This document shows positions 1 to 64,000 of a stretch of DNA of 64,000 nt, piece by piece; position 1 is the stretch's first letter, and every line of letters begins with the position of its first letter. This stretch comes from Candidatus Multivoradales bacterium. GTDB lineage: Bacteria > Acidobacteriota > Thermoanaerobaculia > Multivoradales > JAHEKO01. The notes below the pieces were generated by a model. The model was given only the letters and a program-made list of their open reading frames with translations, did not search any database and was not told the origin of the DNA. Where the stretch lies: assembly GCA_965223155.1 (NCBI GenBank), contig CBDCVR010000013.1, positions 256,001-320,000 of the forward strand. Direction: 5' to 3'. The position numbers and the translations under genes are program-made.

Positions 1-1
1 C

Positions 2-106
2 GTCGAGACGATGCTCCGCCGAAGCGCCGTGCGGGCCGAGCTGGGCCTGCCGACCCTGTCGCTGTTCGCGCCGGAGGCGGCGCCGGACACCGCGGGACAG
101 AGCTAG
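2..106 (+). CDS. 3' end of an upstream gene (partial, product unknown)
   Basis: Open frame from position 2 (VETMLRRSAVRAELGLPTLSLFAPEAAPDTAGQS) with GC-rich codon usage, ending at TAG 104-106. Confidence 0.4.
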   Translation, partial: VETMLRRSAVRAELGLPTLSLFAPEAAPDTAGQS

Positions 107-120
107 AGCACGCCGCTTTC

Positions 121-158
121 GACCGGCTCCGAGTGGCTCCGACTGGCTCCGACTGGCC
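121..158. repeat. short tandem repeat, about 4 x 10 bp (GACTGGCTCC)
   Basis: gaccggctcc gagtggctcc gactggctcc gactggcc. Confidence 0.8.
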
Positions 159-310
159 CGGGGGATGTCGAAGCCGTCGGACCAACCGACCAGCTCGGTC
201 GGGCTGGTCTCGGCTCACCTTGGATTGAGGTCCGGCTCGAGTCCGCTTCCCGAGGTCCGGTCTGATTCGGCAACGCCAGATTCGAGCGGCCTGGAAGCGT
301 CTCGACAAGT

Positions 311-2944
311 GTGGGCGGATCTTGGAGACGGGAAGCCTGGGCCTGGAGCTATCTGGCGGGCGTGGGCGCCGCGGTCGCCGGTCTCGGCCGGGATGTGGAT
401 GGCGGAGTCGTGTTGGCGATCGTGGCGGCCACGCTGGCGGGCTCGTTGGCGGTCTCGACGCGGCGCGCCTGGCTACGCCAGGTGGCGTTCTTCTGCTGCG
501 GGATGGCGCTTGCCTTGGCTCGTGCCGAAGAGCTCGAAGACTGCCTCGCGCGGCTGGACGGCGAGCGGCCCGCCCGGGTCGATGTGTGGCCTTCGGGGCT
601 CTGGAGCCGGAGCAGGGACGGGGGATGGACGGCGTGGGGCCGCCTGCTTCAGGCTCGGCAGGCTCAGAAAGGCGCGGCCCGGGTCGTCTGCTCGACGGAC
701 CTGCGGCTGAGTCTGGCCGGGGACGAACCGCCGCCCACGGGAATGGCTCTGCGGGTCCGGGGCTTCGTCCGGCGAAATCCTGGACCACGCAACCTGCGAC
801 CCGCTCGGGCCGGCCCCTGGCGCCTCCACGTCAAGAGTCGGCGGTTGGTGGACACGCTTCCGGACAGAGTCGGAGCCCTCGACGCGTGGCGGGCGCGGGT
901 GCGAGCGCGCCTGGATCAGGATGTGGCGGGCGCCGCGGCAACCGAGCGAGGCCGGCGGGGTCTCGCCCTGGCTCGCGCGCTCGCCTTGGGCGACCGAGGG
1001 TACTTGGATCCCGGAATCCAGCGGCAGCTTCGGCGGGCCGGCCTTGCCCATCTGCTTGCGGTATCAGGTCTCCACGCAGGCCTACTCGCTGCCGCCTTGT
1101 ACGGTCTGCTCTGGCCGCTGCCGGCCGGCTGGCGCCGGTTAGGAGTTGGCTTGGGACTCGCCGCCTATGTCGCCCTGGCGGGCGCCAGCCCGGCAACGCT
1201 GAGGGCGGGGGGGATGGCGGGGATCGGTCTGCTCGCATTCTCGGCGAGTCGTCGCCCGCAGGCGGCGAGGGCTCTGGCCCTGGTGGCCGTCGTGCTTGCG
1301 ACCCTGGATCCTGGAATGCTTCGGCGTCTCGGGTTGCAACTCACCCTGGCCGCGACCGCCGGCATCGTCTTTCTGAGCCCGCAGCTCGAGGAGAGGTGGT
1401 GCCCCAACGTACGGACGGGCTGGAGCCGTCCGGGGAATCGCGAGGTCTCGGCGCCAGAAAGCCGCGTTCGGTGGGATCGTCCGGAGCGCTCGACACTCGG
1501 CTTCCGGGGCGGTGCCCGCTGGCTTCGGCGCTCGATCGCGGCCTCGGTGGGGGCTCAGCTGGCGACCCTGCCCTGGACCGCGGGAATCTTCGCCATGGTG
1601 CATCCCCTGGGGCCGCTTCTGAATCTGGCAGCCGTGCCCTGGCTGGTTCCGGCGGTCTTGCTCTCGCTGGCGGCCGTGGCCGCGGCGCCGGTTTCGACAG
1701 CCGCGGCGTCGGCGCTGCTGCACGCGCTCGAGATCCTGGCGCGACCGCTCGAATGGCTGGTGCTCCTACCCGTCGGGCCCTGGAGCACGGTACCGGTCTC
1801 CTGGACTCCGCTGGCTGGGGTCGTGGTGGCCGTGGGATTGGTAGTCGCGCTCACGGCGAGACCGAAGGCCGCCCGGATCGCGGGCGCTGTGATCCTGGGA
1901 ACGGTCCTTTGCCTCGGCGAGGGCTGTCGCCACGGGCCCGCGGTCGTGCCCGCCGGCAAGCCGTTCGGTCGATTCGGAAGGATGTTGCAGGGCTTCGTCG
2001 AGTTCCTGCCCTCGGAGGGCTTTCTTGGCGGAGCCGGTACGAGGGCCAGGTCGGGTTCGAGATCGCTTGGAGGATCGCTTTGGGGATCGCTTCCGACTTG
2101 GGGCCCCGAGGTCTTCGCTCTGGACGTGGGGCAGGGTGACGCCTTCTTGCTTCGCGATCGAGACGTGGCAATTCTCATTGATGGTGGGGGCTGGCGGCGA
2201 GGTGATCTGGGCGGCAGGGTTCTGGTTCCGGTCCTGGCCGGTCTGGGGATTCGCAGCCTGGATCTGGCCGTCGTCAGCCACGCCGACGCCGATCACTGCA
2301 ACGGCATTCGCGACCTGAGTGCCTATGTCCCCATCCGCGAGCTCTGGGTGGCTCCGTCGACGATCGGTGCGGCCTGCATCCAAGAGACGATCCGACCGGC
2401 GTCCGACCGCTGGCCCGGTGCCGATCGATCGCTCCGCGGCGTGGCCGGGGTGGCGCCGGATGGGGGGGCTCGCGTGGCCCGGATTGGGCGGACCGGCCGC
2501 CGTCTGGCCGGCGGCGGTGCGGTGCGCCTCGGCTCGTTCCGGCTCGAGGTTCTGCGGGCCAGCGTGGCGGGCTCCGGCGAGCGCTCGCCCTCCGACAACG
2601 ATCGCTCGCTCGTTGTCCGGGTCGATGCCGGCGGGACGAGCCTGCTGTTCCCCGGCGATCTCGAGGCCACCGGAGAGCGGCTGCTGCTGGCCGGCCGCGA
2701 CCGCGACCGGCTGGATGTGGACGTTCTCAAGGTCGGGCATCATGGCAGCCGCTCCTCCAGCTCGAGATCTTTCGTCAAGGCAGTCTCGCCCAGGCTGGCG
2801 ATCGTTGCCGCCGGCCACGGCAATCGCTACGGCCATCCGCACCCGGAGGTGCTTGTACGGCTGCGGTCCATGGGCGCCAAGATCCTGAGAACCGATCGGG
2901 ATGGACTCATCCGCTTGCCGCTGGGTCCCAGACGAGCCCGGTGA
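311..2944 (+). CDS. comEC: ComEC/Rec2 competence protein (membrane domain + metallo-beta-lactamase domain)
   Basis: HLLAVSGLH competence motif, multiple TM helices, DVGQGD, SHADADH, GD, KVGHHGS and NRYGHPH MBL motifs. Confidence 0.93.
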   Translation: MGGSWRREAWAWSYLAGVGAAVAGLGRDVDGGVVLAIVAATLAGSLAVSTRRAWLRQVAFFCCGMALALARAEELEDCLARLDGERPARVDVWPSGLWSRSRDGGWTAWGRLLQARQAQKGAARVVCSTDLRLSLAGDEPPPTGMALRVRGFVRRNPGPRNLRPARAGPWRLHVKSRRLVDTLPDRVGALDAWRARVRARLDQDVAGAAATERGRRGLALARALALGDRGYLDPGIQRQLRRAGLAHLLAVSGLHAGLLAAALYGLLWPLPAGWRRLGVGLGLAAYVALAGASPATLRAGGMAGIGLLAFSASRRPQAARALALVAVVLATLDPGMLRRLGLQLTLAATAGIVFLSPQLEERWCPNVRTGWSRPGNREVSAPESRVRWDRPERSTLGFRGGARWLRRSIAASVGAQLATLPWTAGIFAMVHPLGPLLNLAAVPWLVPAVLLSLAAVAAAPVSTAAASALLHALEILARPLEWLVLLPVGPWSTVPVSWTPLAGVVVAVGLVVALTARPKAARIAGAVILGTVLCLGEGCRHGPAVVPAGKPFGRFGRMLQGFVEFLPSEGFLGGAGTRARSGSRSLGGSLWGSLPTWGPEVFALDVGQGDAFLLRDRDVAILIDGGGWRRGDLGGRVLVPVLAGLGIRSLDLAVVSHADADHCNGIRDLSAYVPIRELWVAPSTIGAACIQETIRPASDRWPGADRSLRGVAGVAPDGGARVARIGRTGRRLAGGGAVRLGSFRLEVLRASVAGSGERSPSDNDRSLVVRVDAGGTSLLFPGDLEATGERLLLAGRDRDRLDVDVLKVGHHGSRSSSSRSFVKAVSPRLAIVAAGHGNRYGHPHPEVLVRLRSMGAKILRTDRDGLIRLPLGPRRAR

Positions 2945-3041
2945 TCCCGAGGATCGGCCGCAACACTCGATCGGCCAGCTCGATGAGGACGTCGGTCCAG
3001 ACCCGGCAGGAGTCAGGGACCGGTTGCCGTACACTCGCCGG

Positions 3042-3968
3042 GTGCGCCGTACGATCGCGATCGTGGGATCCACGGCTACGGGCAAGAGCTCCCTGGCGAT
3101 GGCTCTCGCCCACGATTTCGAGGGTGAGATCCTCAATGCCGATGCCCTACAGGTGTATCGCGGCTTCGACATCGGGACGGCCAAACCTTCGGTCGAGGAG
3201 CGGGCCCAAGTGCCGCACCACTTGATCGACTGCCGTGAGCCCAGCGAGCCCTTCTCGGCCGGCCAGTTCGCGCGCTTGGCGAGGGCCTGCCTCGACGACA
3301 TTCATCAGCGCGGCCGCCTGCCCATCGTGGTGGGGGGCTCGGGGCTGTACGTCCGGGCGCTCTTCGAGGGAATCCACGAGATCCCCGCCGTGGACCCGTC
3401 GGTGCGGGAGGCGCTCAACCGGCGCCTGGAGACCGAGGGGCTGGATGCGCTCCGGACGGAGCTGGCCCGGTTGGATCCCGCGACCGAACGACGGCTGGCC
3501 CCGAACGATCGCCAGCGAATTCTCCGAGCGCTCGAGGTCGCGCTTGGGACGGGACGCCCGCTCGCTCGCTGGATTGCGGCTGAAAGCACTGAAAAGAAAG
3601 AACTTGAGGTGATGAAGCTGGGTTTGACGATGGCCCGACCGCTCCTATACGATCGCATCGAGCAGCGGGTCGAAACCATGCTCGAGGAGGGTTGGCTGGA
3701 AGAGATCGAATCGCTGTTGCGAGGCGGCCTTTCCGGACACGAGGCAGCGTTTCAAGCGATCGGTTATCGGCAGCTGGCGGATCATGTCCGCGGTGAGTCC
3801 TCACGCGAGGAGGCGGTCGAAGCGATCGTGCGGGCTACGCGCCGCTACGCCAAGCGCCAGGAAACCTGGTTTCGGCGAGACGCCGAGATCGTCTGGTTGG
3901 AGGCGGCCCCAAACCCGGACCTTCTGGAACAAGCGAGGCAACTGTGTGGCAACTATCTGAATTGCTGA
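3042..3968 (+). CDS. miaA: tRNA dimethylallyltransferase
   Basis: GSTATGKS P-loop, DALQVYRGFDIGTAKP, VGGSGLY, TRRYAKRQETWF; GTG 3042 chosen as the likely start. Confidence 0.95.
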   Translation: MRRTIAIVGSTATGKSSLAMALAHDFEGEILNADALQVYRGFDIGTAKPSVEERAQVPHHLIDCREPSEPFSAGQFARLARACLDDIHQRGRLPIVVGGSGLYVRALFEGIHEIPAVDPSVREALNRRLETEGLDALRTELARLDPATERRLAPNDRQRILRALEVALGTGRPLARWIAAESTEKKELEVMKLGLTMARPLLYDRIEQRVETMLEEGWLEEIESLLRGGLSGHEAAFQAIGYRQLADHVRGESSREEAVEAIVRATRRYAKRQETWFRRDAEIVWLEAAPNPDLLEQARQLCGNYLNC

Positions 3969-4018
3969 GAATCTTGAACCGTCCCAAGAGGAAGGCGCTG
4001 GGACTGCCGGGCTTCCGG

Positions 4019-5344
4019 ATGCCGGGGGCCGCCATCGCCGGATCGGTTCTGGCGGTCTCGAGCTTGATGCTTGGCTGTGCCTCGAGTCCCATCGCCGCTC
4101 CCGCGCCCAAGGAGCATCCCGAGGCTCGGTTCTTGCCGTCGCCGCTCGCCGGCTATGCCCTGAGCGTCGCGGCCCTTGACGCCCAGCGGCTTCGCGACGC
4201 CAACGCGGCGCTGGTGTCCGGAGGGGATCCCGCTCGAGCGCTCGAGGTGGCCAAGGCCTTCCTGGCGGCCAGCTCCGGCTTTGAGCCCGCAGTGGTGCTC
4301 GAAGGGCAAGCGCGCTTCGTGGGTCGGGATCTGGCGGGCGCGCTCGAGGCGGTGCTGCCCGTCGCCCGGGACAATCCTGAGTACCTGGCCGCTCAACTAC
4401 TGGCGGCGCGCGCCGCGGAACGGTTGGAGCGTATCCCCCTGGCCTACGAGCACTACCTGGCGATCTCGGGCCGGTCCCAACTGGCGGCTCGGCTGGCGGC
4501 TACCCTCAAGCCGCGGGCCCTGGAGATCCTGGACGGCCGGGTCCGGGATCTGATCGCCCGGCAGCACTGGCAGGCGGCGGCTGACGAGCTGGCTCGGGTC
4601 GAGGCCTGGGCTCCGGAGGGGCGCTCCACCCTCGAGCTGGTCGCCGCCTACGCCGAGGCGGCCGGGGAGAGCGAGCGCGCGCTGACCGCGGTGCGCCGGC
4701 TGGCGACACTAGAAGGCGGCGACGACCTGCGTCTGCGCCTGGCGACCCTGGAGCTCGAGGTTGGCGACGCCGGCGCCGGTCTGCGCTTGTTGGAGGAACT
4801 GGCCCGGGAGAGGCCGGAGGACGCGGCCGTGCAGGCGCATCTGGATCAGGCCAAGCTGCGCTGGCGCATGGGCCTCTTGCCGTCCGAGGTGCGCGACATC
4901 TTCCGGCGGCCCCGGCTGACCCGGGCCGAGTTCGCCAAGCTCCTGTTCTGGATGTACCCGGAGGTTCGCTACGGGCGGTTGCAAAGAGGCCGGATCGCGA
5001 GTGACGTTCTCGAGCATCCCCACCGGCAGGAGATTGTGCGGGTCGTGAACCTGGGGCTCATGGACATCGACCGGACGCTGCACAGCTTTCGGCCTGACCG
5101 CGAGCTGACTCGCGGCGAGAGTGTCGAGGCCGTGCTTCGGGTCTTGCACCTGAAACGGCCACGGCCCGCATGTCTCGGCGATTTCGATCCGGACGGGCGG
5201 ATGTCGGTCGAGTCGGCCTGTTCGCTGGCCTTCGGCTGTGGCCTTCTGGACGCGGCAGGTGACTGCCTTCCGGGTGCCACGGCCTCCGGTGGCTTCATCG
5301 AGCGCATGGGTTTTGCCGGCTTGGATATTCTTGGCTCCCGATGA
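4019..5344 (+). CDS. putative lipoprotein with TPR-like helices and a C-terminal SLH-like region
   Basis: Lipobox LMLGC, helical Ala/Leu-rich repeats, LTRAEFA and FRPDRELTRGE SLH-like motifs; start uncertain. Confidence 0.65.
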   Translation: MPGAAIAGSVLAVSSLMLGCASSPIAAPAPKEHPEARFLPSPLAGYALSVAALDAQRLRDANAALVSGGDPARALEVAKAFLAASSGFEPAVVLEGQARFVGRDLAGALEAVLPVARDNPEYLAAQLLAARAAERLERIPLAYEHYLAISGRSQLAARLAATLKPRALEILDGRVRDLIARQHWQAAADELARVEAWAPEGRSTLELVAAYAEAAGESERALTAVRRLATLEGGDDLRLRLATLELEVGDAGAGLRLLEELARERPEDAAVQAHLDQAKLRWRMGLLPSEVRDIFRRPRLTRAEFAKLLFWMYPEVRYGRLQRGRIASDVLEHPHRQEIVRVVNLGLMDIDRTLHSFRPDRELTRGESVEAVLRVLHLKRPRPACLGDFDPDGRMSVESACSLAFGCGLLDAAGDCLPGATASGGFIERMGFAGLDILGSR

Positions 5345-5922
5345 ACCTGACGCTGCCCAATCTGATTTCTCTGGCCCGCATGGGCCTGATTCCGCTATTC
5401 GTGATCGCCGTGCTCGAGGGCGAGCCGCTCAACGGGCTCGTGATCTTCGCGATTGCCGGAATCTCGGACGGAGTGGACGGGTTTATCGCCCGGTACTTCA
5501 ATCAGCGCTCGCCTCTTGGCGCCGTTCTGGATCCGATCGCGGACAAGCTGCTCCTGACCACCGCCTACGTGATGCTGGCCATCCCCAATACCCATCCGGG
5601 GCTCCAGATTCCGCTCTGGATCACGGTTCTGGTCCTGGCTCGCGACATCTCGATTCTGCTGATCTCCGTCACGCTCTATCTGGTCCACAAGATCGAGAGC
5701 TTCCCGCCGACGGTTCTGAGCAAGGTCAATACCGCGCTTCAGATCACCGCCATCGTGTTGGTTCTGGTCAGCGGCCTGCGCCAAGACTTCGAGCGCCTTG
5801 CCCTGGTGACGCTCTACGCGGTGGCCACGCTCACCATTCTGTCTGGCTTGATGTACGTGCCGATCATCAATCGTCTGGTGGGCGGCTCCGGATCTTCTGC
5901 ACCTCCCGATGCGCAAGCCTGA
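5341..5922 (+). CDS. CDP-alcohol phosphatidyltransferase (PgsA-like)
   Basis: LPNLISLAR and DGVDGFIAR...GAVLDPIADK signature. Confidence 0.92.
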   Translation: MNLTLPNLISLARMGLIPLFVIAVLEGEPLNGLVIFAIAGISDGVDGFIARYFNQRSPLGAVLDPIADKLLLTTAYVMLAIPNTHPGLQIPLWITVLVLARDISILLISVTLYLVHKIESFPPTVLSKVNTALQITAIVLVLVSGLRQDFERLALVTLYAVATLTILSGLMYVPIINRLVGGSGSSAPPDAQA

Positions 5923-7063
5923 TCCGGCGCTGCTGCGCCTGCTGGTCTTCGTCGGCGGCCTGGTCGCGACGATTGTCCTGCTGATCGTCTTCCGCAAGAT
6001 CTTCATGCCGCTGCTGCTGGGTCTCCTGGTGGCGTATCTGCTGGACCCGGCGGTGGATTGGTTCGAGCGCCGCGGACGCTCCAGAACCTTCGGCGTGGTC
6101 GTGTTGTCGATGCTCCTGGTGCTGGCGGTGGTGCTGGTGGCGGTCTTTCTCCTGCCCGCTCTCGGGCATCAGCTAGAGCGTCTGGCCGACCGGCTTCCCG
6201 CGTATCAGGAGCGCGCCCGGGCGCAGCTCGAGCCGGTCTTCGAGCGGCTCGAGGCTCGCTATCCGGATGAGCTGGAGGAGTTGCAGAGCCGGGCGGTAGA
6301 GGGGTTGCGCGAGAACCTGCCCGAGCTGGCCGGATCGGTCGGCAAGGCCGTGGGCCGGGTCTTCACGAACGTCTTCGATTTCGTTCTGGCGCTGCTGAAT
6401 CTGATCTTCGTGCCCGTTTTCGCCTTCTATCTGCTAGTCGATTTCCCGAAGGTCAAGCGGGGATTGGCGGAGCTGGTACCCGAGCCCTACCGCGCAATGG
6501 TGCTCGGCCGGGTGGGCGAGGTGGATTCGGCGGTGGCCAGCTTCGTTCGCGGCCAGCTGACGATCGCCCTGGTCTTGGCCGCGATCAACGCGATTGGCCT
6601 GATGCTCCTGGACGTGCCCTTCGGCTTGGGAATCGGCCTCATCGCCGGGCTGGCGAACATGATTCCGTACATGGCGCTGGTGGTCGGGCTGCTGCCGGCG
6701 CTTGCGCTGGCCTGGGCCGAGCACCAGGAGATCTGGCGGCTCGTGGGAGTCGTGGCGGTCTTCGGCGGCGCGCAAATGCTCGAAGGCATGGTTCTGAGTC
6801 CCAGGATCCTTGGGCGGAGCGTCAACCTGCATCCGGTCTGGGTGCTTCTCGCCATCATCGCCGGAGGCAGCTTGTTCGGTTTCATGGGCATGCTGGTGGC
6901 GGTGCCGGCGGCGGCCGCGATTCAGGTCTTCGCCAAGCACTGGCTCGAGCTCTACAAGGAATCGGCGCTCTACCAGAACCCGAGCGCCGAGCGCGTTCTA
7001 GAGCGCGCCGGGTTCGCGACCTCGAGAGCCCGGGAGGGTGAGGGCGGGGAGGACCCCCGGTGA
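5909..7063 (+). CDS. AI-2E family (PerM-like) transporter
   Basis: AYLLDP, FVRGQL, IPY, PRILGRSVNLHP, GMLVAVP; many TM segments. Confidence 0.9.
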   Translation: MRKPDPALLRLLVFVGGLVATIVLLIVFRKIFMPLLLGLLVAYLLDPAVDWFERRGRSRTFGVVVLSMLLVLAVVLVAVFLLPALGHQLERLADRLPAYQERARAQLEPVFERLEARYPDELEELQSRAVEGLRENLPELAGSVGKAVGRVFTNVFDFVLALLNLIFVPVFAFYLLVDFPKVKRGLAELVPEPYRAMVLGRVGEVDSAVASFVRGQLTIALVLAAINAIGLMLLDVPFGLGIGLIAGLANMIPYMALVVGLLPALALAWAEHQEIWRLVGVVAVFGGAQMLEGMVLSPRILGRSVNLHPVWVLLAIIAGGSLFGFMGMLVAVPAAAAIQVFAKHWLELYKESALYQNPSAERVLERAGFATSRAREGEGGEDPR

Positions 7064-10000
7064 ATAGCTCGAGCTTCGCCCATCTGCACCTTCACAGCCA
7101 GTACAGTCTGCTGGACGGCGCCAACCGTCTGAACGACGTGATCGCCGCGGCAAAGTCCGCCGGCATGCCCGCGATCGCCCTGACCGATCACGGCAACATG
7201 TTCGGCGCGATCGATTTCTACAAGAAGGCTCAGGCCGCCGGCATCAAGCCGATCGTGGGCATCGAAGCCTACGTGGCTCAAGGAAGCCGCACGGTCCGGC
7301 AGCGGGGCATGGGCAGCAGCAACCACTTGGTGCTCCTGGCTCGGAACGAGACCGGGTACCGGAATCTGATCAAGCTCACTTCGCGCTCGTATCTGGAGGG
7401 CTTCTACTACAAGCCGCGCATCGACAAGGAGCTCTTGCGCGAGCACGCGGAGGGCCTGATCGGGCTCTCGGCTTGCCTCAAGGGAGAGATCCTGGAGAAG
7501 ATCTGCAACCGGCGGGAGACCGAGGCCGAAGCCAGCGCCAAGGAGTTCGTGGACATTCTCGGGGAGGGCAACTTCTACCTCGAGATGCAGAACCACCACA
7601 TCGACGAACAGCTCACCTCGAACGAAGTGCTGCGCCGGATTTCCCGCCGCACCGGGATTCCCCTGGTGGTGACCAACGACTGCCACTACCTGCACAAGGA
7701 CGACGCGTTCGCCCATGACGTGCTGCTCTGCATCGGGACCCAGCGCGTGCTTTCCGACCGGGACCGGCTCAAGTACGCCAGCGAGGAGTTCTATCTCAAG
7801 ACCGCGGACGAGATGTACAAGCAGTTCCCGGACGACGCCGAGGCCATCGAGAACACCGTCCGGATCGCCGAGCGTTGCGATCTCGAGATCCCGATGGACG
7901 AGTTCTTCCTGCCCAATTTCCCGGTACCTGCCGGGCACACTCTCAACAGCTACTTCGAGGCGGTGGTGGGCGACGGGCTGGAGCGGCGCCTGGAGCACCT
8001 CAAGGCTCGCAATGCCGAGGTGCTCGAGAAGTTCTCGCCGGATCTCTACCGCGAGCGCCTGGCCAGCGAGGTGGCGATCATCAAGCGCATGGGCTTTGCC
8101 GGCTACTTCCTGACCGTCTGGGACTTCATCCGCTACGCCCGCGACCGCGACATTCCGGTGGGGCCGGGGCGAGGCTCGGCGGCGGGCTCGCTCGTCTCCT
8201 ACGCTCTGCGCATCACCGACATCGATCCGTTGCAGTACGGCCTCCTCTTCGAGCGCTTCCTGAATCCGGATCGGGTGAGCCTGCCCGACATCGACATCGA
8301 TTTCTGCATGCGGCGCCGGGGCGAGGTGATCCAGTACGTAAGCGACAAGTACGGCCGCGACCACGTCGCTCAGATCATTACTTTTGGAACCCTGGCCGCC
8401 AAGGGCGTGCTGCGGGACGTCGGCCGGGTCATGGGGGTTCCCTACGCCAAGGTGGACCGGATCGCGAAGCTGATTCCGGACATGACCCGTTCGCTTCAAG
8501 AAGCCCTGGGCGCCAGCAAGCCCCTGGCCGACGCCGTGCGCGAGGACTCCGAGCTGAGCGAGATCGTAAGCGTCGGTACCAGACTCGAGGGCATCACCCG
8601 TCACGCCTCGCTCCACGCCGCCGGCGTTGTCATCACGCCCCAGCCCACCCAAGATCTGGTGCCGCTGTTCAAGACCTCGAAGGACGAGATCGTCACCCAG
8701 TGGGACAAGGACGTCATCGAAGAGCTTGGCCTGCTCAAGATGGACTTTCTGGGATTGCGGACCCTGACGGTCATCGACGACACGTTGAAGATGCTGGCCC
8801 AGAAGGGCGTCGAGCTGGATCTGGACGAAGCCGATCTCGATGACGAGGCCGTCTTTGCGCTCTTCCGGGAGGGACGCACCAGCGGAGTGTTCCAGTTCGA
8901 GTCCTCGGGAATGACCGACGTCTTGCGCCGCGCGGAGCCGTCGAGCTTCAGCGATCTTGTGGCCTTCAACGCCCTCTATCGGCCGGGCGCCCTCTCGGTC
9001 GGCATGGTCGACGAGTTCATCCAGCGCAAGCTGGGCAAGAAGAAGGTGAGCTACGTCGTTCCCGAGGCCGAGCCGATCCTCGCCGAGACCCATGGAGTCA
9101 TCGCCTACCAGGAACAGGTGATGCGCCTGGCGGTGGAGGTGGCCGGATTCAGCATGGCCGAGGCCGACATGCTGCGCAAGGCGATGGGCAAGAAAAAGCT
9201 CGAAGTGATGCGCGAGCAGCGCCAGAAGTTCATCGACGGCGCCTCCGGTCGGGGGGTTCCGGCGAAAAAGGCGCGTCAGCTCTGGGACTACATCGAGCCC
9301 TTCGCGGGCTATGGGTTCAACAAGAGCCATAGCGTGGCCTACGCGCTTCTGGCCTACAAGACCGCCTATCTCAAGGCGCATCATCCGGTCGAGTTCATGG
9401 CCGCGATGCTGACGTCCGAGATGTCCTCGAAGGACAACGTCGCCAAGTACATGCGGGAGTGCCGGGAGATGCGGATCGCGGTGCTGCCGCCAGACGTCAA
9501 TGAGAGCAACTGGTCGTTTACGCCGCTGTCCGACACCATCCGCTTCGGGCTGGGGGCGATAAAGGGTGTGGGCTCCTCGGCGGTCGAGGCGATTCTGGAG
9601 GCCCGCCGCTCCGTCGGTCGCTTCGGGGATTTCGCCCACTTCACCGGGGCCGTAGACCTACGCGCGCTCAACAGCAAGGTCTTCGAAAGCCTCATCAAGT
9701 CCGGCAGCTTCGACGAGATGGGGGTGCACCGGAGTGCGCTGATGACCTCCCTGGAGAGAGTGCTGGAGTTCTTCCAGAAGCAGCAGCGTTCCGAAGAAGA
9801 AGGCCAGGTGAGTCTCTTCAGCAGCGAAGCCATGCCCACGCCTCAGCCCGATCCGGCGGTGCCGCCCTGGAGGGAGGCCGACAGGCTGCGCTACGAGAAG
9901 GAGGTTCTCGGGCTCTACCTGACCGGGAACCCGCTGGAGGAACACGAGGCCACCCTGCGCTCGCGCGTCACCCACACCTCGGCCGAGCTGGACTTCGCCA

Positions 10001-10515
10001 CCGGTACTGTCTGCGTCGGCGGCATCGTCAGCCGGTTGCGCCGGGTCAAGATTCGCAGCGGCCGCAATGCCGGGAAGTTCATGGCTCGTTTCGTCCTGGA
10101 GGATCTCGAAGGAGCGATTCCGATGGCCGTCTTCAGCGACCAGCTTCGGCGCTTCAACGACTACTTGGAGGACGAGGCCATTCTGGTGGTCACCGGACAG
10201 GTGCGCGAGCGCGGCGGAGACCGCGAGGTGACGGTCGAGGACGTCGTGCCTCTCGAAACCGCGAGACAGGACGTGGTCGCGCGCTTGGACGTCGTCCTGA
10301 AGGACCGGCTGAGCGACCACGAGATGCTAGCGCTACGGGATTGTTTGATCGAGCACGGCGGCGAGGTGCCGGTGCATCTCGAGCTTTCCTGCGGCGGTAG
10401 GCGGGTTCGGATCGCTCCGGAGGATCGGTTCAAGGTCGCGCTTTCCGACGGGTTCCTGCAATCCCTGGAAGGGATCGTCGGTCCGGGCAACGTCCACAAA
10501 CGCTACGAGCTCTAG
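7060..10515 (+). CDS. dnaE: DNA polymerase III alpha subunit
   Basis: PHP domain HLHSQYSLLDG, GPGRGSAAGS, PDIDIDF, GYGFNKSH; 1151 aa. Confidence 0.98.
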   Translation: MNSSSFAHLHLHSQYSLLDGANRLNDVIAAAKSAGMPAIALTDHGNMFGAIDFYKKAQAAGIKPIVGIEAYVAQGSRTVRQRGMGSSNHLVLLARNETGYRNLIKLTSRSYLEGFYYKPRIDKELLREHAEGLIGLSACLKGEILEKICNRRETEAEASAKEFVDILGEGNFYLEMQNHHIDEQLTSNEVLRRISRRTGIPLVVTNDCHYLHKDDAFAHDVLLCIGTQRVLSDRDRLKYASEEFYLKTADEMYKQFPDDAEAIENTVRIAERCDLEIPMDEFFLPNFPVPAGHTLNSYFEAVVGDGLERRLEHLKARNAEVLEKFSPDLYRERLASEVAIIKRMGFAGYFLTVWDFIRYARDRDIPVGPGRGSAAGSLVSYALRITDIDPLQYGLLFERFLNPDRVSLPDIDIDFCMRRRGEVIQYVSDKYGRDHVAQIITFGTLAAKGVLRDVGRVMGVPYAKVDRIAKLIPDMTRSLQEALGASKPLADAVREDSELSEIVSVGTRLEGITRHASLHAAGVVITPQPTQDLVPLFKTSKDEIVTQWDKDVIEELGLLKMDFLGLRTLTVIDDTLKMLAQKGVELDLDEADLDDEAVFALFREGRTSGVFQFESSGMTDVLRRAEPSSFSDLVAFNALYRPGALSVGMVDEFIQRKLGKKKVSYVVPEAEPILAETHGVIAYQEQVMRLAVEVAGFSMAEADMLRKAMGKKKLEVMREQRQKFIDGASGRGVPAKKARQLWDYIEPFAGYGFNKSHSVAYALLAYKTAYLKAHHPVEFMAAMLTSEMSSKDNVAKYMRECREMRIAVLPPDVNESNWSFTPLSDTIRFGLGAIKGVGSSAVEAILEARRSVGRFGDFAHFTGAVDLRALNSKVFESLIKSGSFDEMGVHRSALMTSLERVLEFFQKQQRSEEEGQVSLFSSEAMPTPQPDPAVPPWREADRLRYEKEVLGLYLTGNPLEEHEATLRSRVTHTSAELDFATGTVCVGGIVSRLRRVKIRSGRNAGKFMARFVLEDLEGAIPMAVFSDQLRRFNDYLEDEAILVVTGQVRERGGDREVTVEDVVPLETARQDVVARLDVVLKDRLSDHEMLALRDCLIEHGGEVPVHLELSCGGRRVRIAPEDRFKVALSDGFLQSLEGIVGPGNVHKRYEL

Positions 10516-10572
10516 GGGCGCCGCGGGAGTGGCGCGACGGGTTCGTTCGGTGCGCGCGCAGGGCGTGGGGAA

Positions 10573-12036
10573 GTGAGCCGGCATCTCCTCCTCGAGTTTG
10601 TCGGCACTCGGACCGCCGGCGTTCTGGAACGCGTGGCCGGCCTCGCCCGGCGACGGGGTTTCGCGCTCTATCTGGCGGGGGGCGCCGTGCGCGACCGGCT
10701 TCTAGGTCGGGATACCCGCGATCTTGACCTGGTGTGGATCGGTCCCGGGCAGCCGGAGGCGGTAGCCGGGGAACTGGCTCGTGAGCTGGGGATCGGGGAG
10801 GCCGGGTTTCGCTTCAACCTCCGGTTCCTGACCGCCCGTTGCACCTTGCCTGGCTCTGCCGAGCCCGAAGAAGGCTCGGAAGACGAGCCGCTACGAGTGG
10901 ACTTTTCCCGGGCGCGGCGCGAGGTCTACGTTGGGGAAGGAAGTTTGCCCCAGGTAGAGGCGCTCGCTGACCAGCCGGCGAATCGCATCGAGGTGCTTTG
11001 CCAAGACCTGATTCGCCGGGACTTCACGGTCAACGCCATGGCGGTCGAGCTGACCGAGTTTCCGGCCTGCGACGAGCCGCTCTTGATCGATCCGCTTGGT
11101 GGCGCCGAGGACCTCGAGCGGGGCGTCTTGCGGATCCTGCACGACCGTTCCTTTCGGGACGATCCCACCCGGATTCTCCGGGGAGTCGAGCTGGCGGCGC
11201 GCCTCAGCGCCTTCCGGCGCTTCCGGCCCTTGGCGTTCGCGCCGCCGACCCGCGAGCTTGCCGTCGCCGCCATCCAGGACGGCCTCTTGGAAGCGGTCTC
11301 GGGGGCCCGCCTTCGCGCCGAGCTGATCCGGTGCTTCCGGGGGGCGCATGCGGCGCGGGCGGCCCGGGGGCTCGCGGCCCTTGGCGTCGATCGTCGTCTG
11401 GGCACGAGCGCGGGCTGGACGGATGCCGATCTGGAGCGGTTGGAGCGGATCAAGGATTCCGTCCGCGCGCGACGTTGCGCGCCTTCGCGGACCGATTCCC
11501 AGAACTCGGCCGTCGAGTCCGGATCGCTGCCCTGGGTAACGGCGCTGGCGGCGCTCTTGTGGCTCCGGACGGCCGACGAACGAAGCGTGGTGGCCGGCCG
11601 GCTGGCCCTGGTCCGGGACGAGCGGCGGGTCTTGCTCGAGGCTCCCGGCCGCGTGGGCGAGGTTCTGGCCGAGATTCCGAGTGCGGAGCCTCCGGAGGAG
11701 ACCTCGGTTCCGACGGAAGCGGGCACGGTAGACTCGGACGATCAGTCCCGGTTGGCCGGCTTGGCCGAGAAGCTATCCGGGGCTAGCGAGATCGAACGAA
11801 TGCTGGCCTGCCTGCTTGCCCCTTCCGGCGTCCGTCCGGTGATCGCCGAAGCGCTGGAGCTCGCCGAGCTTCAGTTGGGAATCTCCGGAGGGGATCTGGA
11901 AGCGCGAGGCCTCCGCGGCGCGGCGATTGGGCGGGCGCTTCGGGCCACACTCCATGCGAGGCGGAGCGGAACCCTCGGGCCCGAGGGCGAGCTGGAGTTC
12001 GCGCTCGCCGCGGCTGGTCTCGTGGAGAACTCGTGA
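10573..12036 (+). CDS. tRNA nucleotidyltransferase / poly(A) polymerase family protein
   Basis: GGAVRD...DLDL, RRDFTVNAMA, DDPTRILR motifs. Confidence 0.88.
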   Translation: MSRHLLLEFVGTRTAGVLERVAGLARRRGFALYLAGGAVRDRLLGRDTRDLDLVWIGPGQPEAVAGELARELGIGEAGFRFNLRFLTARCTLPGSAEPEEGSEDEPLRVDFSRARREVYVGEGSLPQVEALADQPANRIEVLCQDLIRRDFTVNAMAVELTEFPACDEPLLIDPLGGAEDLERGVLRILHDRSFRDDPTRILRGVELAARLSAFRRFRPLAFAPPTRELAVAAIQDGLLEAVSGARLRAELIRCFRGAHAARAARGLAALGVDRRLGTSAGWTDADLERLERIKDSVRARRCAPSRTDSQNSAVESGSLPWVTALAALLWLRTADERSVVAGRLALVRDERRVLLEAPGRVGEVLAEIPSAEPPEETSVPTEAGTVDSDDQSRLAGLAEKLSGASEIERMLACLLAPSGVRPVIAEALELAELQLGISGGDLEARGLRGAAIGRALRATLHARRSGTLGPEGELEFALAAAGLVENS

Positions 12037-12755
12037 CCCGCCGCCGCCTTGCAATCGGGACCGCTTTGGTTCTCGTGTGGGGCTGGTCGGCCGTGGCCGC
12101 GGGCCAGGGGATCGCCGGGGATGCCGGCGACCGTCTCGACTTCAGCCTGCGAACCCACGAGACGTTTCGCTTGGACTGCACGGCGAACGAGCTCTCGAGC
12201 TCGGTCGTGCTCTTCGGCAACGGTACCGTGCGGCTGCGCGAGCGGGGTGGCGAGACCGATGGCTTGCGCCTGGCCGAGCTCTATCCGGAAGAGTTGACGG
12301 CGTTCTTGAACCGCCTGCGCGAGGTGGATCTCAGCGAGACGCCAGATCGGATCTACGGGCCCAGCGGAGAGATGCTCGAACAATGTCTGCTGCGGCTCAG
12401 GCTGGACGTCACCCCGGGCGCGCCGGCGCGTGAGGTCCGGTTTCCCAAGATGGCGGCAATGGACCTGGCCCTCCATCAAGTGCTGCGGGTCATCGACGAC
12501 GTGGTTCTCCTGGCGAGCGAGCGCGAGCGGAGCGCTCGGGGCCTGCCCGCCGAGTACGAGCCCCGGGTCGGTGACGTCTTGGTCAAGGAGAACGGCGACC
12601 GATTCCGTATCGACCGTTGGACCGCGGATGGGAAGGGCGCGGAAATCTCGGGATTCGAGTCGCCCCTGGTGCTCTACATCGCCCGCGACAAGATCCGATT
12701 CGAATTCCACGAGATCGAGCGCCGGGGCCGCCCGCCGATCGACCCGGAATCGTGA
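12033..12755 (+). CDS. exported hypothetical protein
   Basis: Signal-peptide-like N-terminus; GTGA overlaps with both neighbours. Confidence 0.7.
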   Translation: MTRRRLAIGTALVLVWGWSAVAAGQGIAGDAGDRLDFSLRTHETFRLDCTANELSSSVVLFGNGTVRLRERGGETDGLRLAELYPEELTAFLNRLREVDLSETPDRIYGPSGEMLEQCLLRLRLDVTPGAPAREVRFPKMAAMDLALHQVLRVIDDVVLLASERERSARGLPAEYEPRVGDVLVKENGDRFRIDRWTADGKGAEISGFESPLVLYIARDKIRFEFHEIERRGRPPIDPES

Positions 12756-13357
12756 CGCGCGGGAGGCTGCGCATCAGTGGCGGCGCGCTCAAGGGGCGCC
12801 GCTTGCGGGTCCCGGAGAGCGCCCGGCCGACCAGTTCTCGCACCCGGGAGGCACTGATCTCGCGCTGGCGCGATCGGCTCGCTGGCGCCAGGGTGCTGGA
12901 TCTCTTCGCCGGTGGCGGTGCGGTAGGTCTTGAAGCGGCCGGTCACGGCGCCCGGCGGGTGGTCTGGGTCGAAGCCGATCGCCAGGCGCTGGCGGTACTC
13001 GCCGGAAACGTCCGTCTGGCGGACGAGCTCGACTGTGAGCTCGAGATCCTTCGCGGCCGGTTACCCGGGATGCGGAGTCGGATCGCGGCCCTCGGCCCCT
13101 TCGACCTCGTCTTCGCGGACCCGCCGTACGCCTTTGCCGACTTCGGCACTCTGATTCGATCGATTGCTGGTCTCCTTGCTCCGGCTGGAGAGGCCGCGAT
13201 TGAGCACTCGGCGCGGGTCGAGCTGCCGGCCGTCGAGGGGCCGCACAGAGCCTTCCAACGAGTCGCGACGCGGTCGTACGGAGGGAGCGCCTTGAGCTTC
13301 TTCGCGGCTGGTGAGAGGCAGGACGGCATCGCCGGCCCCCGACCGGACTCGGGATAG
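12752..13357 (+). CDS. rsmD: 16S rRNA m2G966 methyltransferase
   Basis: LRISGGALKGRRL, RPT, LDLFAGGG, FADPPY; GTG 12752 overlaps the upstream stop. Confidence 0.9.
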   Translation: MTRGRLRISGGALKGRRLRVPESARPTSSRTREALISRWRDRLAGARVLDLFAGGGAVGLEAAGHGARRVVWVEADRQALAVLAGNVRLADELDCELEILRGRLPGMRSRIAALGPFDLVFADPPYAFADFGTLIRSIAGLLAPAGEAAIEHSARVELPAVEGPHRAFQRVATRSYGGSALSFFAAGERQDGIAGPRPDSG

Positions 13358-13410
13358 GATGCCGCGATGCCAGCCGGACCTGGGTTTGCGGCGCGTTCCG
13401 GAGCCGCGTT

Positions 13411-14052
13411 GTGACGCGCTCAAACGCGTCCTCTACCCTGGACCGGCTGCGGCGGGGTAACGAACGGTTCGTGTCGGGCCGCGCGTCCGCGCTCTGGGGC
13501 TTCACGGCCCGGGAGCGTGAGCGTTTGGTCTCGGGACAGAGCCCGATTGCCGTCGTCCTGGGGTGTTCCGATTCGCGGGTTCCGCCGGAGGTGGTGTTCG
13601 ATTGTGGCCTGGGCGAGCTCTTTGTCGTTCGAGTTGCCGGCCAGGTGGCTGGGCCGATTGAGATCGGCAGCATCGAGTATGCGGTCGAGGTGTTCGGGAC
13701 CGGGCTCGTGGTCGTCTTGGGGCACTCTGGGTGCGGTGCCGTGACCGGGGCCCTGGCTGGTTTCGAGGATCGTGGCGTCGTGCCGGTGTCGCCGAATTTG
13801 GAGGCCGTCCTTGGCCGGATCCAGCCGGCGCTTGGACCGCTTCTTGAAGTCGGAACGGATGCGAATCCGGCAGGTCTGCCGGCAGGTTTGATGGATGCGG
13901 CGGTGACCGCCAACGTCCGTGCCGCCGCGACGGGCCTTGGCGCGGACTCGAAGCTCTTGGCCGAGCGGCTCGAGGGCGGCGAGCTGGTGGTGGCCGGTGC
14001 CGTCTACCAGCTTGCGACTGGCGTCGTGGAATTCTTGGAGGATCAATCGTGA
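13411..14052 (+). CDS. beta-class carbonic anhydrase
   Basis: GNERF, CSDSRV, HSGCGAV zinc ligands. Confidence 0.95.
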   Translation: MTRSNASSTLDRLRRGNERFVSGRASALWGFTARERERLVSGQSPIAVVLGCSDSRVPPEVVFDCGLGELFVVRVAGQVAGPIEIGSIEYAVEVFGTGLVVVLGHSGCGAVTGALAGFEDRGVVPVSPNLEAVLGRIQPALGPLLEVGTDANPAGLPAGLMDAAVTANVRAAATGLGADSKLLAERLEGGELVVAGAVYQLATGVVEFLEDQS

Positions 14053-14525
14053 GTGGAGCGGGCGCGTATCGCTATCGAGGCGCCGAGACCCTAGTGGCCC
14101 TGCAGGAGAGGCATCTGCGGGATTTCCTGGATGCGTGGCGTCGATTCGGAGCCGGCAACTTCCGTCTGCCTCGAACGGCGGACCCGAACTACGCCGATGA
14201 GGAAGTGCTCCTGGCCCATGTTCTCGGGTGCTCAGCCCGCTATCTTGGCTGGATCTGTGAGCAGCGTGGCCGCTCGCGACCCGAGCTTGACGAACGGCCG
14301 GAACCGGCGGGCCTGAGCGAGCGCGCCGATACCTACTTGGAAGAGATTCTCGAAGCCTGGGATCGGGAGCTGCGGGACCTGACCGAGAAGGAGGCCTACG
14401 CTCCCGCGCGTCCCTCGACTTGGGGTCCGGCCTACTGCCTGGACGCGATGATCGAGCACGCCGCGATGCATCCGCTGCGACACACGTTCCAACTGGAGTC
14501 TCTGATGCGCGAGGTGCTCGCATGA
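14049..14525 (+). CDS. DinB/YfiT-like four-helix-bundle protein
   Basis: LAH...EHAAMHPLRHTFQL His pattern. Confidence 0.7.
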   Translation: MSGAGAYRYRGAETLVALQERHLRDFLDAWRRFGAGNFRLPRTADPNYADEEVLLAHVLGCSARYLGWICEQRGRSRPELDERPEPAGLSERADTYLEEILEAWDRELRDLTEKEAYAPARPSTWGPAYCLDAMIEHAAMHPLRHTFQLESLMREVLA

Positions 14526-15043
14526 GTGCACGGCCCGATCCTCGGCTCGCGGAAGTGCTGCGCTTTCTGGATCCGCCGACCGGCCTCGGTCCGTGGCATG
14601 GCGGTCCGACCATTCTCGGCTGCCTGCGCGGTGTCGCGGCGGAAGCCGCCCGCTGGCGGCCGGCTCCGTCCCGCCGTTCGATCTGGGAGCTGGCGCTGCA
14701 CGTGGCCTACTGGAAGTACGCGGTTCGTCGGCGGTTGACCGGAGAGCCCGCGGGTTCGTTTCCGCGGGCACCAGCCGACTGGCCGGCAGCGAGCGCGGGC
14801 CGGCCGATTGCGGCCTGGAAGGCCGACAGGGCCCTGTTGCGCAGCGAGCACCGGCGGCTGGTGGACGCCGTGCGTTCGTTGGATCCGGAAGGCTTGGACG
14901 AACCGGCCGGGAAGAGCAAGAAGTATCGAGTCGCGGATCTGCTGTTCGGAAGCGTCGCTCACGACCTTCACCACATCGGCCAGATGCAATTGCTGAAGCG
15001 GCTCTATGAGGAATCGAGCTCTCAGAGTGGCCGGCGGCCGTGA
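14522..15043 (+). CDS. DinB family protein
   Basis: PWHGG, SIWELALHVAYW, HDLHHIGQ; ATG 14522 overlaps the upstream stop. Confidence 0.85.
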   Translation: MSARPDPRLAEVLRFLDPPTGLGPWHGGPTILGCLRGVAAEAARWRPAPSRRSIWELALHVAYWKYAVRRRLTGEPAGSFPRAPADWPAASAGRPIAAWKADRALLRSEHRRLVDAVRSLDPEGLDEPAGKSKKYRVADLLFGSVAHDLHHIGQMQLLKRLYEESSSQSGRRP

Positions 15044-15654
15044 CCGAGCTCGGCCAGCTCGGCCAGCTTGAGCGGGCGCCCGAGCGGGTGCGCACCGCGC
15101 GCTTGGAGCTGGCGCCGCCGGCGCCTGAGGACGCCGAGGAGATCTTTCATCGCTACGCCTCGGATTTTCGAGTGACCCGGATGTTGAGCTGGAAACGCCA
15201 CCGCGCGGTCGAGGACAGCCGCGGGTTCGTCAAGGCGAGTCAGGAGGCATGGCGCCGCTGGCCCGCCGGGCCCTATCTCATCCGTCACCGGGATGGCCAG
15301 CTCTTGGGTGGGACGGGCCTGGCCTTTTCGAGTTCCCCTGATCGGGCGGAGACCGGGTTCGTCCTCGCCCGGGATGCCTGGGGCTTGGGCTACGCCACCG
15401 AGGCGCTGAGCGCCGTCGTCGCGGTAGCGGCGAGACTGGGGCTTGTCGAGCTCTCTGCGCACTGTCACCCGGACCACGAGGCCTCTCGTCGAGTGCTTGA
15501 GAAGTGCGCCTTCGAGCCCTCTGAAGGCGGCCCGGTCGCCGGGATGCTGCCGAATCTGGATTCCGAGACACCGATGAGCCTGATGCGCTACGAGCGCTGC
15601 TTGGAAGCAGCCTGCCGAGAGACCATGGCTTCGCTCTATGGAGCCGGCCGATGA
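15040..15654 (+). CDS. GNAT (RimJ/RimL-type) N-acetyltransferase
   Basis: TARLEL, WGLGYATEA, ASRRVLEKCAF. Confidence 0.88.
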   Translation: MTELGQLGQLERAPERVRTARLELAPPAPEDAEEIFHRYASDFRVTRMLSWKRHRAVEDSRGFVKASQEAWRRWPAGPYLIRHRDGQLLGGTGLAFSSSPDRAETGFVLARDAWGLGYATEALSAVVAVAARLGLVELSAHCHPDHEASRRVLEKCAFEPSEGGPVAGMLPNLDSETPMSLMRYERCLEAACRETMASLYGAGR

Positions 15655-15875
15655 CGACCCTCCGGCTTCGAGTCAAGCCGGGCTCGCGCACGGCGGGGTT
15701 GGAGCGCGGTGCCGACGGAAGCTGGGTGGCGCGGGTCAAGGCGCGGCCGGTGGACGGCAGAGCCAATCGCGAACTCGTGAAGCTCGTCGCCCGGCACTTT
15801 GGCGTCGCCAGGTCCAGGGTTTCGATCCGGAGCGGCGGCTCGAGCCGGTACAAGCGCATCCAGATCGAGGACTAG
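15651..15875 (+). CDS. DUF167/YggU family protein
   Basis: RVKPGS, ARPVDGRANRELV, GGSSRYK. Confidence 0.88.
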   Translation: MTTLRLRVKPGSRTAGLERGADGSWVARVKARPVDGRANRELVKLVARHFGVARSRVSIRSGGSSRYKRIQIED

Positions 15876-15879
15876 GGCA

Positions 15880-16068
15880 GTGGGCGCGATCTCGATTCTG
15901 GCGGCGGAGCAAGCGCTCACCGAGTACAATCCCGCCTCGCATGCCATCTTCTGGCTGGGCCTCGGACTCATGGGCTTGCTGGGTGTGTTGGCGTTGATCG
16001 AGGTTTGGGACTGGTTGTGGGAGCGAATCCGGCGTGGACGACGTGACGAAGACGAGCTTGGTACCTAG
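15880..16068 (+). CDS. small membrane protein
   Basis: Single hydrophobic helix; fills the gap between co-oriented genes. Confidence 0.5.
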   Translation: MGAISILAAEQALTEYNPASHAIFWLGLGLMGLLGVLALIEVWDWLWERIRRGRRDEDELGT

Positions 16069-16624
16069 GCCGGAAGAGTCCGCCGCGCGGGGCCGGGTTG
16101 TTGCGGTCAGTCGCAGCGCGACCCACCAGGTCAGCAAGGAGAAGGTTGACGCCATCCGGCTGATCGGAGGTCTCGGGGTCGAGGGTGACGCTCATGCCGG
16201 GCGGCGGGTACGCCATCGATCGCGGGTCGCGGCGAATCCCGAACAGCCCAACTTGCGCCAGGTGCACCTGATCCATGCCGAGCTGCACGAGGAGCTGGCG
16301 GCTGAGGGCTTCGAAGTGGAGTCGGGAGCAATGGGCGAGAACGTCACGACCAAGGGCGTGGACCTTCTGGGTCTGGCGCGGGGGACCCGCCTCGTTCTGG
16401 CTGAGGCGGTCGTCGAGATCACCGGTCTGCGAAACCCGTGTGCGCAGCTCGACGGTCTCGTGCCGGGCCTGATGGCGCGGACGGCCTACCGGGGCCGAGA
16501 GGGACGGCTGGTGCGGAGGGCGGGCGTTATGGGGATCGTGATTCGCGGAGGCGTGGTTCGGGCGGGCGATTCTATTGCCGTCGAGCCTCCGGCCGGGAAA
16601 TGGGTAGGGCTCGAGCCGGTCTGA
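16043..16624 (+). CDS. MOSC domain protein
   Basis: GVEGDAH, RQVHLI, GENVTT, TGLRNPC, GD. Confidence 0.9.
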   Translation: MTKTSLVPRPEESAARGRVVAVSRSATHQVSKEKVDAIRLIGGLGVEGDAHAGRRVRHRSRVAANPEQPNLRQVHLIHAELHEELAAEGFEVESGAMGENVTTKGVDLLGLARGTRLVLAEAVVEITGLRNPCAQLDGLVPGLMARTAYRGREGRLVRRAGVMGIVIRGGVVRAGDSIAVEPPAGKWVGLEPV

Positions 16625-16687
16625 GGACCTGGGCGTATCATTGGACCCTCGGCGGCGGGCCGTCGCCAGGAAGGTGAGAGGACCCCC

Positions 16688-17191
16688 ATGCCCAAGACCA
16701 AGCGAATCCAGACCTACGAGAACGCCGAGATCGAGGTCACCTTCAATCCCAACGTCTGTATCCACGCGGCGGTTTGTCTACGTGAGCTGCCTTCCGTCTT
16801 CGACGTCTCGAAGCGCCGCTGGATTCAGCTGGAGGGGGCGCCGCCGGAGCGGGTTCTCGAAACCGTCGCGCAGTGTCCTTCCGGCGCTTTGGCAGCCCGG
16901 ACGCTGATGGATGGGGAAAGCGCTCAGGAAGCGCTTCGGGATTGCGGCCAGGCCGCGGCCGAGGAGGTGAGGTCGATCGACGCCGGTACCGCCGCAACGC
17001 CGGAAGAAGGCATTGAAGGATTCTCGATCGACGACGAGCAGGCCCGTCGGATCGGCGAGTTCATCGCCAGCGAATCGAGCCCCGTGGGAATCGACGCCAA
17101 GAAGACTCACGTCGTCATCCTGGCGCAGCTCGAGGCCATCGAAGAACGATTGCGCCGGATCGAGGATCGGCTCGCGGCGATGGGCTACTAG
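16688..17191 (+). CDS. divergent 4Fe-4S-binding (YjdI-like) protein with C-terminal extension
   Basis: CIHAAVC...PSVF...RRWI...CPSGAL in the first ~70 aa. Confidence 0.8.
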   Translation: MPKTKRIQTYENAEIEVTFNPNVCIHAAVCLRELPSVFDVSKRRWIQLEGAPPERVLETVAQCPSGALAARTLMDGESAQEALRDCGQAAAEEVRSIDAGTAATPEEGIEGFSIDDEQARRIGEFIASESSPVGIDAKKTHVVILAQLEAIEERLRRIEDRLAAMGY

Positions 17192-17823
17192 GAGACTGGA
17201 ACCGGGAGCTGTTGAAGCTGGTAGCCGAGCTCTTCGAGGAAGATGCGCAAATCCACCGCCTTGGTGGGGACATGGGGATCCCGGGCCAGCCGGATGGGCG
17301 CGAAGTTGAGCACGGCCTTGATGCCAGCGGCAATCAGCCGGTCGTAGTTCTCTTGCGCGACCTGCGGCGGCAGCGCCAGGACCGCGATCTCGGCGCCGCT
17401 CTCGGCGACAACGCGCTCCATCTCACTCGAGTCTCGCACCCGGATGTCGCCGATCTTGGAACCGATCTTGGTGGGATCGTTGTCGATCGCGGCGACAACT
17501 CGGAAGGAGCGGTCGTCGAAGCTCAGGAAACGGGCAAGAGCACTGCCGAGGTTGCCGGCTCCGACGATGACGATGGGACGGGTGTGATCGAGGCCGAGGA
17601 GGCCGCTCAGCCGATCGGTGAGGTCGGCGACCTCGTAGCCGGTACCGCGGATGCCGAAATCGCCGAATTGCGCCAGATCCTTGCGAATCTGGGTGGCGGA
17701 GAGGTGGAATCGGTCCGCCAACTCGCGCGACGAGACCGTCGTCTTGCCCTCGTCACGGAGATACCGGAGACAGCGCAGGTAGATCGAGAGGCGGTTCAGC
17801 GTGAGGGACGAAATCTCGCTCAT
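17188..17823 (-). CDS. rex: redox-sensing transcriptional repressor Rex
   Basis: RLSIYLRCL, VSSREL, QIRKDLAQFGDFGIRGTGY, GAGNLG, LNFAP; real start ATG 17823 lies inside the longer ORF. Confidence 0.95.
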   Translation of the reverse strand: MSEISSLTLNRLSIYLRCLRYLRDEGKTTVSSRELADRFHLSATQIRKDLAQFGDFGIRGTGYEVADLTDRLSGLLGLDHTRPIVIVGAGNLGSALARFLSFDDRSFRVVAAIDNDPTKIGSKIGDIRVRDSSEMERVVAESGAEIAVLALPPQVAQENYDRLIAAGIKAVLNFAPIRLARDPHVPTKAVDLRIFLEELGYQLQQLPVPVS

Positions 17824-17834
17824 GAACCGCTCTG

Positions 17835-19286
17835 CTAGAAGGTGATCCCCAGCGTTCGAGCCACGGCGCCCAGGATCGGTCCAGGCAGCGCTCCCAAGAG
17901 CAGAGTGGCGGCGGCCGCCGCAACCGTCGCCGCGGTCGCGAGCCAATCGGGTCCCAGGCTCGACTGGCGCGACTCCGGCTGCATGTAGAGCGTGTAGACC
18001 ACGCGGAGGTAGTAGAAGACGCCGACCAGACTCGTGACCACGATGGTCACGGCCAGGGCCAGATGGCCGGTCTCGACCGCATGAACGAAGATCAGGTACT
18101 TGCCGATGAAGCCGGCCGTGGGCGGAATGCCGCCGAGCGAGAGCATGAAGACGCTCAAGCACAGTCCGAACAGGGGATAGCGGTAGCCCCAGCCGCTGAG
18201 ATCCGAGATCAGGTGCTGCTCGCCGGGCTCGGGAAAGAGATATCCAACGACCACGAAGCCGCCGCCGGTCATGAGGGCGTAGGCCGCCAGGTAGATCAGG
18301 ATGGCCTCCAGGCTCTGGGCGTTGAGGCCAACGATCGGAACCAGAAGGTAGCCCATGTGGGCGATGCCGGAATAGGCGAGCATGCGCTTGAGGTCGCGCT
18401 GAGCCAGCGCAATCAGGTTGCCGACGAGCATCGACAGCACCGCCACCGCGGAAAGAATCGTGTCCCAGTCTTCGAATCCACCACCCACGGCGACGCCGGT
18501 CAGGCGCACTAGCGCCACCGCCGCCGCGGCCTTGGGCGCGACCGCGAGAAAGGCCACGAAGGGCGAGGGAGCCCCCTGATAGGCGTCGGGCGCCCATGCG
18601 TGGAGCGGCGCCAGGCCCAGCTTGAAGGCGAGGCCGCCGAAGACGAGCGCGAGGCCGGCGAGAAGCATCGGCGGAATCGGGCTGCCGGAGCCGCCGCCAA
18701 GAGCGGCCAGCGAGGTCAGGCTGGTGGTGCCGGTCTCGGCGAAGACGAGCGCGATACCCAGCAGCAGGAAGGCGCTCAACACCGCGCCCATGAGGAAATA
18801 CTTGATGCCGGCTTCGGTCGAGACCCGGAGCCGGCGGTGGTAGCCGGTGAGCGCGTACAGACAGACCGAAAGAAGCTCGAGCCCGACGAAGAGCGTAATG
18901 AGCTCGGTGCTGCGCGCGAAGAGGCTGGCGCCGACCCCGGCCCAGAGCAGCAGGGCGAGATATTCGCCCGGCGGCAGGGACTCCCGCCGCAGGTAGCCGT
19001 GCGAGCCCAGAATGCTGAGGCCCAAAGCGCCCAGGACGATCCAGCGCGCTCCGGCCGCGAGGGCGGAGGTCTCGAGGAGTCCCCCGAAGCTCGCGCCGCC
19101 GGGAGCGCAGAGGGCGTAGTACGCGGCCACCGCGACCCCGGCCAGGGCGACGAGAGAAGAGAGCACGCGCCGTCTGCCCAGGAAAGCGTCCAGGCACAGG
19201 ACCAGGACGCCCGCGCCGGCCAGGACGATCTCCGGCAGAAGGCCGGCGATGTCGACCGCCGGAATGGTGTAGGCGGCGCTGTTCAT
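17835..19286 (-). CDS. nuoN: NADH-quinone oxidoreductase subunit N
   Basis: EAGIKYF, FKLGLAPLHAWAPDAYQGAP, KRMLAYSGIAH. Confidence 0.95.
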   Translation of the reverse strand: MNSAAYTIPAVDIAGLLPEIVLAGAGVLVLCLDAFLGRRRVLSSLVALAGVAVAAYYALCAPGGASFGGLLETSALAAGARWIVLGALGLSILGSHGYLRRESLPPGEYLALLLWAGVGASLFARSTELITLFVGLELLSVCLYALTGYHRRLRVSTEAGIKYFLMGAVLSAFLLLGIALVFAETGTTSLTSLAALGGGSGSPIPPMLLAGLALVFGGLAFKLGLAPLHAWAPDAYQGAPSPFVAFLAVAPKAAAAVALVRLTGVAVGGGFEDWDTILSAVAVLSMLVGNLIALAQRDLKRMLAYSGIAHMGYLLVPIVGLNAQSLEAILIYLAAYALMTGGGFVVVGYLFPEPGEQHLISDLSGWGYRYPLFGLCLSVFMLSLGGIPPTAGFIGKYLIFVHAVETGHLALAVTIVVTSLVGVFYYLRVVYTLYMQPESRQSSLGPDWLATAATVAAAAATLLLGALPGPILGAVARTLGITF

Positions 19287-20911
19287 CGGCCCGCTCCAGA
19301 GAGGCTGGCTCTGAGCGCCGCAGCGGTGCCTCCTGTCTCCAGGGAGGCTCGCAGACGAGCCTCGGGAGGAGCCGGCTGCTCGAGTCGGGAGACGACCAGG
19401 CCATGGGTCTCTTTGAGTGCCTTACTGACCGGCCCAAGAAAGCACTGCGGGAAGACTCCCAGGAGGAGCATGAGCAGGGCCAGGGGCGCCAGAATCCCGA
19501 TCTCGCGCTTCGAGAGGTCCTGGAGCTCGCGATTGGCGTCCCGGGTGATCGGTCCCCACAGCGTCTCGCCCAGGAGCTTGAAGAGATAGACGGCCGCCAG
19601 GACGACGCCGAAGGCCGCCAAGGCAGTGGCCAGGTAGAAACCGGCGCGGAAACTACCGACCAGGATCAAGAACTCGCCGACGAAGCCGTTCAAGCCGGGC
19701 AGACCAACCGAGGCCAGCGCGCTCACGACCAGGAAGAACGCGAACCAGGGCATGACCTTGGCCAGCCCACCGAACTCCGCAAAGAGCTTGGTGTGCCGGC
19801 GCTCGTAGAGCATGCCCACGAGCAGGAACAGGGCGCCCGTCGAAAGGCCGTGGTTGACCATTTGTATGAGCGCGCCCTGCCAGGCCACCAGGTCGAGAGC
19901 GGCGAGACCCAGGACCACGAAGCCCAGATGGGCGACCGAGGAATAAGCCACCAGGCTCTTCATGTCGATCTGGCGCCAGGCGATGAGGGCGCCGTAGAGA
20001 ATGCCCACGACGGCCAGGGCTAGCACGATTGGCCGTGCTTCGACGGTGGCGTGCGGAAACAGCGGCCAGGCGAACCGCAGGAGACCGTAGGTGCCGAGCT
20101 TCAGGAGGACGCCGGCAAGGACGACCGAGCCGCCGGTCGGAGCCTGCACGTGGGCGTCGGGAAGCCAGGTGTGGAAGGGCACTAGCGGTACCTTGATGGC
20201 AAAGGCGACGGCGAAGGCCGCGAACAGCCAGCGCTGTTCGATCAAGGGCAGATCGAGGGCCAGCAAGTCGGCATAGGCGAACGACCAGAAGCCGGCCAGC
20301 TCCGCGTGGCAGGCGGCCAGCCAGACGATGCCCAGCAGCATGAACAGGCTGCCCGCCATCGTGTACAGGAAGAACTTGACCGCGGCGTAGACGCGTTTCT
20401 CGCCGCCCCAGATGCCGATGATGAGGTACATCGGGATCAGCATGACCTCCCAGAAGACGTAGAACAGAAAGAGGTCGTGGGCCAGGAGAGCGCCGTGGAT
20501 GCCTGTGGTCAGGAGGAGCATCGACGCGGCGTAGCCTTTCCAGTGCTCTTCGATACCGCGCCACGACGCAATCACGATGAGTGGGAGGAGCGCCGAGGTG
20601 AGAAGCACCAGGGGTATCGAGATGCCGTCGATCTGGAGGTCGTAGCGGATGCCGTAGCGGGCGATCCAGGCCGCCGGCTCGCCGGTCATCGAGGTCTCGG
20701 CCAGGCGGTGAAAGACGCCGTCCCGCAGCCCCAGGCTGACGAGGCGCAGGGTCACGGCAAGCTCGAGGAGGCCCGCGACGAGCGCCGTCCAGCGCACCCA
20801 GGAAGTCTTGTCCCTGGGCAGAAAGGCGATGACCAGGGCGGCCAGCGCCGGCAGGAAGACGACTTGGGTCAGCGAAGGGCCGGCCAGGAGCTGGAGGAAC
20901 GTACCGCTCAT
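19283..20911 (-). CDS. nuoM: NADH-quinone oxidoreductase subunit M
   Basis: FWEVMLIPMY, KVPLVPFHTWLPDAHVQAP; ATGA overlap with nuoL. Confidence 0.95.
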   Translation of the reverse strand: MSGTFLQLLAGPSLTQVVFLPALAALVIAFLPRDKTSWVRWTALVAGLLELAVTLRLVSLGLRDGVFHRLAETSMTGEPAAWIARYGIRYDLQIDGISIPLVLLTSALLPLIVIASWRGIEEHWKGYAASMLLLTTGIHGALLAHDLFLFYVFWEVMLIPMYLIIGIWGGEKRVYAAVKFFLYTMAGSLFMLLGIVWLAACHAELAGFWSFAYADLLALDLPLIEQRWLFAAFAVAFAIKVPLVPFHTWLPDAHVQAPTGGSVVLAGVLLKLGTYGLLRFAWPLFPHATVEARPIVLALAVVGILYGALIAWRQIDMKSLVAYSSVAHLGFVVLGLAALDLVAWQGALIQMVNHGLSTGALFLLVGMLYERRHTKLFAEFGGLAKVMPWFAFFLVVSALASVGLPGLNGFVGEFLILVGSFRAGFYLATALAAFGVVLAAVYLFKLLGETLWGPITRDANRELQDLSKREIGILAPLALLMLLLGVFPQCFLGPVSKALKETHGLVVSRLEQPAPPEARLRASLETGGTAAALRASLSGAGR

Positions 20912-22833
20912 CGCAGAATCCAAAACGTCATGGCCAGCAGGCCGAAGAGTGCGTACAAGAGGTAGCTCCGGACGTTACCGGTAGTCGTCAGCCGCCCGAT
21001 CTCTCCGGCCAGGCGCGAGAGGACCGCCGGCGTATGGACGGCGCCCTCGACGAACACGCCGTCAAGAATCTTCCAGCACACCCGGGCCAGGGCGGCCAGC
21101 GGCCGGACGATGATCCGGTCGTAGGCCTCATCGACCCAGTACTTGTTCGCGAGGGTTCGGTGGACGGCGGGGAAGCGCTCGGCCCAGCGCCGGCCCTCTG
21201 CCAGACCCCGGTCCTTGTACAGCCGCCGGGCCAGGAAGATCCCGCCCAGCGCCACCGCCACCGACAGCGCCATCAACACCAGCTCCACCAGCACCGGCGC
21301 GTGGTGGTGCTCGCCATGCCCCACCTTCGCCACCACTGGCTCCAGATAGTGCGCGAACACGTTCCAGTCGAACGAGCCCAGCTTCGGCAGGCCGATCCAG
21401 CCCGCAAGCACCGAGCCCACCGCCAGGATCGCCAGCGGCACCGTCATCACCCGCGGCGACTCGTGCAGGTGATGCCGCTGCTCGTCCGTGCCCCGGAACT
21501 CGCCCGAGAACGTCATATAGATCAGCCGGAACATGTAGAATGCCGTCAGTCCCGCGGTCACCAGACCCACCAGCCACAGCACCTTGTGCTCCCCGAAGAC
21601 CGCCGCCAGGATCTGATCCTTCGAGAAGAAACCGGCAAGGCCCGGCACCCCGGCGATCGCAAGCGCCCCCACCAGCATCGTCAGATACGTCACCGGCAGC
21701 GCCTTCTTCAAGCCGCCCATCTTCGTCATGTCCTGTTCGCCGCTCATCGCGTGGATCACCGAGCCCGAGCCCAGAAACAGCAACGCCTTGAAGAACGCGT
21801 GCGTCCCCAGATGGAACACCGCCGCCGTGTACGCGCCCACCCCCGCCGCCAGAAACATGTACCCGAGCTGCGACACCGTCGAGTACGCCAGGACCTTCTT
21901 GATGTCCTTCTGCGCCAGGCCGATCGTGGCCGCGAACAGAGCCGTCAGCGCTCCGATGACCGCCACGAAGCCCGACACTCCGGGCGCGAGCTGGTAGAAC
22001 GCGTTCGTGCGCACCACCATGTACACCCCGGCGGTCACCATCGTGGCCGCGTGGATCAGGGCCGAGACCGGCGTCGGGCCGGCCATTGCGTCCGGCAGCC
22101 ACACGTAGAGCGGGATCTGGGCGCTCTTGCCCATGGCACCCACAAAGAGACACACGGCCACGAAGGCCGCGAACGACAGGCCCAGAAGATACGGCTCGGT
22201 CACCGCGTGCGGGTCGGCCTCGATCGCCGAGAAGATCGTCCCGTAGTCGAGCGTCCCGAACCGGCTGGCCAGGGCGAACAGGCCCAGCAGAAACGCGAAG
22301 TCCCCGATCCGGTTGACGATAAAGGCCTTCCGGCCGGCGTAGGGCGGAAACTCCTCCTCGTAGTAGAATCCGATCAAGAGATACGAGCACAGGCCCACGC
22401 CTTCCCAGCCCACAAAGGTCACCAGGAAGTTGTTGCCCAGGATCAAGAGCAGCATCGAGCCCATGAACAGATTCAGGTAGACGAAGTACCGCTGGTACCC
22501 GCCTTCATGCGCCATGTACCCGGCCGAGTACACGTGGATCAGGAACCCCACGAACGTCACCACGAACAGCATCACCGACGACAGCGGATCCAGGAGGAAA
22601 GCGACGTCGATCGCGAGCGGTCCGGCGGTCCAGGTGTAGACGGTTTGCTCGATGGCGGCGGGCGCCGCCGAACGCACGTAGGTCGCCAGGACCCAAAGGG
22701 ACAGGAGGAGGGAGAGGCCCGGGGCGGCCAGGGCCACGAAGGTGTGGGCCGCTCTGGGTGCTTTCGGACCGAGCAAGCCGTTGATGGCGGCGCCGGCGAA
22801 TGGCAGCAGGACGATGAGCCAGAGCAGTTCCAT
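20908..22833 (-). CDS. nuoL: NADH-quinone oxidoreductase subunit L
   Basis: GWEGVGLCSYLLIGF, GKSAQIPLYVWLPDAMAGPTPVSALIHAATM. Confidence 0.97.
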   Translation of the reverse strand: MELLWLIVLLPFAGAAINGLLGPKAPRAAHTFVALAAPGLSLLLSLWVLATYVRSAAPAAIEQTVYTWTAGPLAIDVAFLLDPLSSVMLFVVTFVGFLIHVYSAGYMAHEGGYQRYFVYLNLFMGSMLLLILGNNFLVTFVGWEGVGLCSYLLIGFYYEEEFPPYAGRKAFIVNRIGDFAFLLGLFALASRFGTLDYGTIFSAIEADPHAVTEPYLLGLSFAAFVAVCLFVGAMGKSAQIPLYVWLPDAMAGPTPVSALIHAATMVTAGVYMVVRTNAFYQLAPGVSGFVAVIGALTALFAATIGLAQKDIKKVLAYSTVSQLGYMFLAAGVGAYTAAVFHLGTHAFFKALLFLGSGSVIHAMSGEQDMTKMGGLKKALPVTYLTMLVGALAIAGVPGLAGFFSKDQILAAVFGEHKVLWLVGLVTAGLTAFYMFRLIYMTFSGEFRGTDEQRHHLHESPRVMTVPLAILAVGSVLAGWIGLPKLGSFDWNVFAHYLEPVVAKVGHGEHHHAPVLVELVLMALSVAVALGGIFLARRLYKDRGLAEGRRWAERFPAVHRTLANKYWVDEAYDRIIVRPLAALARVCWKILDGVFVEGAVHTPAVLSRLAGEIGRLTTTGNVRSYLLYALFGLLAMTFWILR

Positions 22834-22836
22834 GAG

Positions 22837-23163
22837 CTACCAGCGCATCAAGTTGAGTCGATTGATATCGATCGTCCGACCTTGACGGTAGACGGCGATG
22901 AACAGAGCCAAGCCGACCGCGGCCTCGGCGGCGGCGACCGCGAAGACCATGAGCACGAGGACCTGGCCGTCCAGAGCGGCGGCGTGCGAGCCGGCCTGGA
23001 TCCAGGCGCGTCCGAAGGCGACGATCGCCAGGTTGACCGCGTCGAGCATCAGCTCCACGGACAGGAAGAGCGAGATGCCGTTGCGCCGGGTCAGCACGCC
23101 GACGACGCCGATCGCGAAGAGCGCCGCGGCCAGGACCAGGTACCAGGAGATCGGTACGGTCAT
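22837..23163 (-). CDS. nuoK: NADH-quinone oxidoreductase subunit K
   Basis: [22 protein letters not shown]. Confidence 0.95.
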
Positions 23164-23690
23164 CGTGGGGATTCTCCGGGGCGAACGTCCTCTTCGAGGT
23201 CGCGCTCGCGGCGGGCGAGCGCCGTGGCCGCGATGACCGCCGCCAGCAAGAGCAGGCCGACCATCTCGAAGGGCAGCAGGTACTTTCCGAGAAGCTGCCG
23301 CGCCAGCGGTTTCAGAGCGACGTCCTCAGGCACCAGCGGGCCGAGTTCGAAACCGTGGAAGCGGCCCCAGTAGAGCAGTAGCAGCAGCGCGGCGAAGCCG
23401 GCGGCGGCCACGAGAGCCAGGATGCGCTGGGTGATTCCCGGCCCAGCGGGCTCATCGCCGACATTGAGCAGCATGATGACGAAAAGAAAGAGCACCAGGA
23501 TGGCGCCGGTGTAGACGAGTACCTGGAGAGCGGCCAGGAAGGGGGCGCCGAGCAGGACGAAGAGCACCGCGATGGCGACGAAGGTCACCACCAGGCTCAT
23601 GACCGAATAGACCGGATTCCGGTGCCAGACCACCAGTACGGCCGAGATCAGTGCCAGCGCCCCGAAGATCAGGAAGACGGCGACTTCCAT
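23160..23690 (-). CDS. nuoJ: NADH-quinone oxidoreductase subunit J
   Basis: [29 protein letters not shown]; start ATG 23690. Confidence 0.95.
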
Positions 23691-24730
23691 CACAGAATCC
23701 CGCCCACGGTGAGCGCCGCCACCAGGATGAAGTTGGCGACCGCCAGGGGCAGCAGCACCTTCCAGCCCAGCTTCAAGAGCTGGTCGAAGCGGAAGCGCGG
23801 GAAGGTCCAGCGGACCCAGACGAAGAACAGCATGAAAAGACTCGACTTCGCCAGCAGCACGCCCATGCCCATGAGCGCGACCCACCACCAGGGGCCGGTC
23901 CAGAACAGGCCGGGCAGGTGCCAACCGCCTAGGTACAGGGTCGCGCCCAGGCAGGAGAGCGTCGCCATCGCCATGTACTCGCCCATGAAGAACAGGGCGA
24001 ACTTCATCGAGCTGTACTCGGTGTGGTACCCAGCCACCAGCTCCGACTCGGCCTCGGGAAGATCGAACGGCAGCCGGTTGGTCTCAGCGAACGCCGCCAC
24101 CACGAAGACCAGAAAACCGATGCACTGGGGCAGGGCGTTCCAGCGCGGCACGAAGCCGAGCCAGGTGCCTTGCTGGTAGGCGACGACATCCGCCAGCTCG
24201 AGCGAGCCCACGGGCACCAGGGCGGCGACGACGGCGAGCGTCAGCGCCAGCTCGTAGCTGATCATCTGCGCCGAGGCGCGGATCGCTCCGAGCAGGGAGT
24301 ACTTGTTGTTCGAGCTGTAGCCGGCCATGACCAGCGAATAGACGCCCAGGCTGGCCAACGCCAATAGCAGCAGGACTCCGGTCTCGGCGCCCGCGACCAC
24401 GAGCGGCACCGATTGCCCGGCAACGGTCACGTCCGGCCCGAACGGAATCACCACGAAGGTCGTGAGCGCGGGCAGGAGCGCGAGTACCGGCGCCAGCCGG
24501 TACAGGAAGGGATCGGCCTCGCTCGGCACAACGTCTTCTTTGCACAGGAACTTGACCGCGTCGGCGAGGGACTGGAAGAGCCCCAGGGGGCCGACCCGGT
24601 TGGGACCGACCCGATCCTGGATGAGCGCGCTGCCGCGCCGCTCGATCCAGACCATGATCGGCGTTACCTGGAGCAGGAGTGCTATCCAGAGGGCCAACTT
24701 GGCGGCGGTGGCGGCCAGCTCGAAGGTCAT
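23690..24730 (-). CDS. nuoH: NADH-quinone oxidoreductase subunit H
   Basis: ERR...QDRVGPNRVG, AETNRLPFDLPEAESELVAGY. Confidence 0.97.
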   Translation of the reverse strand: MTFELAATAAKLALWIALLLQVTPIMVWIERRGSALIQDRVGPNRVGPLGLFQSLADAVKFLCKEDVVPSEADPFLYRLAPVLALLPALTTFVVIPFGPDVTVAGQSVPLVVAGAETGVLLLLALASLGVYSLVMAGYSSNNKYSLLGAIRASAQMISYELALTLAVVAALVPVGSLELADVVAYQQGTWLGFVPRWNALPQCIGFLVFVVAAFAETNRLPFDLPEAESELVAGYHTEYSSMKFALFFMGEYMAMATLSCLGATLYLGGWHLPGLFWTGPWWWVALMGMGVLLAKSSLFMLFFVWVRWTFPRFRFDQLLKLGWKVLLPLAVANFILVAALTVGGIL

Positions 24731-26367
24731 GAAGCCTCGCGAACCTCCCGATCGAGGAGATGACCGCTGGCCGGCAGCGACCGCAGCGTGAGTCCGGCGA
24801 GGGCCGGCACCTCGGCGGCCAGGATTCGGAAGACACTCTGTGGATCGGTGCCCTCGAAGTCCGGATCGAACCGACGCAGAAGATCGGAGAGGGCTTCGGT
24901 GCCGGTTCGAACGCCCGCGCTCGGGGGAAATGCCTTCTCGAAGCGCTGGATCCGGTTCTGCGAGTTGACGAAGGTGCCCTCGGTTTCGGCGTGGGTGGCG
25001 ATCGGCAAGACGAAGTCGGCGATCGCGCTCAAGGGGGTCTCACCCCAGCCCAGGACGACCAGGGGCGATGCGGCGGCCAGAAGTTGCAGCACGTTCTCGT
25101 CGTAGAGGGCCGAGGTCGCCTCCTCGACGCTCTCGCCGGCCAGGCCGCCGTCCAGGATCACGACCGGTTGGCCCGCTAGATCCCAGTCCGTCAGAAGCTT
25201 CTTCAGGTTCTCTGTCATACCCTCGGCGACCGGTAGGCCGGCGAGCTCGCTGCCGCGGCGATTCGGAGTTCGTTCGCCGCCGACCAAGTCGCCGTTCGGA
25301 TTCGGGATCGTGCGGGTGGGTCCGCCTTCCGCGAGGACGGCCCGCTTGTCCGTGCTCAGGGCCTGGGCCAGCCGCGCCAGGACGAAGGCTTCTTCGGTGG
25401 TCGCGTGTCCCCGGGCCAGGATCCCGGTGGCGGCGCCGGCGCTGGCGAGCTGATGCTCGAGATCGGTCACTAGGTCCTGCCAGCTAGCGGCCACGAACTC
25501 GGCGCTCTTGTCCGGCCGGCGGCCGGGAGTCATGAGGCGTTTCGCGCCGTAGGACTCGAACGTCGTGCGCCCGTGGTCGCACATCCAATAATCGTTGACG
25601 TGTTCGTTGAAGCGAGGCTTGTACCGGCGAATCTGACCCTGGCGATGTTCGAGCGTGATGTTGCAGCCCGCGTCGCAGCCGGTGCACAGGGACGGCTTCT
25701 TGTCGAGATACCAGACCCTCTCGGCAAAGCGGAACTTGGTCGAGGTGAGCGCTCCGACCGGGCAGACGTCGACGACGCAGGTCGACAGCTCGTTGTCGAG
25801 CTCCTTCCCCGGGAAAACCCCGATCTCGGCGCGCGATCCGCGCTGGAAGAAGCCCAGCTCGCCCGTCTTCGTGATCGATTCGGTAAAGCGGACGCAGCGC
25901 GTGCACTGGATGCACCGGTTCATGTTGAGCAGCACGTTGGCTCCGAGCGGGATCCGCTCCTTGCCCGGATAGGTGCGTTTGTCTTCGTAGGCGAAGCGGG
26001 AGAAGGCCTGGCCGTGCCTGAAGGAGTAGTCCTGCAGCCCGCACTCGCCGGCCTGGTCGCAGATCGGGCAGTCCAGCGGATGGTTGATCAGGAGGAACTC
26101 CATGATTCCTTCCTGCGCCGCGCGCACCTCGTCGTCATCGACGTGGACCACCATGCCTTCCTTCATGACCTGGGTGGTGCATCCGGTCTGTAGCTTGCCC
26201 ATGCCGTCGATCTTGACCAGGCACATGCGGCACTGGCCGACCACCGGCAGGCGCGGGTGGTAGCAGTAGTGGGGGATCTGGACGCCGGCCTGGAGTGCGG
26301 CATCGACCAGGTTGGTGCCCGGCTCGACTTCGATCGTGCGGCCGTCGATGGTGACCTCTACGGGCAC
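24727..26367 (-). CDS. nuoG: NADH-quinone oxidoreductase subunit G
   Basis: HYCYHPRL..GQCRMC, HPLDCPICDQAGEC, CIQCTRC. Confidence 0.93.
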   Translation of the reverse strand: MPVEVTIDGRTIEVEPGTNLVDAALQAGVQIPHYCYHPRLPVVGQCRMCLVKIDGMGKLQTGCTTQVMKEGMVVHVDDDEVRAAQEGIMEFLLINHPLDCPICDQAGECGLQDYSFRHGQAFSRFAYEDKRTYPGKERIPLGANVLLNMNRCIQCTRCVRFTESITKTGELGFFQRGSRAEIGVFPGKELDNELSTCVVDVCPVGALTSTKFRFAERVWYLDKKPSLCTGCDAGCNITLEHRQGQIRRYKPRFNEHVNDYWMCDHGRTTFESYGAKRLMTPGRRPDKSAEFVAASWQDLVTDLEHQLASAGAATGILARGHATTEEAFVLARLAQALSTDKRAVLAEGGPTRTIPNPNGDLVGGERTPNRRGSELAGLPVAEGMTENLKKLLTDWDLAGQPVVILDGGLAGESVEEATSALYDENVLQLLAAASPLVVLGWGETPLSAIADFVLPIATHAETEGTFVNSQNRIQRFEKAFPPSAGVRTGTEALSDLLRRFDPDFEGTDPQSVFRILAAEVPALAGLTLRSLPASGHLLDREVREAS

Positions 26368-27665
26368 GAACTCGCCTCATCGAAAACCGGCTGGTACGGC
26401 AGCGGGCAGGCGCCCGCTTCGATGTGAGCGTCGATCTCGACCCGGAAGTTCTGGGCCAGCGAGCGCACCGGTCCGACGCAGGCGTCGGCCAGGGCGCAAA
26501 GCGCCGTGCCGCTCATGTTGCCGGTCATGCGCAGCAAGAGATCGGCGTCGGCCGGGGTCGCCTTGCCGGCTTCGATTCGCCCCAGGACGAGCTGCGACCA
26601 GTTGGTGCCCTCCCGGCAGGGAGTGCACTGACCACAGGATTCGTGGGCGAAGAACTTGGCGAGCCGGTAGACGGCGCGCACGAGACACACGGTCTCGTTC
26701 ATGACCACGACCGCGGCCGAGCCCAGCATCGAGCCTGCTTGAGCCAAGCTGTCGAAGTCCATGGGGGTGTGGCTCTTGTCAGCCGGAAGCAGGGCCGCCG
26801 AGGCCCCGCCCGGGATGAAGGCCTTGAGCGGGATACCGTCCAGCATGCCGCCAGCGTCCTCCAGCAGTCGATCCAGGGAGACGCCGATCGGGTGCTCGTA
26901 GACTCCCGGTCGCTCGACGTGGCCCGAGATGCAGTAGAGCTTCGGGCCGGTGTTGCGCTCGTCCGTGCCGATGGCCTGGTACCAGTCCGCGCCCTGGAGC
27001 AGGATGTGGGGGACGTTGCACAGGGTCTCGACGTTGTTGATGACCGTCGGCGCGCCGAACGCGCCCACGACGGCGGGGAAGGGCGGCTTGATGCGGGGCT
27101 GGCCGCGCCTGCCTTCGAGAGATTCCAACATGCCGGTCTCTTCGCCGCAGATGTAAGCGCCCGCGCCCCGGTGGACCCGCATCGAGAGCTTGGCCTTGGA
27201 GCCCAGCACCGAGTCGCCCAGAATCCCGCCCTCGTAAGCCTCGCGGATGGCGTCTTCCAGGATCTCCGCCTGGTGAACGTACTCGCCGCGGATATAGATG
27301 TAACAGTGCTCGGCGCCGACCGCGTAGCAGCAGATCGCGCAGCCCTCGATCAGTTGGTGGGGATCGGTCTCGATCAGCAACCGATCCTTGAAGGTGCCTG
27401 GCTCGGATTCGTCGGCGTTGCAGACCAGGTACCTGGGGCCGTCAACGTCCTTGGGGATAAAACTCCACTTGAGGCCAGCGGGGAAGCCGGCGCCGCCCCG
27501 ACCGCGGAGTCCCGAGTCCTTGACTTGTTGGATGATCTCCTCGCGGTCCAGGTTCAGGGCGTTGGCCAGGGCCTCGTACCCCGCGCTCTTGCGGTACGCG
27601 CCGAGACCGACGGGACCGCTACCGGCCCTGGCCAGGCGCTGGAGAAGGACGGGTTCGTACGCCAT
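26358..27665 (-). CDS. nuoF: NADH-quinone oxidoreductase subunit F
   Basis: GLRGRGGAGF, NADESEPGTFKD, ESCGQCTPCREG. Confidence 0.97.
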   Translation of the reverse strand: MAYEPVLLQRLARAGSGPVGLGAYRKSAGYEALANALNLDREEIIQQVKDSGLRGRGGAGFPAGLKWSFIPKDVDGPRYLVCNADESEPGTFKDRLLIETDPHQLIEGCAICCYAVGAEHCYIYIRGEYVHQAEILEDAIREAYEGGILGDSVLGSKAKLSMRVHRGAGAYICGEETGMLESLEGRRGQPRIKPPFPAVVGAFGAPTVINNVETLCNVPHILLQGADWYQAIGTDERNTGPKLYCISGHVERPGVYEHPIGVSLDRLLEDAGGMLDGIPLKAFIPGGASAALLPADKSHTPMDFDSLAQAGSMLGSAAVVVMNETVCLVRAVYRLAKFFAHESCGQCTPCREGTNWSQLVLGRIEAGKATPADADLLLRMTGNMSGTALCALADACVGPVRSLAQNFRVEIDAHIEAGACPLPYQPVFDEASSCP

Positions 27666-28165
27666 CAGTCGAGCTCCGCCAAGATCTCGCGCACCTTCTC
27701 CGGGGTCAGGCGCGGATGGTAGGTGTCATCGACCATCATCATGGGCGCCTGCTCGCAGGCGCCGAGGCACTCGAAGTGGGTGACCGAGCAGCGGCCGTCG
27801 CCGGAAACCTCGTCTTCGTCCACGCCCAACTCGTTCTTGACCGCGGCCAGAATCTCGTTGGCGCCGCGCAGAGTGCAGGAAAGATTCGTGCACACCCGGA
27901 TGCGATGCCGCCCGACCGGGTGCTGATGGTAAAGGTCGTAGAAGGTGACGACGCCGTAGACCTTGGCCGGCGCGAGATCGAGGGCCTGAGCCACCGCCAG
28001 GATCGCCTCGTCCGGGAGCCATCCCTGCCAGTGCTTCTGCGCCAGATGGAGGGCGGGCAAGAGCAGTGCCTCCTCGGTCGGATAGTGCTCGCGCAGCTTG
28101 TCGATCTCGCGGCTCAGTTCGGCCGGGACCTCGGGAACCGCCGCCGAGGCGGCGCAATCAGGCAT
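27665..28165 (-). CDS. nuoE: NADH-quinone oxidoreductase subunit E
   Basis: CTNLSC...CLGAC 2Fe-2S motif. Confidence 0.95.
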   Translation of the reverse strand: MPDCAASAAVPEVPAELSREIDKLREHYPTEEALLLPALHLAQKHWQGWLPDEAILAVAQALDLAPAKVYGVVTFYDLYHQHPVGRHRIRVCTNLSCTLRGANEILAAVKNELGVDEDEVSGDGRCSVTHFECLGACEQAPMMMVDDTYHPRLTPEKVREILAELD

Positions 28166-28550
28166 GCCGGGCTCCTGCGCCGCCCTTGATGTACTTCTGG
28201 AGATCCAGCCCGCCCTTCTTCCAGAGGTAGACGAAGCCGACCAGGATGAGGGCGACGAAAACCATCATTGCCCAGAACAGCGGCCAGCCGCCTTCCCGGA
28301 TGATGAGCACCCAGGGATAGAGAAACGCGGCCTCGACGTCGAAGACGACGAAGTCGATCGCGATCAAGAAGAAGAGCACCGAAATGCGCTTGTGCGACCG
28401 GTCCAGAAGATCGTGACCGGACTCGTATGGCGTCAGCAGGGTGCGGGCGCCCAGCTTGCGCGTGACGAAGTGGGACACCGCTAGAATGCCGACGCCGAGC
28501 GCGATGGCGACCCCCAAAGCCAGCAGCACCGGATAGTGATCTTGTGGCAT
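28158..28550 (-). CDS. nuoA: NADH-quinone oxidoreductase subunit A
   Basis: PYESG, FDVEAAFLYPW, YLWKKGGL. Confidence 0.93.
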   Translation of the reverse strand: MPQDHYPVLLALGVAIALGVGILAVSHFVTRKLGARTLLTPYESGHDLLDRSHKRISVLFFLIAIDFVVFDVEAAFLYPWVLIIREGGWPLFWAMMVFVALILVGFVYLWKKGGLDLQKYIKGGAGARHA

Positions 28551-28625
28551 TCAGCTACGTGAAAAGCCTGAATCGTGACCTGGAATGGAAGCCCGGAAAT
28601 CGCTCAACAGAGCCCCCCTCCGAGC

Positions 28626-28643
28626 TCGTGAAGAATGTCACAA
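28626..28643. promoter_or_regulatory. putative Rex operator
   Basis: TCGTGAA-GAAT-GTCACAA vs consensus TTGTGAA-N4-TTCACAA (2 mismatches), 75 bp upstream of nuoA; rex is the last gene of the operon. Confidence 0.75.
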
Positions 28644-28741
28644 GCTCCGCGAGGTGACAAGCCCGGACGACTGCAACTCCGCTTCTCAGGTGGGTCCGGA
28701 GCGCCATCCGAGCGGGAGTTTCCGGATAGACTGCTTCGCCT

Positions 28742-30097
28742 ATGAAGCGCTGGTTTGGCTTCGCGATCTTCGCTTTGGCGGCATGTTCTCCGTCCACCGA
28801 CGCCAACCGGGATCGGCCGGCGGAGAAGCCGTACCGCCCCAATGTCCTGCTGATCGTCGTGGACGCTCTGCGCGCCGATACCCTGGGCATCAACGGCTAC
28901 CCGCTGCCGACGAGCCCGAACATCGACGCCTTGGCCGCGGAAGGCGCGAACTTCGCGCGGACCTACTCGCACTCGACCTGGACGAAGCCGGCGATGGCGT
29001 CGCTTTTCACTTCGACCTATCCCATCCAGCACGGTCTAAACCGGGTCGCTTTCTTAGAAGAGTCAAAGCTCAGCACCGACGTGTTGGCCGGGACCTTCAC
29101 GACCATGGCCGAACACTTTTCGGCCGCCGGATATGACGCGCGGGCCTACGTCAACCAGGTGCACTTGCAGGAGAAGTTCGGTTTCGCCCAGGGCTTCGAG
29201 CAATTTGCCGCCGCCCGGGGCTCGAGCGCCTACAAGCTGAACTACCGGTTCCTGACTTGGCTCGACAAGAGGGAAGCGAACAGTGTTTCCCGTCCGTTCC
29301 TCGCCTACTTGCACTACCTAGAGCCGCACTGGCCCTACGACAGGAGACGGCCTGACCTCCCGGACGAGCTCCAGGAAGTGCAGATGGAATCGGAACCGCC
29401 GCGCTCGGGATTCGATGTGCCGGCGTGGCTCGAGGCCGGCCTCTCGGGCGCGGACCTTGCCGCCTTGCGCGCTCGCTACGACCGGGAGGTGGCCGTGGCG
29501 GATGGCGCCATCGGCTTGCTTTGGTCGGAGCTTCGGAAACGCGGTCTGACCCGAGACCTCTTGGTCGTGGTGACGTCGGATCACGGCGAGGCGTTCCTGG
29601 AGCATGGCCATCTCTTGCACGGCCACGCACCCTACGAAGAAGAGGTCCGGGTCCCTCTGGTCCTGCGCCTGCCCGAGAGGCTACGGCCGGCTGCCGAACG
29701 CCTCGACGACCCGGTTGGCCTGATCGACGTGCTCCCGACCCTCAGCGAGCTCTGCGCGCTCGAGCCCCCTGAGGGGGCGATGGGGCGCAGCCTGGTTCCT
29801 CTGCTGAGAGGCGAGACGCTTCCAGATAGGAGTCTTTTCATCGAGACGGCCGAAGGCGTGGCGGTCGTCGCCGGGACCTCGAAGCTGATTCGGTTCGCCG
29901 ACGACTCGCTGGCTTTCGTTTCGCTGGACGAGGATCCGGGCGAGAGCCGGCCGGCTACGGAATGCGTTGGCGCTTGCCGGGAGATGGCGGCGACCCTCCG
30001 AACATACTTTCGCCTGCCCCGCCTGGCCGGTGGGGAAGCGGCGAATCTGACCCGGGAGGAAATCGACGATCTTCGAGACCTGGGCTATCTGAACTGA
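28742..30097 (+). CDS. sulfatase-like hydrolase/transferase lipoprotein
   Basis: Lipobox LAAC, DALRAD, WTKPAMASLFTS, SDHGE. Confidence 0.85.
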   Translation: MKRWFGFAIFALAACSPSTDANRDRPAEKPYRPNVLLIVVDALRADTLGINGYPLPTSPNIDALAAEGANFARTYSHSTWTKPAMASLFTSTYPIQHGLNRVAFLEESKLSTDVLAGTFTTMAEHFSAAGYDARAYVNQVHLQEKFGFAQGFEQFAAARGSSAYKLNYRFLTWLDKREANSVSRPFLAYLHYLEPHWPYDRRRPDLPDELQEVQMESEPPRSGFDVPAWLEAGLSGADLAALRARYDREVAVADGAIGLLWSELRKRGLTRDLLVVVTSDHGEAFLEHGHLLHGHAPYEEEVRVPLVLRLPERLRPAAERLDDPVGLIDVLPTLSELCALEPPEGAMGRSLVPLLRGETLPDRSLFIETAEGVAVVAGTSKLIRFADDSLAFVSLDEDPGESRPATECVGACREMAATLRTYFRLPRLAGGEAANLTREEIDDLRDLGYLN

Positions 30098-30140
30098 GCC
30101 TTCCGATTCAGCCCGAATCTTCGAGCTAGGCGCCTACGGC

Positions 30141-31625
30141 ATGAGCCTGAGACCAAGACTGCGACCCCGACCTAGGCGCTTCGAGATCGCGGCGCTGGCG
30201 CTCCTGCTCCTCGGCGGATTCTGGGTCGAGAGCTTGTCCTTGGCCGGCGCGGGCGAACCACGGCGGTTCAACGACACAGGCGTCTACGAAGAGCTGGCAA
30301 GGCTCAGCGTCCTGGAACCGGCTTTTTGGGCGGGGGACAAGCCGCCAACCGCGGCTTTGGCCTTCAAGCTGGCGGGCATCGACGGGGAACGGATCGGCCG
30401 GCTTCAAAGCGTGCTTTCAGTGCTGTGTTGGTTCGTCTTTGGACTGTGTTTGGCCGGCGGGGTCCGCTCCCTGGCGGGCAGGCTCGGTCTGGTAACGCTG
30501 GCCCTGGCGATGTCGTTCACCGTGCCGGTCAATCAGTGGGACCGGGTGCTGCTGTCCGAGTCCTTGTCTCTGTCGCTGACGGTCTTGACCGTAGGCCTCG
30601 CGGTCGCACTCGCGCGGGTGGCCTTCGGCTCCGACAGAGATTCCGCCGCGTCCGCGCCGTCCGAAGGCCGGGGCATGAGGACGCTGCTTCTCGTCGCCGC
30701 GACCGTTGTTTCCGGTTTCCTGCTGGCGCTCACCAGGGACACGAATGTGTTTCTGGTGGCTTTCTTGGCGTTGGGGATCCTGCTGCTCGCGGTCGTGGGT
30801 CGGGCTCGAGCCTCGGCGATACCCAGCGACCGGAAAGGATGGATGCCGCTCTTGGCCGCGGCCCTCGGCCTACTCCTCGTCACGTTCCTCGGTCACGAGC
30901 TCATGGTGCGTTCGGAGCGCTGGCGCGATCCGCTCACCAACGTCCTGCTGTCTCGAGTCGTACCCAACCCGGAGGTCTATCGCGTCTTCGTCGAGAAGCT
31001 GGGTCTTCCGGAGAATCGGACCTTCGCGCGCTACCGGAAGCGCAAAGCCTGGAGCAGGGTGCACTTCGGCGAGCCCATCCGGACTCGTTTCCTGACCGGC
31101 GACCCCGAAGTCGCCGACGTCCATCACTGGATGCGGGAGTCCGGCCGCGCTGCGTATGCCCGCTACCTGCTGGTGATGCGCCCCAGGGCGTCTCTCCTGC
31201 AGTCGTTCGCAGCCCTGCGAGCCGGGGCGTCGCGCTCGACCTGGAGACAGTTCGGCAAGGGGGCGGGGCAGAAGGACTGGACTTTGGCTTTGACCCGTTG
31301 GTTCATGCCGAGCCTGCCGGCGAGGCCGGCGCCCTTGATCATCGCGTTCGGGGTCGCCTGTCTCACGGGCTTGGCGGTTCCCAGGGTTCGGGTGCTCGCA
31401 GTTGTCGCCGCGTTCCTTCTGGCCGCGGCCTGGATCCAAGCGTTTCTGAGCTTCCACGGCGATGATTCGAATCTGGCGCGCCACGCCGCTCCGGCGGCAC
31501 TTGCCGAGTCCGTGGGCCTGGTTCTTCTGGGAGTCGCGCTGCTGGCTTGGGCCGGGACGAGGCTCCAACGCTCGATCCGCGGGTTGAGCCGCCGAACACC
31601 GCGGTCGAGGCCGGAGTCGGGCTAG
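30141..31625 (+). CDS. polytopic membrane protein (GT-C/PMT-like)
   Basis: DTGVY early loop, LLSESLS motif, many TM helices. Confidence 0.6.
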   Translation: MSLRPRLRPRPRRFEIAALALLLLGGFWVESLSLAGAGEPRRFNDTGVYEELARLSVLEPAFWAGDKPPTAALAFKLAGIDGERIGRLQSVLSVLCWFVFGLCLAGGVRSLAGRLGLVTLALAMSFTVPVNQWDRVLLSESLSLSLTVLTVGLAVALARVAFGSDRDSAASAPSEGRGMRTLLLVAATVVSGFLLALTRDTNVFLVAFLALGILLLAVVGRARASAIPSDRKGWMPLLAAALGLLLVTFLGHELMVRSERWRDPLTNVLLSRVVPNPEVYRVFVEKLGLPENRTFARYRKRKAWSRVHFGEPIRTRFLTGDPEVADVHHWMRESGRAAYARYLLVMRPRASLLQSFAALRAGASRSTWRQFGKGAGQKDWTLALTRWFMPSLPARPAPLIIAFGVACLTGLAVPRVRVLAVVAAFLLAAAWIQAFLSFHGDDSNLARHAAPAALAESVGLVLLGVALLAWAGTRLQRSIRGLSRRTPRSRPESG

Positions 31626-32986
31626 TTGACGTAGCCGAGCGCCCGCAGGTGCTCGGTGGCTTCGTCAGTTTGACGAACGCCTTCGGCGAAGCTGCGGTCG
31701 AGGCGGGGCGCTTCGGCCAAGAAGCGGTCCAGCTCCGCCCGCAGCTTGGCCGCGGCTTCGGGACGTTCACGGATCGCGTTGCGCTGTTCGTAGGGATCGT
31801 CGTCGAGATGGAACAGCTCTTCGGCCAGCGGCTCGGTGTGGCGCACGAATTTCCAATTCTGCGCCAAGATCGCTTGACGTTCGTAGAGGACCTCGAGGTC
31901 CGGAGTCTCATGCCGGAACATGCCAAAGACCGGGCGCGGCCGCGCTGGTGAGCCTTCGAGGAGAGGCACCAGACTCCGGCCGGCCGCGAGCGGCTTGGTC
32001 TTGTCGGCCATCAGCTCGCGCAAGGTGGGCAGGACGTCCACGATGCTGACCGGGTCCGCGATGCGGCGCGAAGCGAAGCGGCCCGGGAAGTACACCATCA
32101 ACGGGATCCTCATGACCTCTTGGTAGAGGCTGGCCCCGTGCTTTCGATCGTCATGGTCGTAGAACTCCTCGCCGTGATCCGAGAGCACGATCACGAGAGT
32201 GTTCCGATCCCAGCCGAGCCGCTCGTGCAGGCCGCCAAGGATGGCGTCCACATAGCCGATCTCGCTGTCGTAGCGATCGAGCATGGTCTTTGACCAGCCG
32301 CGGCCGCCGCCGGCTCCACGCTCCCAGGCGATCAATCGTCGCAAGTGTTCCCGGCTGCTGCCCTCCCGGAACCACGGTTCGCGGTGGCGATAGGGGCTGT
32401 GGGGATCCATGAAGTGGAGGTAGAGGAAGTACTTGCCTCCGTCCAGGATCTCGGATTCCCACTCCTGGACGACACCGTCGAGAACTTTGGCGGCCTTGTA
32501 GAGATGCTTCTCGAAGCGTCCGAAGCCGCGAGCGAATCCCGCGGTCTCGTCAATGTTGATGTTGTCGGCAACTCCAAAGGTCCGGTACCCGATGCGCTCC
32601 ATCATCTCGGGGATCGTCTCGGCGGCATCCGGAATTCGGTTGTGCGGCGCGCCCGATCGCGTGGACGCCCGAAACCCGGTCCAGAGGCCGTGCTGGACCG
32701 GATACAAGCCCGTAAAGAGGGAAGCAGTTGCCGGCGTCGTCCAGCTCGTCGTCGTGTGGGCGCTGTCGAAAACGACGCTCGAAGCCGCGAGTTCCTCCAG
32801 ATACGGCCCGGTCTCGACCTCGTCGTTGAAAACCGCGAGGCGATCTGCCCGCAAGGTGTCGATGACCACGAGGACGACGTTGAATTCGGGCTCGGGGGTT
32901 TGGCCGAGCGAGCAGCCCAGGCTGGTCAGCAGCGGAACGAGCAGACAGAGGAGGGCACGCCTGAATCGCCGGCCGGTTGCGTTCAC
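31622..32986 (-). CDS. sulfatase-like hydrolase/transferase lipoprotein
   Basis: Lipobox SLGC, DTLRAD, WTTPATASLFTG, DPH, SDHGE. Confidence 0.85.
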   Translation of the reverse strand: MNATGRRFRRALLCLLVPLLTSLGCSLGQTPEPEFNVVLVVIDTLRADRLAVFNDEVETGPYLEELAASSVVFDSAHTTTSWTTPATASLFTGLYPVQHGLWTGFRASTRSGAPHNRIPDAAETIPEMMERIGYRTFGVADNINIDETAGFARGFGRFEKHLYKAAKVLDGVVQEWESEILDGGKYFLYLHFMDPHSPYRHREPWFREGSSREHLRRLIAWERGAGGGRGWSKTMLDRYDSEIGYVDAILGGLHERLGWDRNTLVIVLSDHGEEFYDHDDRKHGASLYQEVMRIPLMVYFPGRFASRRIADPVSIVDVLPTLRELMADKTKPLAAGRSLVPLLEGSPARPRPVFGMFRHETPDLEVLYERQAILAQNWKFVRHTEPLAEELFHLDDDPYEQRNAIRERPEAAAKLRAELDRFLAEAPRLDRSFAEGVRQTDEATEHLRALGYVN

Positions 32987-33082
32987 GCGAGAAGAATACC
33001 AGCGCAGTTCGCAGAGCCGCCGGATCGGCGGGGGGCAGTACTTCCGTCTCCGGTTCCGGCCTTTGGCGCTAGCTCGCTGGGC

Positions 33083-34885
33083 TCAGGTGTCAGACGGAAC
33101 GGCCGGTTCGCCGGCGACTTCGATCCGGGAGTAGGACGCGGCTCGACCAAGCTCGTCGATTACCCCTACGGCTACCTGGTGGCGAGCCGGTCCAAGGTGA
33201 GTCATGACCACAAAGTCGTGCCGAGTGCTCGACTCATCCTCGATCGCGACCTCGATGAGCTTCTCTCGAATTTCCGTCCGTCGCCCCTTCTCGTCCTCGG
33301 CGGCAATCAAGACTCGAAGGAGCGCTCGAGCCGGGTCCTCACCCACGGTCACAAGGCTGCCGATCGGAACCGTGACGCGGATTGGGACCGCTCGCTTGTC
33401 GTTCGGCACCGAATTCGGCGTAGCTGCAGACGGCTCGTCGACGCTTGTGCCGGCAGAACCACCCTCGGCGACCCTCGCCGTGACGCCCAGGTCATTGTCC
33501 TGGAAGCCGAGACGTAGCGATGCCATCAATCGGTCGCCGAGCGCCTCCGATCTGGGCCGGTCGCGGTAGAGCCGGCGGTACCGAAGGCGAGCCTTGGGGT
33601 GGCCGGGGAGCCTCACGCGAAGGCTGTGAGCTCGATCGTCCGCATCTCGACTCGGCGAGAAACCAAGCGAGTAGTGGGAGGAGAAGTTCCTGGCAATTCT
33701 GTTCAGGCGATCCAAAGGACGATTCTCATTGAACACTGCTTCACCTCCGGTCTCGTTGGCGAGATAGTAGAGAGACGACTGGAGGTTGGCCCGGCGGACC
33801 AGGCTTGTCAGATTCGATGGGCGTGTGTGTTGGAAAGCGAACTCGACCGAAGACCCGCGATCAGCTCGCAGGCCGCCGGCGTCGAGCGAATAGATTGTGA
33901 CGCGGTTGGCGTTGGCGCGCGCGGCAATCCGATTCAGGAACGGAGTTTCGTCGAATCGAGTGAGCAGGGGTTGGGCGTCGTAAGCCTTTTCCGGGCAAAT
34001 GTCGGTCAGATAGTTCAGAGCGCCGATTCCCGGTCGCTGCTGGAGTCCCGAACTGACATAGAAGACCGTCTTGCGTCCTGGAAGCCCCCCGAGGGCGCTG
34101 ACGAGCTCACCGAGACCCTCGCCGGACCTGAAAAGGCGATCGGACGACGAGATCGCGTATTGCTCCCAAAGGGCGACCATCTGTTCCCAAGCACACTCAC
34201 AAACGCTTGGACAGGGATTGAATCCGCCCGTCTTTGGCAGGTTGTAGACCTCATAGAGTTCTTGTACGTCGCGGAACAGCCTGGCGTACTCGATGGCGTC
34301 CTGGCGCCCGAAGCTCGACTTGGCCACGGAGGTATCAAGTGCCCGTCGCAGCTCTTCTGCATCCGTAGTAGTGAAGTCCGTCTGAATCCGCAGTCCCACG
34401 TCGTAGGTGGCCAGCAGGATGCGCAAGTGCTCAGGGCGTCGACTCCCGACGAACCTTGCCAGGTCATCGGCAATTCGTTGCCGATCCGAGGGATCGAGGT
34501 TCAGATTGTCGAGGAACAGCACCGCCCAGATTGGTTCGACAGCCTCGCTGGCCTTGTCACGACCGCCCTGGGTTTGAGGGCTCTCGGGCGTAGCGCCGTC
34601 TTCGAATCTAGGACGCTGGCCCGCTCGAAAGTACGTGATCTCGACCGGCCGGCCATCTTCAACGAGCTCGAAGTCGCCAGGTGCAAGGCCCTCGATCGGC
34701 CGTCCCTTCTTGTCGCTTACGAAGACATCGACGTTAACGACCCGAACGTCGACGACTTCGAGAAACGGTTCGGCTGGCGGCGGCTCCCCTTGAGCCCCCA
34801 TTGGCGAAGGCGCCATCAAGCATAGAGCGGCGGCCGTCGGGAGAAGGGCCCGGATCTCTGAACCGACTCGAAGAAGCAACTTCAT
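33083..34885 (-). CDS. VWA-domain protein (acidobacterial VWFA-related type)
   Basis: VDVRVVNVDVFVSDKKGRPIEGL..DFELVEDG, GRKTVFYVS, LANETGG, YSLGF. Confidence 0.85.
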   Translation of the reverse strand: MKLLLRVGSEIRALLPTAAALCLMAPSPMGAQGEPPPAEPFLEVVDVRVVNVDVFVSDKKGRPIEGLAPGDFELVEDGRPVEITYFRAGQRPRFEDGATPESPQTQGGRDKASEAVEPIWAVLFLDNLNLDPSDRQRIADDLARFVGSRRPEHLRILLATYDVGLRIQTDFTTTDAEELRRALDTSVAKSSFGRQDAIEYARLFRDVQELYEVYNLPKTGGFNPCPSVCECAWEQMVALWEQYAISSSDRLFRSGEGLGELVSALGGLPGRKTVFYVSSGLQQRPGIGALNYLTDICPEKAYDAQPLLTRFDETPFLNRIAARANANRVTIYSLDAGGLRADRGSSVEFAFQHTRPSNLTSLVRRANLQSSLYYLANETGGEAVFNENRPLDRLNRIARNFSSHYSLGFSPSRDADDRAHSLRVRLPGHPKARLRYRRLYRDRPRSEALGDRLMASLRLGFQDNDLGVTARVAEGGSAGTSVDEPSAATPNSVPNDKRAVPIRVTVPIGSLVTVGEDPARALLRVLIAAEDEKGRRTEIREKLIEVAIEDESSTRHDFVVMTHLGPARHQVAVGVIDELGRAASYSRIEVAGEPAVPSDT

Positions 34886-35105
34886 GAAGCTCACCTTCGC
34901 AATTGATGCAGCAAGCTGCGCGCCAAGTGGGGGCAGTGCGCACGGTCATGGCCTGCTGATTGGTTCTTTGGCCGCAGCAGTGTCTCGGCCTTCGCCGGCC
35001 GTCCTCGAAACGAGACGTGCACAGGCGACAGTCGGTGGTGCGAGTACCCACTTCCGGCCGCTTGCCGCGAAGATGGAGGTCGGGAATCGCGGGAAGAAAG
35101 AAGGT

Positions 35106-35192
35106 TGGTGCGAAAGGGGGGACTCGAACCCCCACGGTATTGCTACCACAAGGTCCTGAACCTTGCGCGTCTACCAATTCCGCCACTTTCGC
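35106..35192 (-). tRNA. tRNA-Leu(CAG)
   Basis: GCGAAAG/CTTTCGC acceptor stem, anticodon arm CAAGG-TTCAGGA-CCTTG, long variable arm, GTTCGA, encoded CCA. Confidence 0.97.
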
Positions 35193-35466
35193 AGAACCGC
35201 GGCCGACCGGTGGTCGGCGGGGTCGCTGATTCTAGCCGGTTCGCGGCCGGGCGGCTAGAGGCGTCCGAAACTCCTCGAGGCTTCGATTCGAGTCGCCAGG
35301 CGCCAAGAGTGCGTCGCGATCCGGCTTCGTGATGGTGCCCGTGGCAGCCTGTCGGCCTCACGGAGTCCGTCACCGGGGGACCTGCCGACAAGTACCTCCC
35401 GAGTAGCACCACTGCGCCCGCGGCAAGGCAGCGACAAATGCCCCATAATGCGGACGAGCCGAGTTG

Positions 35467-37965
35467 ATGAGCGAACGATTTCCCAGTCTTCCCGCCGGAG
35501 CCGAGGGCGTGGTGCGTGCCGACCTTCTGGACTTCCTCACGGAAGCCGGCCGCAAGGGAAGGGCGCGGGCCGATGTGGACGAGTGGGCGCGCCGGTCCGG
35601 GGCGCCGGATCTTGCGAAGGAAGCGCTCGACGTCCTGCTGCGCCAAGGCGAGGTGATCGAGTGGCGCCGGCGTCTGCTGGCCTTGCGCCATACCGATTGG
35701 CGAGTTGGCACCATCCGCCGCGTCGGAGGCGGCGGCGGGCGCCAGCGACAGGCGGGAGACGGCCGGCGGGGTCCCGGTACCGGGCGGCGTGGCGGAGGCT
35801 CCTCAGCCAGGGGGCGACGCGACTCCGGCACACGGCGCGGTCCAGGGCGTGGCCCTGAGCGGAGCCCAATGCGGGGCAGAAACCGCGGCGGCGGCCGCTC
35901 GGACCGTGGCGCGCTCTTCCTGGGTGGCGCCGGCAGCGAGGCGACACACTTCATCCCGGCCAGCAACCTTCGCGGCGCTCGGGACGGCGACCGGGTCCTG
36001 GTCCGCCCGGCTGGGTCCCGCCGGCGCGGCAGCTCCGGCCCACGTCCGGGCAAGCTGCCCGAAGCGACCGTGGTCAAGGTGCTGGCCCGCGGCCGCTCCG
36101 AGATCGTCGGCTTTCTCCGTGGCGGCGACCGGCTGGAGCTCGTGCCCTTCGACTCGCGCGTGCGCCTCGACGTCGAGCTGCCCGACGGGTCCGAGGCCTT
36201 GGCCGGACGCTTCGTGGCCGCGGTTCTGGCGCCCGAGGCGGAAGCGGCCAGGGGCCGGGTGCCGGTCACCTCTCTAGACGACCTGGGCGATCCGACCGAA
36301 GCCGGGACGGACGTCCGGGTGGTGCTGCGCCACTTCGAGATCCCGGAGGTGTTTCCGCCCGACGTTCTGGAGCAAGCCGCCGGATTCCCCGAGACGCCGC
36401 CGCCGCCGGGCCCCGAGCGCGAAGATCTTCGCTCCCTGGTGACCGTGACCATCGACGGCCGGACGGCTCGCGACTTCGACGACGCCATCTCGCTCACCGA
36501 GCGGCCCGACGGCGGGGTTTCCCTGGCCGTGCACATCGCCGACGTCGCCGAGTACGTTACCGTGGGCAGTCCGCTCGACCGCGAGGCCTACCGCCGCGGC
36601 ACGAGCGTCTACTTTCCGGACCGGGCGGTGCCGATGCTGCCCGAGTCGCTGTCGAACGGGTTGTGCTCGCTGAGACCGGGCGTCGAGCGTTTCACCCTGA
36701 CTGCCTTCCTGGAGCTGTCGGCGGCCGGTGAGCTCGAGTCCCGCCGTTTCGCCGAGTCCGTGATCGTCTCGGATCGGCGCCTGACCTACTCCGAGGTCCG
36801 GCGCGTGCTGGAAGAGCCCCAAGACGGCGACCGTGCCGAGTACGGTCCGGTGCTGGAGCTCCTGGAGAGCGCTCGGCGTCTCATGGAGCGCCTTTTCCGC
36901 CAGCGCCTGGATCGTGGCTCGATCGACTTCGATCTGCCGGAAGGCAGTGTGGTACTGGATACCGACGGCGTCACCGTGGGCGTCAAGCCGGGCGAGCGCA
37001 ATGTCGCTCACCGGATCATTGAGGAGCTGATGATCGCGACCAACGAGGCCGTCGCTCGGGAGCTCTCCGGCGCCGAGCTGCCCGCGCTCTACCGCGTGCA
37101 CGACGAACCGGAGCGGGGGCGCTTCGAAGAGTTGCGGTCGTTTCTGGAGCCCTTGGGGATTCCTCTGGAACTCACCGCCGAGATGCTGCATCCAAGCCTG
37201 TTACAGGAGGTGTTGCGAGCCGTGGAAGGACATGACGAGGAGCCGTTCGTATCAACTCTGGTGCTCCGTGCCATGAAGCGGGCCTACTACGACCCCGATT
37301 GCCGTGGACACTACGCCTTGGCATCGCCCGCGTACTCTCATTTCACCTCGCCGATTCGGCGCTACCCGGATCTCCTCGTGCACCGCGAGCTCAAGCGCTG
37401 GCTTCGCGCCCGGTCCGACGAAGACCGCGAGGAGCGCCGACGGCGGCTGCCGGCAATCGCCGAGTCCACCAGCGCCACCGAACGGCGGGCCGAGCGAGCC
37501 GAGCGGACGCTGCTTCAATGGAAGATCGTGCGCCTGCTCGAAGAACGGACCGACGAGGTCTTTCGGGCGCGAGTGACCGGCGTTCAACCGTTCGGACTCT
37601 TCGTCCAGTTGGATGACTACTTCGTGGACGCGCTCCTGCCGGTCGCGGAGCTGACCGACGATTTCTACACCTACGAGGAAGAACGCCACCGGCTCGTGGG
37701 GCGCTCGGGAAAGACCTATCGTCTGGCGGATGCGGTGGACGTGCGTCTGATCGACGTTGACGTCGTCGGCCGGCGGTTGGTCGTTGCTCCCGCCGCGGCC
37801 AATGTCGAGCCTCGAGACAAGACGCAACGCTCCGGCAAGCAAGGCGAGCCCGCCAGCTCATCTGATCGCTCATCTGCCTCGGCCGACCGCTCGACGGATC
37901 GCGCTGGGCGGTCCAGACGGAGACCCAGATCGCGCGGCAAAGGCGGGAAAGGGAGGCGGCGATGA
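35467..37965 (+). CDS. rnr: ribonuclease R
   Basis: TIDGRTARDFDDA, HFTSPIRRYPD, S1 domain, basic C-terminal tail. Confidence 0.92.
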   Translation: MSERFPSLPAGAEGVVRADLLDFLTEAGRKGRARADVDEWARRSGAPDLAKEALDVLLRQGEVIEWRRRLLALRHTDWRVGTIRRVGGGGGRQRQAGDGRRGPGTGRRGGGSSARGRRDSGTRRGPGRGPERSPMRGRNRGGGRSDRGALFLGGAGSEATHFIPASNLRGARDGDRVLVRPAGSRRRGSSGPRPGKLPEATVVKVLARGRSEIVGFLRGGDRLELVPFDSRVRLDVELPDGSEALAGRFVAAVLAPEAEAARGRVPVTSLDDLGDPTEAGTDVRVVLRHFEIPEVFPPDVLEQAAGFPETPPPPGPEREDLRSLVTVTIDGRTARDFDDAISLTERPDGGVSLAVHIADVAEYVTVGSPLDREAYRRGTSVYFPDRAVPMLPESLSNGLCSLRPGVERFTLTAFLELSAAGELESRRFAESVIVSDRRLTYSEVRRVLEEPQDGDRAEYGPVLELLESARRLMERLFRQRLDRGSIDFDLPEGSVVLDTDGVTVGVKPGERNVAHRIIEELMIATNEAVARELSGAELPALYRVHDEPERGRFEELRSFLEPLGIPLELTAEMLHPSLLQEVLRAVEGHDEEPFVSTLVLRAMKRAYYDPDCRGHYALASPAYSHFTSPIRRYPDLLVHRELKRWLRARSDEDREERRRRLPAIAESTSATERRAERAERTLLQWKIVRLLEERTDEVFRARVTGVQPFGLFVQLDDYFVDALLPVAELTDDFYTYEEERHRLVGRSGKTYRLADAVDVRLIDVDVVGRRLVVAPAAANVEPRDKTQRSGKQGEPASSSDRSSASADRSTDRAGRSRRRPRSRGKGGKGRRR

Positions 37966-38039
37966 GGGATCGAAAGTCTGGCCGCGAAAGCTGGAATCCG
38001 GCTGCTGGCGAGGCCAGGCGCGTTGGTAGACTCTCGCCC

Positions 38040-38546
38040 ATGAGTCGTTGGCGCGCGCGGTTTCGGACGTCTCTCGTCGGCCCTCTAGCTCTGCTGGCGC
38101 TGGGCGTGGTCGTGATTGGCGGTCTTGGCGGCTGCCGTTCGGCCACCGAGACCGCGGCCGCCGACCGGGCCGAGATTCAGGCCATGCTGGAGGAGTTTCT
38201 GCCGGTCCTGGGCCGGGCCTATGCCGAGCGCGACGCCTTGGCGGTCACCCCCTGGGTGGCGGAGAAGGAGATCGCCCGCATCGGCAAGCGAATCGAGGAG
38301 CTCTCCGACACCGGCCAGGTCTTCGTGCCGACCTTTCGCCAGCTCACCATCGAGGACGTCAACTCCTGGAACAGCTCCAACGCCTTCGTCACCACTGTCG
38401 AGGTGTGGGACTTGCGCAGCGAGGCCCTGGGCAGCGGCCAGGTACTGACCGAAGTAGCCGGCCAGGTGAACCGGGTCAAGTACCAATTGAAGTACGACGG
38501 GGGCCGCTGGCGGATTCTGTACCGGACCATCACCGAGCAGGAGTGA
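38040..38546 (+). CDS. putative lipoprotein (NTF2-like fold suspected)
   Basis: Lipobox LGGC; C-terminal Y.L..DGGRWRI pattern; start uncertain. Confidence 0.65.
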   Translation: MSRWRARFRTSLVGPLALLALGVVVIGGLGGCRSATETAAADRAEIQAMLEEFLPVLGRAYAERDALAVTPWVAEKEIARIGKRIEELSDTGQVFVPTFRQLTIEDVNSWNSSNAFVTTVEVWDLRSEALGSGQVLTEVAGQVNRVKYQLKYDGGRWRILYRTITEQE

Positions 38547-38696
38547 CGCGGTGAGCTGGGGGGCAGGGGCCCGCGGCCGCGGCGTCAAGTGGTCGGAGCT
38601 CGAGCCGAGAGTCCGATCGAGTTGGCGGCCGGGTCGGCGGCCAAGCTGGTGGCCAGGCCGGCAGTCGAGCCGGGCAGGGGAACCCGGGGCGTCGCG

Positions 38697-40079
38697 ATGA
38701 CGGCCGCCGAGCTGGCAGCGTCCGGTCTCGACGATTCCGGCATCGCCAGCGTGGTGGCGATCGTGGGCCGGCCCAACGTCGGTAAGTCAACGCTCTTCAA
38801 TCGCATCGTTGGGCGCCGCCAGGCCATCGTCCACGACCAGCCCGGAGTCACCCGCGACCGCATCACGGCGCGGACCGAGCTCGGTGGCCGCGAAGTGGAT
38901 CTCATCGATACCGGAGGGCTTCAGCTCGCCGAGGACACGATCGGGCTGAACGATCAGGTCTTTCTGGCGATGGAGGAGAGCGACCTCCTCATCTTCGTGG
39001 TGGATGGTAAGGACGGCAGGACTGCCGCCGACGAGCTGGTTCTGGAGCGGATTCGTGGATTCGCGAAACCGGTCATCCTGGCGGTCAACAAGGGCGACAC
39101 CAAGCTCGCCCAGGCCAACGAGGTGGAGTTCTATGCCCTGGGGGTCGCTCCCCAGGTGTTGATCTCGGCCGAACACGGCCTAGGCCTGCCGGATCTGCAC
39201 GAGGCCGCGGCGGAGCTTCTGCCCGAGACCGCGCCGGGTACCCGGGACCCGGACGTGCCGTCCCTCGCCATCGTGGGCCGGCCCAACGTCGGCAAGTCCT
39301 CGCTCCTGAACCGTCTCCTGGGCCGCGACCGGGCGCTGGTTTCGCCCGTGGCCGGCACCACCCGGGATCCGCTCGACTCGATCGTCACCCACGGCGACCG
39401 TCGCTACCGGCTGGTAGACACCGCCGGGATTCGTCGCCGCAGCCAGGTCTCGGACGCTCCCGAGGAGATCGCGGTCATGATGGCCCGCCGGCAGCTCGAA
39501 CGGGCCGAGCTGGCGCTTCTGGTCTTGGACGCGGCCGCCGGGGTCACCACCGGAGACCTGGCGATCGCCGGAGCGGCCTGGGAGATGGGCTGCGGCCTCC
39601 TGGCCGTGGTCAACAAGTGGGACCTGCTGGAGGACGAGATCGTGCGCGCGCGGCTCGAGGACGATTGGGGGCGCCTGGATGAGCTCGCCGCCCGGCCCCG
39701 GCGGGTGAACATCTCGGCCCTGACCGGCCGTGGCATCGACAAGGTCTTTCCGGCGGTCGAGGAGCTCTGGACGGACTTCATCCGCGAGCTTCCGACCGCT
39801 GAGGTCAATCGCCTGCTGCAGCGGGCGGTGACCCGCCATCAGGCGCCGGCCGTCCGCGGCAAGCCCTGGAAGCTTCTGTACGCCACCCAGGTCAAGGCCG
39901 CCCCGCCGACCTTCTTGTTGTTCGCGAACCGGGGCCTGGCGCGGAGCGACACCTACCGGCGCTACCTCGAGAATTTCGTTAGGGCCGAGCTAGGCTGTCC
40001 GGGCGTGCCGATTCGCTTGAAGATCAAGAGCCGGCTCCCGAGAACGGCGCGGTCTGGCCTCCCAGCCGGCGGGCGGTAA
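38697..40079 (+). CDS. der: ribosome biogenesis GTPase Der (EngA)
   Basis: Two GRPNVGKS P-loops, DTGG/DTAG, NKxD, C-terminal KH-like domain. Confidence 0.96.
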   Translation: MTAAELAASGLDDSGIASVVAIVGRPNVGKSTLFNRIVGRRQAIVHDQPGVTRDRITARTELGGREVDLIDTGGLQLAEDTIGLNDQVFLAMEESDLLIFVVDGKDGRTAADELVLERIRGFAKPVILAVNKGDTKLAQANEVEFYALGVAPQVLISAEHGLGLPDLHEAAAELLPETAPGTRDPDVPSLAIVGRPNVGKSSLLNRLLGRDRALVSPVAGTTRDPLDSIVTHGDRRYRLVDTAGIRRRSQVSDAPEEIAVMMARRQLERAELALLVLDAAAGVTTGDLAIAGAAWEMGCGLLAVVNKWDLLEDEIVRARLEDDWGRLDELAARPRRVNISALTGRGIDKVFPAVEELWTDFIRELPTAEVNRLLQRAVTRHQAPAVRGKPWKLLYATQVKAAPPTFLLFANRGLARSDTYRRYLENFVRAELGCPGVPIRLKIKSRLPRTARSGLPAGGR

Positions 40080-40128
40080 GGGCTTTCCGGGCCCCGTGGA
40101 GGGGCGAGGGGGAGTGTGGAATTTGTGG

Positions 40129-40158
40129 TTGCCGGGGCGTTCGGTCCCTCGGTATACT
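40129..40158 (+). promoter_or_regulatory. putative sigma70 promoter of the IHF/HU gene
   Basis: TTGCCG-N18-TATACT. Confidence 0.5.
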
Positions 40159-40197
40159 TCATGTAGATTCTCAGAGGTACTGCTTTAAGGGTACGCT

Positions 40198-40527
40198 ATG
40201 GCAGGAAACGACGATCCACTCAAGGACCGAAAACACGGAGTCACACGTGCCGATCTCACCGACGCCGTGTACGAGCGTCACGGCGGTCTCACCAAGACTG
40301 AGGCCGCCGAGGTCGTCAACAAGATCTTCGATACCATGAAGACGAACCTCCTCGAGGGCCGCCCGGTCAAGATCCAGAATTTCGGCGTTTTCGAGATCGC
40401 CGCCCGCAAGGGACGAGCAGGGGTCAACCCGGTCACCGGCCGCCGGATCTTCATTCCCGCCCACAAGAGCCTTCAGTTTCGGCCCGCTCCAAAGCTCAAG
40501 GACGCCGTCCAGGAGCCGGAAGAGTAG
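40198..40527 (+). CDS. integration host factor alpha / HU family protein
   Basis: TRADL, VKIQNFGVF, GVNPVTG, FRP; in the usual ihfA-merR-tRNA-Pro order. Confidence 0.9.
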   Translation: MAGNDDPLKDRKHGVTRADLTDAVYERHGGLTKTEAAEVVNKIFDTMKTNLLEGRPVKIQNFGVFEIAARKGRAGVNPVTGRRIFIPAHKSLQFRPAPKLKDAVQEPEE

Positions 40528-40530
40528 TCC

Positions 40531-41154
40531 GTGGCGAAGAAGCTGTACTTCAAGATCGGCGAAGCGTGCAAGCGGCTGGACATCCAGCCCTATGTGCTGC
40601 GCTATTGGGAGACCGAGTTCAGTGCCCTGAGCCCGGATAAGAGCAAGTCGGGCCAGCGGGTCTACTCCGAGGCGGATTTGCGCGTCATCGCCCGCATCAA
40701 GGAGCTCCTCTACGACGAGGGCTACACCATTGCGGGCGCGAAAAAGAAGCTCGAGAAGGAAGACCTGAGCGACCTGCCTCCGGTGGGTGCCAAGGCCGCC
40801 GCCCCCCCCAAGGCGGACACAGAGGACGTGGACGAGCTGGCTTCCGAGGAAGAGGACGGCGCCGCAGCCGACGCCAGGGCCTCCAGCGATGCGAACGACG
40901 AGGCCAAGGCGGCAGCCGAGCCCGAGCCAGCGAAGCCCGGAACCAAAGCTGCCGCCAAGCGGCCCGCGCCGGCCACGACGTCGAGCTCCAAGCCCGCCAA
41001 GAAGAAGACTCCCCCTAAAGCCCCGAAGAAGGCTCCGAAGAAAGCTGCGAAGAAGGCCTCGCCCAAGCCCAGCGCCTCTGAAGCCAAGCTCCGCCGGGGC
41101 GTGCGCGAAGCGCTCAAAGAAGCCCAGGCGCTCCTGGATTCCCTGTCGGACTGA
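40531..41154 (+). CDS. MerR-family regulator with Lys/Ala/Pro-rich linker
   Basis: KLYFKIGE...PYVLRYWETEF...LLYDEGYTIAGAKK. Confidence 0.9.
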   Translation: MAKKLYFKIGEACKRLDIQPYVLRYWETEFSALSPDKSKSGQRVYSEADLRVIARIKELLYDEGYTIAGAKKKLEKEDLSDLPPVGAKAAAPPKADTEDVDELASEEEDGAAADARASSDANDEAKAAAEPEPAKPGTKAAAKRPAPATTSSSKPAKKKTPPKAPKKAPKKAAKKASPKPSASEAKLRRGVREALKEAQALLDSLSD

Positions 41155-41204
41155 TATGGAACTTGTGGACATCCAGGCCCAGATACGTGCTAGCTTTCTT
41201 CACT

Positions 41205-41293
41205 GACCGATCCTCCGTTGTATGCGGCTCTGCCGCGGTTCTCCGTTTGAAAGACCCACGGTAACCCGCGGACCTACAACCGGTGGATCGGTC
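41205..41293. ncRNA. candidate structured RNA (rod-like hairpin)
   Basis: GACCGATCC/GGATCGGTC, CCGTTGTA/TACAACCGG, CCGCGG/CCGCGG, CCGT/ACGG nested stems; extended -10-like TGCTAGCTT just upstream. Confidence 0.4.
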
Positions 41294-41479
41294 GTTCCAT
41301 ACTGTCTAGCCGGGCCGCTCTGGCCAGGCTCACCCGTCGAACGAACGGGTCCCCGTTGCGAGGGCCCTCGCCCTGCCGGGCCAGGTCGACCGGCTGATTC
41401 GAGCGAAGCGAACAGCACGCGCGGGAACGCCTTCCGGCTCGACAGGTCCCGGCGCCGTTGGGTAAAGTAGCCGACCGGT

Positions 41480-41556
41480 CGGGACGTGGCGCAGTCTGGT
41501 AGCGTACCTGAATGGGGTTCAGGGGGTCGCGAGTTCAAATCTCGCCGTCCCGACCA
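41480..41556 (+). tRNA. tRNA-Pro(GGG)
   Basis: CGGGACG/CGTCCCG acceptor stem, CCTGA-ATGGGGT-TCAGG anticodon arm, GTTCAA, encoded CCA. Confidence 0.97.
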
Positions 41557-41619
41557 TAACTTCCCTGGCTTCAATAACTTGCAGTGGCCCTAGAATGGGC
41601 CAGATGCGGCCCTTCGATA

Positions 41620-41639
41620 TGGGGCACTGGGTGGGGCAC
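41620..41639. repeat. direct repeat TGGGGCAC x2 (arm-site-like)
   Basis: 41620-41627 and 41632-41639, about 65 bp after the tRNA 3' end. Confidence 0.5.
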
Positions 41640-41949
41640 AAAGCGCCCAGTTTCCGCCCGGTTTACTAGGTATTATCGAGCCGATGGCCCGAGTAGTTCG
41701 AAGCGCAGCGGCTGGACGGGCCGAAGAGTCACGGTGCGCGTTGACCACCTGACCGTTGTTCGCGCTGCCACTCCGTCGTCTACCCGCAGCGGCATAGCAG
41801 CCAGACACGTGAGCCAAGAACCCGCAGATGACGAAACCCCACGAGAGGTAGGTGCCAGATGAGATGAGTCGGTCGGTCTCCAGCTGGGACACTGTGCCAG
41901 TTGGAGATAACCAAGGAATCGGCATCAGAGCCGAGAAAGGAGACCGACC

Positions 41950-42963
41950 ATGGAGTATGTTGGCATTGATGTTCACTCGAAGTACAGCGAGGTTTGCGGG
42001 ATATCGGAAGAGGGGGAAGTGACGCTTCGCCGGCGGATTCCGACTACGGAGACAGCCTTGCGCCGGTTCTTCGGTTGTCGTGAGCAGTCGCAGGTGACGC
42101 TCGAAAGCGGCCCGGTGACTCCTTGGGTGTACCGGTTGCTGTGTGAGCTGGGACACGAGGTGACGGTAGTCAACCCGCGGCGGGTGCGGCTGATCGCGGA
42201 GTCGACATTGAAGACCGACGGAATCGACGCCGAGGTGTTGGCTCGATTGAGCCGGTTGGATCTCGACCTCCTGCGTCCCGTGTACCAGCGTACGCGTGAG
42301 GCCCAGGAGCTTCGGGCCAGGCTTCGCGTACGTACGAGCCTGGTCAAAGCCAGGACATCGTTGATCAACGCGGTGCGTGGAACGTTGCGAGCTCAAGGGT
42401 ACCGAGTGCCATCGTGCCCGGCCAAGAGCTTCGTCGTGCGCTACGCATCGATGGGTCTCGACAGTTCTCTTGCGGAAACGATCGATCCTCTGGTGACGAC
42501 GATCGGCGAGTTGACGGATCGGATCAACCGGCTCGAGAAGGAGCTCGTAGCCGAGTCGAGCTCAAACGAGCTGTTGGTGCGGCTTCAGACGGTCCCTGGG
42601 GTGGGCCCCTTGGTGAGCTTGGCCTTCCTGGGTTGGATGGATCGCCCGGATCGGTTCAGAAAGAGTCGAGACGTGGGTGCGTGTTTGGGCTTGAGACCGT
42701 CGCTTCGAAGCTCAGGAGGACACGAGATCCGAGGCCGGATCACACGGGAGGGCGACGCCGAGATGCGAAGGCTTCTGGTTCAAGCGGCTCATGCGGCGTT
42801 GAACTGTCGCAAAGAGTCGTCGCTCAAGAACTGGGCTGAGAGCTTGGTCGAGAGGCTCGGCAAGGGCAAGGCCGTCGTGGCCCTAGCGAGGAAGATCGCA
42901 GTGTTGCTCCATCGGCTATGGGTAACGGGCGATACTTTCCGGGCGTTCCCCCAGGCGGTGTAG
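41950..42963 (+). CDS. IS110-family DEDD transposase/recombinase
   Basis: GIDVHS, LESG, KTDGIDA (DEDD), VPGVG, GLRP...SSGG Ser motif, ALARK. Confidence 0.96.
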   Translation: MEYVGIDVHSKYSEVCGISEEGEVTLRRRIPTTETALRRFFGCREQSQVTLESGPVTPWVYRLLCELGHEVTVVNPRRVRLIAESTLKTDGIDAEVLARLSRLDLDLLRPVYQRTREAQELRARLRVRTSLVKARTSLINAVRGTLRAQGYRVPSCPAKSFVVRYASMGLDSSLAETIDPLVTTIGELTDRINRLEKELVAESSSNELLVRLQTVPGVGPLVSLAFLGWMDRPDRFRKSRDVGACLGLRPSLRSSGGHEIRGRITREGDAEMRRLLVQAAHAALNCRKESSLKNWAESLVERLGKGKAVVALARKIAVLLHRLWVTGDTFRAFPQAV

Positions 42964-43009
42964 AGCCTAGAGAACATCAGGTCGCACCAGAAAGGAAGGA
43001 CGGATTGAA

Positions 43010-43148
43010 AGTTTCGATGACTCCGAGAAAAGGGTTGGAGGCCAGGACTCCGCGTGCCAGATGGGAGCATCGAATCCTCAACGGACGAAAAACTCACCAT
43101 GCACCGGTCCAAGAAAGGACCCGCCAGAGTGCGAATAGAAGCTCGTCC
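43010..43148 (+). ncRNA. predicted bridge/seek RNA of IS variant 1
   Basis: Two stem-internal loop-hairpin units; guides GAAAAGGGTT (43027-36), GTGCCAG (43054-60), ATAGAAG (43135-41); boundaries approximate. Confidence 0.75.
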
Positions 43149-43286
43149 TGAGGCTCCATCCGAGACCCGAAACACATGGGGAGACGATGACAGACACCTT
43201 GACCGAAACGACCGACTCATAGAAGCCTTTCCGCGAAAGCTAGTCAGTAGTTGACGTTTTCGAAAAGGGTGGTGCCTATTCTTGGG

Positions 43287-43326
43287 GGCACAGTGTCCCA
43301 GCTGGAGACCGACCGACCCATCTCAT
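43287..43326 (-). mobile_element. truncated left end of another IS110 copy
   Basis: 40 nt with 1 mismatch to the IS left end; outer flank TAGGTTCCAG resembles the variant 1 target. Confidence 0.85.
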
Positions 43327-43352
43327 CTGGAACCTATCGATGGGAGGTCAGG

Positions 43353-43658
43353 TCAGGAGGAACCCATAATAGAGCTAAGTACCTCTAAGAGAAGGCACGA
43401 AAAGGCTGCCATCAGGAAGATAGACAGTGCGCAGTACAAGACCGACAGGACTGCTAACCAAGGGTCGCCCAACCGAAGTGGTCTGAAGCTGTACATGTAG
43501 CGCCAGAACCGGACGGTCTGCTGGGACGTCATAAAGTTTGAAGGCTTGCCCGCTCGTTGCCACTCATCTTCGTGATATTTCCGAAGTCGCCGCAACAAGG
43601 CCACCCCCACAAACATGGCTGGAAGCATCGCCGCGAAGAAGGCTATCTCAAGGCTCAT
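43353..43658 (-). CDS. small two-TM membrane protein (UspB-like layout)
   Basis: TM-LRRLRKYHEDEW...FWRYMY...-TM; lower GC. Confidence 0.65.
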   Translation of the reverse strand: MSLEIAFFAAMLPAMFVGVALLRRLRKYHEDEWQRAGKPSNFMTSQQTVRFWRYMYSFRPLRLGDPWLAVLSVLYCALSIFLMAAFSCLLLEVLSSIMGSS

Positions 43659-43685
43659 AGAGGTGGCCCCCCTTGTTCGGACAGT

Positions 43686-45056
43686 GAGTTATCGTCAAAT
43701 GTTGTGTACGGGTGACTCAGGCGGCGATCCGGTTCTTGGGTTCTCCATCAACGAATTTGACACCTCGGACAACGTCGGCGATTCGCTTGTAGCCCTGTAG
43801 CCGCCGCCATCGTTTCTCGGCACTCTGGCTCAGCTTGAAGACCATCGAGAGCATGGTCTCGCGGGAGAGACAACCACGGGTCTTGGCCGTTCGAAGGCGT
43901 ACGGTGGCAAAGGTCGACTCGATCGGGTTCGTGGTCCTGAGATGGACCCAATGCTCGGCCGGGAAATCGTAGAAGGTCAGCAGGACCTTGCGATCCTTGG
44001 CCAGGCAACGCGTCGCCTTCGGGTACTTGGCCCCGTAGGTCGACAGGAAGGCATCGAAGGCTCGCTCGGCAGCCTCGCGCGTTTCGGCCATCCAGACCTG
44101 GTGCAGCGCCTGCTTGGCCTTTGGCTGGACGGCCTTGGGCATCTTGTTCAAGACGTTGCCGGTCTTGTGGACCCAGCAACGCTGGGTCTTGGTGTTGCTC
44201 CAGACCTGAGCCAGGGCCTTCCAGAAGCCCAGAGCGCCGTCACCGGTCGCCAGCTTCGGCTCGATGGCAAGCCCTCGCGCTTCGAGTCCACGCAAGAGCT
44301 CGAGCCAGGAAGCCTCGCTCTCGCGGTAGCCGTCTTCGACGGCGATGAGCTCCTTGGTGCCGTCCTCGGTGGCGCCAATCAGTACCAGCAGGCACAGCTT
44401 CGCGTCGTCCAGACGAGCCTTGGTATGGATCCCATCCGCCCACACGTAGACGTAGCGCTTGGAGGACAAGTCCCGGGTGCGCCAGTCGGTGTACTCCTTG
44501 GCCCAGACTTTCTTCAGACGGCTGATCGTCGCGGCTGACAACCCCGGGGCGTCGGGGCCTACCAGAGCTTCCAGGGCATCGGAGAAATCTCCGGTGGAGA
44601 TGCCGCGCAGATAGAGCCACGGCAGCAGCTCCTCGACGCTCTTGGCCCGTCTGAGATACGGAGGCGCGATCTTCGAGCGAAAGACCAACTCACCTTCACG
44701 ATCCCGAACCCGAGGCACCTTCACCGGCACACCTCCGATTCCCGTCTGGATCTCACGCTCGCGCAGGTAGCCGTTGCGAACCATGCGGCGCCGGCCATCT
44801 TCCGTTTGCTCGCCTCGGTACTCGGCCAGGAAGCTCTCGACCTCGGCTTCGATCGCTTCGCGAAGCAACTCGCGTGAGCCGCGGCGAAGCACTTCGGTCA
44901 AGGCATCTCTCGAACTCTCTGATCGGTCAATCGAAACTACGTTACTCTTGCTCAAGGCGTATCCTCCTTCTTTGAGGGTTTGAATCCGATTTGGAAAACC
45001 GGACTCAGGATACGCCGCCTTCATCTCAACTCATACACAACTTTCGACCATAGCTC
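43686..45056 (-). mobile_element. IS256-family element
   Basis: 28-bp imperfect terminal IRs (22/28), 9-bp TSD TCGGACAGT (43677-85, 45057-65). Confidence 0.95.
43717..44955 (-). CDS. IS256-family transposase
   Basis: RNGY, VPRVRDR, YVWADG, GDGALGF, QRCWVHK, RTTNPIES; TTG start with GGAGG RBS. Confidence 0.95.
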   Translation of the reverse strand: MSKSNVVSIDRSESSRDALTEVLRRGSRELLREAIEAEVESFLAEYRGEQTEDGRRRMVRNGYLREREIQTGIGGVPVKVPRVRDREGELVFRSKIAPPYLRRAKSVEELLPWLYLRGISTGDFSDALEALVGPDAPGLSAATISRLKKVWAKEYTDWRTRDLSSKRYVYVWADGIHTKARLDDAKLCLLVLIGATEDGTKELIAVEDGYRESEASWLELLRGLEARGLAIEPKLATGDGALGFWKALAQVWSNTKTQRCWVHKTGNVLNKMPKAVQPKAKQALHQVWMAETREAAERAFDAFLSTYGAKYPKATRCLAKDRKVLLTFYDFPAEHWVHLRTTNPIESTFATVRLRTAKTRGCLSRETMLSMVFKLSQSAEKRWRRLQGYKRIADVVRGVKFVDGEPKNRIAA

Positions 45057-45088
45057 TCGGACAGTTCGGCGGCAGTGAATTCGGAGTG

Positions 45089-45169
45089 AATTCGGTGACA
45101 GGATACATATTTCGAGTGTCCCTCTGCGGCCGGATTCTTCCCTTGAAATTGGTATCCTGTCACCGAATT
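45089..45169. repeat. palindromic repeat family A, copy 1 (intact, 81 bp)
   Basis: Perfect 18-bp IR AATTCGGTGACAGGATAC / GTATCCTGTCACCGAATT around a conserved 45-bp spacer. Confidence 0.92.
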
Positions 45170-45179
45170 TCCCCCCAGC

Positions 45180-45524
45180 GTGGAATCCGATGGATTGCAC
45201 ACTCTCGTAGTGCCGTCGCGGGAGCGGAGCAGCGGTCAGCCTCAGGTCGACTTCTCAGTCGAGTATCCGCCCTGGGACGGGAGCCTTGACGACTCCAGAC
45301 TAGCGCCGCCCCCGGGCGTAAGCGGTGGCGGGATCTGGACGGTCCCTATATTCAAAGCGAACCGCCTGTGGGCTCCAGAACGCGCGGAGTTGGTCGGAGT
45401 GGCGAGGAGCTGGTCGCGGCAGAACAAGGAGCTCGTCTGCGTGCGTATAGAGGAGTGGCTCGCGATCCTTCGGCAAGACGTCGGCGATCTAGCGCCCGCT
45501 ATTGACGCGGCGGCTGGCCAGTAG
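45180..45524 (+). pseudogene. C-terminal fragment of a trypsin-like serine protease
   Basis: PGVSGGGIW...ELVGVA...CVRIEEWL resembles the catalytic-Ser half; begins right after repeat A. Confidence 0.5.
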
Positions 45525-45529
45525 CTATC

Positions 45530-46249
45530 TCAGTCCGCGCAGTTGTTGTACCGGAGCGTGTTCGCCTTCCACTCGTCGCGAGCGCTGCACCCGGCAACGT
45601 ACTCCTCAAGAAGGACGCGACACCGCGCTGGCGAGGGCGCGTGAAGGCCTGCCAACGTTGCGATCTCCCCGATCATCTCGTCCTGCGAATGGACCCAGTC
45701 AACTGCTAGAACGTCGGCTTTGGTCTCGACGTCAACGGCTGCTGGCAGGTCGGACCGGAGCGATGAATCGACAACCAAGAGAGCTCCGCGCGGGCGCTTT
45801 TGGCTGAGCTTGTAGGAGTTGATCAACGCACTGCCCATAACCGGGAAGATCGTCATCAGGCCTTCGCCCATCCTGATCACACCATCCGTCGACTTCGCCA
45901 TGACCGAATCGGGGTAGCAGCCCTGTACATCCGCGAAGCCACCCGTCGACAGAGCTGCTCTCGCAACGCCTCCACCGGCGAGAACGTGCCGAAGTACGCC
46001 GATCGCAACGGCGACGGGTTTCCCCAGCGCCTGTTCGCCAAAGCTCGGAACGACTACGAAGCCATCGCCAAGCTGGTGGGCAAACAGGCGATGCGGCTCC
46101 TCCGCGAGGCACATCGCGCCAATGCGGTGAATCGCCTCCATTAGTCGACCAAGGCGCACTAGAGCCTCAGCCTGGTGCATGGCGTACGTATCAGAGAACC
46201 CCTCGAGATCGAGATAGAGGGACCACTTGTCTTCGCCAGTCCGCCACAT
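45530..46249 (-). CDS. divergent class III nucleotide cyclase-like protein
   Basis: LYLDLEGFS, QLGDGFVVV, RAALSTG, VMGSALINSYKL; ATG 46249 (the longer ORF runs into the IS). Confidence 0.6.
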   Translation of the reverse strand: MWRTGEDKWSLYLDLEGFSDTYAMHQAEALVRLGRLMEAIHRIGAMCLAEEPHRLFAHQLGDGFVVVPSFGEQALGKPVAVAIGVLRHVLAGGGVARAALSTGGFADVQGCYPDSVMAKSTDGVIRMGEGLMTIFPVMGSALINSYKLSQKRPRGALLVVDSSLRSDLPAAVDVETKADVLAVDWVHSQDEMIGEIATLAGLHAPSPARCRVLLEEYVAGCSARDEWKANTLRYNNCAD

Positions 46250-46373
46250 TGAGGTCAACGGTTGCTGTGGAATTCGGTGACAGATGAGATGAGTCGGTCG
46301 GTCTCCAGCTGGGACACTGTGCCAGTTGGAGATAACCAAGAATCGGCATCAGAGCCGAGAAAGGAGACCGACC

Positions 46374-47387
46374 ATGGAGTATCTTGGCATCGATGTTCAC
46401 TCGAAGTACAGCGAGGTGTGTGGCGTATCAGAAGACGGTGAGGTGACGGTTCGCCGGCGGGTTCCGACGACCGAGACGGGCCTGCGAAGGTTCTTCGCCA
46501 ATCGGGAACGCTCGCAGGTGACGCTCGAGAGCGGTCCGGTCACACCCTGGGTCTATCGACTGCTGTCTGAGCTCGGCCATGAGGTGATGGTGGTCAATCC
46601 ACGCCGGGTACGTCTGATCGCGGAATCGACCCTGAAGACGGACGGAATCGACGCCGAGATCCTGGCTCGTTTGAGCCGGTTGGATCTGGGTTTGCTTCGA
46701 CCAGTCTACCAGCGCACAGGTGAGGCCCAAGAGCTTCGGACGCGTCTTCGGGTCCGAACGAGTCTGGTGAAGACCAGGACCTCGCTGATCAACTCCGTAC
46801 GCGGAACGCTGCGGGCACAGGGCTACCGAGTGCCCTCATGTCCGGCGAAGAGCTTCGTGGCTCGGTACGCGTCGATGTCGGTCGAAGCCGGCCTGTTGGG
46901 AGCGCTCGAACCTCTGGTAACGACAATCGGCGAGCTGACCGATCGGATCCACCATCTCGAAGACGACCTCATCTCCGAGTCGAGATCAAACGAGCTGGTC
47001 CGTCGGCTGCAGACGGTTCCTGGTGTGGGGCCTCTGGTGAGCCTTGCGTTCGTCGGCTGGATGGATCGTCCGGATCGGTTCGAGAAAAGCCGCGACGTCG
47101 GAGCGTGTCTGGGCTTGAGACCGTCGCTTCGCAGCTCAGGAGGGCATGAGGTCAGGGGCCGGATCACTCGCGAGGGCGACTCGGAGATGCGCAGACTCTT
47201 GGTGCAGGCAGCTCATGCGGCGTTGAACTGTCGCAAAGAGTCGTCACTCAAGAGATGGGCTGAGGGCCTGGTCGAGAGGCTGGGTAAGGGCAAGGCCGTG
47301 GTCGCGCTAGCTAGGAAGATCGCGGTGTTGCTCCACAGGCTGTGGGTGACAGGTGAGAGCTTCCGAGCCTTTCCCAAGGCAGCGTAG
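46374..47387 (+). CDS. IS110-family DEDD transposase/recombinase
   Basis: Same motifs as variant 1; about 86% aa identity by manual count; AGGAG RBS. Confidence 0.96.
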   Translation: MEYLGIDVHSKYSEVCGVSEDGEVTVRRRVPTTETGLRRFFANRERSQVTLESGPVTPWVYRLLSELGHEVMVVNPRRVRLIAESTLKTDGIDAEILARLSRLDLGLLRPVYQRTGEAQELRTRLRVRTSLVKTRTSLINSVRGTLRAQGYRVPSCPAKSFVARYASMSVEAGLLGALEPLVTTIGELTDRIHHLEDDLISESRSNELVRRLQTVPGVGPLVSLAFVGWMDRPDRFEKSRDVGACLGLRPSLRSSGGHEVRGRITREGDSEMRRLLVQAAHAALNCRKESSLKRWAEGLVERLGKGKAVVALARKIAVLLHRLWVTGESFRAFPKAA

Positions 47388-47429
47388 AAGAGATAACTAG
47401 ACGACCAACAAGCAAGGACGGATTGAGAG

Positions 47430-47566
47430 GTTCGATGACTCCGAAAGTATCCTTGGTGGCCCCGACACCGTGTGACAGATGGGAGCATCGATTCCTAAAC
47501 GGACGCAAAACTCACCATGCACCGGTTCAAAGAAGAACCCTACAGAGTGCGAATAGAAGCTCGTCC
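47430..47566 (+). ncRNA. predicted bridge/seek RNA of IS variant 2
   Basis: Guides GTATCCT (47447-53), GTGACAG (47472-78), ATAGAAG (47553-59); compensatory stem changes vs variant 1. Confidence 0.8.
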
Positions 47567-47665
47567 CAAGCCTCGATCCAAACCTAAGGAAAACTACAAA
47601 AAGAAGAAACGAAACTCTTGACGCCAACCGACCGACTCATAGAAGGATACATATTTCCTGACGGT

Positions 47666-47746
47666 TCCGGTGACAGGATACATATTTCGAGGGTCCCTCT
47701 GCGGCCGGATTCTTCCCTTGAAATAGGTATCCTGTCACCGGATTTC
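47666..47746. repeat. palindromic repeat family A, copy 2 (preceded by an extra IS-occupied arm)
   Basis: 16-bp IR TCCGGTGACAGGATAC / GTATCCTGTCACCGGA, same spacer as copy 1. Confidence 0.92.
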
Positions 47747-47771
47747 CAGTGGAATTCCGGCTCGGCTCGCG

Positions 47772-49064
47772 TCACCTGATACCGGGGATTCGTACCGCGG
47801 GGATGATCTCGTCGAGCAGGATCTGCTCCGGCATCCAGAAAAAGTCCGGGTCGTTGTACCCGCCGCACAGGATCACGACGAGGAGGTCGAGTGCGGGAAT
47901 GACGTAGATGCGCTGGCCACCATTCCCGGCGGCGGTATGGACCTCCAGCTCGGCGGAGTCCGTGCCGTAAAGATCGTGCCACCAGAGGTATCCGTAGCCG
48001 AATTCGCCGATCTCTTTCTCGCGTCCGGTCACGGCAAGACGCCGCCGCGTCGATTCGCTCACCCAGGATTCGGTCAGGATCTGCTCGCCGTTCCAGCGCC
48101 CGCCGCTGAGATACAGCGAGCCGAACTTTGCGAAGTCTCGCGCTGTCATCCAGACGTTTCCGCCGGGGTCCGAGTTTGTCGCCCAGGGCCGATCGCTCTC
48201 CCACGCGAGCTCGGGCACGGAGTCCCAGTTCGAATAGCTGGCCCATTCGACGTCTCGTATTCCCAGCGGTTCAAAGAGCAGTTCTCGGGCGTAGGCGCCG
48301 AAGGCCTTGTTCGTAGCACGTGCCACCGCGATACCCAGCATCGCGGGCAACCCGGAGTTGTAGTACCACTGCGTACCGGGAGTCGAGGCCATCGAGCGGC
48401 TGAACACGTAGGCTGCCGGGTCGTCGTGCGCAGTCGTTCGCTCTGCGTCGTTCGAAGGGTCGGTGTACGGCACCTCGAACTCGTTCCAGCGGAGCCCGGC
48501 ACTCATCATCAACGCGTGGCGGACGGTGATTGCACGTTTCTCCGGCGTAGCCAGCGAATCTAGTTCCGGGAAGTAGTCGAGCAGCGGGGTGTCGAGCGAC
48601 GGGATCGCTTGGCGATCGAGCGCGATTCCAACGACTGCCGAAGTGATGCTCTTCCCCACGGAGCGCGAGTCGTGCAGCGTGGTCCGGTCGAACTCGACGG
48701 TCACGGTCTCAAAACGCTCTCCATTCCAGCGCTTGTCTTCTCCCGTGAAATACGATTCGTACACGAGTTGGCCGCTCTTGGCGATCAGCACCGCATGGAC
48801 GTTCGGGTACCGCTCGCCCTGGCGCAGCGCTGCGGTCATGGAGTCGAGGCGTGAAACGTCGAGTCCCGCGTCGGACGCGGCACCAACGCCCCATCCATCG
48901 TCGGTCCTGGCAGGCGTCCAGGCGGCCTCGGGCGACGCCGCGGTCGGAGTGGGTGCCGAATTCTCGGTCGTTCCACAGCCCTGGGATGCCAGCAGACAGA
49001 GTGCAACCGCAGTTACCGTCCAGTGTCGGGGTGTCACCGTCGCAAGACGTCTTGCAGCTCTCAT
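47772..49064 (-). CDS. serine hydrolase, beta-lactamase/AmpC-like family lipoprotein
   Basis: Lipobox SQGC, SVGK (SxxK), YYNS, YGYLWW, AAGNGGQ. Confidence 0.9.
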   Translation of the reverse strand: MRAARRLATVTPRHWTVTAVALCLLASQGCGTTENSAPTPTAASPEAAWTPARTDDGWGVGAASDAGLDVSRLDSMTAALRQGERYPNVHAVLIAKSGQLVYESYFTGEDKRWNGERFETVTVEFDRTTLHDSRSVGKSITSAVVGIALDRQAIPSLDTPLLDYFPELDSLATPEKRAITVRHALMMSAGLRWNEFEVPYTDPSNDAERTTAHDDPAAYVFSRSMASTPGTQWYYNSGLPAMLGIAVARATNKAFGAYARELLFEPLGIRDVEWASYSNWDSVPELAWESDRPWATNSDPGGNVWMTARDFAKFGSLYLSGGRWNGEQILTESWVSESTRRRLAVTGREKEIGEFGYGYLWWHDLYGTDSAELEVHTAAGNGGQRIYVIPALDLLVVILCGGYNDPDFFWMPEQILLDEIIPAVRIPGIR

Positions 49065-49144
49065 GGTGCCGGTACTCTAGTCCCAGGAGCCAGTATTCCC
49101 AAGGAGAATCTGCGTGTCCTTGACCCTCGGAAGTCGACCATCTG

Positions 49145-49363
49145 AGAGTCAAACCTCGGACGCGGCGATCTCTTGGCGACAGAACAACGGAGAATGTCCT
49201 GGTCTTCGACTTCGACGGCGGCACGAATCTGGAGAACGCCGACCACTACTTCGGCGCAGCCAAGCTCACTCTGGACGGCGACCACCTCACCAGCGCCTGG
49301 ACCGCCTATGCGGGCAGCGAGAAAGCCGCCGGTATGACCTTTCACCTGGCGCGATCCGAGTAG
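49145..49363 (+). pseudogene. 5'-truncated gene remnant
   Basis: Frame with coding-like codon usage (ENVLVFDFDGGTNLENADHYF...DHLTSAWTAY...TFHLARSE*) and no start codon; 5' limit approximate. Confidence 0.5.
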
Positions 49364-49393
49364 TCCAGGTCGCCAACTCTTCAAGAGAGCAGC

Positions 49394-49429
49394 TAGTCAG
49401 GACGGCGAGATTCGAACTCGCGACCCCCT
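49394..49429 (-). pseudogene. degenerate tRNA-Pro 3' half (att-like), inverted relative to tRNA-Pro
   Basis: 33/36 identity to the reverse complement of 41521-41556; CCA changed to CTA. Confidence 0.85.
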
Positions 49430-49474
49430 ATGCCCGAAGCCGGAGACCGCTAAAACACCCTTCTCCAGCAGCTC

Positions 49475-50221
49475 CTAGTTGTACAACAGGTAGACCAGTG
49501 CCTGGCCGAGCGGAATCGTCGGCAACACGAGAGCTGCCACCAAGATGAAGATCATCAAGAGTGGTGCGCCCCATCGCACTACCCCGTGCACTCGTCCCAG
49601 CGTCCACCGATCGTAGAACATGACTATTCCCAGGAGTAAAGCCAGTCCACCGAGGCCATAGGCGGCCTCACTGAGCATCGGCGAAGGGCTGATTTGTAGC
49701 GACGGGGACCGACCGATACGCGCAAGCGCCTGGCCCATCATCGCAAGAGATGCGAGCATCATGAGCCTCATGTGAGCCTCACGATTGCGACGGTGCCAAA
49801 CGCCCAACGCGACAAAAGACGCGAAAGCGATTACGAGTATCAGGTTGCCCCACAAGAACTGGCTCGCCCGCTCGACGCTGCCACCGGATTCGCGAAACTC
49901 AAGAACACCGCGGTAGAGAATCGAGAGTCCTGAGAGGACCATCAAGCCGGCGAGAACGGCCCCCAGCCCGCCGAGGCGGCGGTGGAACCGACGTTGGCCC
50001 GCTTGAACTAGAACGCTCTGGACGATAAGCAGAACGAACCACGAGGTGAAGAGGACGCCGTGGAGCTTCGTTCGTAGCGGCAACTCAGGGCTGTTGAACG
50101 CGCCGCGCAGAAAGTACGTGGGCGCAAAGCCGATGATGTTGAGGGCTAGGAGCAGAACGGCGAACCAGAGGACGAACCGCTGAGCGGCCCCGTTGGGCAA
50201 ACTTCCCTGGGTGCTTGGCAT
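49475..50221 (-). CDS. polytopic membrane protein
   Basis: ATG 50221 with GGAGGA RBS; GFAPTYF, HG..F..W, HRRLG, HMRLM His pattern. Confidence 0.85.
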   Translation of the reverse strand: MPSTQGSLPNGAAQRFVLWFAVLLLALNIIGFAPTYFLRGAFNSPELPLRTKLHGVLFTSWFVLLIVQSVLVQAGQRRFHRRLGGLGAVLAGLMVLSGLSILYRGVLEFRESGGSVERASQFLWGNLILVIAFASFVALGVWHRRNREAHMRLMMLASLAMMGQALARIGRSPSLQISPSPMLSEAAYGLGGLALLLGIVMFYDRWTLGRVHGVVRWGAPLLMIFILVAALVLPTIPLGQALVYLLYN

Positions 50222-50387
50222 GACTCCTCCTGGTTTTGTCCGCCGGCCATCGTATCCCAGCGCACCCCCAGCCCCCTCCGAGATTCCTACCCTGGGTGAA
50301 TTCGGTGACAGGATACGTGAATTCGGTGACAGGATACATATTTCGAGTGTCCCCCTGCGGCCGGATTCTTCCCTTGAAATAGGTATC

Positions 50388-51750
50388 CTTCTATGAGTCG
50401 GTCGGTTGGCGTCAAGAGTTTCGTTTCTTCTTTTTGTAGTTTTCCTTAGGTTTTGGATCGAGGCTTGGGACGAGCTTCTATTCGCACTCTGTAGGGTTCT
50501 TCTTTGAACCGGTGCATGGTGAGTTTTGCGTCCGTTTAGGAATCGATGCTCCCATCTGTCACACGGTGTCGGGGCCACCAAGGATACTTTCGGAGTCATC
50601 GAACCTCTCAATCCGTCCTTGCTTGTTGGTCGTCTAGTTATCTCTTCTACGCTGCCTTGGGAAAGGCTCGGAAGCTCTCACCTGTCACCCACAGCCTGTG
50701 GAGCAACACCGCGATCTTCCTAGCTAGCGCGACCACGGCCTTGCCCTTACCCAGCCTCTCGACCAGGCCCTCAGCCCATCTCTTGAGTGACGACTCTTTG
50801 CGACAGTTCAACGCCGCATGAGCTGCCTGCACCAAGAGTCTGCGCATCTCCGAGTCGCCCTCGCGAGTGATCCGGCCCCTGACCTCATGCCCTCCTGAGC
50901 TGCGAAGCGACGGTCTCAAGCCCAGACACGCTCCGACGTCGCGGCTTTTCTCGAACCGATCCGGACGATCCATCCAGCCGACGAACGCAAGGCTCACCAG
51001 AGGCCCCACACCAGGAACCGTCTGCAGCCGACGGACCAGCTCGTTTGATCTCGACTCGGAGATGAGGTCGTCTTCGAGATGGTGGATCCGATCGGTCAGC
51101 TCGCCGATTGTCGTTACCAGAGGTTCGAGCGCTCCCAACAGGCCGGCTTCGACCGACATCGACGCGTACCGAGCCACGAAGCTCTTCGCCGGACATGAGG
51201 GCACTCGGTAGCCCTGTGCCCGCAGCGTTCCGCGTACGGAGTTGATCAGCGAGGTCCTGGTCTTCACCAGACTCGTTCGGACCCGAAGACGCGTCCGAAG
51301 CTCTTGGGCCTCACCTGTGCGCTGGTAGACTGGTCGAAGCAAACCCAGATCCAACCGGCTCAAACGAGCCAGGATCTCGGCGTCGATTCCGTCCGTCTTC
51401 AGGGTCGATTCCGCGATCAGACGTACCCGGCGTGGATTGACCACCATCACCTCATGGCCGAGCTCAGACAGCAGTCGATAGACCCAGGGTGTGACCGGAC
51501 CGCTCTCGAGCGTCACCTGCGAGCGTTCCCGATTGGCGAAGAACCTTCGCAGGCCCGTCTCGGTCGTCGGAACCCGCCGGCGAACCGTCACCTCACCGTC
51601 TTCTGATACGCCACACACCTCGCTGTACTTCGAGTGAACATCGATGCCAAGATACTCCATGGTCGGTCTCCTTTCTCGGCTCTGATGCCGATTCTTGGTT
51701 ATCTCCAACTGGCACAGTGTCCCAGCTGGAGACCGACCGACTCATCTCAT
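50388..51750 (-). mobile_element. IS110-family (IS1111 group) element, variant 2, copy b
   Basis: Near-identical reverse complement of 46284-47645 (one extra base in an A run); same target on the opposite strand. Confidence 0.95.
50647..51660 (-). CDS. IS110-family DEDD transposase/recombinase
   Basis: Protein identical to 46374-47387. Confidence 0.96.
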   Translation of the reverse strand: MEYLGIDVHSKYSEVCGVSEDGEVTVRRRVPTTETGLRRFFANRERSQVTLESGPVTPWVYRLLSELGHEVMVVNPRRVRLIAESTLKTDGIDAEILARLSRLDLGLLRPVYQRTGEAQELRTRLRVRTSLVKTRTSLINSVRGTLRAQGYRVPSCPAKSFVARYASMSVEAGLLGALEPLVTTIGELTDRIHHLEDDLISESRSNELVRRLQTVPGVGPLVSLAFVGWMDRPDRFEKSRDVGACLGLRPSLRSSGGHEVRGRITREGDSEMRRLLVQAAHAALNCRKESSLKRWAEGLVERLGKGKAVVALARKIAVLLHRLWVTGESFRAFPKAA

Positions 51751-51763
51751 CTGTCACCGGATT

Positions 51764-52576
51764 TCACGGCGGGCCTGAGTGACCCGCATCCGCGAGGTCG
51801 CGGGCCAGCAGCCGACGGACCTCGCCGGGCAGCCGGCCCTGGCCCAGGTCGTGGCAGAGCTCATGGGTCATCTCCAGGCTGCTGAAGAGAGCCTGGCACC
51901 GGATGCAAAGCTCCGAGTCGGGAACCGGGAAGGCCACGCCCCGATCGAGCGCTTCTTGCTTGCCGCGCAAGAGATCCAGGCAGACCGCGCGCGGATGGTC
52001 CGGCGGCGGAGCCGGTTGCCGGGGCAGCAGGGGATCCAGGACCTCGCGGAGTTGGAGCCGGGCGCGCCGCACCCGGGTCTTGAGCGTGGCTTCCTTGAGG
52101 CCCAGCACCTCCGCCACCTCATGGACGGACAGCTCGGCGATGTCCTTGAGGACCAAGGGCAGGCGGTATTCGAGGGGCAACTCGGTAAGCGCGCCGCTGA
52201 GCCGTTCTTCGGCTTCGTGGGCGATCGTGGCCCGGAGCGGATCGTCTCGTGCCAGAGCCGCGGCGACGTCGTCGCCGGACGGCAGCAGCTCTTCCAGCGA
52301 ACGAACGTGCGCCGGCTCGCCGGAGCGCCGGCGGTGCCGGCGGCGGCAGGCTCGAACCGCGATGGTGTAGAGCCAGCTCGTGGGCGCCGAGCGGCCCTGG
52401 AACTGGTCCCATTTCCGGTAGGCGTTCAGAAACGTCTCCTGGAGGAGATCGTACGCCTCGTCCTCGCTGCCGCAGACTCGGAGACCTAATCGGTAGAGCT
52501 TGGCTCCGTAGCGATCCAGAAGCAGCGGGATGGCGTGATCTGCGTCCAGTCCGACCAGCTCGTCGTGTGCCGCCAC
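51764..52576 (-). CDS. ECF sigma factor with Cys-rich C-terminal extension
   Basis: DLLQETFL, SWLYTIA, EVAEVLG...KTRVRRAR; tail C..LL...CIRC...C. Confidence 0.88.
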   Translation of the reverse strand: MAAHDELVGLDADHAIPLLLDRYGAKLYRLGLRVCGSEDEAYDLLQETFLNAYRKWDQFQGRSAPTSWLYTIAVRACRRRHRRRSGEPAHVRSLEELLPSGDDVAAALARDDPLRATIAHEAEERLSGALTELPLEYRLPLVLKDIAELSVHEVAEVLGLKEATLKTRVRRARLQLREVLDPLLPRQPAPPPDHPRAVCLDLLRGKQEALDRGVAFPVPDSELCIRCQALFSSLEMTHELCHDLGQGRLPGEVRRLLARDLADAGHSGPP

Positions 52577-52691
52577 CTGGCTAGTGTAGTGGGCTGCCGG
52601 GAGCGGGACAAGAAGATCGGCCCGTCGCGGCGGCTTTGGCCGATCCGCACCGTTGCGCTAGCGTCGAGAGGATGCCGGAGAATGGGACCTG

Positions 52692-53675
52692 ATGCCGAAG
52701 AAGCTCGCCGCCGTGGTGCTTGGCGTGGCTCTGGCCCTGGGCCTGGCCGAAGCCGGGTTGCGGGCCGCGGCCGGGCTGGGAGAGGCCGAGGCGGCACCCG
52801 TGTACCGGCCGATCGCGTCGGCGGATCCGGAGGTCTGGTCCGGCCGAACCTACAAGGTGCCCCGAGTGCGAATCCTGGTGGTCGGGGATTCCTTTACCTT
52901 CGGTTGGGGGGTCGGGGAGGAGGATGCCTATCCCAGCCGGCTGGTGCATGCCTTCAACAGCCGCCAGCGCGGGGTCGAGGTACTCTCTGTCAGCCGTCCC
53001 GGTTGGAACGCGCATGCCGAGCTCCAGGAGCTGCCCGCCCTCCTGGACGAGACGCTGCCGGACGTCTTGGTGGTAGGCCACTGCCTGAACGACGCCGAGT
53101 ACTATCCGACCGGCCGGATGTTGGAGGATCGGCCCGAGCTTCGGCCGTGGCGGCCGTCGGGTCTCGAGGCGCGGCTGGCGGCGGCGAGCGTCCTCTACCG
53201 GCGGCTGCGGTTGGCGAGCGACGGTCTGCGCTTGACGCCCCGTCTGCGCGGCTACTACCTGGGTCTGTATGAGGACGCCAAGGGAACCCGCCGCTGGCGG
53301 CGCTCGCTCCGGCTGATGGCGCGCCACGCCCGGGAGCGCGGCATCGCGCCGGTGCTCGCGTCGTTTCCGATCTTCGATTCCGATCTGGACTCGGACTACG
53401 CCTATCGCGGCCTTCACGACATCGTGGTCGATGAAGGGGAGGCCGCCGGGTTCCACGTTCTGGATCTCCTTGCCGCGTACGAGGGCCGGCCGGGCCGGTC
53501 GCTGGCGGTGACTCCCTTCACCGACCCCCATCCGAGCCGGATCGCCCATGCCGTCGCCGCCGAGACCTTGGCCGAGTTTCTGGTGGAGAAGGGGCTCCTG
53601 GCACCGGCGCCGCACTCGCCCTGGTTCGGGGTCGACGAGGCGGGCCAGGCTCCGGAACCGGCCGCAGTCCGTTGA
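52692..53675 (+). CDS. SGNH/GDSL hydrolase family protein
   Basis: GDSFTFG, PGWN, CLND, DPHP. Confidence 0.88.
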   Translation: MPKKLAAVVLGVALALGLAEAGLRAAAGLGEAEAAPVYRPIASADPEVWSGRTYKVPRVRILVVGDSFTFGWGVGEEDAYPSRLVHAFNSRQRGVEVLSVSRPGWNAHAELQELPALLDETLPDVLVVGHCLNDAEYYPTGRMLEDRPELRPWRPSGLEARLAAASVLYRRLRLASDGLRLTPRLRGYYLGLYEDAKGTRRWRRSLRLMARHARERGIAPVLASFPIFDSDLDSDYAYRGLHDIVVDEGEAAGFHVLDLLAAYEGRPGRSLAVTPFTDPHPSRIAHAVAAETLAEFLVEKGLLAPAPHSPWFGVDEAGQAPEPAAVR

Positions 53676-53700
53676 CCCCCCTGGGGGGCGCTCGTATACT
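53672..53700 (+). promoter_or_regulatory. putative sigma70 promoter for nusB-leuS-lptE
   Basis: TTGACC-N17-TATACT. Confidence 0.65.
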
Positions 53701-53811
53701 GCCGTCTCTTTCACGCGTCGGCCCCGCACCGAGCTCGGCGAAACGTCTCGCGGTCTCGATGGGCGGGCGGCCGGCGCGCGAGCGTTCCTTGAGAGACGAC
53801 GGCACGGACTG

Positions 53812-54285
53812 ATGAGCCCCAGACGCAAAGGCCGTGAGTTGGCCATTCAGGCCCTGTACCAGTGCGACCTGGGGAAGGCCGACGTCGAGGAGGCGCTCGC
53901 TTCCTTCCGTCCGGCGGAGTACGGCTCCGACGACGGCGAGGCAGTCGAGACCGAGGACGGCCGGCAGAGCAAGGGCACGAAGCGAGCCTTCGAGTATGCC
54001 CAGCGGCTGGCGCGGGGGGCGACCGAACACAGGGATTCGATCGACGCCTTGATCCGGGAGCAGGCCGAGCACTGGCGCCTGGAGCGCATGCCGGCGGTGG
54101 ATCGGAACATCCTGCGCCTGGCGGTCTACGAGTTTCTGCACGAGCCGGACGTTCCCAAGCTCGTCGTCGTGGATGAGGCCATCGAGCTGGCCAAGAAGTT
54201 CGGGTCGGATGACTCCGGCCGGTTCGTCAACGGCTTGCTGGACGGCCTCCTCAAGAAGCGCGCGTTTCCGGGAGTGATGAGCTGA
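53812..54285 (+). CDS. nusB: transcription antitermination factor NusB
   Basis: [38 protein letters not shown]. Confidence 0.96.
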
Positions 54286-56756
54286 TGCACTACGACCACA
54301 AGACCGTCGAGGCGAAATGGCAGAAGCGCTGGCAGAAGCGCCGCGTCGCCGAGATCGACCTGTCGGACCCGAAGAACAAGTTCTACATGCTGATGATGTT
54401 CCCGTATCCGTCGGGAGATCGGCTGCACGTGGGGCACGGCCGGAACTACATTCTGGGAGACGCGCTGTACCGGTTTCTGCGCATGCGCGGGAAGCGGCCC
54501 TTGAACCCGATGGGCTGGGACTCGTTCGGCCTGCCGGCCGAGAACGCGGCGATCGCCCGCCAGGTGCATCCCCGGGACTGGACCCTCGGCAACATCGAGG
54601 TGATGACCGAGCAGTTCAAGAAGTGGGGCATCCTCTACGACTGGTCGAAGGAGGTCACCTCCTGCCAGCCCGACTACTACCGCTGGAACCAGTGGCTGTT
54701 CCTGCGCATGCTGGAGAAGGGCCTCGCCTACAAGAAGAAGGCGCCCGTCAACTGGTGCCCGAGCTGCCAGACCGTGCTGGCCAACGAGCAGGTCGCGGAC
54801 GGCCGTTGCGACCGATGCCGGTCCGAGGTCGTCCAGAAGGACCTGGAGCAGTGGTTCTGGAAGATCACGGACTACGCCGAGCGGCTGCTGGCCGGCCTGA
54901 ACGAGCTGGAGGGCTGGCCGGAGCGGGTCAAGGTCATGCAGCGCAACTGGATCGGCCGCTCCGAGGGCGCCGAGCTGGATTTCGAGATTCCGGCGATCGG
55001 GGAGACCTTGACGGTCTTCACCACCCGGCCGGACACCGTCCATGGCGCCACGTTCATGGTCCTGGCCCCGGAGCATCCCTGGGTGGAGCGCTTGCTCGAG
55101 GGCAATCCCGAGGCCGCCGAGGTCTCCGCCTGGATCGAGAAGATCCGCAACACGCCCCGCATCGAGCGCGAGGGCGAGGGGGTGGAGAAGGAGGGCCGGG
55201 ACACGGGTGCCGTCGCCGTCAACCCGGCCACGGGCGAGGAGATCCCGATCTGGATCGCCAACTACGTGCTGCCGGACTATGGCACCGGCTCGATCATGGC
55301 GGTGCCGGCGCACGACGCCCGGGACCTGGCCTTCGCCCGTCAGGAAGACCTGGCGGTGCGCCTGGTCTACGTCCCCGAGGGCGCCGACGTGGCCGAGCTC
55401 GAGGCGACGATCCAGGAGCCGATTCTGCACGACGGCACGATGCGGAACGCTGGGCCCTTCGACGGCCGCGCGGCCGAGTCCGGCGTCATTCCGGACTTCA
55501 TCGCCTGGACCGAGGAGCAGGGCTTCGGCCGAGCCCGGGTCACCTACCGGCTGCGGGACTGGCTCATCTCACGCCAGCGCTACTGGGGAACGCCGATTCC
55601 GGTCGTGTACTGCGAGGGCTGCGGCATCGTCCCGGTGCCCGAAGACGAGCTGCCGGTTACCTTGCCTTACGACGTCGAGTTCACCGGCAAGCGCGGCAAT
55701 CCCCTGGCACGGTCCGACGAGTTTCTGCGCGCGAGCTGTCCCGAGTGCGGCGGCGAGGCCCGGCGCGAGACCGACACCATGGACACCTTCGTGGATAGCT
55801 CCTGGTACTACTTGCGGTATCTGTCGGCCAAGGACGACAGCCAGATCTTCAACGTCGAGACCGCCAAGGAATGGATGCCGGTCGATCAGTACATCGGCGG
55901 CATCGAGCACGCGATCCTGCATCTGCTCTACGCGCGCTTCGTCTGCCGGGTGCTCTTTGATTTCGGTCTGGCGCCGGTCGAGGAGCCGTTCCGGAACCTC
56001 TTCAATCAGGGGATGATCACGCGCTACGCCGAGGCCAGCGGCCGGATCGAGAAGATGTCGAAGTCGCGTGGCAACACGGTATCGCCCGATGAGCTGATCG
56101 AGGAGATGGGAGCCGACACCGAGCGGGTCTACACGCTCTTTCTGGGTCCGCCCGAAGACGAGGTCGAGTGGAACGACGAGGCGGTCTCGGGCGCCTATCG
56201 ATTCCTGAATCGGACCTGGCGCCTCCAGGAGCGGCTGGCCGAGGTGCCGCCCAACGGCCTCGACGATGCATCACTCGAGCGCGCGGTCCATCAGACCATC
56301 GAACGGGTCACCCGCGATCTCGAGAAGTTCAAGTTCAACACCGCGATCGCGGCTCTGATGGAGCTCATCAATGCCCTGTCCAAAGCGATCGAGACGAGTT
56401 CGGCTTCCAAGCGAGTCTGCGACGAGGCCTACGACGTCCTGATCCGGCTGCTGCATCCGATGGCGCCGCACCTGACCGAGGAGCTCTGGGAGCTGCGCGG
56501 GCATCCCGACTCCCTGCTCGAAACCGACTGGCCGAGCTTCGACGCCGCCAAGCTTGAAACCCAGTCGGTGACCCTGGTGATCCAGATCGACGGCAAGCTG
56601 CGCGACCGGATTACGGTGGCCGCCGACGCCGGCGGTGACGAGATCCGGGAGCTGGTCTTGGCGAACGAGACCGTACAGCGGTACCTGGAGGGAAGGGATC
56701 CCGCCAAATTCATCCACGTTCCCGGTAGACTGGTGAACCTGGTAACGCCCCGTTGA
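54285..56756 (+). CDS. leuS: leucine--tRNA ligase
   Basis: MFPYPSG..HVGH, DTMDTF, KMSKS. Confidence 0.98.
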
Positions 56757-56790
56757 GATGCCCAGAGACGTTGTAGACGAAAGGCCCCGA

Positions 56791-57339
56791 ATGCGCCTGA
56801 CCTCGAAGTTGACCTCGAACCTGGCCTCGAACCTGGCCGCCGTGCTGGTGGTGGCTTCCATGCTCGTCGGCTGCGGTTACGCCCTGGTCGGCAAGACCAG
56901 CTCGCTGCCTGAAGACATCCAGGAGATCTACGTCGAGGCCCTGGTCAACCAGACCCGCCGCGCGCAGCTCGAACAGGTGCTGTCCCGAGCCATCGCCGAT
57001 GAGTTCGTCAAGCGCCGCAGGTTCGTGATGGTGAGCTCGGCGGCCGAGGCCGACGCGGTTCTGGGGGGCACGGTCACGAGCTTTTCGGCGCGCCCGGTAT
57101 CGTTCGCCGGCACCGAGGGACGGGCCCGTGAGTTCGAGATCGTGATCGGGGCGAAGATGCGCTTTACCCGAACCGACAACGACGAAGTGCTCTGGAAGCA
57201 GGACGCCTATCAGTTCCGCGAGCTCTACGAGGCCGACATCTCGGCGGAAGAGTTCTTCAGCCGCGAAGACCAGGCGATCGAGGAGGTCGCGGTGAAGTTC
57301 GCCGAGACTCTCATCATCGACGTCCTCGAAGGGTTCTAG
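56791..57339 (+). CDS. lptE: LPS assembly lipoprotein LptE family
   Basis: Lipobox LVGCGY; position after leuS; start uncertain. Confidence 0.8.
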   Translation: MRLTSKLTSNLASNLAAVLVVASMLVGCGYALVGKTSSLPEDIQEIYVEALVNQTRRAQLEQVLSRAIADEFVKRRRFVMVSSAAEADAVLGGTVTSFSARPVSFAGTEGRAREFEIVIGAKMRFTRTDNDEVLWKQDAYQFRELYEADISAEEFFSREDQAIEEVAVKFAETLIIDVLEGF

Positions 57340-57460
57340 CCGGAGCTTCGAAGAGCGCCTAGCGCCCGGGCCCGCATCCAGCGGCCGGGGAACGCGCGCC
57401 CCCGCTCGGAGGCTGCGTACGTACGGTGTCTCGCTACGATCGAGCGAGGCGGTTCGAAGA

Positions 57461-57721
57461 CTAGAGCTTGGCGACCGCTTGCGTCAGGCGGGACTTGGTG
57501 CGGGCGGCGGCATTCGCGTGAATGACGCCCTTTTGCGCGGTGGAATCGATGAGGGACAGGGTGCCGGGCAGGAGCTCGGCGGCACGGTCCTTGTCGTTGG
57601 CTTCGATCGCCTTGCGCAGGGTCTTGACCGAGGTGCGCATGCGCCCCTTGAGGGAACGGTTGCGCTCGCGATTGGTTTCGGCCTGGCGGATTCTCTTTTC
57701 GGTGGACGGATTGTTGGCCAT
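57461..57721 (-). CDS. rpsT: 30S ribosomal protein S20
   Basis: MANNPSTEKRIRQ...KGVIHANAAARTKSRL. Confidence 0.97.
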   Translation of the reverse strand: MANNPSTEKRIRQAETNRERNRSLKGRMRTSVKTLRKAIEANDKDRAAELLPGTLSLIDSTAQKGVIHANAAARTKSRLTQAVAKL

Positions 57722-57851
57722 AGCGGATTCTCTTGATCTGGGTGATCTCGGTGATCGGGGCGAAACTTTGTGTTTGGGAAGGCGCTCTACGGGACGGCCC
57801 GCTAGCGCTCGCGGACTCTAGCGCGGGCGGGGAAACGGCGTCAAGAAGGCG

Positions 57852-58724
57852 TCAGCCGGCGTTGATCCCGAGGGATTGCAGGCGCTGGCGAGCCAGGTTG
57901 GCTTCGTCGGACTGCGGATACTGCCGGACCACGTTGCGCAGTTGCACCACGCCCTGCTCGCGCTGGCCCACCTCAAGGTAAGCGTACCCCTTCTTGAGGA
58001 TCGAGCTCGCGGTCTTGTCGCTGCGCGGATACTTCTTGAGGATGCCGTCGAACTCGGTGATGGCCTGGGAGTACTTGCGCTGGGAGTAGAGCGATTCGGC
58101 GATCCAGTAGGCGGCGTTGTCCGCGAGCTCGGTCTCGGGAAAGGAGCTGAGATAGGTGCGAAACGCCCGGATCGCCAAGTTGTAGTTGCCGCTCAAATAG
58201 TCATGATAGGCCGACTGGTAGAGTTCCTGGGGATTCTGCGGCGGGGTGGTCGAGGGTGCGATCGTGGACGGGCCGGCCAGCGCTCCGCCCAGAGCGCTGC
58301 GCACCGCTTGCAGCTCCTGCAGTGTCGCGGTGGTCTGCTGCGACAGTTGCGCCAGGCGGTAGTTTGTATCGCCGAGGTTGGCCTGAAGCTGCTCGATCTG
58401 AGCGGAAAGCTGCTCGAGGCCGACCATCATGTCGGCTTCGGATTTCAGAAGCTGCGCGCTCTGGGTTGCGACCTCGTCGCGGAGATCGGCCACCTCCTCC
58501 TTGCTCGAGCTCTGCTGCTGGAGCTGGAGGACCTGTCGCTGGACGTCCGAGATCTGGGCGCTCAAGCCTTCGATGTCGCTGGACGACACGCACCCGGTGA
58601 CGACGAGCACCGCCGCCACTACGGTCAGGAGGTGCGATCGGGACCCGTTCAGGTTCGACCGCGTCGCGCGAATCGAAACCGTGCTTGGCTCAACCGTCTT
58701 TGTTCCAACCGGGCGCCCCACCAC
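57852..58724 (-). CDS. cpoB: tol-pal system protein YbgF/CpoB
   Basis: Lipobox VTGC, coiled coil, TPRs (NAAYWIAES, YPRSDK); start uncertain. Confidence 0.88.
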   Translation of the reverse strand: MVGRPVGTKTVEPSTVSIRATRSNLNGSRSHLLTVVAAVLVVTGCVSSSDIEGLSAQISDVQRQVLQLQQQSSSKEEVADLRDEVATQSAQLLKSEADMMVGLEQLSAQIEQLQANLGDTNYRLAQLSQQTTATLQELQAVRSALGGALAGPSTIAPSTTPPQNPQELYQSAYHDYLSGNYNLAIRAFRTYLSSFPETELADNAAYWIAESLYSQRKYSQAITEFDGILKKYPRSDKTASSILKKGYAYLEVGQREQGVVQLRNVVRQYPQSDEANLARQRLQSLGINAG

Positions 58725-58735
58725 TTGCGACGCTC

Positions 58736-59308
58736 CTAGCGCCGGCCGGTGATGACGAAGCGGGCGCGTCGGTTGAGCTGCCAGCAGGACTCGCTGGCCT
58801 CCATGCAGGTCGGCTTTTCCTCACCGTAGGTGATCGTGTTCAGGCGATCGCCCGAGACCGAGAGGGACCCCAGGTAGTTCTTGGCCGCGTTGGCCCGCCG
58901 GTCGCCCAGGGCCAGGTTGTATTCGTTGGTGCCGCGCTCGTCGCAGTGGCCCTCAACGTTGAAGACGAACTCGGGATAGGCGGCCATGAACTCGGCGTTC
59001 TGGCGCAGCCGGTCGCGCGCGTCCTGGCTCAGCTCGTACTTGTCGAAGGCGAAGTAGACATCGCCCAAGAGGCCGCGGCGCTCGGCTTCGAGCTGTGCCT
59101 CGACGATGTCTTCGGGCAGCGCATCCGGGCTCTCGTCGTCGGCCGTCGGCGGGGCCGGCGCCGGAGTAACGGTCTCAGCCGGCTCTTCGCTCTCTTCGAT
59201 GTCCATGGTCGGGGCCGCCGGAGGTTCCTCCTTGGGGCCGCACGCCACCATTGTGACGATGGTTACGAGGGCGAGAGTCCAAAGCAGGGCCGTCCATTTG
59301 CGGTTCAT
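58736..59308 (-). CDS. pal: peptidoglycan-associated lipoprotein
   Basis: Lipobox VAC, YFAFDK, EGHCDERGTNEYNLALG, YGEEKP, NRR. Confidence 0.95.
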   Translation of the reverse strand: MNRKWTALLWTLALVTIVTMVACGPKEEPPAAPTMDIEESEEPAETVTPAPAPPTADDESPDALPEDIVEAQLEAERRGLLGDVYFAFDKYELSQDARDRLRQNAEFMAAYPEFVFNVEGHCDERGTNEYNLALGDRRANAAKNYLGSLSVSGDRLNTITYGEEKPTCMEASESCWQLNRRARFVITGRR

Positions 59309-59418
59309 CGCGATCTCCTTTTGCGCTAGCCTTAGATGCAAAGTAGGACTGAAAACTCCATAATCCATCGGACTTTAGCAGAAAAAATTTCGGCCCTGCA
59401 ATAGGTTTCGATGTTTGT

Positions 59419-60795
59419 TTAGTTCAAATATCCGGACCAGGCCGGGGCCCAGTTGTTGCCCGTCCGGGTGAGTTGGCGGCGGCCGCCGCCGTCCAGATCC
59501 ATGGTGAAGATCTGGTACTCGCTGCCGGCCCGGCTCGACAGCAGGGCCGAGTACGCCAGCTTGCGGCCATCGGGAGAAAAGGTGGGGGACTCGTGACTGC
59601 CGGGAGCTCCTTCGGTCAGAAAGCGGGTTTCCAGCGTCACCAGGTCGGTGATGGCGATGTCGAACGAGTTGTCGGACCGCCGCGAAGAGTGGGCGATCTT
59701 GGTGCCGTCCGGGCTCCAGGAGGCGCCGTCGTTGTAGTTGCCCAGGAAGGAGACCCGCCTCAAGTCCGCGCCCTCGGCGCTCATGACGTAGATCTGGGGA
59801 CTGCCGGAGCGGCTGGAGGTGAACGCGATGTCCCGGCCGGTCGGACTCCACGACGGGTTGGTGTCGATCCCGCGTGAGTTGGTCAGCCGCCGGAGATCAC
59901 TGCCGTCCCGCTTGCAGGTGAAGATCTCGGTGTTGCCGCCGCCGATTGCGCGCGTGAACACCAGACGCCCGCCGTCCGGAGAGTAGGACGGCGAAGCGTT
60001 GAATCGGCCATCGGTCACCACCGGTCCCTTGCGGCCGGTGCGGAGCTCCACGACGTGGAGACCGGGGGTTCCGGTGAGATACGAGACGTAGGAGATGACG
60101 TCGCCCGCGGGGCTCCAGGCGGGCGACATCGACAGAGTGCGGTGGGCGGTGATCTGACGCTGGTTGTGGCCGTCGAAGTCCATGAGAAAGATCTCGCGCC
60201 CGCCCGCGTCGGCTCGATCGCTGTGGAAGGCGATGGCCGTGAGGCCGACGCCGCGCTTGCCGGTGAAGTAGAAAACGATCTCATCGGCGAAGGTATGGCC
60301 GATCCGGCGGGCCAGCTCGAAGCCGCCGCGATAGCGCTTGCCGAGCACCGCTTCGGCGCTCTCCAGGCCCCAGACGCGGCCTTCGAGGACGATGCGGCCC
60401 GGCTCTTCCAGGATCTCGCTCTCGAGCAACAACTCGTTGCCCAGCGATCGATACTGGCGGTAGTCGGAGAGGGGGTCGCCGCTCAGGTCGAGGACGGCGA
60501 GCTGCTCGGGGCCCTGAAGGATGAAGACCCCTGAGGTCTCGAGATCGGAGCGCAGGACGTCGAGCATCTCGGTCGCGGCCTCGCGCGCGGCGGGCGAGAG
60601 GGCGGAAAGGCCTTCCGGATCCGGAACCGCGAGCCGTAGCCGCCCGCGTGCGGTGCCGTCGATGACGACGGTGATGTCGTCTCCAGGCGGCAGCGGCTCT
60701 TGGGCTTGGAGGGTGACCAGGGCCGGCAGCGCCAGGAAGGCGCTGACGATGACGGCGGCGCCGAGAACGGTGCGCGCGCGTTGATTTCGGATCAT
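59419..60795 (-). CDS. tolB: Tol-Pal beta-propeller protein TolB
   Basis: Repeated PxWSPxG (PD40) motifs; gene context. Confidence 0.92.
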   Translation of the reverse strand: MIRNQRARTVLGAAVIVSAFLALPALVTLQAQEPLPPGDDITVVIDGTARGRLRLAVPDPEGLSALSPAAREAATEMLDVLRSDLETSGVFILQGPEQLAVLDLSGDPLSDYRQYRSLGNELLLESEILEEPGRIVLEGRVWGLESAEAVLGKRYRGGFELARRIGHTFADEIVFYFTGKRGVGLTAIAFHSDRADAGGREIFLMDFDGHNQRQITAHRTLSMSPAWSPAGDVISYVSYLTGTPGLHVVELRTGRKGPVVTDGRFNASPSYSPDGGRLVFTRAIGGGNTEIFTCKRDGSDLRRLTNSRGIDTNPSWSPTGRDIAFTSSRSGSPQIYVMSAEGADLRRVSFLGNYNDGASWSPDGTKIAHSSRRSDNSFDIAITDLVTLETRFLTEGAPGSHESPTFSPDGRKLAYSALLSSRAGSEYQIFTMDLDGGGRRQLTRTGNNWAPAWSGYLN

Positions 60796-60831
60796 GTGGG
60801 ACTTCCTCAGGCTGGTGAAAGGGACACGGGC

Positions 60832-61608
60832 TCAGCGGACGATGAGATTTACGCCCAAGGAGCTCTTCTCGTAGCTTTGGGGCAGCGGCGGCAGCGGCGA
60901 GGCAAGGCTCACCGCCCGGAACGCGGCCAGATCGAACGCCGCGTTGCCGGACTCGGAGACGATGTCGATGTCGATCAGCTCGCCGCTACGGGTCACCCGG
61001 AAGTGGATCATGCACTCGGTCCCGGGGCTGGCCGCGGGGCGCACCCAGCGGCTGCCGATGAGAGCGATCATCTGGTCGATGTAGTAGCCGTAGCGGAAGC
61101 TGGGATCGTCCAGGGTGGCTTCCGAACTTCCGAACGGAGAGGTTCCCAACGCGGTGCCGTCGAGTCCGCCGCGGCGCTGGGTGGGCGCGGACGGCCGGTC
61201 GTCCCTGGATGCGGTCGAGTCGGAGGATCTCGTAGTCCGCTCCGGGGCCGGATCGGACCGGCGCGTGGAGGGCTCCAGGGAGAGCGCCGGCTTGGGCTCG
61301 GGCTCGTCCGGAGTCTCGGTCTCGGCCACCGCGGGCTTCGGCTCCTCAGGCTTGGGGCGCTCGGGCGGTCGTTCGGTGGCCGGCGGCGCGGTCGGGCTGC
61401 CCAGGGCCTTGGCCGGGACGATCATCACCTTGGTGTACTGGATCGGCGGCTTGTTCTTGGCGGCCAGGGCGGGCGCCAGGGCGATGGCGCCGCCGAGGCC
61501 GACGTGGACGATCCCGGCCAGGATACCCGCGGTCATGCCGCGGCGGCGCTGGCTCTTGCGGCCGGCGGCGCTACGGCTTGCGAGGATCTCGTCGACCCGA
61601 TCGCGCAC
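60832..61608 (-). CDS. TolA/TonB family protein
   Basis: TM with His, Pro/Glu-rich linker, SGNAAFDLAAFRAV...PLPPLP. Confidence 0.85.
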   Translation of the reverse strand: MRDRVDEILASRSAAGRKSQRRRGMTAGILAGIVHVGLGGAIALAPALAAKNKPPIQYTKVMIVPAKALGSPTAPPATERPPERPKPEEPKPAVAETETPDEPEPKPALSLEPSTRRSDPAPERTTRSSDSTASRDDRPSAPTQRRGGLDGTALGTSPFGSSEATLDDPSFRYGYYIDQMIALIGSRWVRPAASPGTECMIHFRVTRSGELIDIDIVSESGNAAFDLAAFRAVSLASPLPPLPQSYEKSSLGVNLIVR

Positions 61609-61610
61609 GG

Positions 61611-62030
61611 CTAGAGCCGATCCTCCGTGACCAGGCCCACTTGGGTAATCCCGCCTTCGTTCAGGACCGCCAGCACGTCCATGACGTTGCCGTAGGGCAG
61701 ATCCCGGTCGCCCTTCAGAAACACGCTCTCGCCGGCGCGTTGCTCGAGAATGGGCGTCAAGCGCTCGATCAGCTGGGTCGGATGAATGGGCTCGTCTTCG
61801 ACGAAAACGAGTCCCTCGCGGTTGACGGACAACACCAGCGGATCCTCCACGTTCATGGGCAGGATGTCGGCGTTGGCTTCGGGCAGATTCACTTCGATGC
61901 CTTGGTGCAACATCGGTGCCGCGATCATGAAGATGATGAGAAGCACCATCATGACGTCCACGAGAGGAGTGACGTTGATCTCCGCCAGCAACGGATCTTC
62001 GTCGCCGGCGGGCATGAGACTGAAAGCCAT
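61611..62030 (-). CDS. tolR: TolR/ExbD family protein
   Basis: EINVTPLVDVMMVLLIIFMI; start ATG 62030. Confidence 0.9.
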   Translation of the reverse strand: MAFSLMPAGDEDPLLAEINVTPLVDVMMVLLIIFMIAAPMLHQGIEVNLPEANADILPMNVEDPLVLSVNREGLVFVEDEPIHPTQLIERLTPILEQRAGESVFLKGDRDLPYGNVMDVLAVLNEGGITQVGLVTEDRL

Positions 62031-62056
62031 TGCGGAGCCTCGCTTTCCGGTCCGGG

Positions 62057-62854
62057 CTACGTGAAGTTGCGTTCGGCCAGATTGATGAATTCGAGCAGGA
62101 AGTCTTCCATCTCCACGCGCATCTGGCGGACGCGATTGGCGAAGTAGTTGAACCCGATCAACGCCGGGATCGCCGCGGCCAGTCCGGCCGCGGTGTTGAT
62201 CAAGGCCTCGGCGATGCCGGGTGCCACCGTCGCCAGGGAGGTCGAGCCGGTTACGCCGATGTCGCGGAAGGCGATCATGATGCCCCAGACCGTTCCGAAG
62301 AGGCCGATGAACGGGCTGGCCGCCGCCGTCGTGGCGAGGAAGCTCGTGCCGCGGCTGAGAACGGTCTGCTCGACCGAGATCGCCCGGCGCAGGCTGCGGC
62401 GGAGGCTTTCCAAGGAGCGAATCCGGTAGCCGCCCGAGGCGGCTCCCGCGGCGTCGGCTCCGGCTGCCTTGATCTGGCTGTCGAGCTCCGCGTAGCCCGC
62501 TTGAAAGAGACCGACGAGCGGAGAAGCGCTGAGCCGCGAGGCGGCGGAGTTGACCTCGCTGAAACGCTGGCTCGAGCGGAAGGCCTCCATGAACTCGGCG
62601 GTCTGGGCCGAGACCTTGCGAAACTGAGCCGCCTTGCCGAGCATGATCGCCCACGAGCCTATCGACATTCCCGCCAGGATCAGGAACACCAGCTTGGCGA
62701 TCGGCCCGGAGCTCCAGAAGAGCTCGAAAATCGAGGGCGCGCCGGCGTGGCCGGAGGCGCCGGCAGGGCCCGCCTGAGCCATCAAGGCAAGCTGGGCCGG
62801 CACCGCGAGTCGGGCCAGCGGAGGCAGGAAGAATGTGCTCTCGAACGCAACCAT
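62057..62854 (-). CDS. tolQ: TolQ (MotA/TolQ/ExbB family)
   Basis: SPFIGLFGTVWGIM, APGIAEALINTAAGL; start uncertain. Confidence 0.92.
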   Translation of the reverse strand: MVAFESTFFLPPLARLAVPAQLALMAQAGPAGASGHAGAPSIFELFWSSGPIAKLVFLILAGMSIGSWAIMLGKAAQFRKVSAQTAEFMEAFRSSQRFSEVNSAASRLSASPLVGLFQAGYAELDSQIKAAGADAAGAASGGYRIRSLESLRRSLRRAISVEQTVLSRGTSFLATTAAASPFIGLFGTVWGIMIAFRDIGVTGSTSLATVAPGIAEALINTAAGLAAAIPALIGFNYFANRVRQMRVEMEDFLLEFINLAERNFT

Positions 62855-63032
62855 CGCGGGCGCGCACAAGGTAGCACGCTCTCCGGGTTTCGTCCACGCG
62901 CGCACTGGCATTTCCGTTCTTGACCGGAACCCGGCGCCCTAATAGGGTCATGACTCCACGCGAGCCGCCGTCCGCCGTCCGGTTCCGGGCGCTCGGCGCG
63001 GCTCACCAAGGCAGAGAATCGAGAGGTTGACC

Positions 63033-63818
63033 ATGAAGATTGGTGTCTGCGTCAAGCAGGTTCCGGATACCGAGGCGAGGTTGCGCTTGCGCAAGGACGG
63101 TCTCGGCATCGACGAGGAAGACCTGCCATTTGTCGTCAACGAGAGCGACGAGTTCGCTCTGGAAGAAGCCCTCAAGATCGCCGAGGCGATGAACGGAGAA
63201 GTGATCGTGTTGAGCCTGGGTCCGGCGCGTGTGCGCGAGGCCCTGCGCAAATGCCTGGCGATGGGCGCGAGCCGCGCCGTGCATCTGGATGACGAGGCCT
63301 TTGCCGGCGGTGATGCCCTGGCCAACGGCCGGGCTTTGGCCGCCGCCATCCGGGCCGAGGCCTGCGATCTGGTGCTGACCGGCTCGCAGTCGGATGACGT
63401 CGGCTACGGCGCCACCGGTTCGGTCGTTGCCGCCGAGCTCGGTTGGGCCCATGCCTGGCTGGTGATGGGGGTCGAGATGGAGGAGGGCTCGGTCAAGGTC
63501 GTCCGCGAGATGGAGAGCGGCGTCAACGAGGTCGCTCGCCTGGCCCTGCCGGCGGTGATCGAAGTGCAGGCCGGTATCAACCACCCGCGTTACGCCTCGC
63601 TCAAGGGCATCATGCAAGCCAAGAAGAAGGAGATCGCGAGCCGCACGCCCGCCGATCTCGGACTGGAGCTCGATCGCGTGGGAGCCGCCGGCTCCCGGTT
63701 GGAGACGCTGGGGGTCTTCTTTCCGGAATCAGGGGAGGGTGCGGAGATTTTCGAGGGCGAGGCCGCGAGCTCGGTGGCGAGCCTGGTGGACCGGCTCCAG
63801 GAAGCGAGGGCACTGTAG
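63033..63818 (+). CDS. etfB: electron transfer flavoprotein beta subunit
   Basis: CVKQVPD, DEFALEEAL, PRYASLKGIMQAKKK. Confidence 0.96.
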   Translation: MKIGVCVKQVPDTEARLRLRKDGLGIDEEDLPFVVNESDEFALEEALKIAEAMNGEVIVLSLGPARVREALRKCLAMGASRAVHLDDEAFAGGDALANGRALAAAIRAEACDLVLTGSQSDDVGYGATGSVVAAELGWAHAWLVMGVEMEEGSVKVVREMESGVNEVARLALPAVIEVQAGINHPRYASLKGIMQAKKKEIASRTPADLGLELDRVGAAGSRLETLGVFFPESGEGAEIFEGEAASSVASLVDRLQEARAL

Positions 63819-64000
63819 ATGAGTGGCAAGATCTGGGTGGTCGTCCAGACCCGGGGCGACGACGTACATCCGATGGCTCTCGAAACTCTGGTCGCGGGCC
63901 AGAAGCTGGGGGCCGAGCTCGGACTCGAGGTCGAGGCCGTGGTGCCCGCTGGCGACGATGTCGCGGCGAATGCGCTCGCCGACTGGCAGCTTGCCGGCGT
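63819..64000 (+). CDS. etfA: electron transfer flavoprotein alpha subunit (partial)
   Basis: ATG immediately after etfB; MSGKIWVVVQ...ALETLVAGQKL; runs off the window. Confidence 0.8.
   Translation, partial: MSGKIWVVVQTRGDDVHPMALETLVAGQKLGAELGLEVEAVVPAGDDVAANALADWQLAG

Follow-up and report, generated by a model that had tools for sequence, protein, structure and literature searches.

The window, a 64,000-nt stretch of a Candidatus Multivoradales contig (CBDCVR010000013.1, positions 256,001 to 320,000), contains two sister insertion sequences, which we call v1 and v2, and a further copy of v2. The elements and their principal parts lie as follows.

41859..43225, + strand: v1, 1367 bp, of the IS1111 type within the IS110 family (from its sequence and genome copies)
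41866..41875, + strand: left subterminal inverted repeat of v1, GAGTCGGTCG; its partner, CGACCGACTC, is at 43209-43218
41950..42963, + strand: v1 transposase of 337 aa, containing DEDD RuvC-like and Tnp domains (PF01548, PF02371, NF033542)
43199..43204, + strand: conserved TTGACC, 21 nt before the v1 right end, a candidate −35 box
46284..47645, + strand: v2, the sister IS of v1, 1362 bp (from its sequence and genome copies)
46374..47387, + strand: v2 transposase, 337 aa (PF01548, PF02371, NF033542)
50389..51750 (C13:306389-307750), − strand: another v2 copy, with the same target motif, which brings the IS of this family in the window to three

Both proteins matched PF01548 (E = 3e-24 for v1 and 9e-25 for v2) and PF02371 (1e-20 and 5e-21), and scored 244.8 and 241.3 bits, respectively, against the model NF033542, ‘IS110 family RNA-guided transposase’, for which the cut-off is 140. 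A protein alignment placed the putative DEDD residues at D7, E52, D90 and D93 in our own numbering, and the nearest solved structures are those of the ISCro4 and IS621 transposases. With 337 residues and the motif GLRPSLRSSG, both proteins fit the IS1111 pattern of 330-350 aa and GL-P----S(t)G. The layout is likewise that of IS1111 elements: a left end of 91 nt precedes the gene, and a non-coding region of 262 nt (v1) or 258 nt (v2) follows it. The subterminal repeat GAGTCGGTCG(GT) pairs with (AC)CGACCGACTC over 10 bp in v1 and 12 bp in v2, within the 7-17 bp given for IS1111 elements in the literature; it begins 7 nt inside the left end and stops 7 nt inside the right end. As in other IS110 elements, insertion of v1 and v2 is sequence-specific, without terminal inverted repeats or target-site duplication, and a short shared core is found at both junctions.

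The initial annotation had estimated a protein identity of ~86% and common ends, and both estimates were accurate: the transposases are identical at 290 of 336 positions (86%), the two 91-nt left ends differ by one 1-nt indel and no substitution, and the final 17 nt of the right ends are the same. v1 is present in two copies, the second at C15:372322, with identical interiors and an intact 337-aa reading frame in each. No sigma-70-like promoter was found inside v1. (C)TTGAC occurs at a similar distance from the right end in most of the relatives listed, a few of which read ATTGAC or TTTGAC. By analogy with the published mechanism, TTGACC is a candidate −35 box of a promoter that would be completed across the junction of a circular form.

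The region 3′ of each gene contains a predicted RNA with two internal loops, each flanked by stems.

43001..43162, + strand: v1 bridge/seek RNA, with an outer stem and two stem-loops, one target-binding and one donor-binding (consensus fold, covariance model R1, covariation)
47419..47580, + strand: v2 bridge/seek RNA (folds)
43025..43035, + strand: target loop of v1, 5′ guide GAGAAAAGGGU; the right target, AC + CCTTTTC on the top strand, is complementary to it
43053..43063, + strand: target loop of v1, 3′ guide CGUGCCAGAUG; GUGCC + AG equals the left flank, top strand
43089..43099, + strand: v1 donor loop, 5′ strand, AAAACUCACCA, covarying with left-end positions 4-7
43134..43142, + strand: v1 donor loop, 3′ strand, AAUAGAAGC, equal to the right end ...ATAGAAG
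47443..47453, + strand: v2 5′ guide, GAAAGUAUCCU, complementary to AG + GATAC
47471..47481, + strand: v2 3′ guide, UGUGACAGAUG, equal to the left flank GTGAC + AG

A consensus fold derived from six relatives contained 47 pairs, of which 43 were kept for model R1 after removal of the 4 within the guide loops. This model gave 83 matches in 95 sources, lying 3′ of the transposase; in the 80 metagenome loci, with the gene oriented +, all matches were on the + strand downstream of the gene. In an alignment of 74 distinct relatives (A4), compensatory change on both sides was seen in 36 of the 43 base pairs, and 89.9% of cells were paired compared with 23-45% when partners were slid (0 of 500 shuffles reached the observed values); because A4 was fitted to R1, these values, and the identification of a conserved structured RNA with two stem-flanked loops that they support, are biased toward the structure. 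The compensatory stem changes noted in the initial annotation are real: in a further alignment (A3), A-U at pair 46:56 is replaced by U-A, and C-G at pair 118:127 by U-A. Single-sequence folds of the whole 3′ region did not exceed shuffles in stability (z = −0.11 and −0.76), and an Rfam search over positions 41000-48500 returned only a tRNA and a weak chance miRNA match, with no bridge RNA family at E ≤ 1.

The sequences proposed earlier as guides are where they were said to be, GTGCCAG at 43054-43060 and GAAAAGGGTT at 43027-43036 in v1, with the v2 counterparts GTGACAG at 47473-47479 and AAGTATCCTT at 47445-47454. Differences between the two RNAs are concentrated in these loops (8 of 19 guide-loop columns versus 20 of 145 elsewhere; Fisher p = 0.0055), while the donor loops are near-identical. 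The idea that the guide had been rewritten between the sisters holds mostly for the right-target guide, as only one base of the left-target guide differs (GTGCC versus GTGAC).

Inspection of the insertion sites revealed that both targets are dispersed host repeats.

41851..41858, + strand: left half of the v1 target, GGTGCC + AG, corresponding to the 3′ guide GUGCCAG and forming the left arm of a palindromic host repeat
43226..43276, + strand: rest of the palindromic host repeat split by v1, CCTTTCCGCGAAAGCTAGTCAGTAGTTGACG...GGGTGGTGCC
43287..43334, − strand: relic of a further insertion of v1/v2 type; GGTTCCAG is followed by the initial 40 nt of a left end, with 1 mismatch
45094..45165, no strand assigned: unoccupied palindromic host repeat of ~75 nt with the v2 target GGTGACAGGATAC in both arms; a further copy is at 47668-47740
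46276..46283, + strand: left half of the v2 target, GGTGAC + AG
47646..47657, + strand: right half of the v2 target, GATACATATTTC

In the window the flanks read GGTGCCAG|...|CCTTTCC for v1 and GGTGACAG|...|GATAC for v2. When all copies in the genome were tabulated, the guides tracked the flanks as had been proposed. The 15 copies of v2 (14 intact, 1 interrupted) all had GGTGACAG on the left, and on the right GATAC in 14 and GATGC in 1. Both copies of v1 lay in GGT(G/T)CCAG|CCTTT, an arm of a palindromic repeat other than that used by v2, and one relic was also at GGT(G/T)CCAG; since there are only these two copies and one relic, the site preference of v1 rests on few events. None of the 17 copies was at the target of its sister. 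Thus the sisters do occupy different host repeat families, each variant keeping strictly to its own repeat. Two occupied v2 sites on small contigs (C7:10445 and C11:2930) have exact empty alleles (C14:366085 and C14:574419), which read GGTGACAGGATAC, compared with GGTGACAG-[IS]-GATAC in the filled alleles; the AG can be assigned to either the IS or the target.

The initial annotation had also described the v1 match as imperfect at the core G. The mismatch is real: the 5′ guide reads AC whereas the window copy has AG, and this copy mismatches the guide at 2 of 10 positions. It is probably not a defect, because unoccupied arms of the v1-type repeat carry AC, as the guide reads, or once AT. The C15 copy has AC at its right junction and matches the reverse complement of the guide over AACCCTTTTC (10 nt).

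The same correspondence was found among relatives. From the 83 model matches and 3 genome entries, 59 distinct guide-flank pairs were scored on the left and 63 on the right; metagenome flanks were placed by end-motif patterns, and loci without a flank or with divergent ends were dropped. The 3′ guide matched the left flank at 285 of 295 positions, with 49 of the 59 pairs perfect, against a mean of 249.6 when guides were permuted among loci, and 11 of the 14 guides other than GTGCC were perfect. For the 5′ guide and the right flank, 284 of 378 positions matched (permuted mean 141.6), 16 pairs were perfect and 38 of 63 matched at 5/6 or better. On neither side did any of 10000 permutations reach the observed value, and the matches therefore exceed chance. 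The fit was partial in some loci: the three complete copies in one relative, G027, fit their right flanks only in part (4/6 for the scored copy, L026), and several metagenome elements with the guide GCACTA adjoin GCTTTA (4/6) or worse (2-3/6). Both strands of the target loop thus match and covary with the insertion site in this genome and in relatives. The donor loop similarly follows the element ends. Its 3′ strand and the right end covary through three states in the relatives (ATAGAAG, ATAAAAG and ATGGAAG), and its 5′ strand matches left-end positions 4-7 at 118 of 168 positions (permuted mean 100.4; 0 of 10000 permutations reached the observed value), a short match of about 4 nt.

These features, namely the element anatomy, the RNA covariation and the agreement of guides with flanks and element ends, are present in this genome and its relatives, and we are confident that v1 and v2 are insertion sequences of the IS1111 branch, now or recently active, in which a DEDD/Tnp recombinase is guided in its choice of site by an RNA of ~160 nt of the bridge RNA/seekRNA kind. 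In the model, we take from the published mechanism the circular intermediate, the chemistry and the promoter at the junction, and also that the RNA would be transcribed and bound by the recombinase. The element would excise as a circle, and the recombinase-RNA complex would pair the circle junction with a matching genomic site. In the right half of the insertion site, the top strand is complementary to the 5′ strand of the target loop and would pair with it; in the left half, the top strand has the sequence of the loop's 3′ strand, which would thus pair with the bottom strand. The donor loop would read the element's own right end with its 3′ strand and its left end with its 5′ strand, and recombination would take place at the shared A(G) without target duplication. 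As the ends and donor loop are kept and the target loop differs, v2 would be directed into GGTGAC-AG-GATAC and v1 into GGT(G/T)CC-A(C/G)-CCTTT arms.

Because only two variants exist in this genome, protein and loop differences are confounded here, and the diverged transposases (14% of residues differ) might set the site by protein-DNA contacts, the 3′ matches being incidental or footprints of past insertions. Moreover, protein and DNA trees leave undecided whether elements with GTGAC-type loops form a single clade, so the target could also follow the protein lineage there. We consider this reading very improbable. Many closely related proteins have different 5′ guides, with right flanks that follow the guides (L044 versus L010, and L038 versus L041), and the match is lost on permutation of guides among loci. 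In addition, the matches are on two strands of one covariation-supported internal loop, one sense and one antisense, which a copied footprint would not produce, and published reprogramming of IS1111 and IS110 members shows that the target is set by the RNA. It is equally hard to credit that v1 is a decaying, non-autonomous element placed by the v2 machinery or by homologous recombination, such that its flanks say nothing about its guide. The low copy number of v1 (two copies and one relic versus 15 of v2) would fit, and with near-identical donor parts the v2 complex could in principle move v1. However, both copies are intact, with identical interiors, and are at sites that fit the v1 loop rather than that of v2; placement by the v2 RNA predicts GGTGACAG|GATAC, seen in neither of the two.

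A separate question is how the loops came to differ. Exchange of the whole target-loop module between lineages, by recombination or gene conversion, is a less probable course than stepwise mutation, yet one to be taken seriously. Two elements, L008 from the same genus and L036 from a metagenome contig, have a near-identical v2-type loop (GAGAGUAACCU / GUGACAG) and a related site, so the change may predate this genome; their coding DNA is nearer to v1 (82-84%) than to v2 (74-79%), and forcing v2, L008 and L036 into one clade costs 11.5 log-likelihood units. That clade was not rejected by an AU test (p = 0.075), however, and a long v2 branch can account for the identity pattern. Left ends without substitution beside coding DNA that is 76-83% identical would also fit conversion between co-resident copies, although 0 substitutions over 91 nt is weak evidence because left-end conservation is strong (81-97%) in every relative.

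Two features of the system are less routine. Among 15 elements with AC in the 5′ guide, all have the donor G as second core base at the left junction, and at the right junction this base is of the target type (8 with C, 5 with G and 2 with T). The crossover in this IS1111 clade thus seems to involve only a single base, A, common to donor and target. If a two-base core with a mismatch were resolved by replication, both outcomes would be expected. The pattern points to a strand-exchange geometry unlike that of the identical 2-nt core of IS621. The other feature is the lack of cross-insertion despite near-identical donor parts. As the RNA acts in trans in published assays, this raises the possibility that an RNA in nature serves chiefly the circle from which it is expressed. 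It is possible, but we would put it only tentatively, that these two features go beyond the published picture.

The locus provides a compact natural control for RNA-guided recombination, in which ends, scaffold and donor loop are the same and the differences lie chiefly in about eight guide bases. The 59 left and 63 right natural guide/target pairs, imperfect ones included, come from an IS1111-type scaffold less studied than IS621, and could inform mismatch rules and core requirements of bridge-type genome editors.

v1 and v2 are a clear natural example of a published mechanism and not a new one. RNA-guided targeting by IS1111/IS110 elements was first described in 2024. In the account of the IS1111 seekRNA elements ISEc11, ISXne4, ISKpn4 and ISPa11 (Siddiquee et al. 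2024, PMC11187229), as in v1 and v2, the gene is followed by a non-coding region, subterminal inverted repeats accompany a 330-350 aa transposase with GL-P----SG, and the top-strand match is 5′ of the bottom-strand match, the two overlapping at the insertion point. That account already includes natural re-direction between the sisters ISEc11 and ISXne4; as these are described there, v1 and v2 differ in being closer (86%), in sharing their ends, a near-identical donor loop and one genome, and in having left-target guides only one base apart. The bridge RNA of IS621, as reported by Durrant et al. 2024 (PMC11208160) and Hiraizumi et al. 2024 (PMC11208158), likewise combines target and donor internal loops in one RNA that reads both DNA strands around a short core, with loop-DNA covariation across orthologues and the same two recombinase domains; according to a prediction in the former report, 93% of IS1111 elements have a bridge RNA in their right end. 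In contrast to IS621 as described there, which has its RNA in the left end, v1 and v2 have the RNA 3′ of the gene with the guide order within the loop reversed, long subterminal repeats, a donor core of AG rather than CT, and, at the right junction, a second core base that follows the target; similarity to the IS621 protein was detected only over the C-terminal ~140 residues (E = 2.5e-10). Finally, ISPpu9, ISPpu10 and IS4321/IS5075, judged from their published descriptions rather than their sequences, resemble v1 and v2 in site- and orientation-specific insertion without target duplication into dispersed palindromic repeats or transposon ends, with other host repeats and guides.

The two sister elements, variants 1 and 2 (v1 and v2), lie in the window as follows.

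Window 41859-43225: v1 insertion sequence, target sequence GGTKCCACCCTTTTC
Window 46284-47645: v2 insertion sequence, target sequence GGTGACAGGATAC

Each has a left end of 91 nt, a 337-aa reading frame with GAAAGGAG just before it, and a non-coding region of ~260 nt 3′ of the transposase gene, and each carries subterminal inverted repeats of 10-12 bp (GAGTCGGTCG(GT) / (AC)CGACCGACTC). The two proteins are identical at 290 of 336 positions. Both contain PF01548 and PF02371 and matched NCBIfam NF033542 ('IS110 family RNA-guided transposase') with scores of 244.8 (v1) and 241.3 bits (v2), the cut-off being 140. By sequence, the solved structures closest to them are those of the ISCro4 and IS621 transposases. 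DNA identity is ~81% over the whole element and 76-83% in the coding region, whereas the left ends differ by one 1-nt indel and no substitutions and the right ends share their final 17 nt exactly. Of the features that define the IS110 family, the IS1111 group and the bridge/seek RNA, v1 and v2 possess all that could be tested, and they appear to be unnamed new members. A search of genome contigs with the v1 protein returned only five distant loci (25-54% identity), which were left out of the analysis.

A 10-bp hairpin (CUCCAGCUGG...CCAGUUGGAG) is present inside the left end of both v1 (41880-41910) and v2 (46305-46334). Its 3′ arm contains GTGCCAG, the left-target heptamer of v1, which is kept even in v2. 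This hairpin could serve as a translational control or insulator. The closest relative of v1 (L007, at G002:C32; 92% aa identity) reads GIEVH where the others read GIDVH, such that E replaces the first catalytic D.

Copies of both elements were identified by BLAST of the 4.0 Mb assembly, which consists of 15 contigs (C-numbers) and in which the window is C13:256001-320000. There are 14 intact copies and one interrupted copy of v2; v1 is present as two copies whose interiors are identical, and there is also a left-end relic of 40 nt. All 15 v2 copies are directly adjoined on the left by GGTGACAG; the right flank is GATAC in 14 copies and GATGC in one. At its sites v2 lies between GGTGAC-AG and GATAC; AG stands at either junction, and nothing else is duplicated. 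The uninterrupted 13-mer target GGTGACAGGATAC occurs 17 times in the assembly, about seven times within a palindromic repeat of ~75 nt and otherwise in shorter contexts. The sequence around two empty sites, C14:366085 and C14:574419, is also that around the occupied sites C7:10445 and C11:2930 on small contigs, so that these make exact empty/filled pairs.

The v1 copy in the window is flanked by GGTGCCAG on the left and, following AG, by CCTTTCCGC on the right; the copy on C15 is flanked by GGTTCCAG and, following AC, by CCTTTTCGC. Empty look-alikes of the v1 site reading GGT(T/G)CCA(C/T)CC(C/T)TTT... were found at C4:9445, C14:172055 and C14:185511, together with their opposite arms. These sites are the arms of a second palindromic repeat of ~60 nt with the conserved centre CTA(G/A)TCAGTAGTTGACG. 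The initial annotation had proposed, from sequence alone, that the guides of the sister elements were rewritten for different host repeat families. Tabulation of the flanks of all copies bore this out: none of the 17 was at the sister's site, and two distinct repeat families are used, the ~75-nt palindrome or short contexts by v2 and the ~60-nt palindrome by v1.

Small contigs C2, C7 and C11 bear v2 insertions where the large contigs C14 and C15 are empty. The sampled population is therefore polymorphic for these insertions, which suggests ongoing transposition. Logan contigs of four sequencing runs compared with window positions 41500-48000 were fragmented; they contained several v2 flank contexts, and neither a circle junction nor an empty allele was legible in them.

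Several other features surround the two elements. On the minus strand at 43287-43334 is a v1/v2-type relic in which GGTTCCAG leads into the initial 40 nt of a left end with one mismatch; it breaks off beside the intact right arm of the palindromic repeat occupied by v1. An IS256-like element at 43687-45057 (minus strand) encodes a 435-aa Mutator-family transposase (PF00872, E = 2e-65) and is flanked by the 9-bp direct repeat TCGGACAGT. The interrupted v2 copy, on C7, is split by a similar 435-aa reading frame with matching element ends and a 7-bp direct repeat, GTCACTC. At 41480-41553, 300 nt upstream of v1, there is a tRNA gene (60.8 bits). Contig C4 opens with a copy of this region that is 88-91% identical (C4:1-637) and then diverges. 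The empty v1-type site C4:9445 is on this contig, which may represent a strain-variable island beside the tRNA.

The predicted fold of the v2 3′ region contains a stem, UCGAUGACUCC/GGAGCAUCGA, around an internal loop. The guide strings named for v2 in the initial annotation fall on the two strands of this loop, AAGUAUCCUU on the 5′ strand and GUGACAG on the 3′ strand, and every string that it quoted was found at its given position. A small hairpin separates the two guide strands, and after this first stem-loop comes a second of like design. A consensus fold of six distinct sequences, namely v1, v2 and relatives from two genomes of the same genus and two of the same family, agreed with the v2 fold and added an outer stem. 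The loops were visible in the single-sequence fold of v2 and absent from the minimum-energy fold of v1, and z-scores of single-sequence folds of the whole 3′ regions were not significant. No bridge RNA family was matched in Rfam, the only matches being a tRNA and a chance miRNA match on the palindromic repeat.

When 95 related loci were searched with a covariance model built from the six sequences of the consensus fold, 83 matches were obtained. Those in the 80 metagenome loci, each turned so that its gene is on the plus strand, were all on that strand and downstream of the gene. In the alignment of these matches 89.9% of cells were paired, compared with 23-45% when the partners were slid; the alignment was fitted to the model and so favours structure, a bias that the slid controls share. 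Double-sided changes occurred in 36 of 43 pairs, and the observed values were reached by none of 500 shuffles. Compensatory stem changes between v1 and v2 had also been claimed at two places, and the two pairs that are fully compensatory (A-U to U-A and C-G to U-A) are those named there. Differences between v1 and v2 cluster in the guide loops (8 of 19 columns versus 20 of 145 elsewhere, p = 0.0055).

We compared guides with flanks across the relatives. Loop strands were taken from the alignment for each model match, element ends were placed by conserved end motifs, and loci were dropped if the contig stopped short of the flank or the ends were unlike the motifs. For the 3′ guide, which reads the left target half, we set five guide bases against the five flanking bases on the left of the core: 285 of 295 positions matched, and 49 of 59 distinct pairs were perfect (permuted mean 249.6; 0 of 10000 permutations reached the observed value). 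Guides other than the common GTGCC, which include GTGAC, GTTCC, GGGTC, GAACC, GCGGC, GTCCC, TTGTC and GAGCG, were perfect in 11 of 14 cases and had one mismatch in the other three. For the 5′ guide, which reads the right half, six guide bases were reverse-complemented and set against the six that directly follow the element on its right. Here 284 of 378 positions matched, 16 pairs were perfect and 38 of 63 matched at 5 or more of 6 positions (permuted mean 141.6; 0 of 10000). There were also real misses, including GCACTA beside GCTTTA (4/6) and several others at 1-3/6.

The GCACTA guide accompanies GCTTTAGG-type flanks in L011, L055, L079, L080, L084, L087 (GTTTTAGG) and L107, from metagenomes and relative genome G023. 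The guide of their sister L078, GCTTTA, is a perfect match to that flank. Half-matched or off-target insertion, or use of a relative's RNA, is possible for these elements.

The donor loop reads the element ends. Its 3′ strand corresponds to the right end, with three covarying states (ATAGAAG, ATAAAAG and ATGGAAG), and its 5′ strand covaries with left-end positions 4-7 (TGAG, TGGG, TGGA, TTGG); 118 of 168 positions of the latter matched (permuted mean 100.4; 0 of 10000 reached this value). The AUG after the 3′ guide was considered as a left-end guide and rejected, as the left end still reads ATGA in relatives that have CUG or AGG in that place. In a metagenome subgroup (L099, L100, L101, L105, L109 and L111/L112), the last two bases of the 3′ target guide are CG, and the donor 3′ strand is ATAGACGG; target and donor loops covary at the core, but the left junction is TG.

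Fifteen distinct elements have AC as the reading of their 5′ guide. All 15 show AG at the left junction, whereas at the right junction eight have AC, two AT and five AG; empty v1-type arms in the genome have AC or AT at the core. The base after the shared A is thus donor-derived on the left and target-derived on the right. This asymmetry accounts for the imperfect match at the core G that the initial annotation had reported for v1. If a mismatched two-base core is resolved by replication, both arrangements should be expected.

GTGCC is by far the commonest left guide (45 of 59 pairs) and is also found in the more distant relatives G027 and G029, so the GTGAC guide is probably derived. A v2-like loop (GAGAGUAACCU / GUGACAG) is present in a same-genus genome (L008), inserted at GGTGACAG|GCTACTC, and in a metagenome contig (L036) that has the same left flank and ends before the right end. 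The coding DNA of both is closer to v1 than to v2, which hints that the target-loop module was exchanged between lineages; however, a single clade of v2, L008 and L036 was not rejected (p-AU = 0.075), and protein and DNA trees left v1, v2, L007, L008/L036 and L026 without firm branching order. Close sisters elsewhere in the tree carry different 5′ guides (L044 versus L010, L038 versus L041), so retargeting is frequent in this clade.

The predicted anatomy of v1 and v2 is that of an IS1111-type bridge RNA, or seekRNA. Siddiquee et al. (PMC11187229) place the IS1111 seekRNA downstream of the gene; in it the stretch matching the top strand lies 5′ of the one matching the bottom strand, and the two overlap at the insertion point. 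The v1 and v2 RNAs have the same guide order. Durrant et al. (PMC11208160) predict right-end bridge RNAs for 93% of IS1111 elements and show that the circle junction rebuilds a promoter and that the RNA is able to act in trans. Most of the right ends listed among the relatives carry a conserved TTGAC ~21 nt from the end, a candidate −35 box of a promoter across the circle junction; a promoter scan within v1 found none. Recognition of both strands and handshake bases are described by Hiraizumi et al. (PMC11208158), and the U just 3′ of the 5′ guide would be a handshake-like base, its partner being the final A of the right end. Natural re-direction between sister IS1111 elements (ISEc11 and ISXne4, 72% identical) is already published in PMC11187229, and loop-target covariation over thousands of orthologues in PMC11208160; our finding thus holds up cleanly, but the system is of a known kind. 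What it adds to these published systems is a pair of sisters in one genome that have near-identical donor parts yet show no cross-insertion, a natural set of guide/target pairs, and the junction asymmetry.

Follow-up and report, generated by a model that had tools for sequence, protein, structure and literature searches.

The non-coding region 3′ of the transposase gene of an IS1111-type insertion sequence (IS), present in the window analysed here (the whole stretch of DNA, 64,000 nt), is predicted to encode a bridge (seek) RNA with two internal loops, of which the first (unit 1) would read the target and the second (unit 2) the element's own ends as they are joined in the excised circle. This reading, to which a probability of about 0.8 is assigned, is supported by the covariation of both guide strands of unit 2 with the differing element ends of relatives, in agreement with the donor-loop function that the original prediction had proposed. 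In the model, the RNA would be produced and bound by the transposase, and its pairing with the DNA would be needed for recombination. Unit 2 would recognise the 10 bp between the circle-junction repeats (AGA-AG-ATGAG within ...CTCAT-AGA-AG-ATGAG-ATGAG...), with the two donor-loop pairings overlapping at the core as in IS621 and the strand order reversed as in IS1111 seekRNAs. Strand exchange at the AG core would follow, carried out by two transposase dimers that the two loops hold in place, and the circle would be inserted into GGTGAC^AG-GATAC (variant B) or GGTKCC^AS-CCTTT (variant A). These steps are deduced from the anatomy, from the sequence matches, and from the covariation, all of which were observed as described below.

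Table 1. Features of the IS copies in the window, with positions counted from the first base of the window.
Feature	Position	Strand	Basis and details
IS copy, variant A (IS1111 type)	41857..43223	+	Boundaries from 16 genomic copies and their flanks, 7-bp/3-bp extension convention
Left extension AGATGAG (core AG + ATGAG), variant A	41857..41863	+	Flanks of genomic copies
Left sub-terminal inverted repeat ATGAGTCGGTCGGT, variant A	41864..41877	+	Repeat comparison
Transposase, IS110-family RNA-guided (DEDD) type, 337 aa	41950..42963	+	Pfam, NCBIfam, motif in translation
Unit 1, putative target-binding loop	43013..43074	+	Comparison with flanks
Unit 2, putative donor-binding loop	43083..43148	+	Outer stem GGACG 43083-87/CGTCC 43144-48; inner stem GCAC 43101-04/GTGC 43129-32; apical hairpin 43106-10/43117-21
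5′ guide strand of unit 2, AAAAACTCACCAT	43088..43100	+	Covariation with left extensions of relatives
3′ guide strand of unit 2, GAATAGAAGCT	43133..43143	+	Covariation with right ends of relatives
TTGACC, candidate −35 of a circle-junction promoter	43199..43204	+	17 nt to GAAGAT
Right sub-terminal inverted repeat (43207-20), right extension AGA (43221-23), and core AG (43224-25), variant A	43207..43225	+	Repeat and boundary comparison
Core AG common to IS copy A and target	43224-25	+	Boundary comparison
IS copy, variant B	46282..47643	+	Transposase 46374-47387; unit 2 47501-47566; TTGACG 47618-23; right repeat 47627-40
Second variant-B IS copy	50390..51752	-	Unit 2 at 50468-50533

Three full copies of the IS were found within the window, representing two variants (A and B) that are 81% identical, and the genome contains in total two A copies, 14 full B copies, one interrupted B copy, and one solo left end of 50 nt. 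The ends of the element were set from the flanks of the 16 full genomic copies, independently of the loops. All 14 B copies read GGTGAC-AG/ATGAG... on the left and ...CATAGA-AG/GAT on the right, with GGTGAC-AG and AG-GAT(A/G)C as flanks, and the uninterrupted empty site GGTGACAGGATAC occurs six times in the window (0.03 expected by chance). Comparison of this empty site with the filled one (GGTGAC-AGATGAG...AGA-AGGATAC) revealed only AG on both sides, as in site-specific insertion without added target duplication. The element starts with AGATGAG followed by ATGAGTCGGTCGGT and ends with ACCGACCGACTCAT followed by AGA. Its sub-terminal inverted repeats of 14 bp, which are perfect in variant B and identical at 13 of 14 positions in variant A, have the length of IS1111 repeats (about 11–13 bp or more), and the extensions beyond them (7 bp on the left, 3 bp on the right) obey the rule described for the IS1111 group in PMC11187229. 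The layout is that of IS1111 elements as well, with 260 nt of non-coding DNA 3′ of the stop codon (42964–43223) vs. 93 nt upstream of the gene (41857–41949) in variant A. When joined, the ends read ...CTCATAGA-AG-ATGAGATGAG, which bears out the junction ATAGA-AG-ATGAG that had been proposed originally, and in the predicted circle junction the right end ...CTCATAGA would be directly joined to AGATGAGATGAG. This junction sequence was not present in the genome assembly. Logan contigs of four runs from one study contained many IS/flank junctions and no joint of a right with a left end; contigs drop rare forms, and their search is therefore uninformative on circles.

The variant A transposase matched the Pfam families PF01548 (DEDD_Tnp_IS110) and PF02371 (Transposase_20), and the NCBIfam model NF033542 (“IS110 family RNA-guided transposase”) gave 244.8 bits for variant A and 241.1 bits for variant B at a cut-off of 140. 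With 337 amino acids and the sequence GLRPSLRSSG, the translation has the size (330–350 aa) and the GL-P----S(t)G motif of IS1111 transposases (PMC11187229). A sequence match to the IS621 transposase was obtained in the C-terminal part only (E 2.5e-10).

Several further features were observed around the IS copies. A solo 50-nt copy (43287–43336, minus strand), located in inverted orientation 61 nt past the right end of copy A, shares 96% identity with the initial 50 nt of variant A, left flank included (TAGGTTCC-AGATGAG...), and may be the remnant of another copy or a footprint. The insertion site of variant B is supplied by REP-like palindromic repeats (GGTGACAGGATACATATTTCGAG ... inverted copy), which were found at 45089–45169, 47666–47742, and 50304–50337; one of these was mis-scored by Rfam as a plant microRNA (27.8 bits vs. 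a gathering score of 128). Among the relatives of the element, tandem repeats of the left target (AAAAGGTGCC) occur upstream of the left end at two loci (L056 and L026), and at the former the full copy is preceded by a partial left end (GGTGCCAGATGGGATGAG); these features may be traces of repeated insertion and excision. At another locus (L028, genome G019), one of the four copies in the genome loses similarity in unit 2 right after GGAAAAC, where it is interrupted by other DNA. A gene for a Mutator-family (IS256-like) transposase (43717–45024, minus strand, 435 aa, PF00872, E 1.8e-65) is situated between copies A and B. The 3′ end of a gene coding for a protein of 430 aa with a beta-lactamase fold (47772–49064, minus strand, PF00144), a family that also takes in esterases and penicillin-binding proteins, lies about 130 nt past the right end of variant B. 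A tRNA-Pro (GGG) gene (41480–41556, plus strand) is located 300 nt upstream of copy A, and a tmRNA-like Rfam match at 41500–41556 turned out to be this tRNA.

In unit 1, the 5′ strand (43025–43035) is antisense to the right target, and the 3′ strand (43052–43062) is sense to the left target followed by AG and AT. Unit 1 of variant A and unit 1 of variant B each match the flanks of their own copies, as expected of the target loop of a bridge or seek RNA, and the hairpin of unit 1 differs between the variants by a compensatory change (GGAG/CUCC in A, GGUG/CACC in B). The two variants have the same donor loop, different target loops, and different insertion sites; this is a case of natural retargeting within one genome. 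Two observations concern the junctions. The 5′ strand of the variant A target loop ends with GT, which is antisense to AC and not to the AG found at 43224–25, and the right junction has AC instead of AG in four of seven A-type insertions of the clade (counted were the A copies, L026, L029, L034, L037, and L040; the AC observation is indexed to L033, L026, L034, and L040), the left junction always being AG. Target and donor cores may differ in their second base. Furthermore, in 49 of 58 rows the target-loop 3′ strand extends past the core into the left end of the element (AT, often ATG or ATGG); this run-on would fit a handshake guide as named for IS621, with bases that hardly vary and show no covariation.

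Unit 2 consists of an outer stem GGACG/CGTCC and an inner stem GCAC/GTGC that is capped by a GGTCC/GGACC hairpin, and all coordinates given in the original prediction were confirmed. The 3′ guide strand contains ATAGAAG (43135–41, and identically 47553–59 in variant B), which is made up of AT from the end of the right repeat, AGA of the extension, and AG of the core; it is, as had been noted, an exact match of the right end and core, and it tracks the right ends across relatives. The 5′ guide strand contains CTCA (43093–96, and identically 47511–14 in variant B), which is antisense to TGAG at positions 7–4 of the left extension, and C 43098 pairs with the core G (position 2). A CTCA match of 4 nt is weak and unconvincing when taken alone. 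The pairing of CTCA with TGAG that the original prediction had described stands, but not its restriction to only 4 nt: in the register derived from the relatives, the guide covers six positions, five of which pair in the window element, leaving one internal mismatch, at left-extension position 3; the first core base likewise has no pairing partner. The antisense guide comes first in both loops, likewise as predicted, and this is the order reported for IS1111-type seekRNAs in PMC11187229. Between variants A and B, 59 of the 66 positions of unit 2 are identical, and all seven differences fall outside the guide strands (positions −12 to −1 before GCAC and +1 to +11 after GTGC), two of them representing a compensatory change from C/G to T/A in the apical hairpin. 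This invariance of the guide strands is uninformative on its own because the ends of A and B are identical.

The motif ATAGAAG occurs eight times in the window, with six of these occurrences within the three IS copies, and it was counted 172 times in the genome (4.0 Mb, both strands), about 34 of these within IS copies; by arithmetic from the genome counts, about 0.005 occurrences would be expected by chance in the 262-nt non-coding region. Modular alternative ends exist in ISPpu9 (PMC12288879), and the internal ATAGAAG might by analogy be a pseudo-end, i.e., an alternative right end acting at the DNA level and not as an RNA guide. This explanation is barely credible, as no inverted-repeat sequence precedes the internal motif, none of the 16 full genomic copies ends there, and the antisense 5′ strand would be left unexplained.

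Among 56 distinct sequences of unit 2, 48 have an apical hairpin of 5 bp or more, and 41 different arm pairs occur; the G·U pairs of this hairpin, which would be A·C on the opposite strand, argue for a transcript in the sense of the transposase gene. Of the 56 distinct sequences, 35 showed the inner stem in minimum free energy folds and 48 an outer stem of 3 bp or more. The inner helix GCAC/GTGC and its neighbours are invariant in all 54 aligned distinct sequences, and this stem is without covariation support because it never varies. Single-sequence folding of the whole non-coding region performed no better than shuffles (z −0.93 and −0.74), and RNAalifold, applied to 17 whole RNAs whose 5′ halves were misaligned by MAFFT, returned only the invariant inner stem. 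Rfam contained no family matching 42964–43225 or 47388–47645 at E up to 1, and a scan of 41500–48000 gave no relevant family. A minus-strand open reading frame (42789–43220) was rejected as coding, as it had no Pfam match and contained A/B indels of 4, 2, and 2 nt.

Relatives of the element were gathered by genome searches at the family, class, and phylum level, by searches of further regions, and by a metagenome pattern scan with the conserved helix motif. In the latter, three of 80 fetched loci had a transposase relative, and the other 77 were dropped as probable chance matches; a single-protein search of genome contigs yielded five distant relatives only (25–54% identity in the best segment), which were not used. 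Element ends were parsed from the conserved cores of the inverted repeats and the loop from the invariant GCAC...AGTGCG helix. A loop was obtained for 65 of 84 loci, the 19 loci without a parse having mostly ≤40% identity or being cut by contig ends. L107, which comes from an unpublished genome, was left out throughout and L098 as a false parse, and L084 and L108 were left out of the 5′ strand counts (left-end anchor off by one base).

On the 3′ side, positions +3 to +9 after GTGC correspond to the final 2 nt of the right repeat followed by the right extension (3 nt) and the core (2 nt). Sixty loci gave 14 distinct right-end/loop combinations, in which 90 of 98 positions were identical, compared to a shuffle mean of 79.9 (sd 2.1), and none of 20000 shuffles reached the observed identity. 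The right extension AGA is accompanied by ATAGAAG in the loop and GGA by ATGGAAG, and the deviating cores CG (L060) and AA (L112) are copied in the loop 3′ strand. On the 5′ side, the guide at positions −8 to −3 before GCAC runs antisense to left-extension positions 7 to 2. Here, 58 loci gave 30 distinct combinations, with pairing at 134 of 180 positions (shuffle mean 113.2, sd 3.1), and again no shuffle out of 20000 reached the observed value. Compensatory combinations of left end and loop comprise GATAAGG with CCTTA (L110/L126), TGATTGT with CCAAG (L063), GATGGG with CCCATC, which form six contiguous pairs (L054, L081), GATGAG with CTCATC (L170), and AGATAAA with TTA (L131), and A at left-extension position 6 is found together with T at loop position −7 in the clade of the window element and again in a distant clade (L074/L080/L090/L092/L091). 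Since TGAG occurs twice at the left end of the window element, the register of the 5′ guide is ambiguous there. Relatives with the left extension TGGG settle this ambiguity: their loop reads CCCA although the inverted repeat still begins with ATGAG, and the loop thus reads the extension and not the repeat.

Exceptions to the matching were found at the left end (L094, L103/L125), in the right extension (L061, L126), and in the core (L063/L064, L102). In addition, of ten loci with A at left-extension position 7, six also have A at loop position −8, as does L131; this non-Watson–Crick association spans several clades. The relatives share ancestry, each variable position changing just two to nine times on the transposase tree (63 rows). 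Independent-pair tests on this tree rested on one to six pairs per position, which is too few, and none reached p 0.05; summed over the five Watson–Crick or identity tests, about 9.6 co-changes were concordant and about 1.0 discordant. The second loop matches both donor strands and covaries with them, as expected of a bridge or seek RNA, with phylogeny-corrected tests being underpowered.

Recognition of the ends by unit 2 could serve more than one step. One rather improbable alternative to the reading of the circle is that unit 2 acts mainly at excision, with each guide strand reading one end of the integrated element while the target loop reads the flanks; recognition of the circle at insertion would then depend more on binding of the sub-terminal repeats by the transposase. 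Such a division of labour would agree with the requirement of IS1111 elements for correct target flanks in circle formation (PMC11187229), with the binding of IS621 excision substrates across both loops (PMC13626964), with IS621 excision driven by donor-arm recognition alone (preprint 10.64898/2026.08.31.748434), and with the 5′ guide register, which stays adjacent to the inverted repeat even with a longer extension, as in L110. The experiments on ISEc11 bear on both sides. An 82-nt seekRNA containing target matches only sufficed for transposition of a mini-IS (PMC11187229), according to which the second loop may be dispensable, and this result has been counted in favour of a role in excision; however, the short RNA without the second part still gave excision as well as insertion. 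The same pairings would also fit the circle junction, and the two steps are not told apart by sequence alone.

Reading of the circle ends by unit 2 may also be imperfect by design. It is conceivable, albeit doubtful, that the second loop of IS1111 elements is a genuine donor guide under selection, that its register is determined by the sub-terminal repeats and not by the core, and that its left half is deliberately kept imperfect, as in the window element and many relatives, which have mismatches at left-extension position 3 and at the first core base. If this is true, the asymmetric grip on the donor could set the balance between excision and insertion, and an imperfect donor guide would reconcile the donor loops predicted by Durrant et al. 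(2024) with the target-only sufficiency reported by Siddiquee et al. (2024).

The TTGACC of variant A and the TTGACG of variant B are located just inside the right repeat. Of 55 distinct right-end/left-end combinations, 53 have TTGAC at a distance of 25 or 26 nt from the IS end. Owing to this fixed distance, joining of the ends would put the hexamer GAAGAT 17 or 18 nt downstream; it agrees with the −10 consensus at three of six positions, including A at position 2 and T at position 6. In the linear element, no sigma-70-like site was found by the prediction criteria used. According to the Pjunc scheme for circles of the IS110/IS1111 type, the −35 element is in the right end and the −10 element is completed by the left end (PMC12288879). 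A junction promoter in the present element, which the original prediction had raised as a weaker idea, would fit this scheme; the conservation of TTGAC favours it, and it is supported more weakly than the donor loop. The candidate −35 in the right end would correspond to that of the Pjunc of the ISEc11 type, and the candidate −10 GAAGAT would differ in matching 3/6 of the consensus.

A promoter of this kind also figures in an explanation that would make unit 2 a mere scaffold for transposase binding or RNA processing, the likeness to the ends being a by-product, for example of a junction promoter that keeps GAAGAT constant. The invariance of the GCAC/GTGC helix and its neighbours (54/54) is what would be expected of an element recognised by a protein, several end positions hardly vary, and ISEc11 works without the corresponding RNA part (PMC11187229). 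A promoter constraint on the DNA ends would nevertheless leave unexplained why loop bases 80–1200 nt away change together with them, and this explanation is considered highly improbable. A donor guide that reads the circle ends thus remains the preferred interpretation of unit 2.

The smallest RNA-programmable recombinases known to date have bridge or seek RNAs as their guide component. Apart from the putative donor loop and the retargeting, the element is an ordinary insertion sequence, and this loop belongs to an already described kind of RNA-guided transposition (Durrant et al., 2024; Siddiquee et al., 2024). A literature search retrieved predictions of IS1111-type donor loops and no experimental test of one. 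The element and its relatives offer a clean example of a simple loop in which both donor guide strands are readable and change with the ends, which makes a compensatory-mutation test easy to design.

In IS621, one RNA with two internal loops reads target and donor (Durrant et al., 2024, PMC11208160; Hiraizumi et al., 2024), one side of each loop pairing with the bottom strand and the opposite side with the top strand, and both pairings including the core dinucleotide (PMC11208160). The RNA proposed here resembles this system in all these respects, and also in its imperfect donor guide, that of IS621 being the right one, which pairs discontiguously (PMC11208160), and in the short sub-terminal repeats that flank the donor. 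It differs from the IS621 RNA as described there by its location 3′ of the transposase gene, the antisense strand coming first in each loop, a core that is AG on the strand as written, and sub-terminal repeats of 14 bp. With the seekRNAs of ISEc11, ISPa11, ISKpn4, and ISPst6 (Siddiquee et al., 2024, PMC11187229), it shares the downstream non-coding region, sub-terminal repeats that carry 7-bp and 3-bp extensions, the top-strand match that precedes the bottom-strand match, the transposase of 330–350 aa with the GL-P----S(t)G motif, and natural retargeting between close relatives. Compared by description, the longer RNA in that account is given no donor-matching role, whereas the second loop of the present element covaries with the ends. 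The layout also resembles that of bridge RNAs predicted by Durrant et al. (2024, PMC11208160) for the right end of IS1111 elements (ISCARN28, ISAzs32, ISPa11), with loops complementary to target, donor, and core; in many of the IS1111 orthologues described there the donor-binding bases are placed in a multi-loop, whereas here they are found in a simple internal loop capped by a hairpin.

Follow-up and report, generated by a model that had tools for sequence, protein, structure and literature searches.

The window, that is, the whole 64,000-nt stretch of DNA analyzed, very probably carries at 46284–47645 an intact IS1111-group insertion sequence (IS110 family) with recent activity, whose 337-aa DEDD/serine recombinase would act together with a non-coding RNA of ~160 nt encoded just downstream. 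This RNA would correspond to the seekRNA or bridge RNA of the literature. The anatomy of the element and its site specificity were clear, the structure of the RNA was conserved, and its loops covaried with the target flanks and with the element's ends. At the sequence level, the element has all the features by which the IS1111 group is recognized. It is a clean example of the RNA-guided IS1111 type; the mechanism is already known, as the preliminary description of this DNA had pointed out, with seekRNA and bridge RNA systems published in 2024 (PMC11187229; PMC11208160; PMC11208158).

Anatomy of the element and its transposase

The element, its second copy, and a paralogue comprised the following features:

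46284–47645, plus strand: IS1111-group element, copy 1 (1362 bp, core AG counted once, at the right end)
46284–46302, plus strand: left end, a 5-nt extension ATGAG (46284–88) followed by the subterminal inverted repeat ATGAGTCGGTCGGT (46289–46302)
46374–47387, plus strand: transposase gene, 337 aa (P0001), assigned by Pfam, NCBIfam, and remote homology to IS621/ISCro4
47618–47623, plus strand: TTGACG, putative -35-like box directed outward from the right end
47627–47645, plus strand: right end, the subterminal inverted repeat ACCGACCGACTCAT (47627–40), AGA, and core AG (47644–45)
50388–51750, minus strand: copy 2 (1363 bp; extra A in the right-end spacer; RNA at 50464–50609)
41859–43225, plus strand: paralogous element (81–82% nucleotide identity; RNA at 43007–43152), inserted in GGTGCCAG|...AGCCTTTCC

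Because the core AG is present at both junctions, 46282–47643 are equally valid boundaries for copy 1. The preliminary description had given 46271–47657; the element does lie inside this span, which however takes in some 13 bp of flanking DNA at either end. With 14 near-identical full-length copies in the genome (99.9–100% identity), the element appears recently active. One additional copy was interrupted by another IS, and the paralogue was present in two copies. Copy 2, described earlier as using the same site on the opposite strand, indeed had flanks identical to those of copy 1 in inverted orientation; it was one base longer, shared 99.9% identity with copy 1, and occupied the other arm of a REP-like palindrome.

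The subterminal inverted repeats were 14 bp long, within the 7–17 bp typical of the IS1111 group, and 100% complementary. They were inset by 5 nt from the left end and by 3 nt plus the core from the right end; the left-end layout of extension and repeat was common to 40 related elements. The non-coding ends comprised 90 bp before the ATG on the left and 258 bp after the stop codon on the right, and thus the longer non-coding region lay downstream of the transposase gene, as is characteristic of the group.

The transposase contained the N-terminal DEDD, RuvC-like domain PF01548 (residues 4–147, E 8.5e-25) and the C-terminal transposase domain PF02371 (residues 210–289, E 4.5e-21), and it was recognized by the NCBIfam model NF033542, "IS110 family RNA-guided transposase" (241 bits, cut-off 140). 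Its remote similarity to the IS621 transposase had an E value of 6e-10. In a comparison of 21 homologues, D7, E52, D90, and D93, together with S255-G256 in GLRPSLRSSG, were invariant or nearly so; within the latter motif, L246, G247, P250, and S255 were invariant and G256 nearly invariant. In alignments with the known transposases, these catalytic residues coincided with GIDV of ISCro4 and with E, TDxxDA, and S-G of IS621. GLRPSLRSSG conforms to GL-P----S(t)G, as the C-terminal motif of PF02371 is worded in PMC11187229. The length of 337 aa noted previously was correct, but the epithet "compact" was not: Siddiquee et al. give 330–350 aa for IS1111-group transposases (PMC11187229), and the protein is of ordinary size for its group. 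The hosts of the relatives were represented by metagenome-assembled genomes of Acidobacteriota/Thermoanaerobaculia.

In an excised circle, TTGACG might serve as a -35-like box upstream of the junction: joining the ends gives TTGACG, an 18-nt spacer, and GAAGAT spanning the joint (score 8/12). Of the 37 distinct related ends compared, 32 carried TTGAC at 27–28 nt from the right terminus, and a hybrid junction promoter has been reported for ISPpu10 (PMC12288879; bioRxiv 10.64898/2026.03.19.712850). A simple scan of 46200–47750 for promoters and terminators revealed no plus-strand promoter-like or terminator-like site inside the element. Contigs of four runs (one study, kind unrecorded) covering 45600–48400 spanned the element and continued into varied flanks; they contained no joints, empty-site form, or circle junction, rare forms being invisible to contigs.

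Target site and the predicted target-binding loop

The surroundings of copy 1 were as follows:

46276–46283, plus strand: left target flank GGTGAC with core AG, GGTGACAG (core at 46282–46283)
47646–47657, plus strand: right target flank GATACATATTTC, beginning with GATAC (47646–47650)
47668–47747, strandless: intact REP-like palindrome with two unoccupied sites (47669–81, plus strand; 47728–40, minus strand)

All 14 full copies had GGTGACAG on the left; on the right, 13 had GATAC and the one other GATGC. The site and the orientation relative to it were identical in every one of the 14, no long target duplication was observed, and the dinucleotide AG was all that the two junctions shared. Excision of the element restores GGTGAC-AG-GATAC, the rejoined site already read in the preliminary description, and GGTGACAGGATAC was taken as the wild-type target. 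The uninterrupted 13-mer GGTGAC-AG-GATAC occurred empty 17 times in the genome against 0.08 occurrences expected from base composition. These empty sites sat in the arms of REP-like palindromes, one of them 24 bp to the right of copy 1 (47669–47681). Sister palindromes were located at 45093–45172 and 50324–50403, the latter being occupied by copy 2.

The 3' non-coding end encodes a predicted RNA with two internal loops, composed as follows:

47420–47579, plus strand: predicted bridge/seek RNA of ~160 nt, assigned by its fold (z = -2.62) and a covariance model match
47432–47491, plus strand: predicted target-binding loop (basal stem 47432–42/47482–91; cap hairpin 47455–69)
47447–47453, plus strand: 5' loop strand GUAUCCU, the reverse complement of AGGATAC (top strand over core and right flank)
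47472–47478, plus strand: 3' loop strand GUGACAG, with the sequence of left flank and core and hence complementary to the bottom strand
47501–47566, plus strand: putative donor-binding loop (basal stem GGACG, 47501–05/CGTCC, 47562–66; cap 47519–50)

An outer stem, GGATTGAG (47420–27)/CTCGATCC (47572–79), closes the RNA. In the target loop, TCGATG-a-CTCC (47432–47442) pairs with GGAGCATCGA (47482–47491), and GGTG (47455–58) with CACC (47466–69) in the cap; the stem, cap, loop strands, and flanks were all found where the preliminary description had placed them. The two loop strands match opposite strands of the target (AGGATAC and GTGACAG) and overlap at AG, as seekRNA guides do. The earlier claim that the guide matches both strands of the insertion site held in 14 of 14 copies.

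The cropped 164-nt RNA folded into this architecture at -51.3 kcal/mol (z = -2.62; 2 of 200 shuffles as good). It is hardly credible that a functional RNA is absent and that the two 7-mers match by chance or represent captured target sequence. The entire 261-nt 3' end did fold no better than shuffles (z = -1.13), as that reading would have it, but when the 258-nt non-coding end was shuffled 200000 times by mononucleotides, only 14 of the shuffles contained both 7-mers, and this control takes no account of the fact that the two face each other across a single internal loop. Moreover, the stems covaried, and the guides covaried with the flanks in relatives with quite different targets; these are the outcomes of the folding and alignment of homologous 3' ends proposed in the preliminary description.

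The covariance model built for the RNA, R1, matched 47425–47570 at 124 bits and was found at 50 of 56 related loci, with 18 matches outside the seed. Every match lay directly 3' of a transposase gene and on the strand of that gene. The 17 matches in the element's own genome were all inside element copies, and no orphan copy of the RNA was detected there. From a plain MAFFT alignment of 30 homologues, RNAalifold recovered the target-loop stem, with compensatory changes in 6 of 13 predicted pairs; in the basal stem of the target loop, 6 of 8 pairs showed such changes. In the R1 alignment, 95.3% of cells were paired versus 76.9% in shuffles (0/500 reaching the observed value), double (compensatory) changes were present in 17 of 22 pairs, and slid controls gave 30–56%, counts that are biased toward the structure because the alignment was fitted to the model. 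Structure and covariation together point to a structured RNA that is encoded in the long non-coding end and has been conserved in the relatives. A scan of 46000–48000 against Rfam 15 (E up to 1) gave no bridge-RNA family. Two sub-threshold matches, MIR1883 (on the REP palindrome; 27.8 bits versus a gathering score of 128) and sR28 (14.9 versus 39), were rejected as due to chance.

Covariation between guides and flanks was evaluated at 38 sites of 31 guide families, with loop bases read from the columns of the covariance-model alignment; 13 of 53 RNA matches, having no recognizable ends, lay outside the test. For the right flank, the mean cognate match was 7.52 of 9 positions versus 4.30 for non-cognate pairs, and for the left flank 6.69 of 8 versus 4.30; none of 20000 permutations reached either value. 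With the core left out, the figures were 5.61/7 versus 3.22 on the right and 4.76/6 versus 3.01 on the left. Some relatives matched the right flank poorly (L021, 5/9; L022, L023, and L033, 6/9). Regex-based extraction gave the same answer for 17 families, with L024–L029 and L089 mis-parsed, their cap resembling the stem motif. Because the loop matches the flanks in 14/14 copies, covaries with them over 31 families, and is retargeted in the paralogue, the comparison supports the 3' RNA behaving as a target guide.

The putative donor-binding loop and the choice of site

The preliminary description had called the guide fully readable. This was right for the target loop, but the second loop, at 47501–47566, was missed. 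Its strands are CAAAACUCACCAU on the 5' side (47506–18) and GAAUAGAAGCU on the 3' side (47551–61). Within the latter, AUAGAAG (47553–59) reproduces the right end ATAGA followed by core AG, and within the former, CUCAC-C (47511–16) is complementary to the core G and left-end positions 2–5. Pairing of the 5' strand is incomplete here, at 5 of 7 positions; the mismatches fall on the first core base and on left-end position 1. Given its correspondence with the ends of the element itself, loop 2 has the appearance of a donor loop, and the RNA would be of the two-loop bridge type.

A target-only seekRNA, in which loop 1 guides, loop 2 is a scaffold or processing remnant, and the protein recognizes the ends via the subterminal inverted repeats, is an unlikely alternative, to which the imperfect pairing just described lends some weight. 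Left-end position 1, in particular, was complementary in only 11 of 28 distinct combinations analyzed for donor-loop covariation. The remaining positions behaved otherwise. The 3' strand agreed with the terminal 5 nt of the right end in 26–28 of the 28 combinations per position and switched to AUGGA along with ATGGA ends in 3 of 3 cases. The 5' strand was complementary to left-end positions 2–5 at a mean of 3.39 of 4, a value reached by 0 of 20000 permutations; pairing changed at position 3 (G:C 20, T:A 3, A:T 4) and at position 4 (A:T 9, G:C 15). Loop 2 also repeats loop 1's layout of stem, internal loop, and cap, and donor-complementary loops were found in the IS1111 elements inspected by Durrant et al. 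(PMC11208160). On the other side, the passages of PMC11187229 considered here leave end recognition open and report that the short, 82-nt seekRNA of ISEc11 supported transposition better than the long form. Since this target-only form sufficed there, the donor loop may not be required.

A handshake guide was also considered. AUG after the left guide equals the first three left-end bases, an identity of the kind shown by IS621 handshake guides (PMC11208158), but the third base did not covary among relatives, and the candidate was rejected.

In the proposed mode of action, GUAUCCU of the target loop would pair with the top strand over the core and right flank, and GUGACAG with the bottom strand over the left flank and core. 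From this two-strand pairing, insertion in one orientation between GGTGAC-AG and GATAC would follow, at a site recurring in the arms of REP-like palindromes. The donor loop would hold the excised circle at its joined ends, AUAGAAG mirroring the right end and core and CUCAC-C pairing with the core G and left-end positions 2–5. Production of the RNA and its binding by the protein, the circular intermediate with its junction promoter, and the chemistry of strand exchange would proceed as in the published mechanism of the family. By sequence comparison, the recombinase might be termed RNA-programmable.

All 29 distinct sites, occupied or empty, shared the consensus GAAAT.CGGTGACAG|GATAC.TATYYC, which extends far past the 12 guide-matched bases and whose outer GAAAT and ATTTC are complementary. 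No exact guide-matching site was found in the genome outside this REP-like family; since every such site belongs to the family, guide match and repeat context are inseparable here. Because the sites share sequence beyond the reach of the guide, the repeat itself, or a contact with protein or structure, may contribute to site choice. A target-encoded stem-loop is reported to add specificity for ISPpu10 (bioRxiv 10.64898/2026.03.19.712850). It is nevertheless improbable that the element chooses its site mainly by the outer sequence or hairpin of the repeat, with RNA pairing secondary or one of two required matches: in 31 guide families, drawn from many genomes and unrelated in their flanks, the loop bases still predict the flanks, and the paralogue, with an 86% identical protein, uses a different repeat that fits its own loop bases.

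In that paralogue, the scaffold and donor loop were identical to those of the element, both cap hairpins showed compensatory changes, and the target-loop bases differed (AAAGGGU/GUGCCAG) together with the flanks (GGTGCCAG/A(G/C)CCTTT). As judged from these sequences, the paralogue is a case of natural retargeting within the same genome. Its right-hand guide reads ACCCTTT, while the left-hand guide and the donor loop read AG. AC was the core in 2 of 3 empty paralogue sites of this genome; in occupied sites, the left core was AG and the right one either AG or AC, as was also the case in L023 and L025. It is doubtful, if conceivable, that in this Acidobacteriota clade the crossover cores of donor and target need not be identical and that, in addition, the palindromic repeat around every site gates target choice. 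If true, either mismatched cores would recombine with an outcome set for each junction, or the crossover region would be a single base, and the gating would amount to a two-key logic in an IS1111-type element.

Comparison with known systems

RNA-guided recombinases of the IS110 family are under development as genome-writing tools, and mechanistic work has dealt nearly entirely with the IS110 group (IS621, ISCro4); the element is a well-defined system of the IS1111 group. Its legible loops, retargeted sister, covariance model, and 31 guide–target pairs form a test set for the reading of target and donor by IS1111 RNAs. For biology, it illustrates how such elements spread through repeat families in Acidobacteriota, the known mechanism being unchanged.

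ISEc11, ISPa11, ISKpn4, and ISPst6 (PMC11187229) likewise combine a transposase of ~340 aa, bearing DEDD and PF02371 domains, with subterminal inverted repeats and an extended non-coding region downstream of the gene. In IS1111 seekRNAs the top-strand match stands 5' of the bottom-strand match, as here, and ISEc11 and ISXne4 show natural retargeting with a conserved stem, like the element and its paralogue (PMC11187229). The element differs from these in host lineage and target and is known from its sequence. Its end-matching second loop is explicit, whereas PMC11187229, in the passages considered here, assigns no donor-binding part. A covariance model predicted an RNA in the right end of 93.0% of ISfinder IS1111 elements (Durrant et al. 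2024, Fig. 6, PMC11208160); the loops of these predicted bridge RNAs are complementary to target and donor, a pattern that the element fits.

With IS621 (PMC11208160, PMC11208158, PDB 8wt6) the element shares the combination of one recombinase and one RNA with target- and donor-binding internal loops, two strands per loop reading opposite DNA strands around a 2-nt core, the catalytic DEDD and Ser residues, and REP-type natural targets. IS621, however, is an IS110-group element. It encodes its RNA upstream of the gene, in the left end; its strand matches follow the opposite order; and its inverted repeats are only 2–3 bp with core CT, compared with 14 bp and AG here. ISPpu9 and ISPpu10 of Pseudomonas putida (PMC12288879, bioRxiv 10.64898/2026.03.19.712850) also form multiple identical copies at one REP position. 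The downstream small RNA of ISPpu9, Ssr9, is described there as not required and as moving as its own module, whereas 17 of 17 RNA matches lay inside the elements here. Gating by a stem-loop was demonstrated for ISPpu10; in the present element it is at most a conceivable feature.

Element anatomy and transposase

The IS1111-group element (IS110 family) was 1362 bp in length (window 46284–47645). The following parts were read from its sequence:

46276–46283, plus strand: left flank GGTGAC-AG, with the same AG as at the right end of the element
46284 (start of the element), plus strand: left-end extension ATGAG, 5 nt
46289–46302, plus strand: subterminal inverted repeat ATGAGTCGGTCGGT, 14 bp
46374 (ATG) to 47385–47387 (stop), plus strand: open reading frame of 337 aa
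after the stop codon, plus strand: non-coding end, 258 bp
47627–47640, plus strand: partner of the inverted repeat (repeat pair I23)
right terminus, after the inverted repeat, plus strand: AGA, then the dinucleotide AG

The right flank opened with GATAC. Because AG stands at the right terminus and also closes the left flank, excision restores GGTGACAGGATAC, the rejoined target given in the preliminary description. The second copy, which that description had placed at the same site on the opposite strand, was indeed inverted (50388–51750), 99.9% identical with one extra A, and had flanks identical to those of copy 1. The two inverted copies enclose 2.7 kb (47646–50387) with a gene of a beta-lactamase/serine-hydrolase Pfam family (47772–49064, minus strand; PF00144, E 3.9e-37) and one open reading frame without assignment; an ECF-type sigma factor gene (51764–52576) lies after this segment and copy 2. 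The arrangement could permit inversion or co-movement of the enclosed 2.7 kb.

The 337-aa protein contained Pfam domains PF01548 (DEDD transposase, residues 4–147) and PF02371 (residues 210–289) and scored 241 bits with the NCBIfam model NF033542 "IS110 family RNA-guided transposase" (cut-off 140). In an alignment of 21 homologues (58–87% identity), E52, D90, D93, and S255 were invariant, and D7 and G256 nearly so; the S255-G256 pair sits within GLRPSLRSSG. The solved IS621 and ISCro4 transposases were distant sequence relatives (E about 1e-10): the ISCro4 alignment included the GIDV stretch, and the IS621 alignment, from residue 47 on, spanned the E, TDxxDA, and S-G positions. The catalytic residues of IS621 are D11, E60, D102, D105, and S241, as given in PMC11208158.

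Predicted RNA and its conservation

The region 47418–47581 had a folding energy of −51.3 kcal/mol (z = −2.62; equalled by 2 of 200 shuffles), while folding of the entire 261-nt end was indistinguishable from shuffles (z = −1.13). The predicted fold was an outer stem around two units of like design, in each of which a basal stem leads to an internal loop closed by a hairpin cap. In unit 1, the putative target-binding loop, the 5′ loop strand GUAUCCU (47447–53) was the reverse complement of AG+GATAC, and the 3′ loop strand GUGACAG (47472–78) was identical to GTGAC+AG; both 7-mers, read in the preliminary description as matching the two target strands, were present as described there, and 14 of 200000 shuffled versions of this non-coding end contained both. 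That description recognized a single guide loop; unit 1 was confirmed, but the account was incomplete, as a second loop, unit 2 (47501–47566), had gone unnoticed. The 3′ loop strand of unit 2, AUAGAAG (47553–59), equalled the terminal ATAGA of the element plus core AG, and its 5′ strand CUCAC-C (47511–16) was complementary to core G and positions 2–5 of the left end (ATGAG), with mismatches at the first core base and left-end position 1. Since its strands match the right end with the core and the left end, unit 2 has the properties of a putative donor-binding loop; it would grip the joined ends of the excised circle.

Agreement of unit 2 with the element ends was assessed in 28 distinct combinations. 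The 3′ strand equalled the final five bases of the right end in 26–28 of 28 per position, and it read AUGGA in all three cases with an ATGGA right end. Mean complementarity of the 5′ strand to left-end positions 2–5 was 3.39 of 4, which none of 20000 permutations reached, with true covariation at positions 3 (G:C 20, T:A 3, A:T 4) and 4 (A:T 9, G:C 15); position 1 was complementary in only 11 of 28 combinations.

A search of 5.8 billion protein sequences, in which 8000 candidates were scored, gave at least 2801 matches at E ≤ 1e-30. An alignment of 21 of these was used to query one genome from each prokaryotic species, and 78 distinct loci were obtained, mostly in metagenome-assembled genomes of Acidobacteriota/Thermoanaerobaculia, with protein identity from 85% to 31%. 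The regions 3′ of the transposase gene shared a common scaffold among relatives. For 30 relatives aligned with MAFFT only, RNAalifold recovered the unit 1 basal stem and the unit 2 cap stem, with compensatory changes in 6 of 13 pairs. A covariance model with a hand-drawn structure (R1; 144 positions, 22 pairs) was run on the window and 56 of 97 loci, one representative per near-identical group. It matched at three places in the window and in 50 of the 56 loci (E 6e-34 to 5e-10), always directly 3′ of the transposase gene on the same strand, and 18 of the matches lay outside the seed; R1 had no match in six loci (L084, L085, L088, L091, L094, L095), most of them partial gene matches. All 17 places found by R1 in the window's genome fell within 15 element copies and two copies of a related element, the paralogue, and hence no free-standing RNA gene occurs there. 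In the R1-derived alignment of 47 distinct rows, standard pairs occupied 95.3% of cells vs. 76.9% in shuffles (0 of 500 reached the observed value) and 30–56% with partners slid by 1–3 columns; both-sided changes were seen in 17 of 22 pairs, and double-change cells numbered 194 vs. 58.9 in shuffles. These counts are biased towards the structure because the alignment was fitted to R1, and the MAFFT-only RNAalifold result is the independent check.

Guide bases, target sites, and natural retargeting

Ends of 53 RNA matches were located without using the loops, via the inverted repeat beginning ATGA. They were found for 40 and absent in 13; with L042 and L056 dropped (flank beyond the contig), the test set comprised 38 sites, which belong to 31 guide families. 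Element layout was constant: left flank, core, 5 nt, inverted repeat, and, at the other end, inverted repeat, 3 nt, core, right flank. Cognate and control comparisons were given equal small register freedom (table).

Agreement of unit 1 loop strands with cognate flanks and with flanks of other families (control)
Right side, reverse complement of the 5′ strand, first 9 bases rightwards from the core: cognate 7.52/9, control 4.30/9, permutations reaching the cognate value 0/20000
Left side, 3′ strand, last 8 bases of left flank plus core: cognate 6.69/8, control 4.30/8, permutations 0/20000
Right side, conserved core excluded: cognate 5.61/7, non-cognate 3.22
Left side, conserved core excluded: cognate 4.76/6, non-cognate 3.01

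The outcome was the same in an earlier, regex-based comparison of 17 families. Matches extended to 9–10 bases in some distant relatives (e.g., L064, L067, and L083); they were poor in L021 (5/9) and in L022, L023, and L033 (6/9). The covariation between loop bases and flanks proposed as a check in the preliminary description was thus found among homologues, and comparative sequence analysis supports the predicted RNA as a target guide. In one Thermoanaerobaculaceae metagenome-assembled genome, copies of one related element (L042–L050, L082) varied at the right junction, with TG, G, AG, or nothing between CATAGA and the flank GTATC/GTACC; differences among targets, inaccurate joining, or errors of assembly may account for this.

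The most direct guide–target case was the paralogue (81–82% identical), with two copies in the genome (window 41859–43225; C15:372322-373687, on contig 15). Stems and unit 2 were the same as in the element; the loop strands were AAAGGGU and GUGCCAG, and the flanks of the two copies were GGTGCCAG/AGCCTTTCC and GGTTCCAG/ACCCTTTTCG. The cap hairpins had changed in a compensatory way (GGUG/CACC to GGAG/CUCC; GGUUC/GAACC to GGUCC/GGACC). The paralogue's target lay in the arms of another palindromic repeat. Of the three unoccupied sites (C4:9446, C14:185512, C15:1099732), two were GG(T/G)(T/G)CC-AC-CCTTT, and the third reads AG. The right-hand guide matches AC, and the core read by both the left-hand guide and the donor loop is AG. 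Occupied sites had AG at the left junction and either dinucleotide at the right one, as in L023 and L025; these few cases point to a tolerated core mismatch or a one-base crossover in this lineage.

The census of the window's own genome (4.0 Mb, 15 contigs) gave 14 full-length copies of the element (99.9–100% identity), one more interrupted by an unrelated IS256-family element, and a 40-nt left-end remnant. The left flank was GGTGACAG at 14 of 14 full copies; the right flank was GATAC at 13 and GATGC at one. The unoccupied 13-mer occurred 17 times vs. 0.08 expected from base composition, and its sites form the arms of REP-like palindromes, each about 80 bp long, of which the window contains three:

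45093–45172, both strands: REP-like palindrome, site on each strand
47668–47747, both strands: REP-like palindrome, site on each strand
50324–50403, both strands: REP-like palindrome, site on each strand

Copy 2 lies on the opposite strand because each palindrome presents the site once per strand. The consensus of 29 distinct occupied or empty sites genome-wide (e.g., window 47656–47692) was GAAAT.CGGTGACAG|GATAC.TATYYC, with conservation extending far past the 12 guide-matched bases. The outer GAAAT/ATTTC were mutually complementary, and several solitary sites fold short hairpins across the insertion point (e.g., CAGGAT-ACTC-ATCCTG). All guide-matching sites found in this genome belonged to the repeat family, which makes guide match and repeat context inseparable here. 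By analogy with ISPpu10, for which a target stem-loop is described as an added requirement (bioRxiv 10.64898/2026.03.19.712850), the repeat may add a second requirement for target choice.

The solitary remnant (43287–43326, minus strand; 97.5% identical to the element family, flanked by GGTTCCAG) is inverted, 60 bp past the right end of the paralogue, and is probably a leftover of an earlier insertion or deletion. The IS256-family element (window 43686–45056; 435-aa Mutator-type transposase, PF00872, E 1.8e-65) had five copies, the others being C7:11411-12782, C14:571680-573051, C11:5664-7035, and C15:374671-376045; the copy on contig 7 was inserted within an IS1111-type element copy with an 8-bp duplication, CGTCACTC.

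Possible junction promoter and known systems

On the plus strand within the element, a simple scan detected neither a promoter nor a terminator. One −35-like box was located near its right end:

47618–47623, plus strand: TTGACG box

Among 37 distinct related ends, 32 had a TTGAC box at 27–28 nt from the right end and four at 22 nt, and one had none. With the ends joined, TTGACG would precede GAAGAT at a distance of 18 nt; the final two bases of GAAGAT would be supplied by the left end, and the promoter match is weak (8 of 12). This is consistent with a candidate promoter completed only on end joining, and agrees with the junction promoters described for the family (a 2026 review, PMC13604230), for ISPpu9/ISPpu10 (PMC12288879), and for ISEc11. 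Contigs of four sequencing runs of unrecorded kind contained the element with varied flanks and no joined ends, and contigs cannot show rare forms.

Rfam 15 had no family matching the predicted RNA. In four IS1111-group elements, Siddiquee et al. described RNAs of 82–96 nt, with long forms of about 150–170 nt, from the downstream non-coding region; this seekRNA is essential and is recovered with the purified transposase, its top-strand match lies 5′ of the bottom-strand match with overlap in the target, a short RNA without a unit 2 counterpart was sufficient for ISEc11, and ISEc11 and ISXne4 share a conserved stem and constitute a natural case of retargeting (PMC11187229). In light of the ISEc11 result, unit 2 may be dispensable. 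Durrant et al. predicted, for 93.0% of IS1111 elements, a bridge RNA located in the right end, with loops complementary to target and donor (PMC11208160). The preliminary observation is confirmed, and its interpretation is supported and extended from one loop to two. The element fits both descriptions throughout, including strand order and REP-type targets, and its 337-aa protein lies within the 330–350 aa stated for the group. Since every feature fits published descriptions, the element belongs to an already known class. It may already be catalogued in ISfinder or the supplementary tables of the cited papers. By this analogy, the mechanism is the published one; only the clade and host are new here, plus a useful natural pair of retargeted elements.
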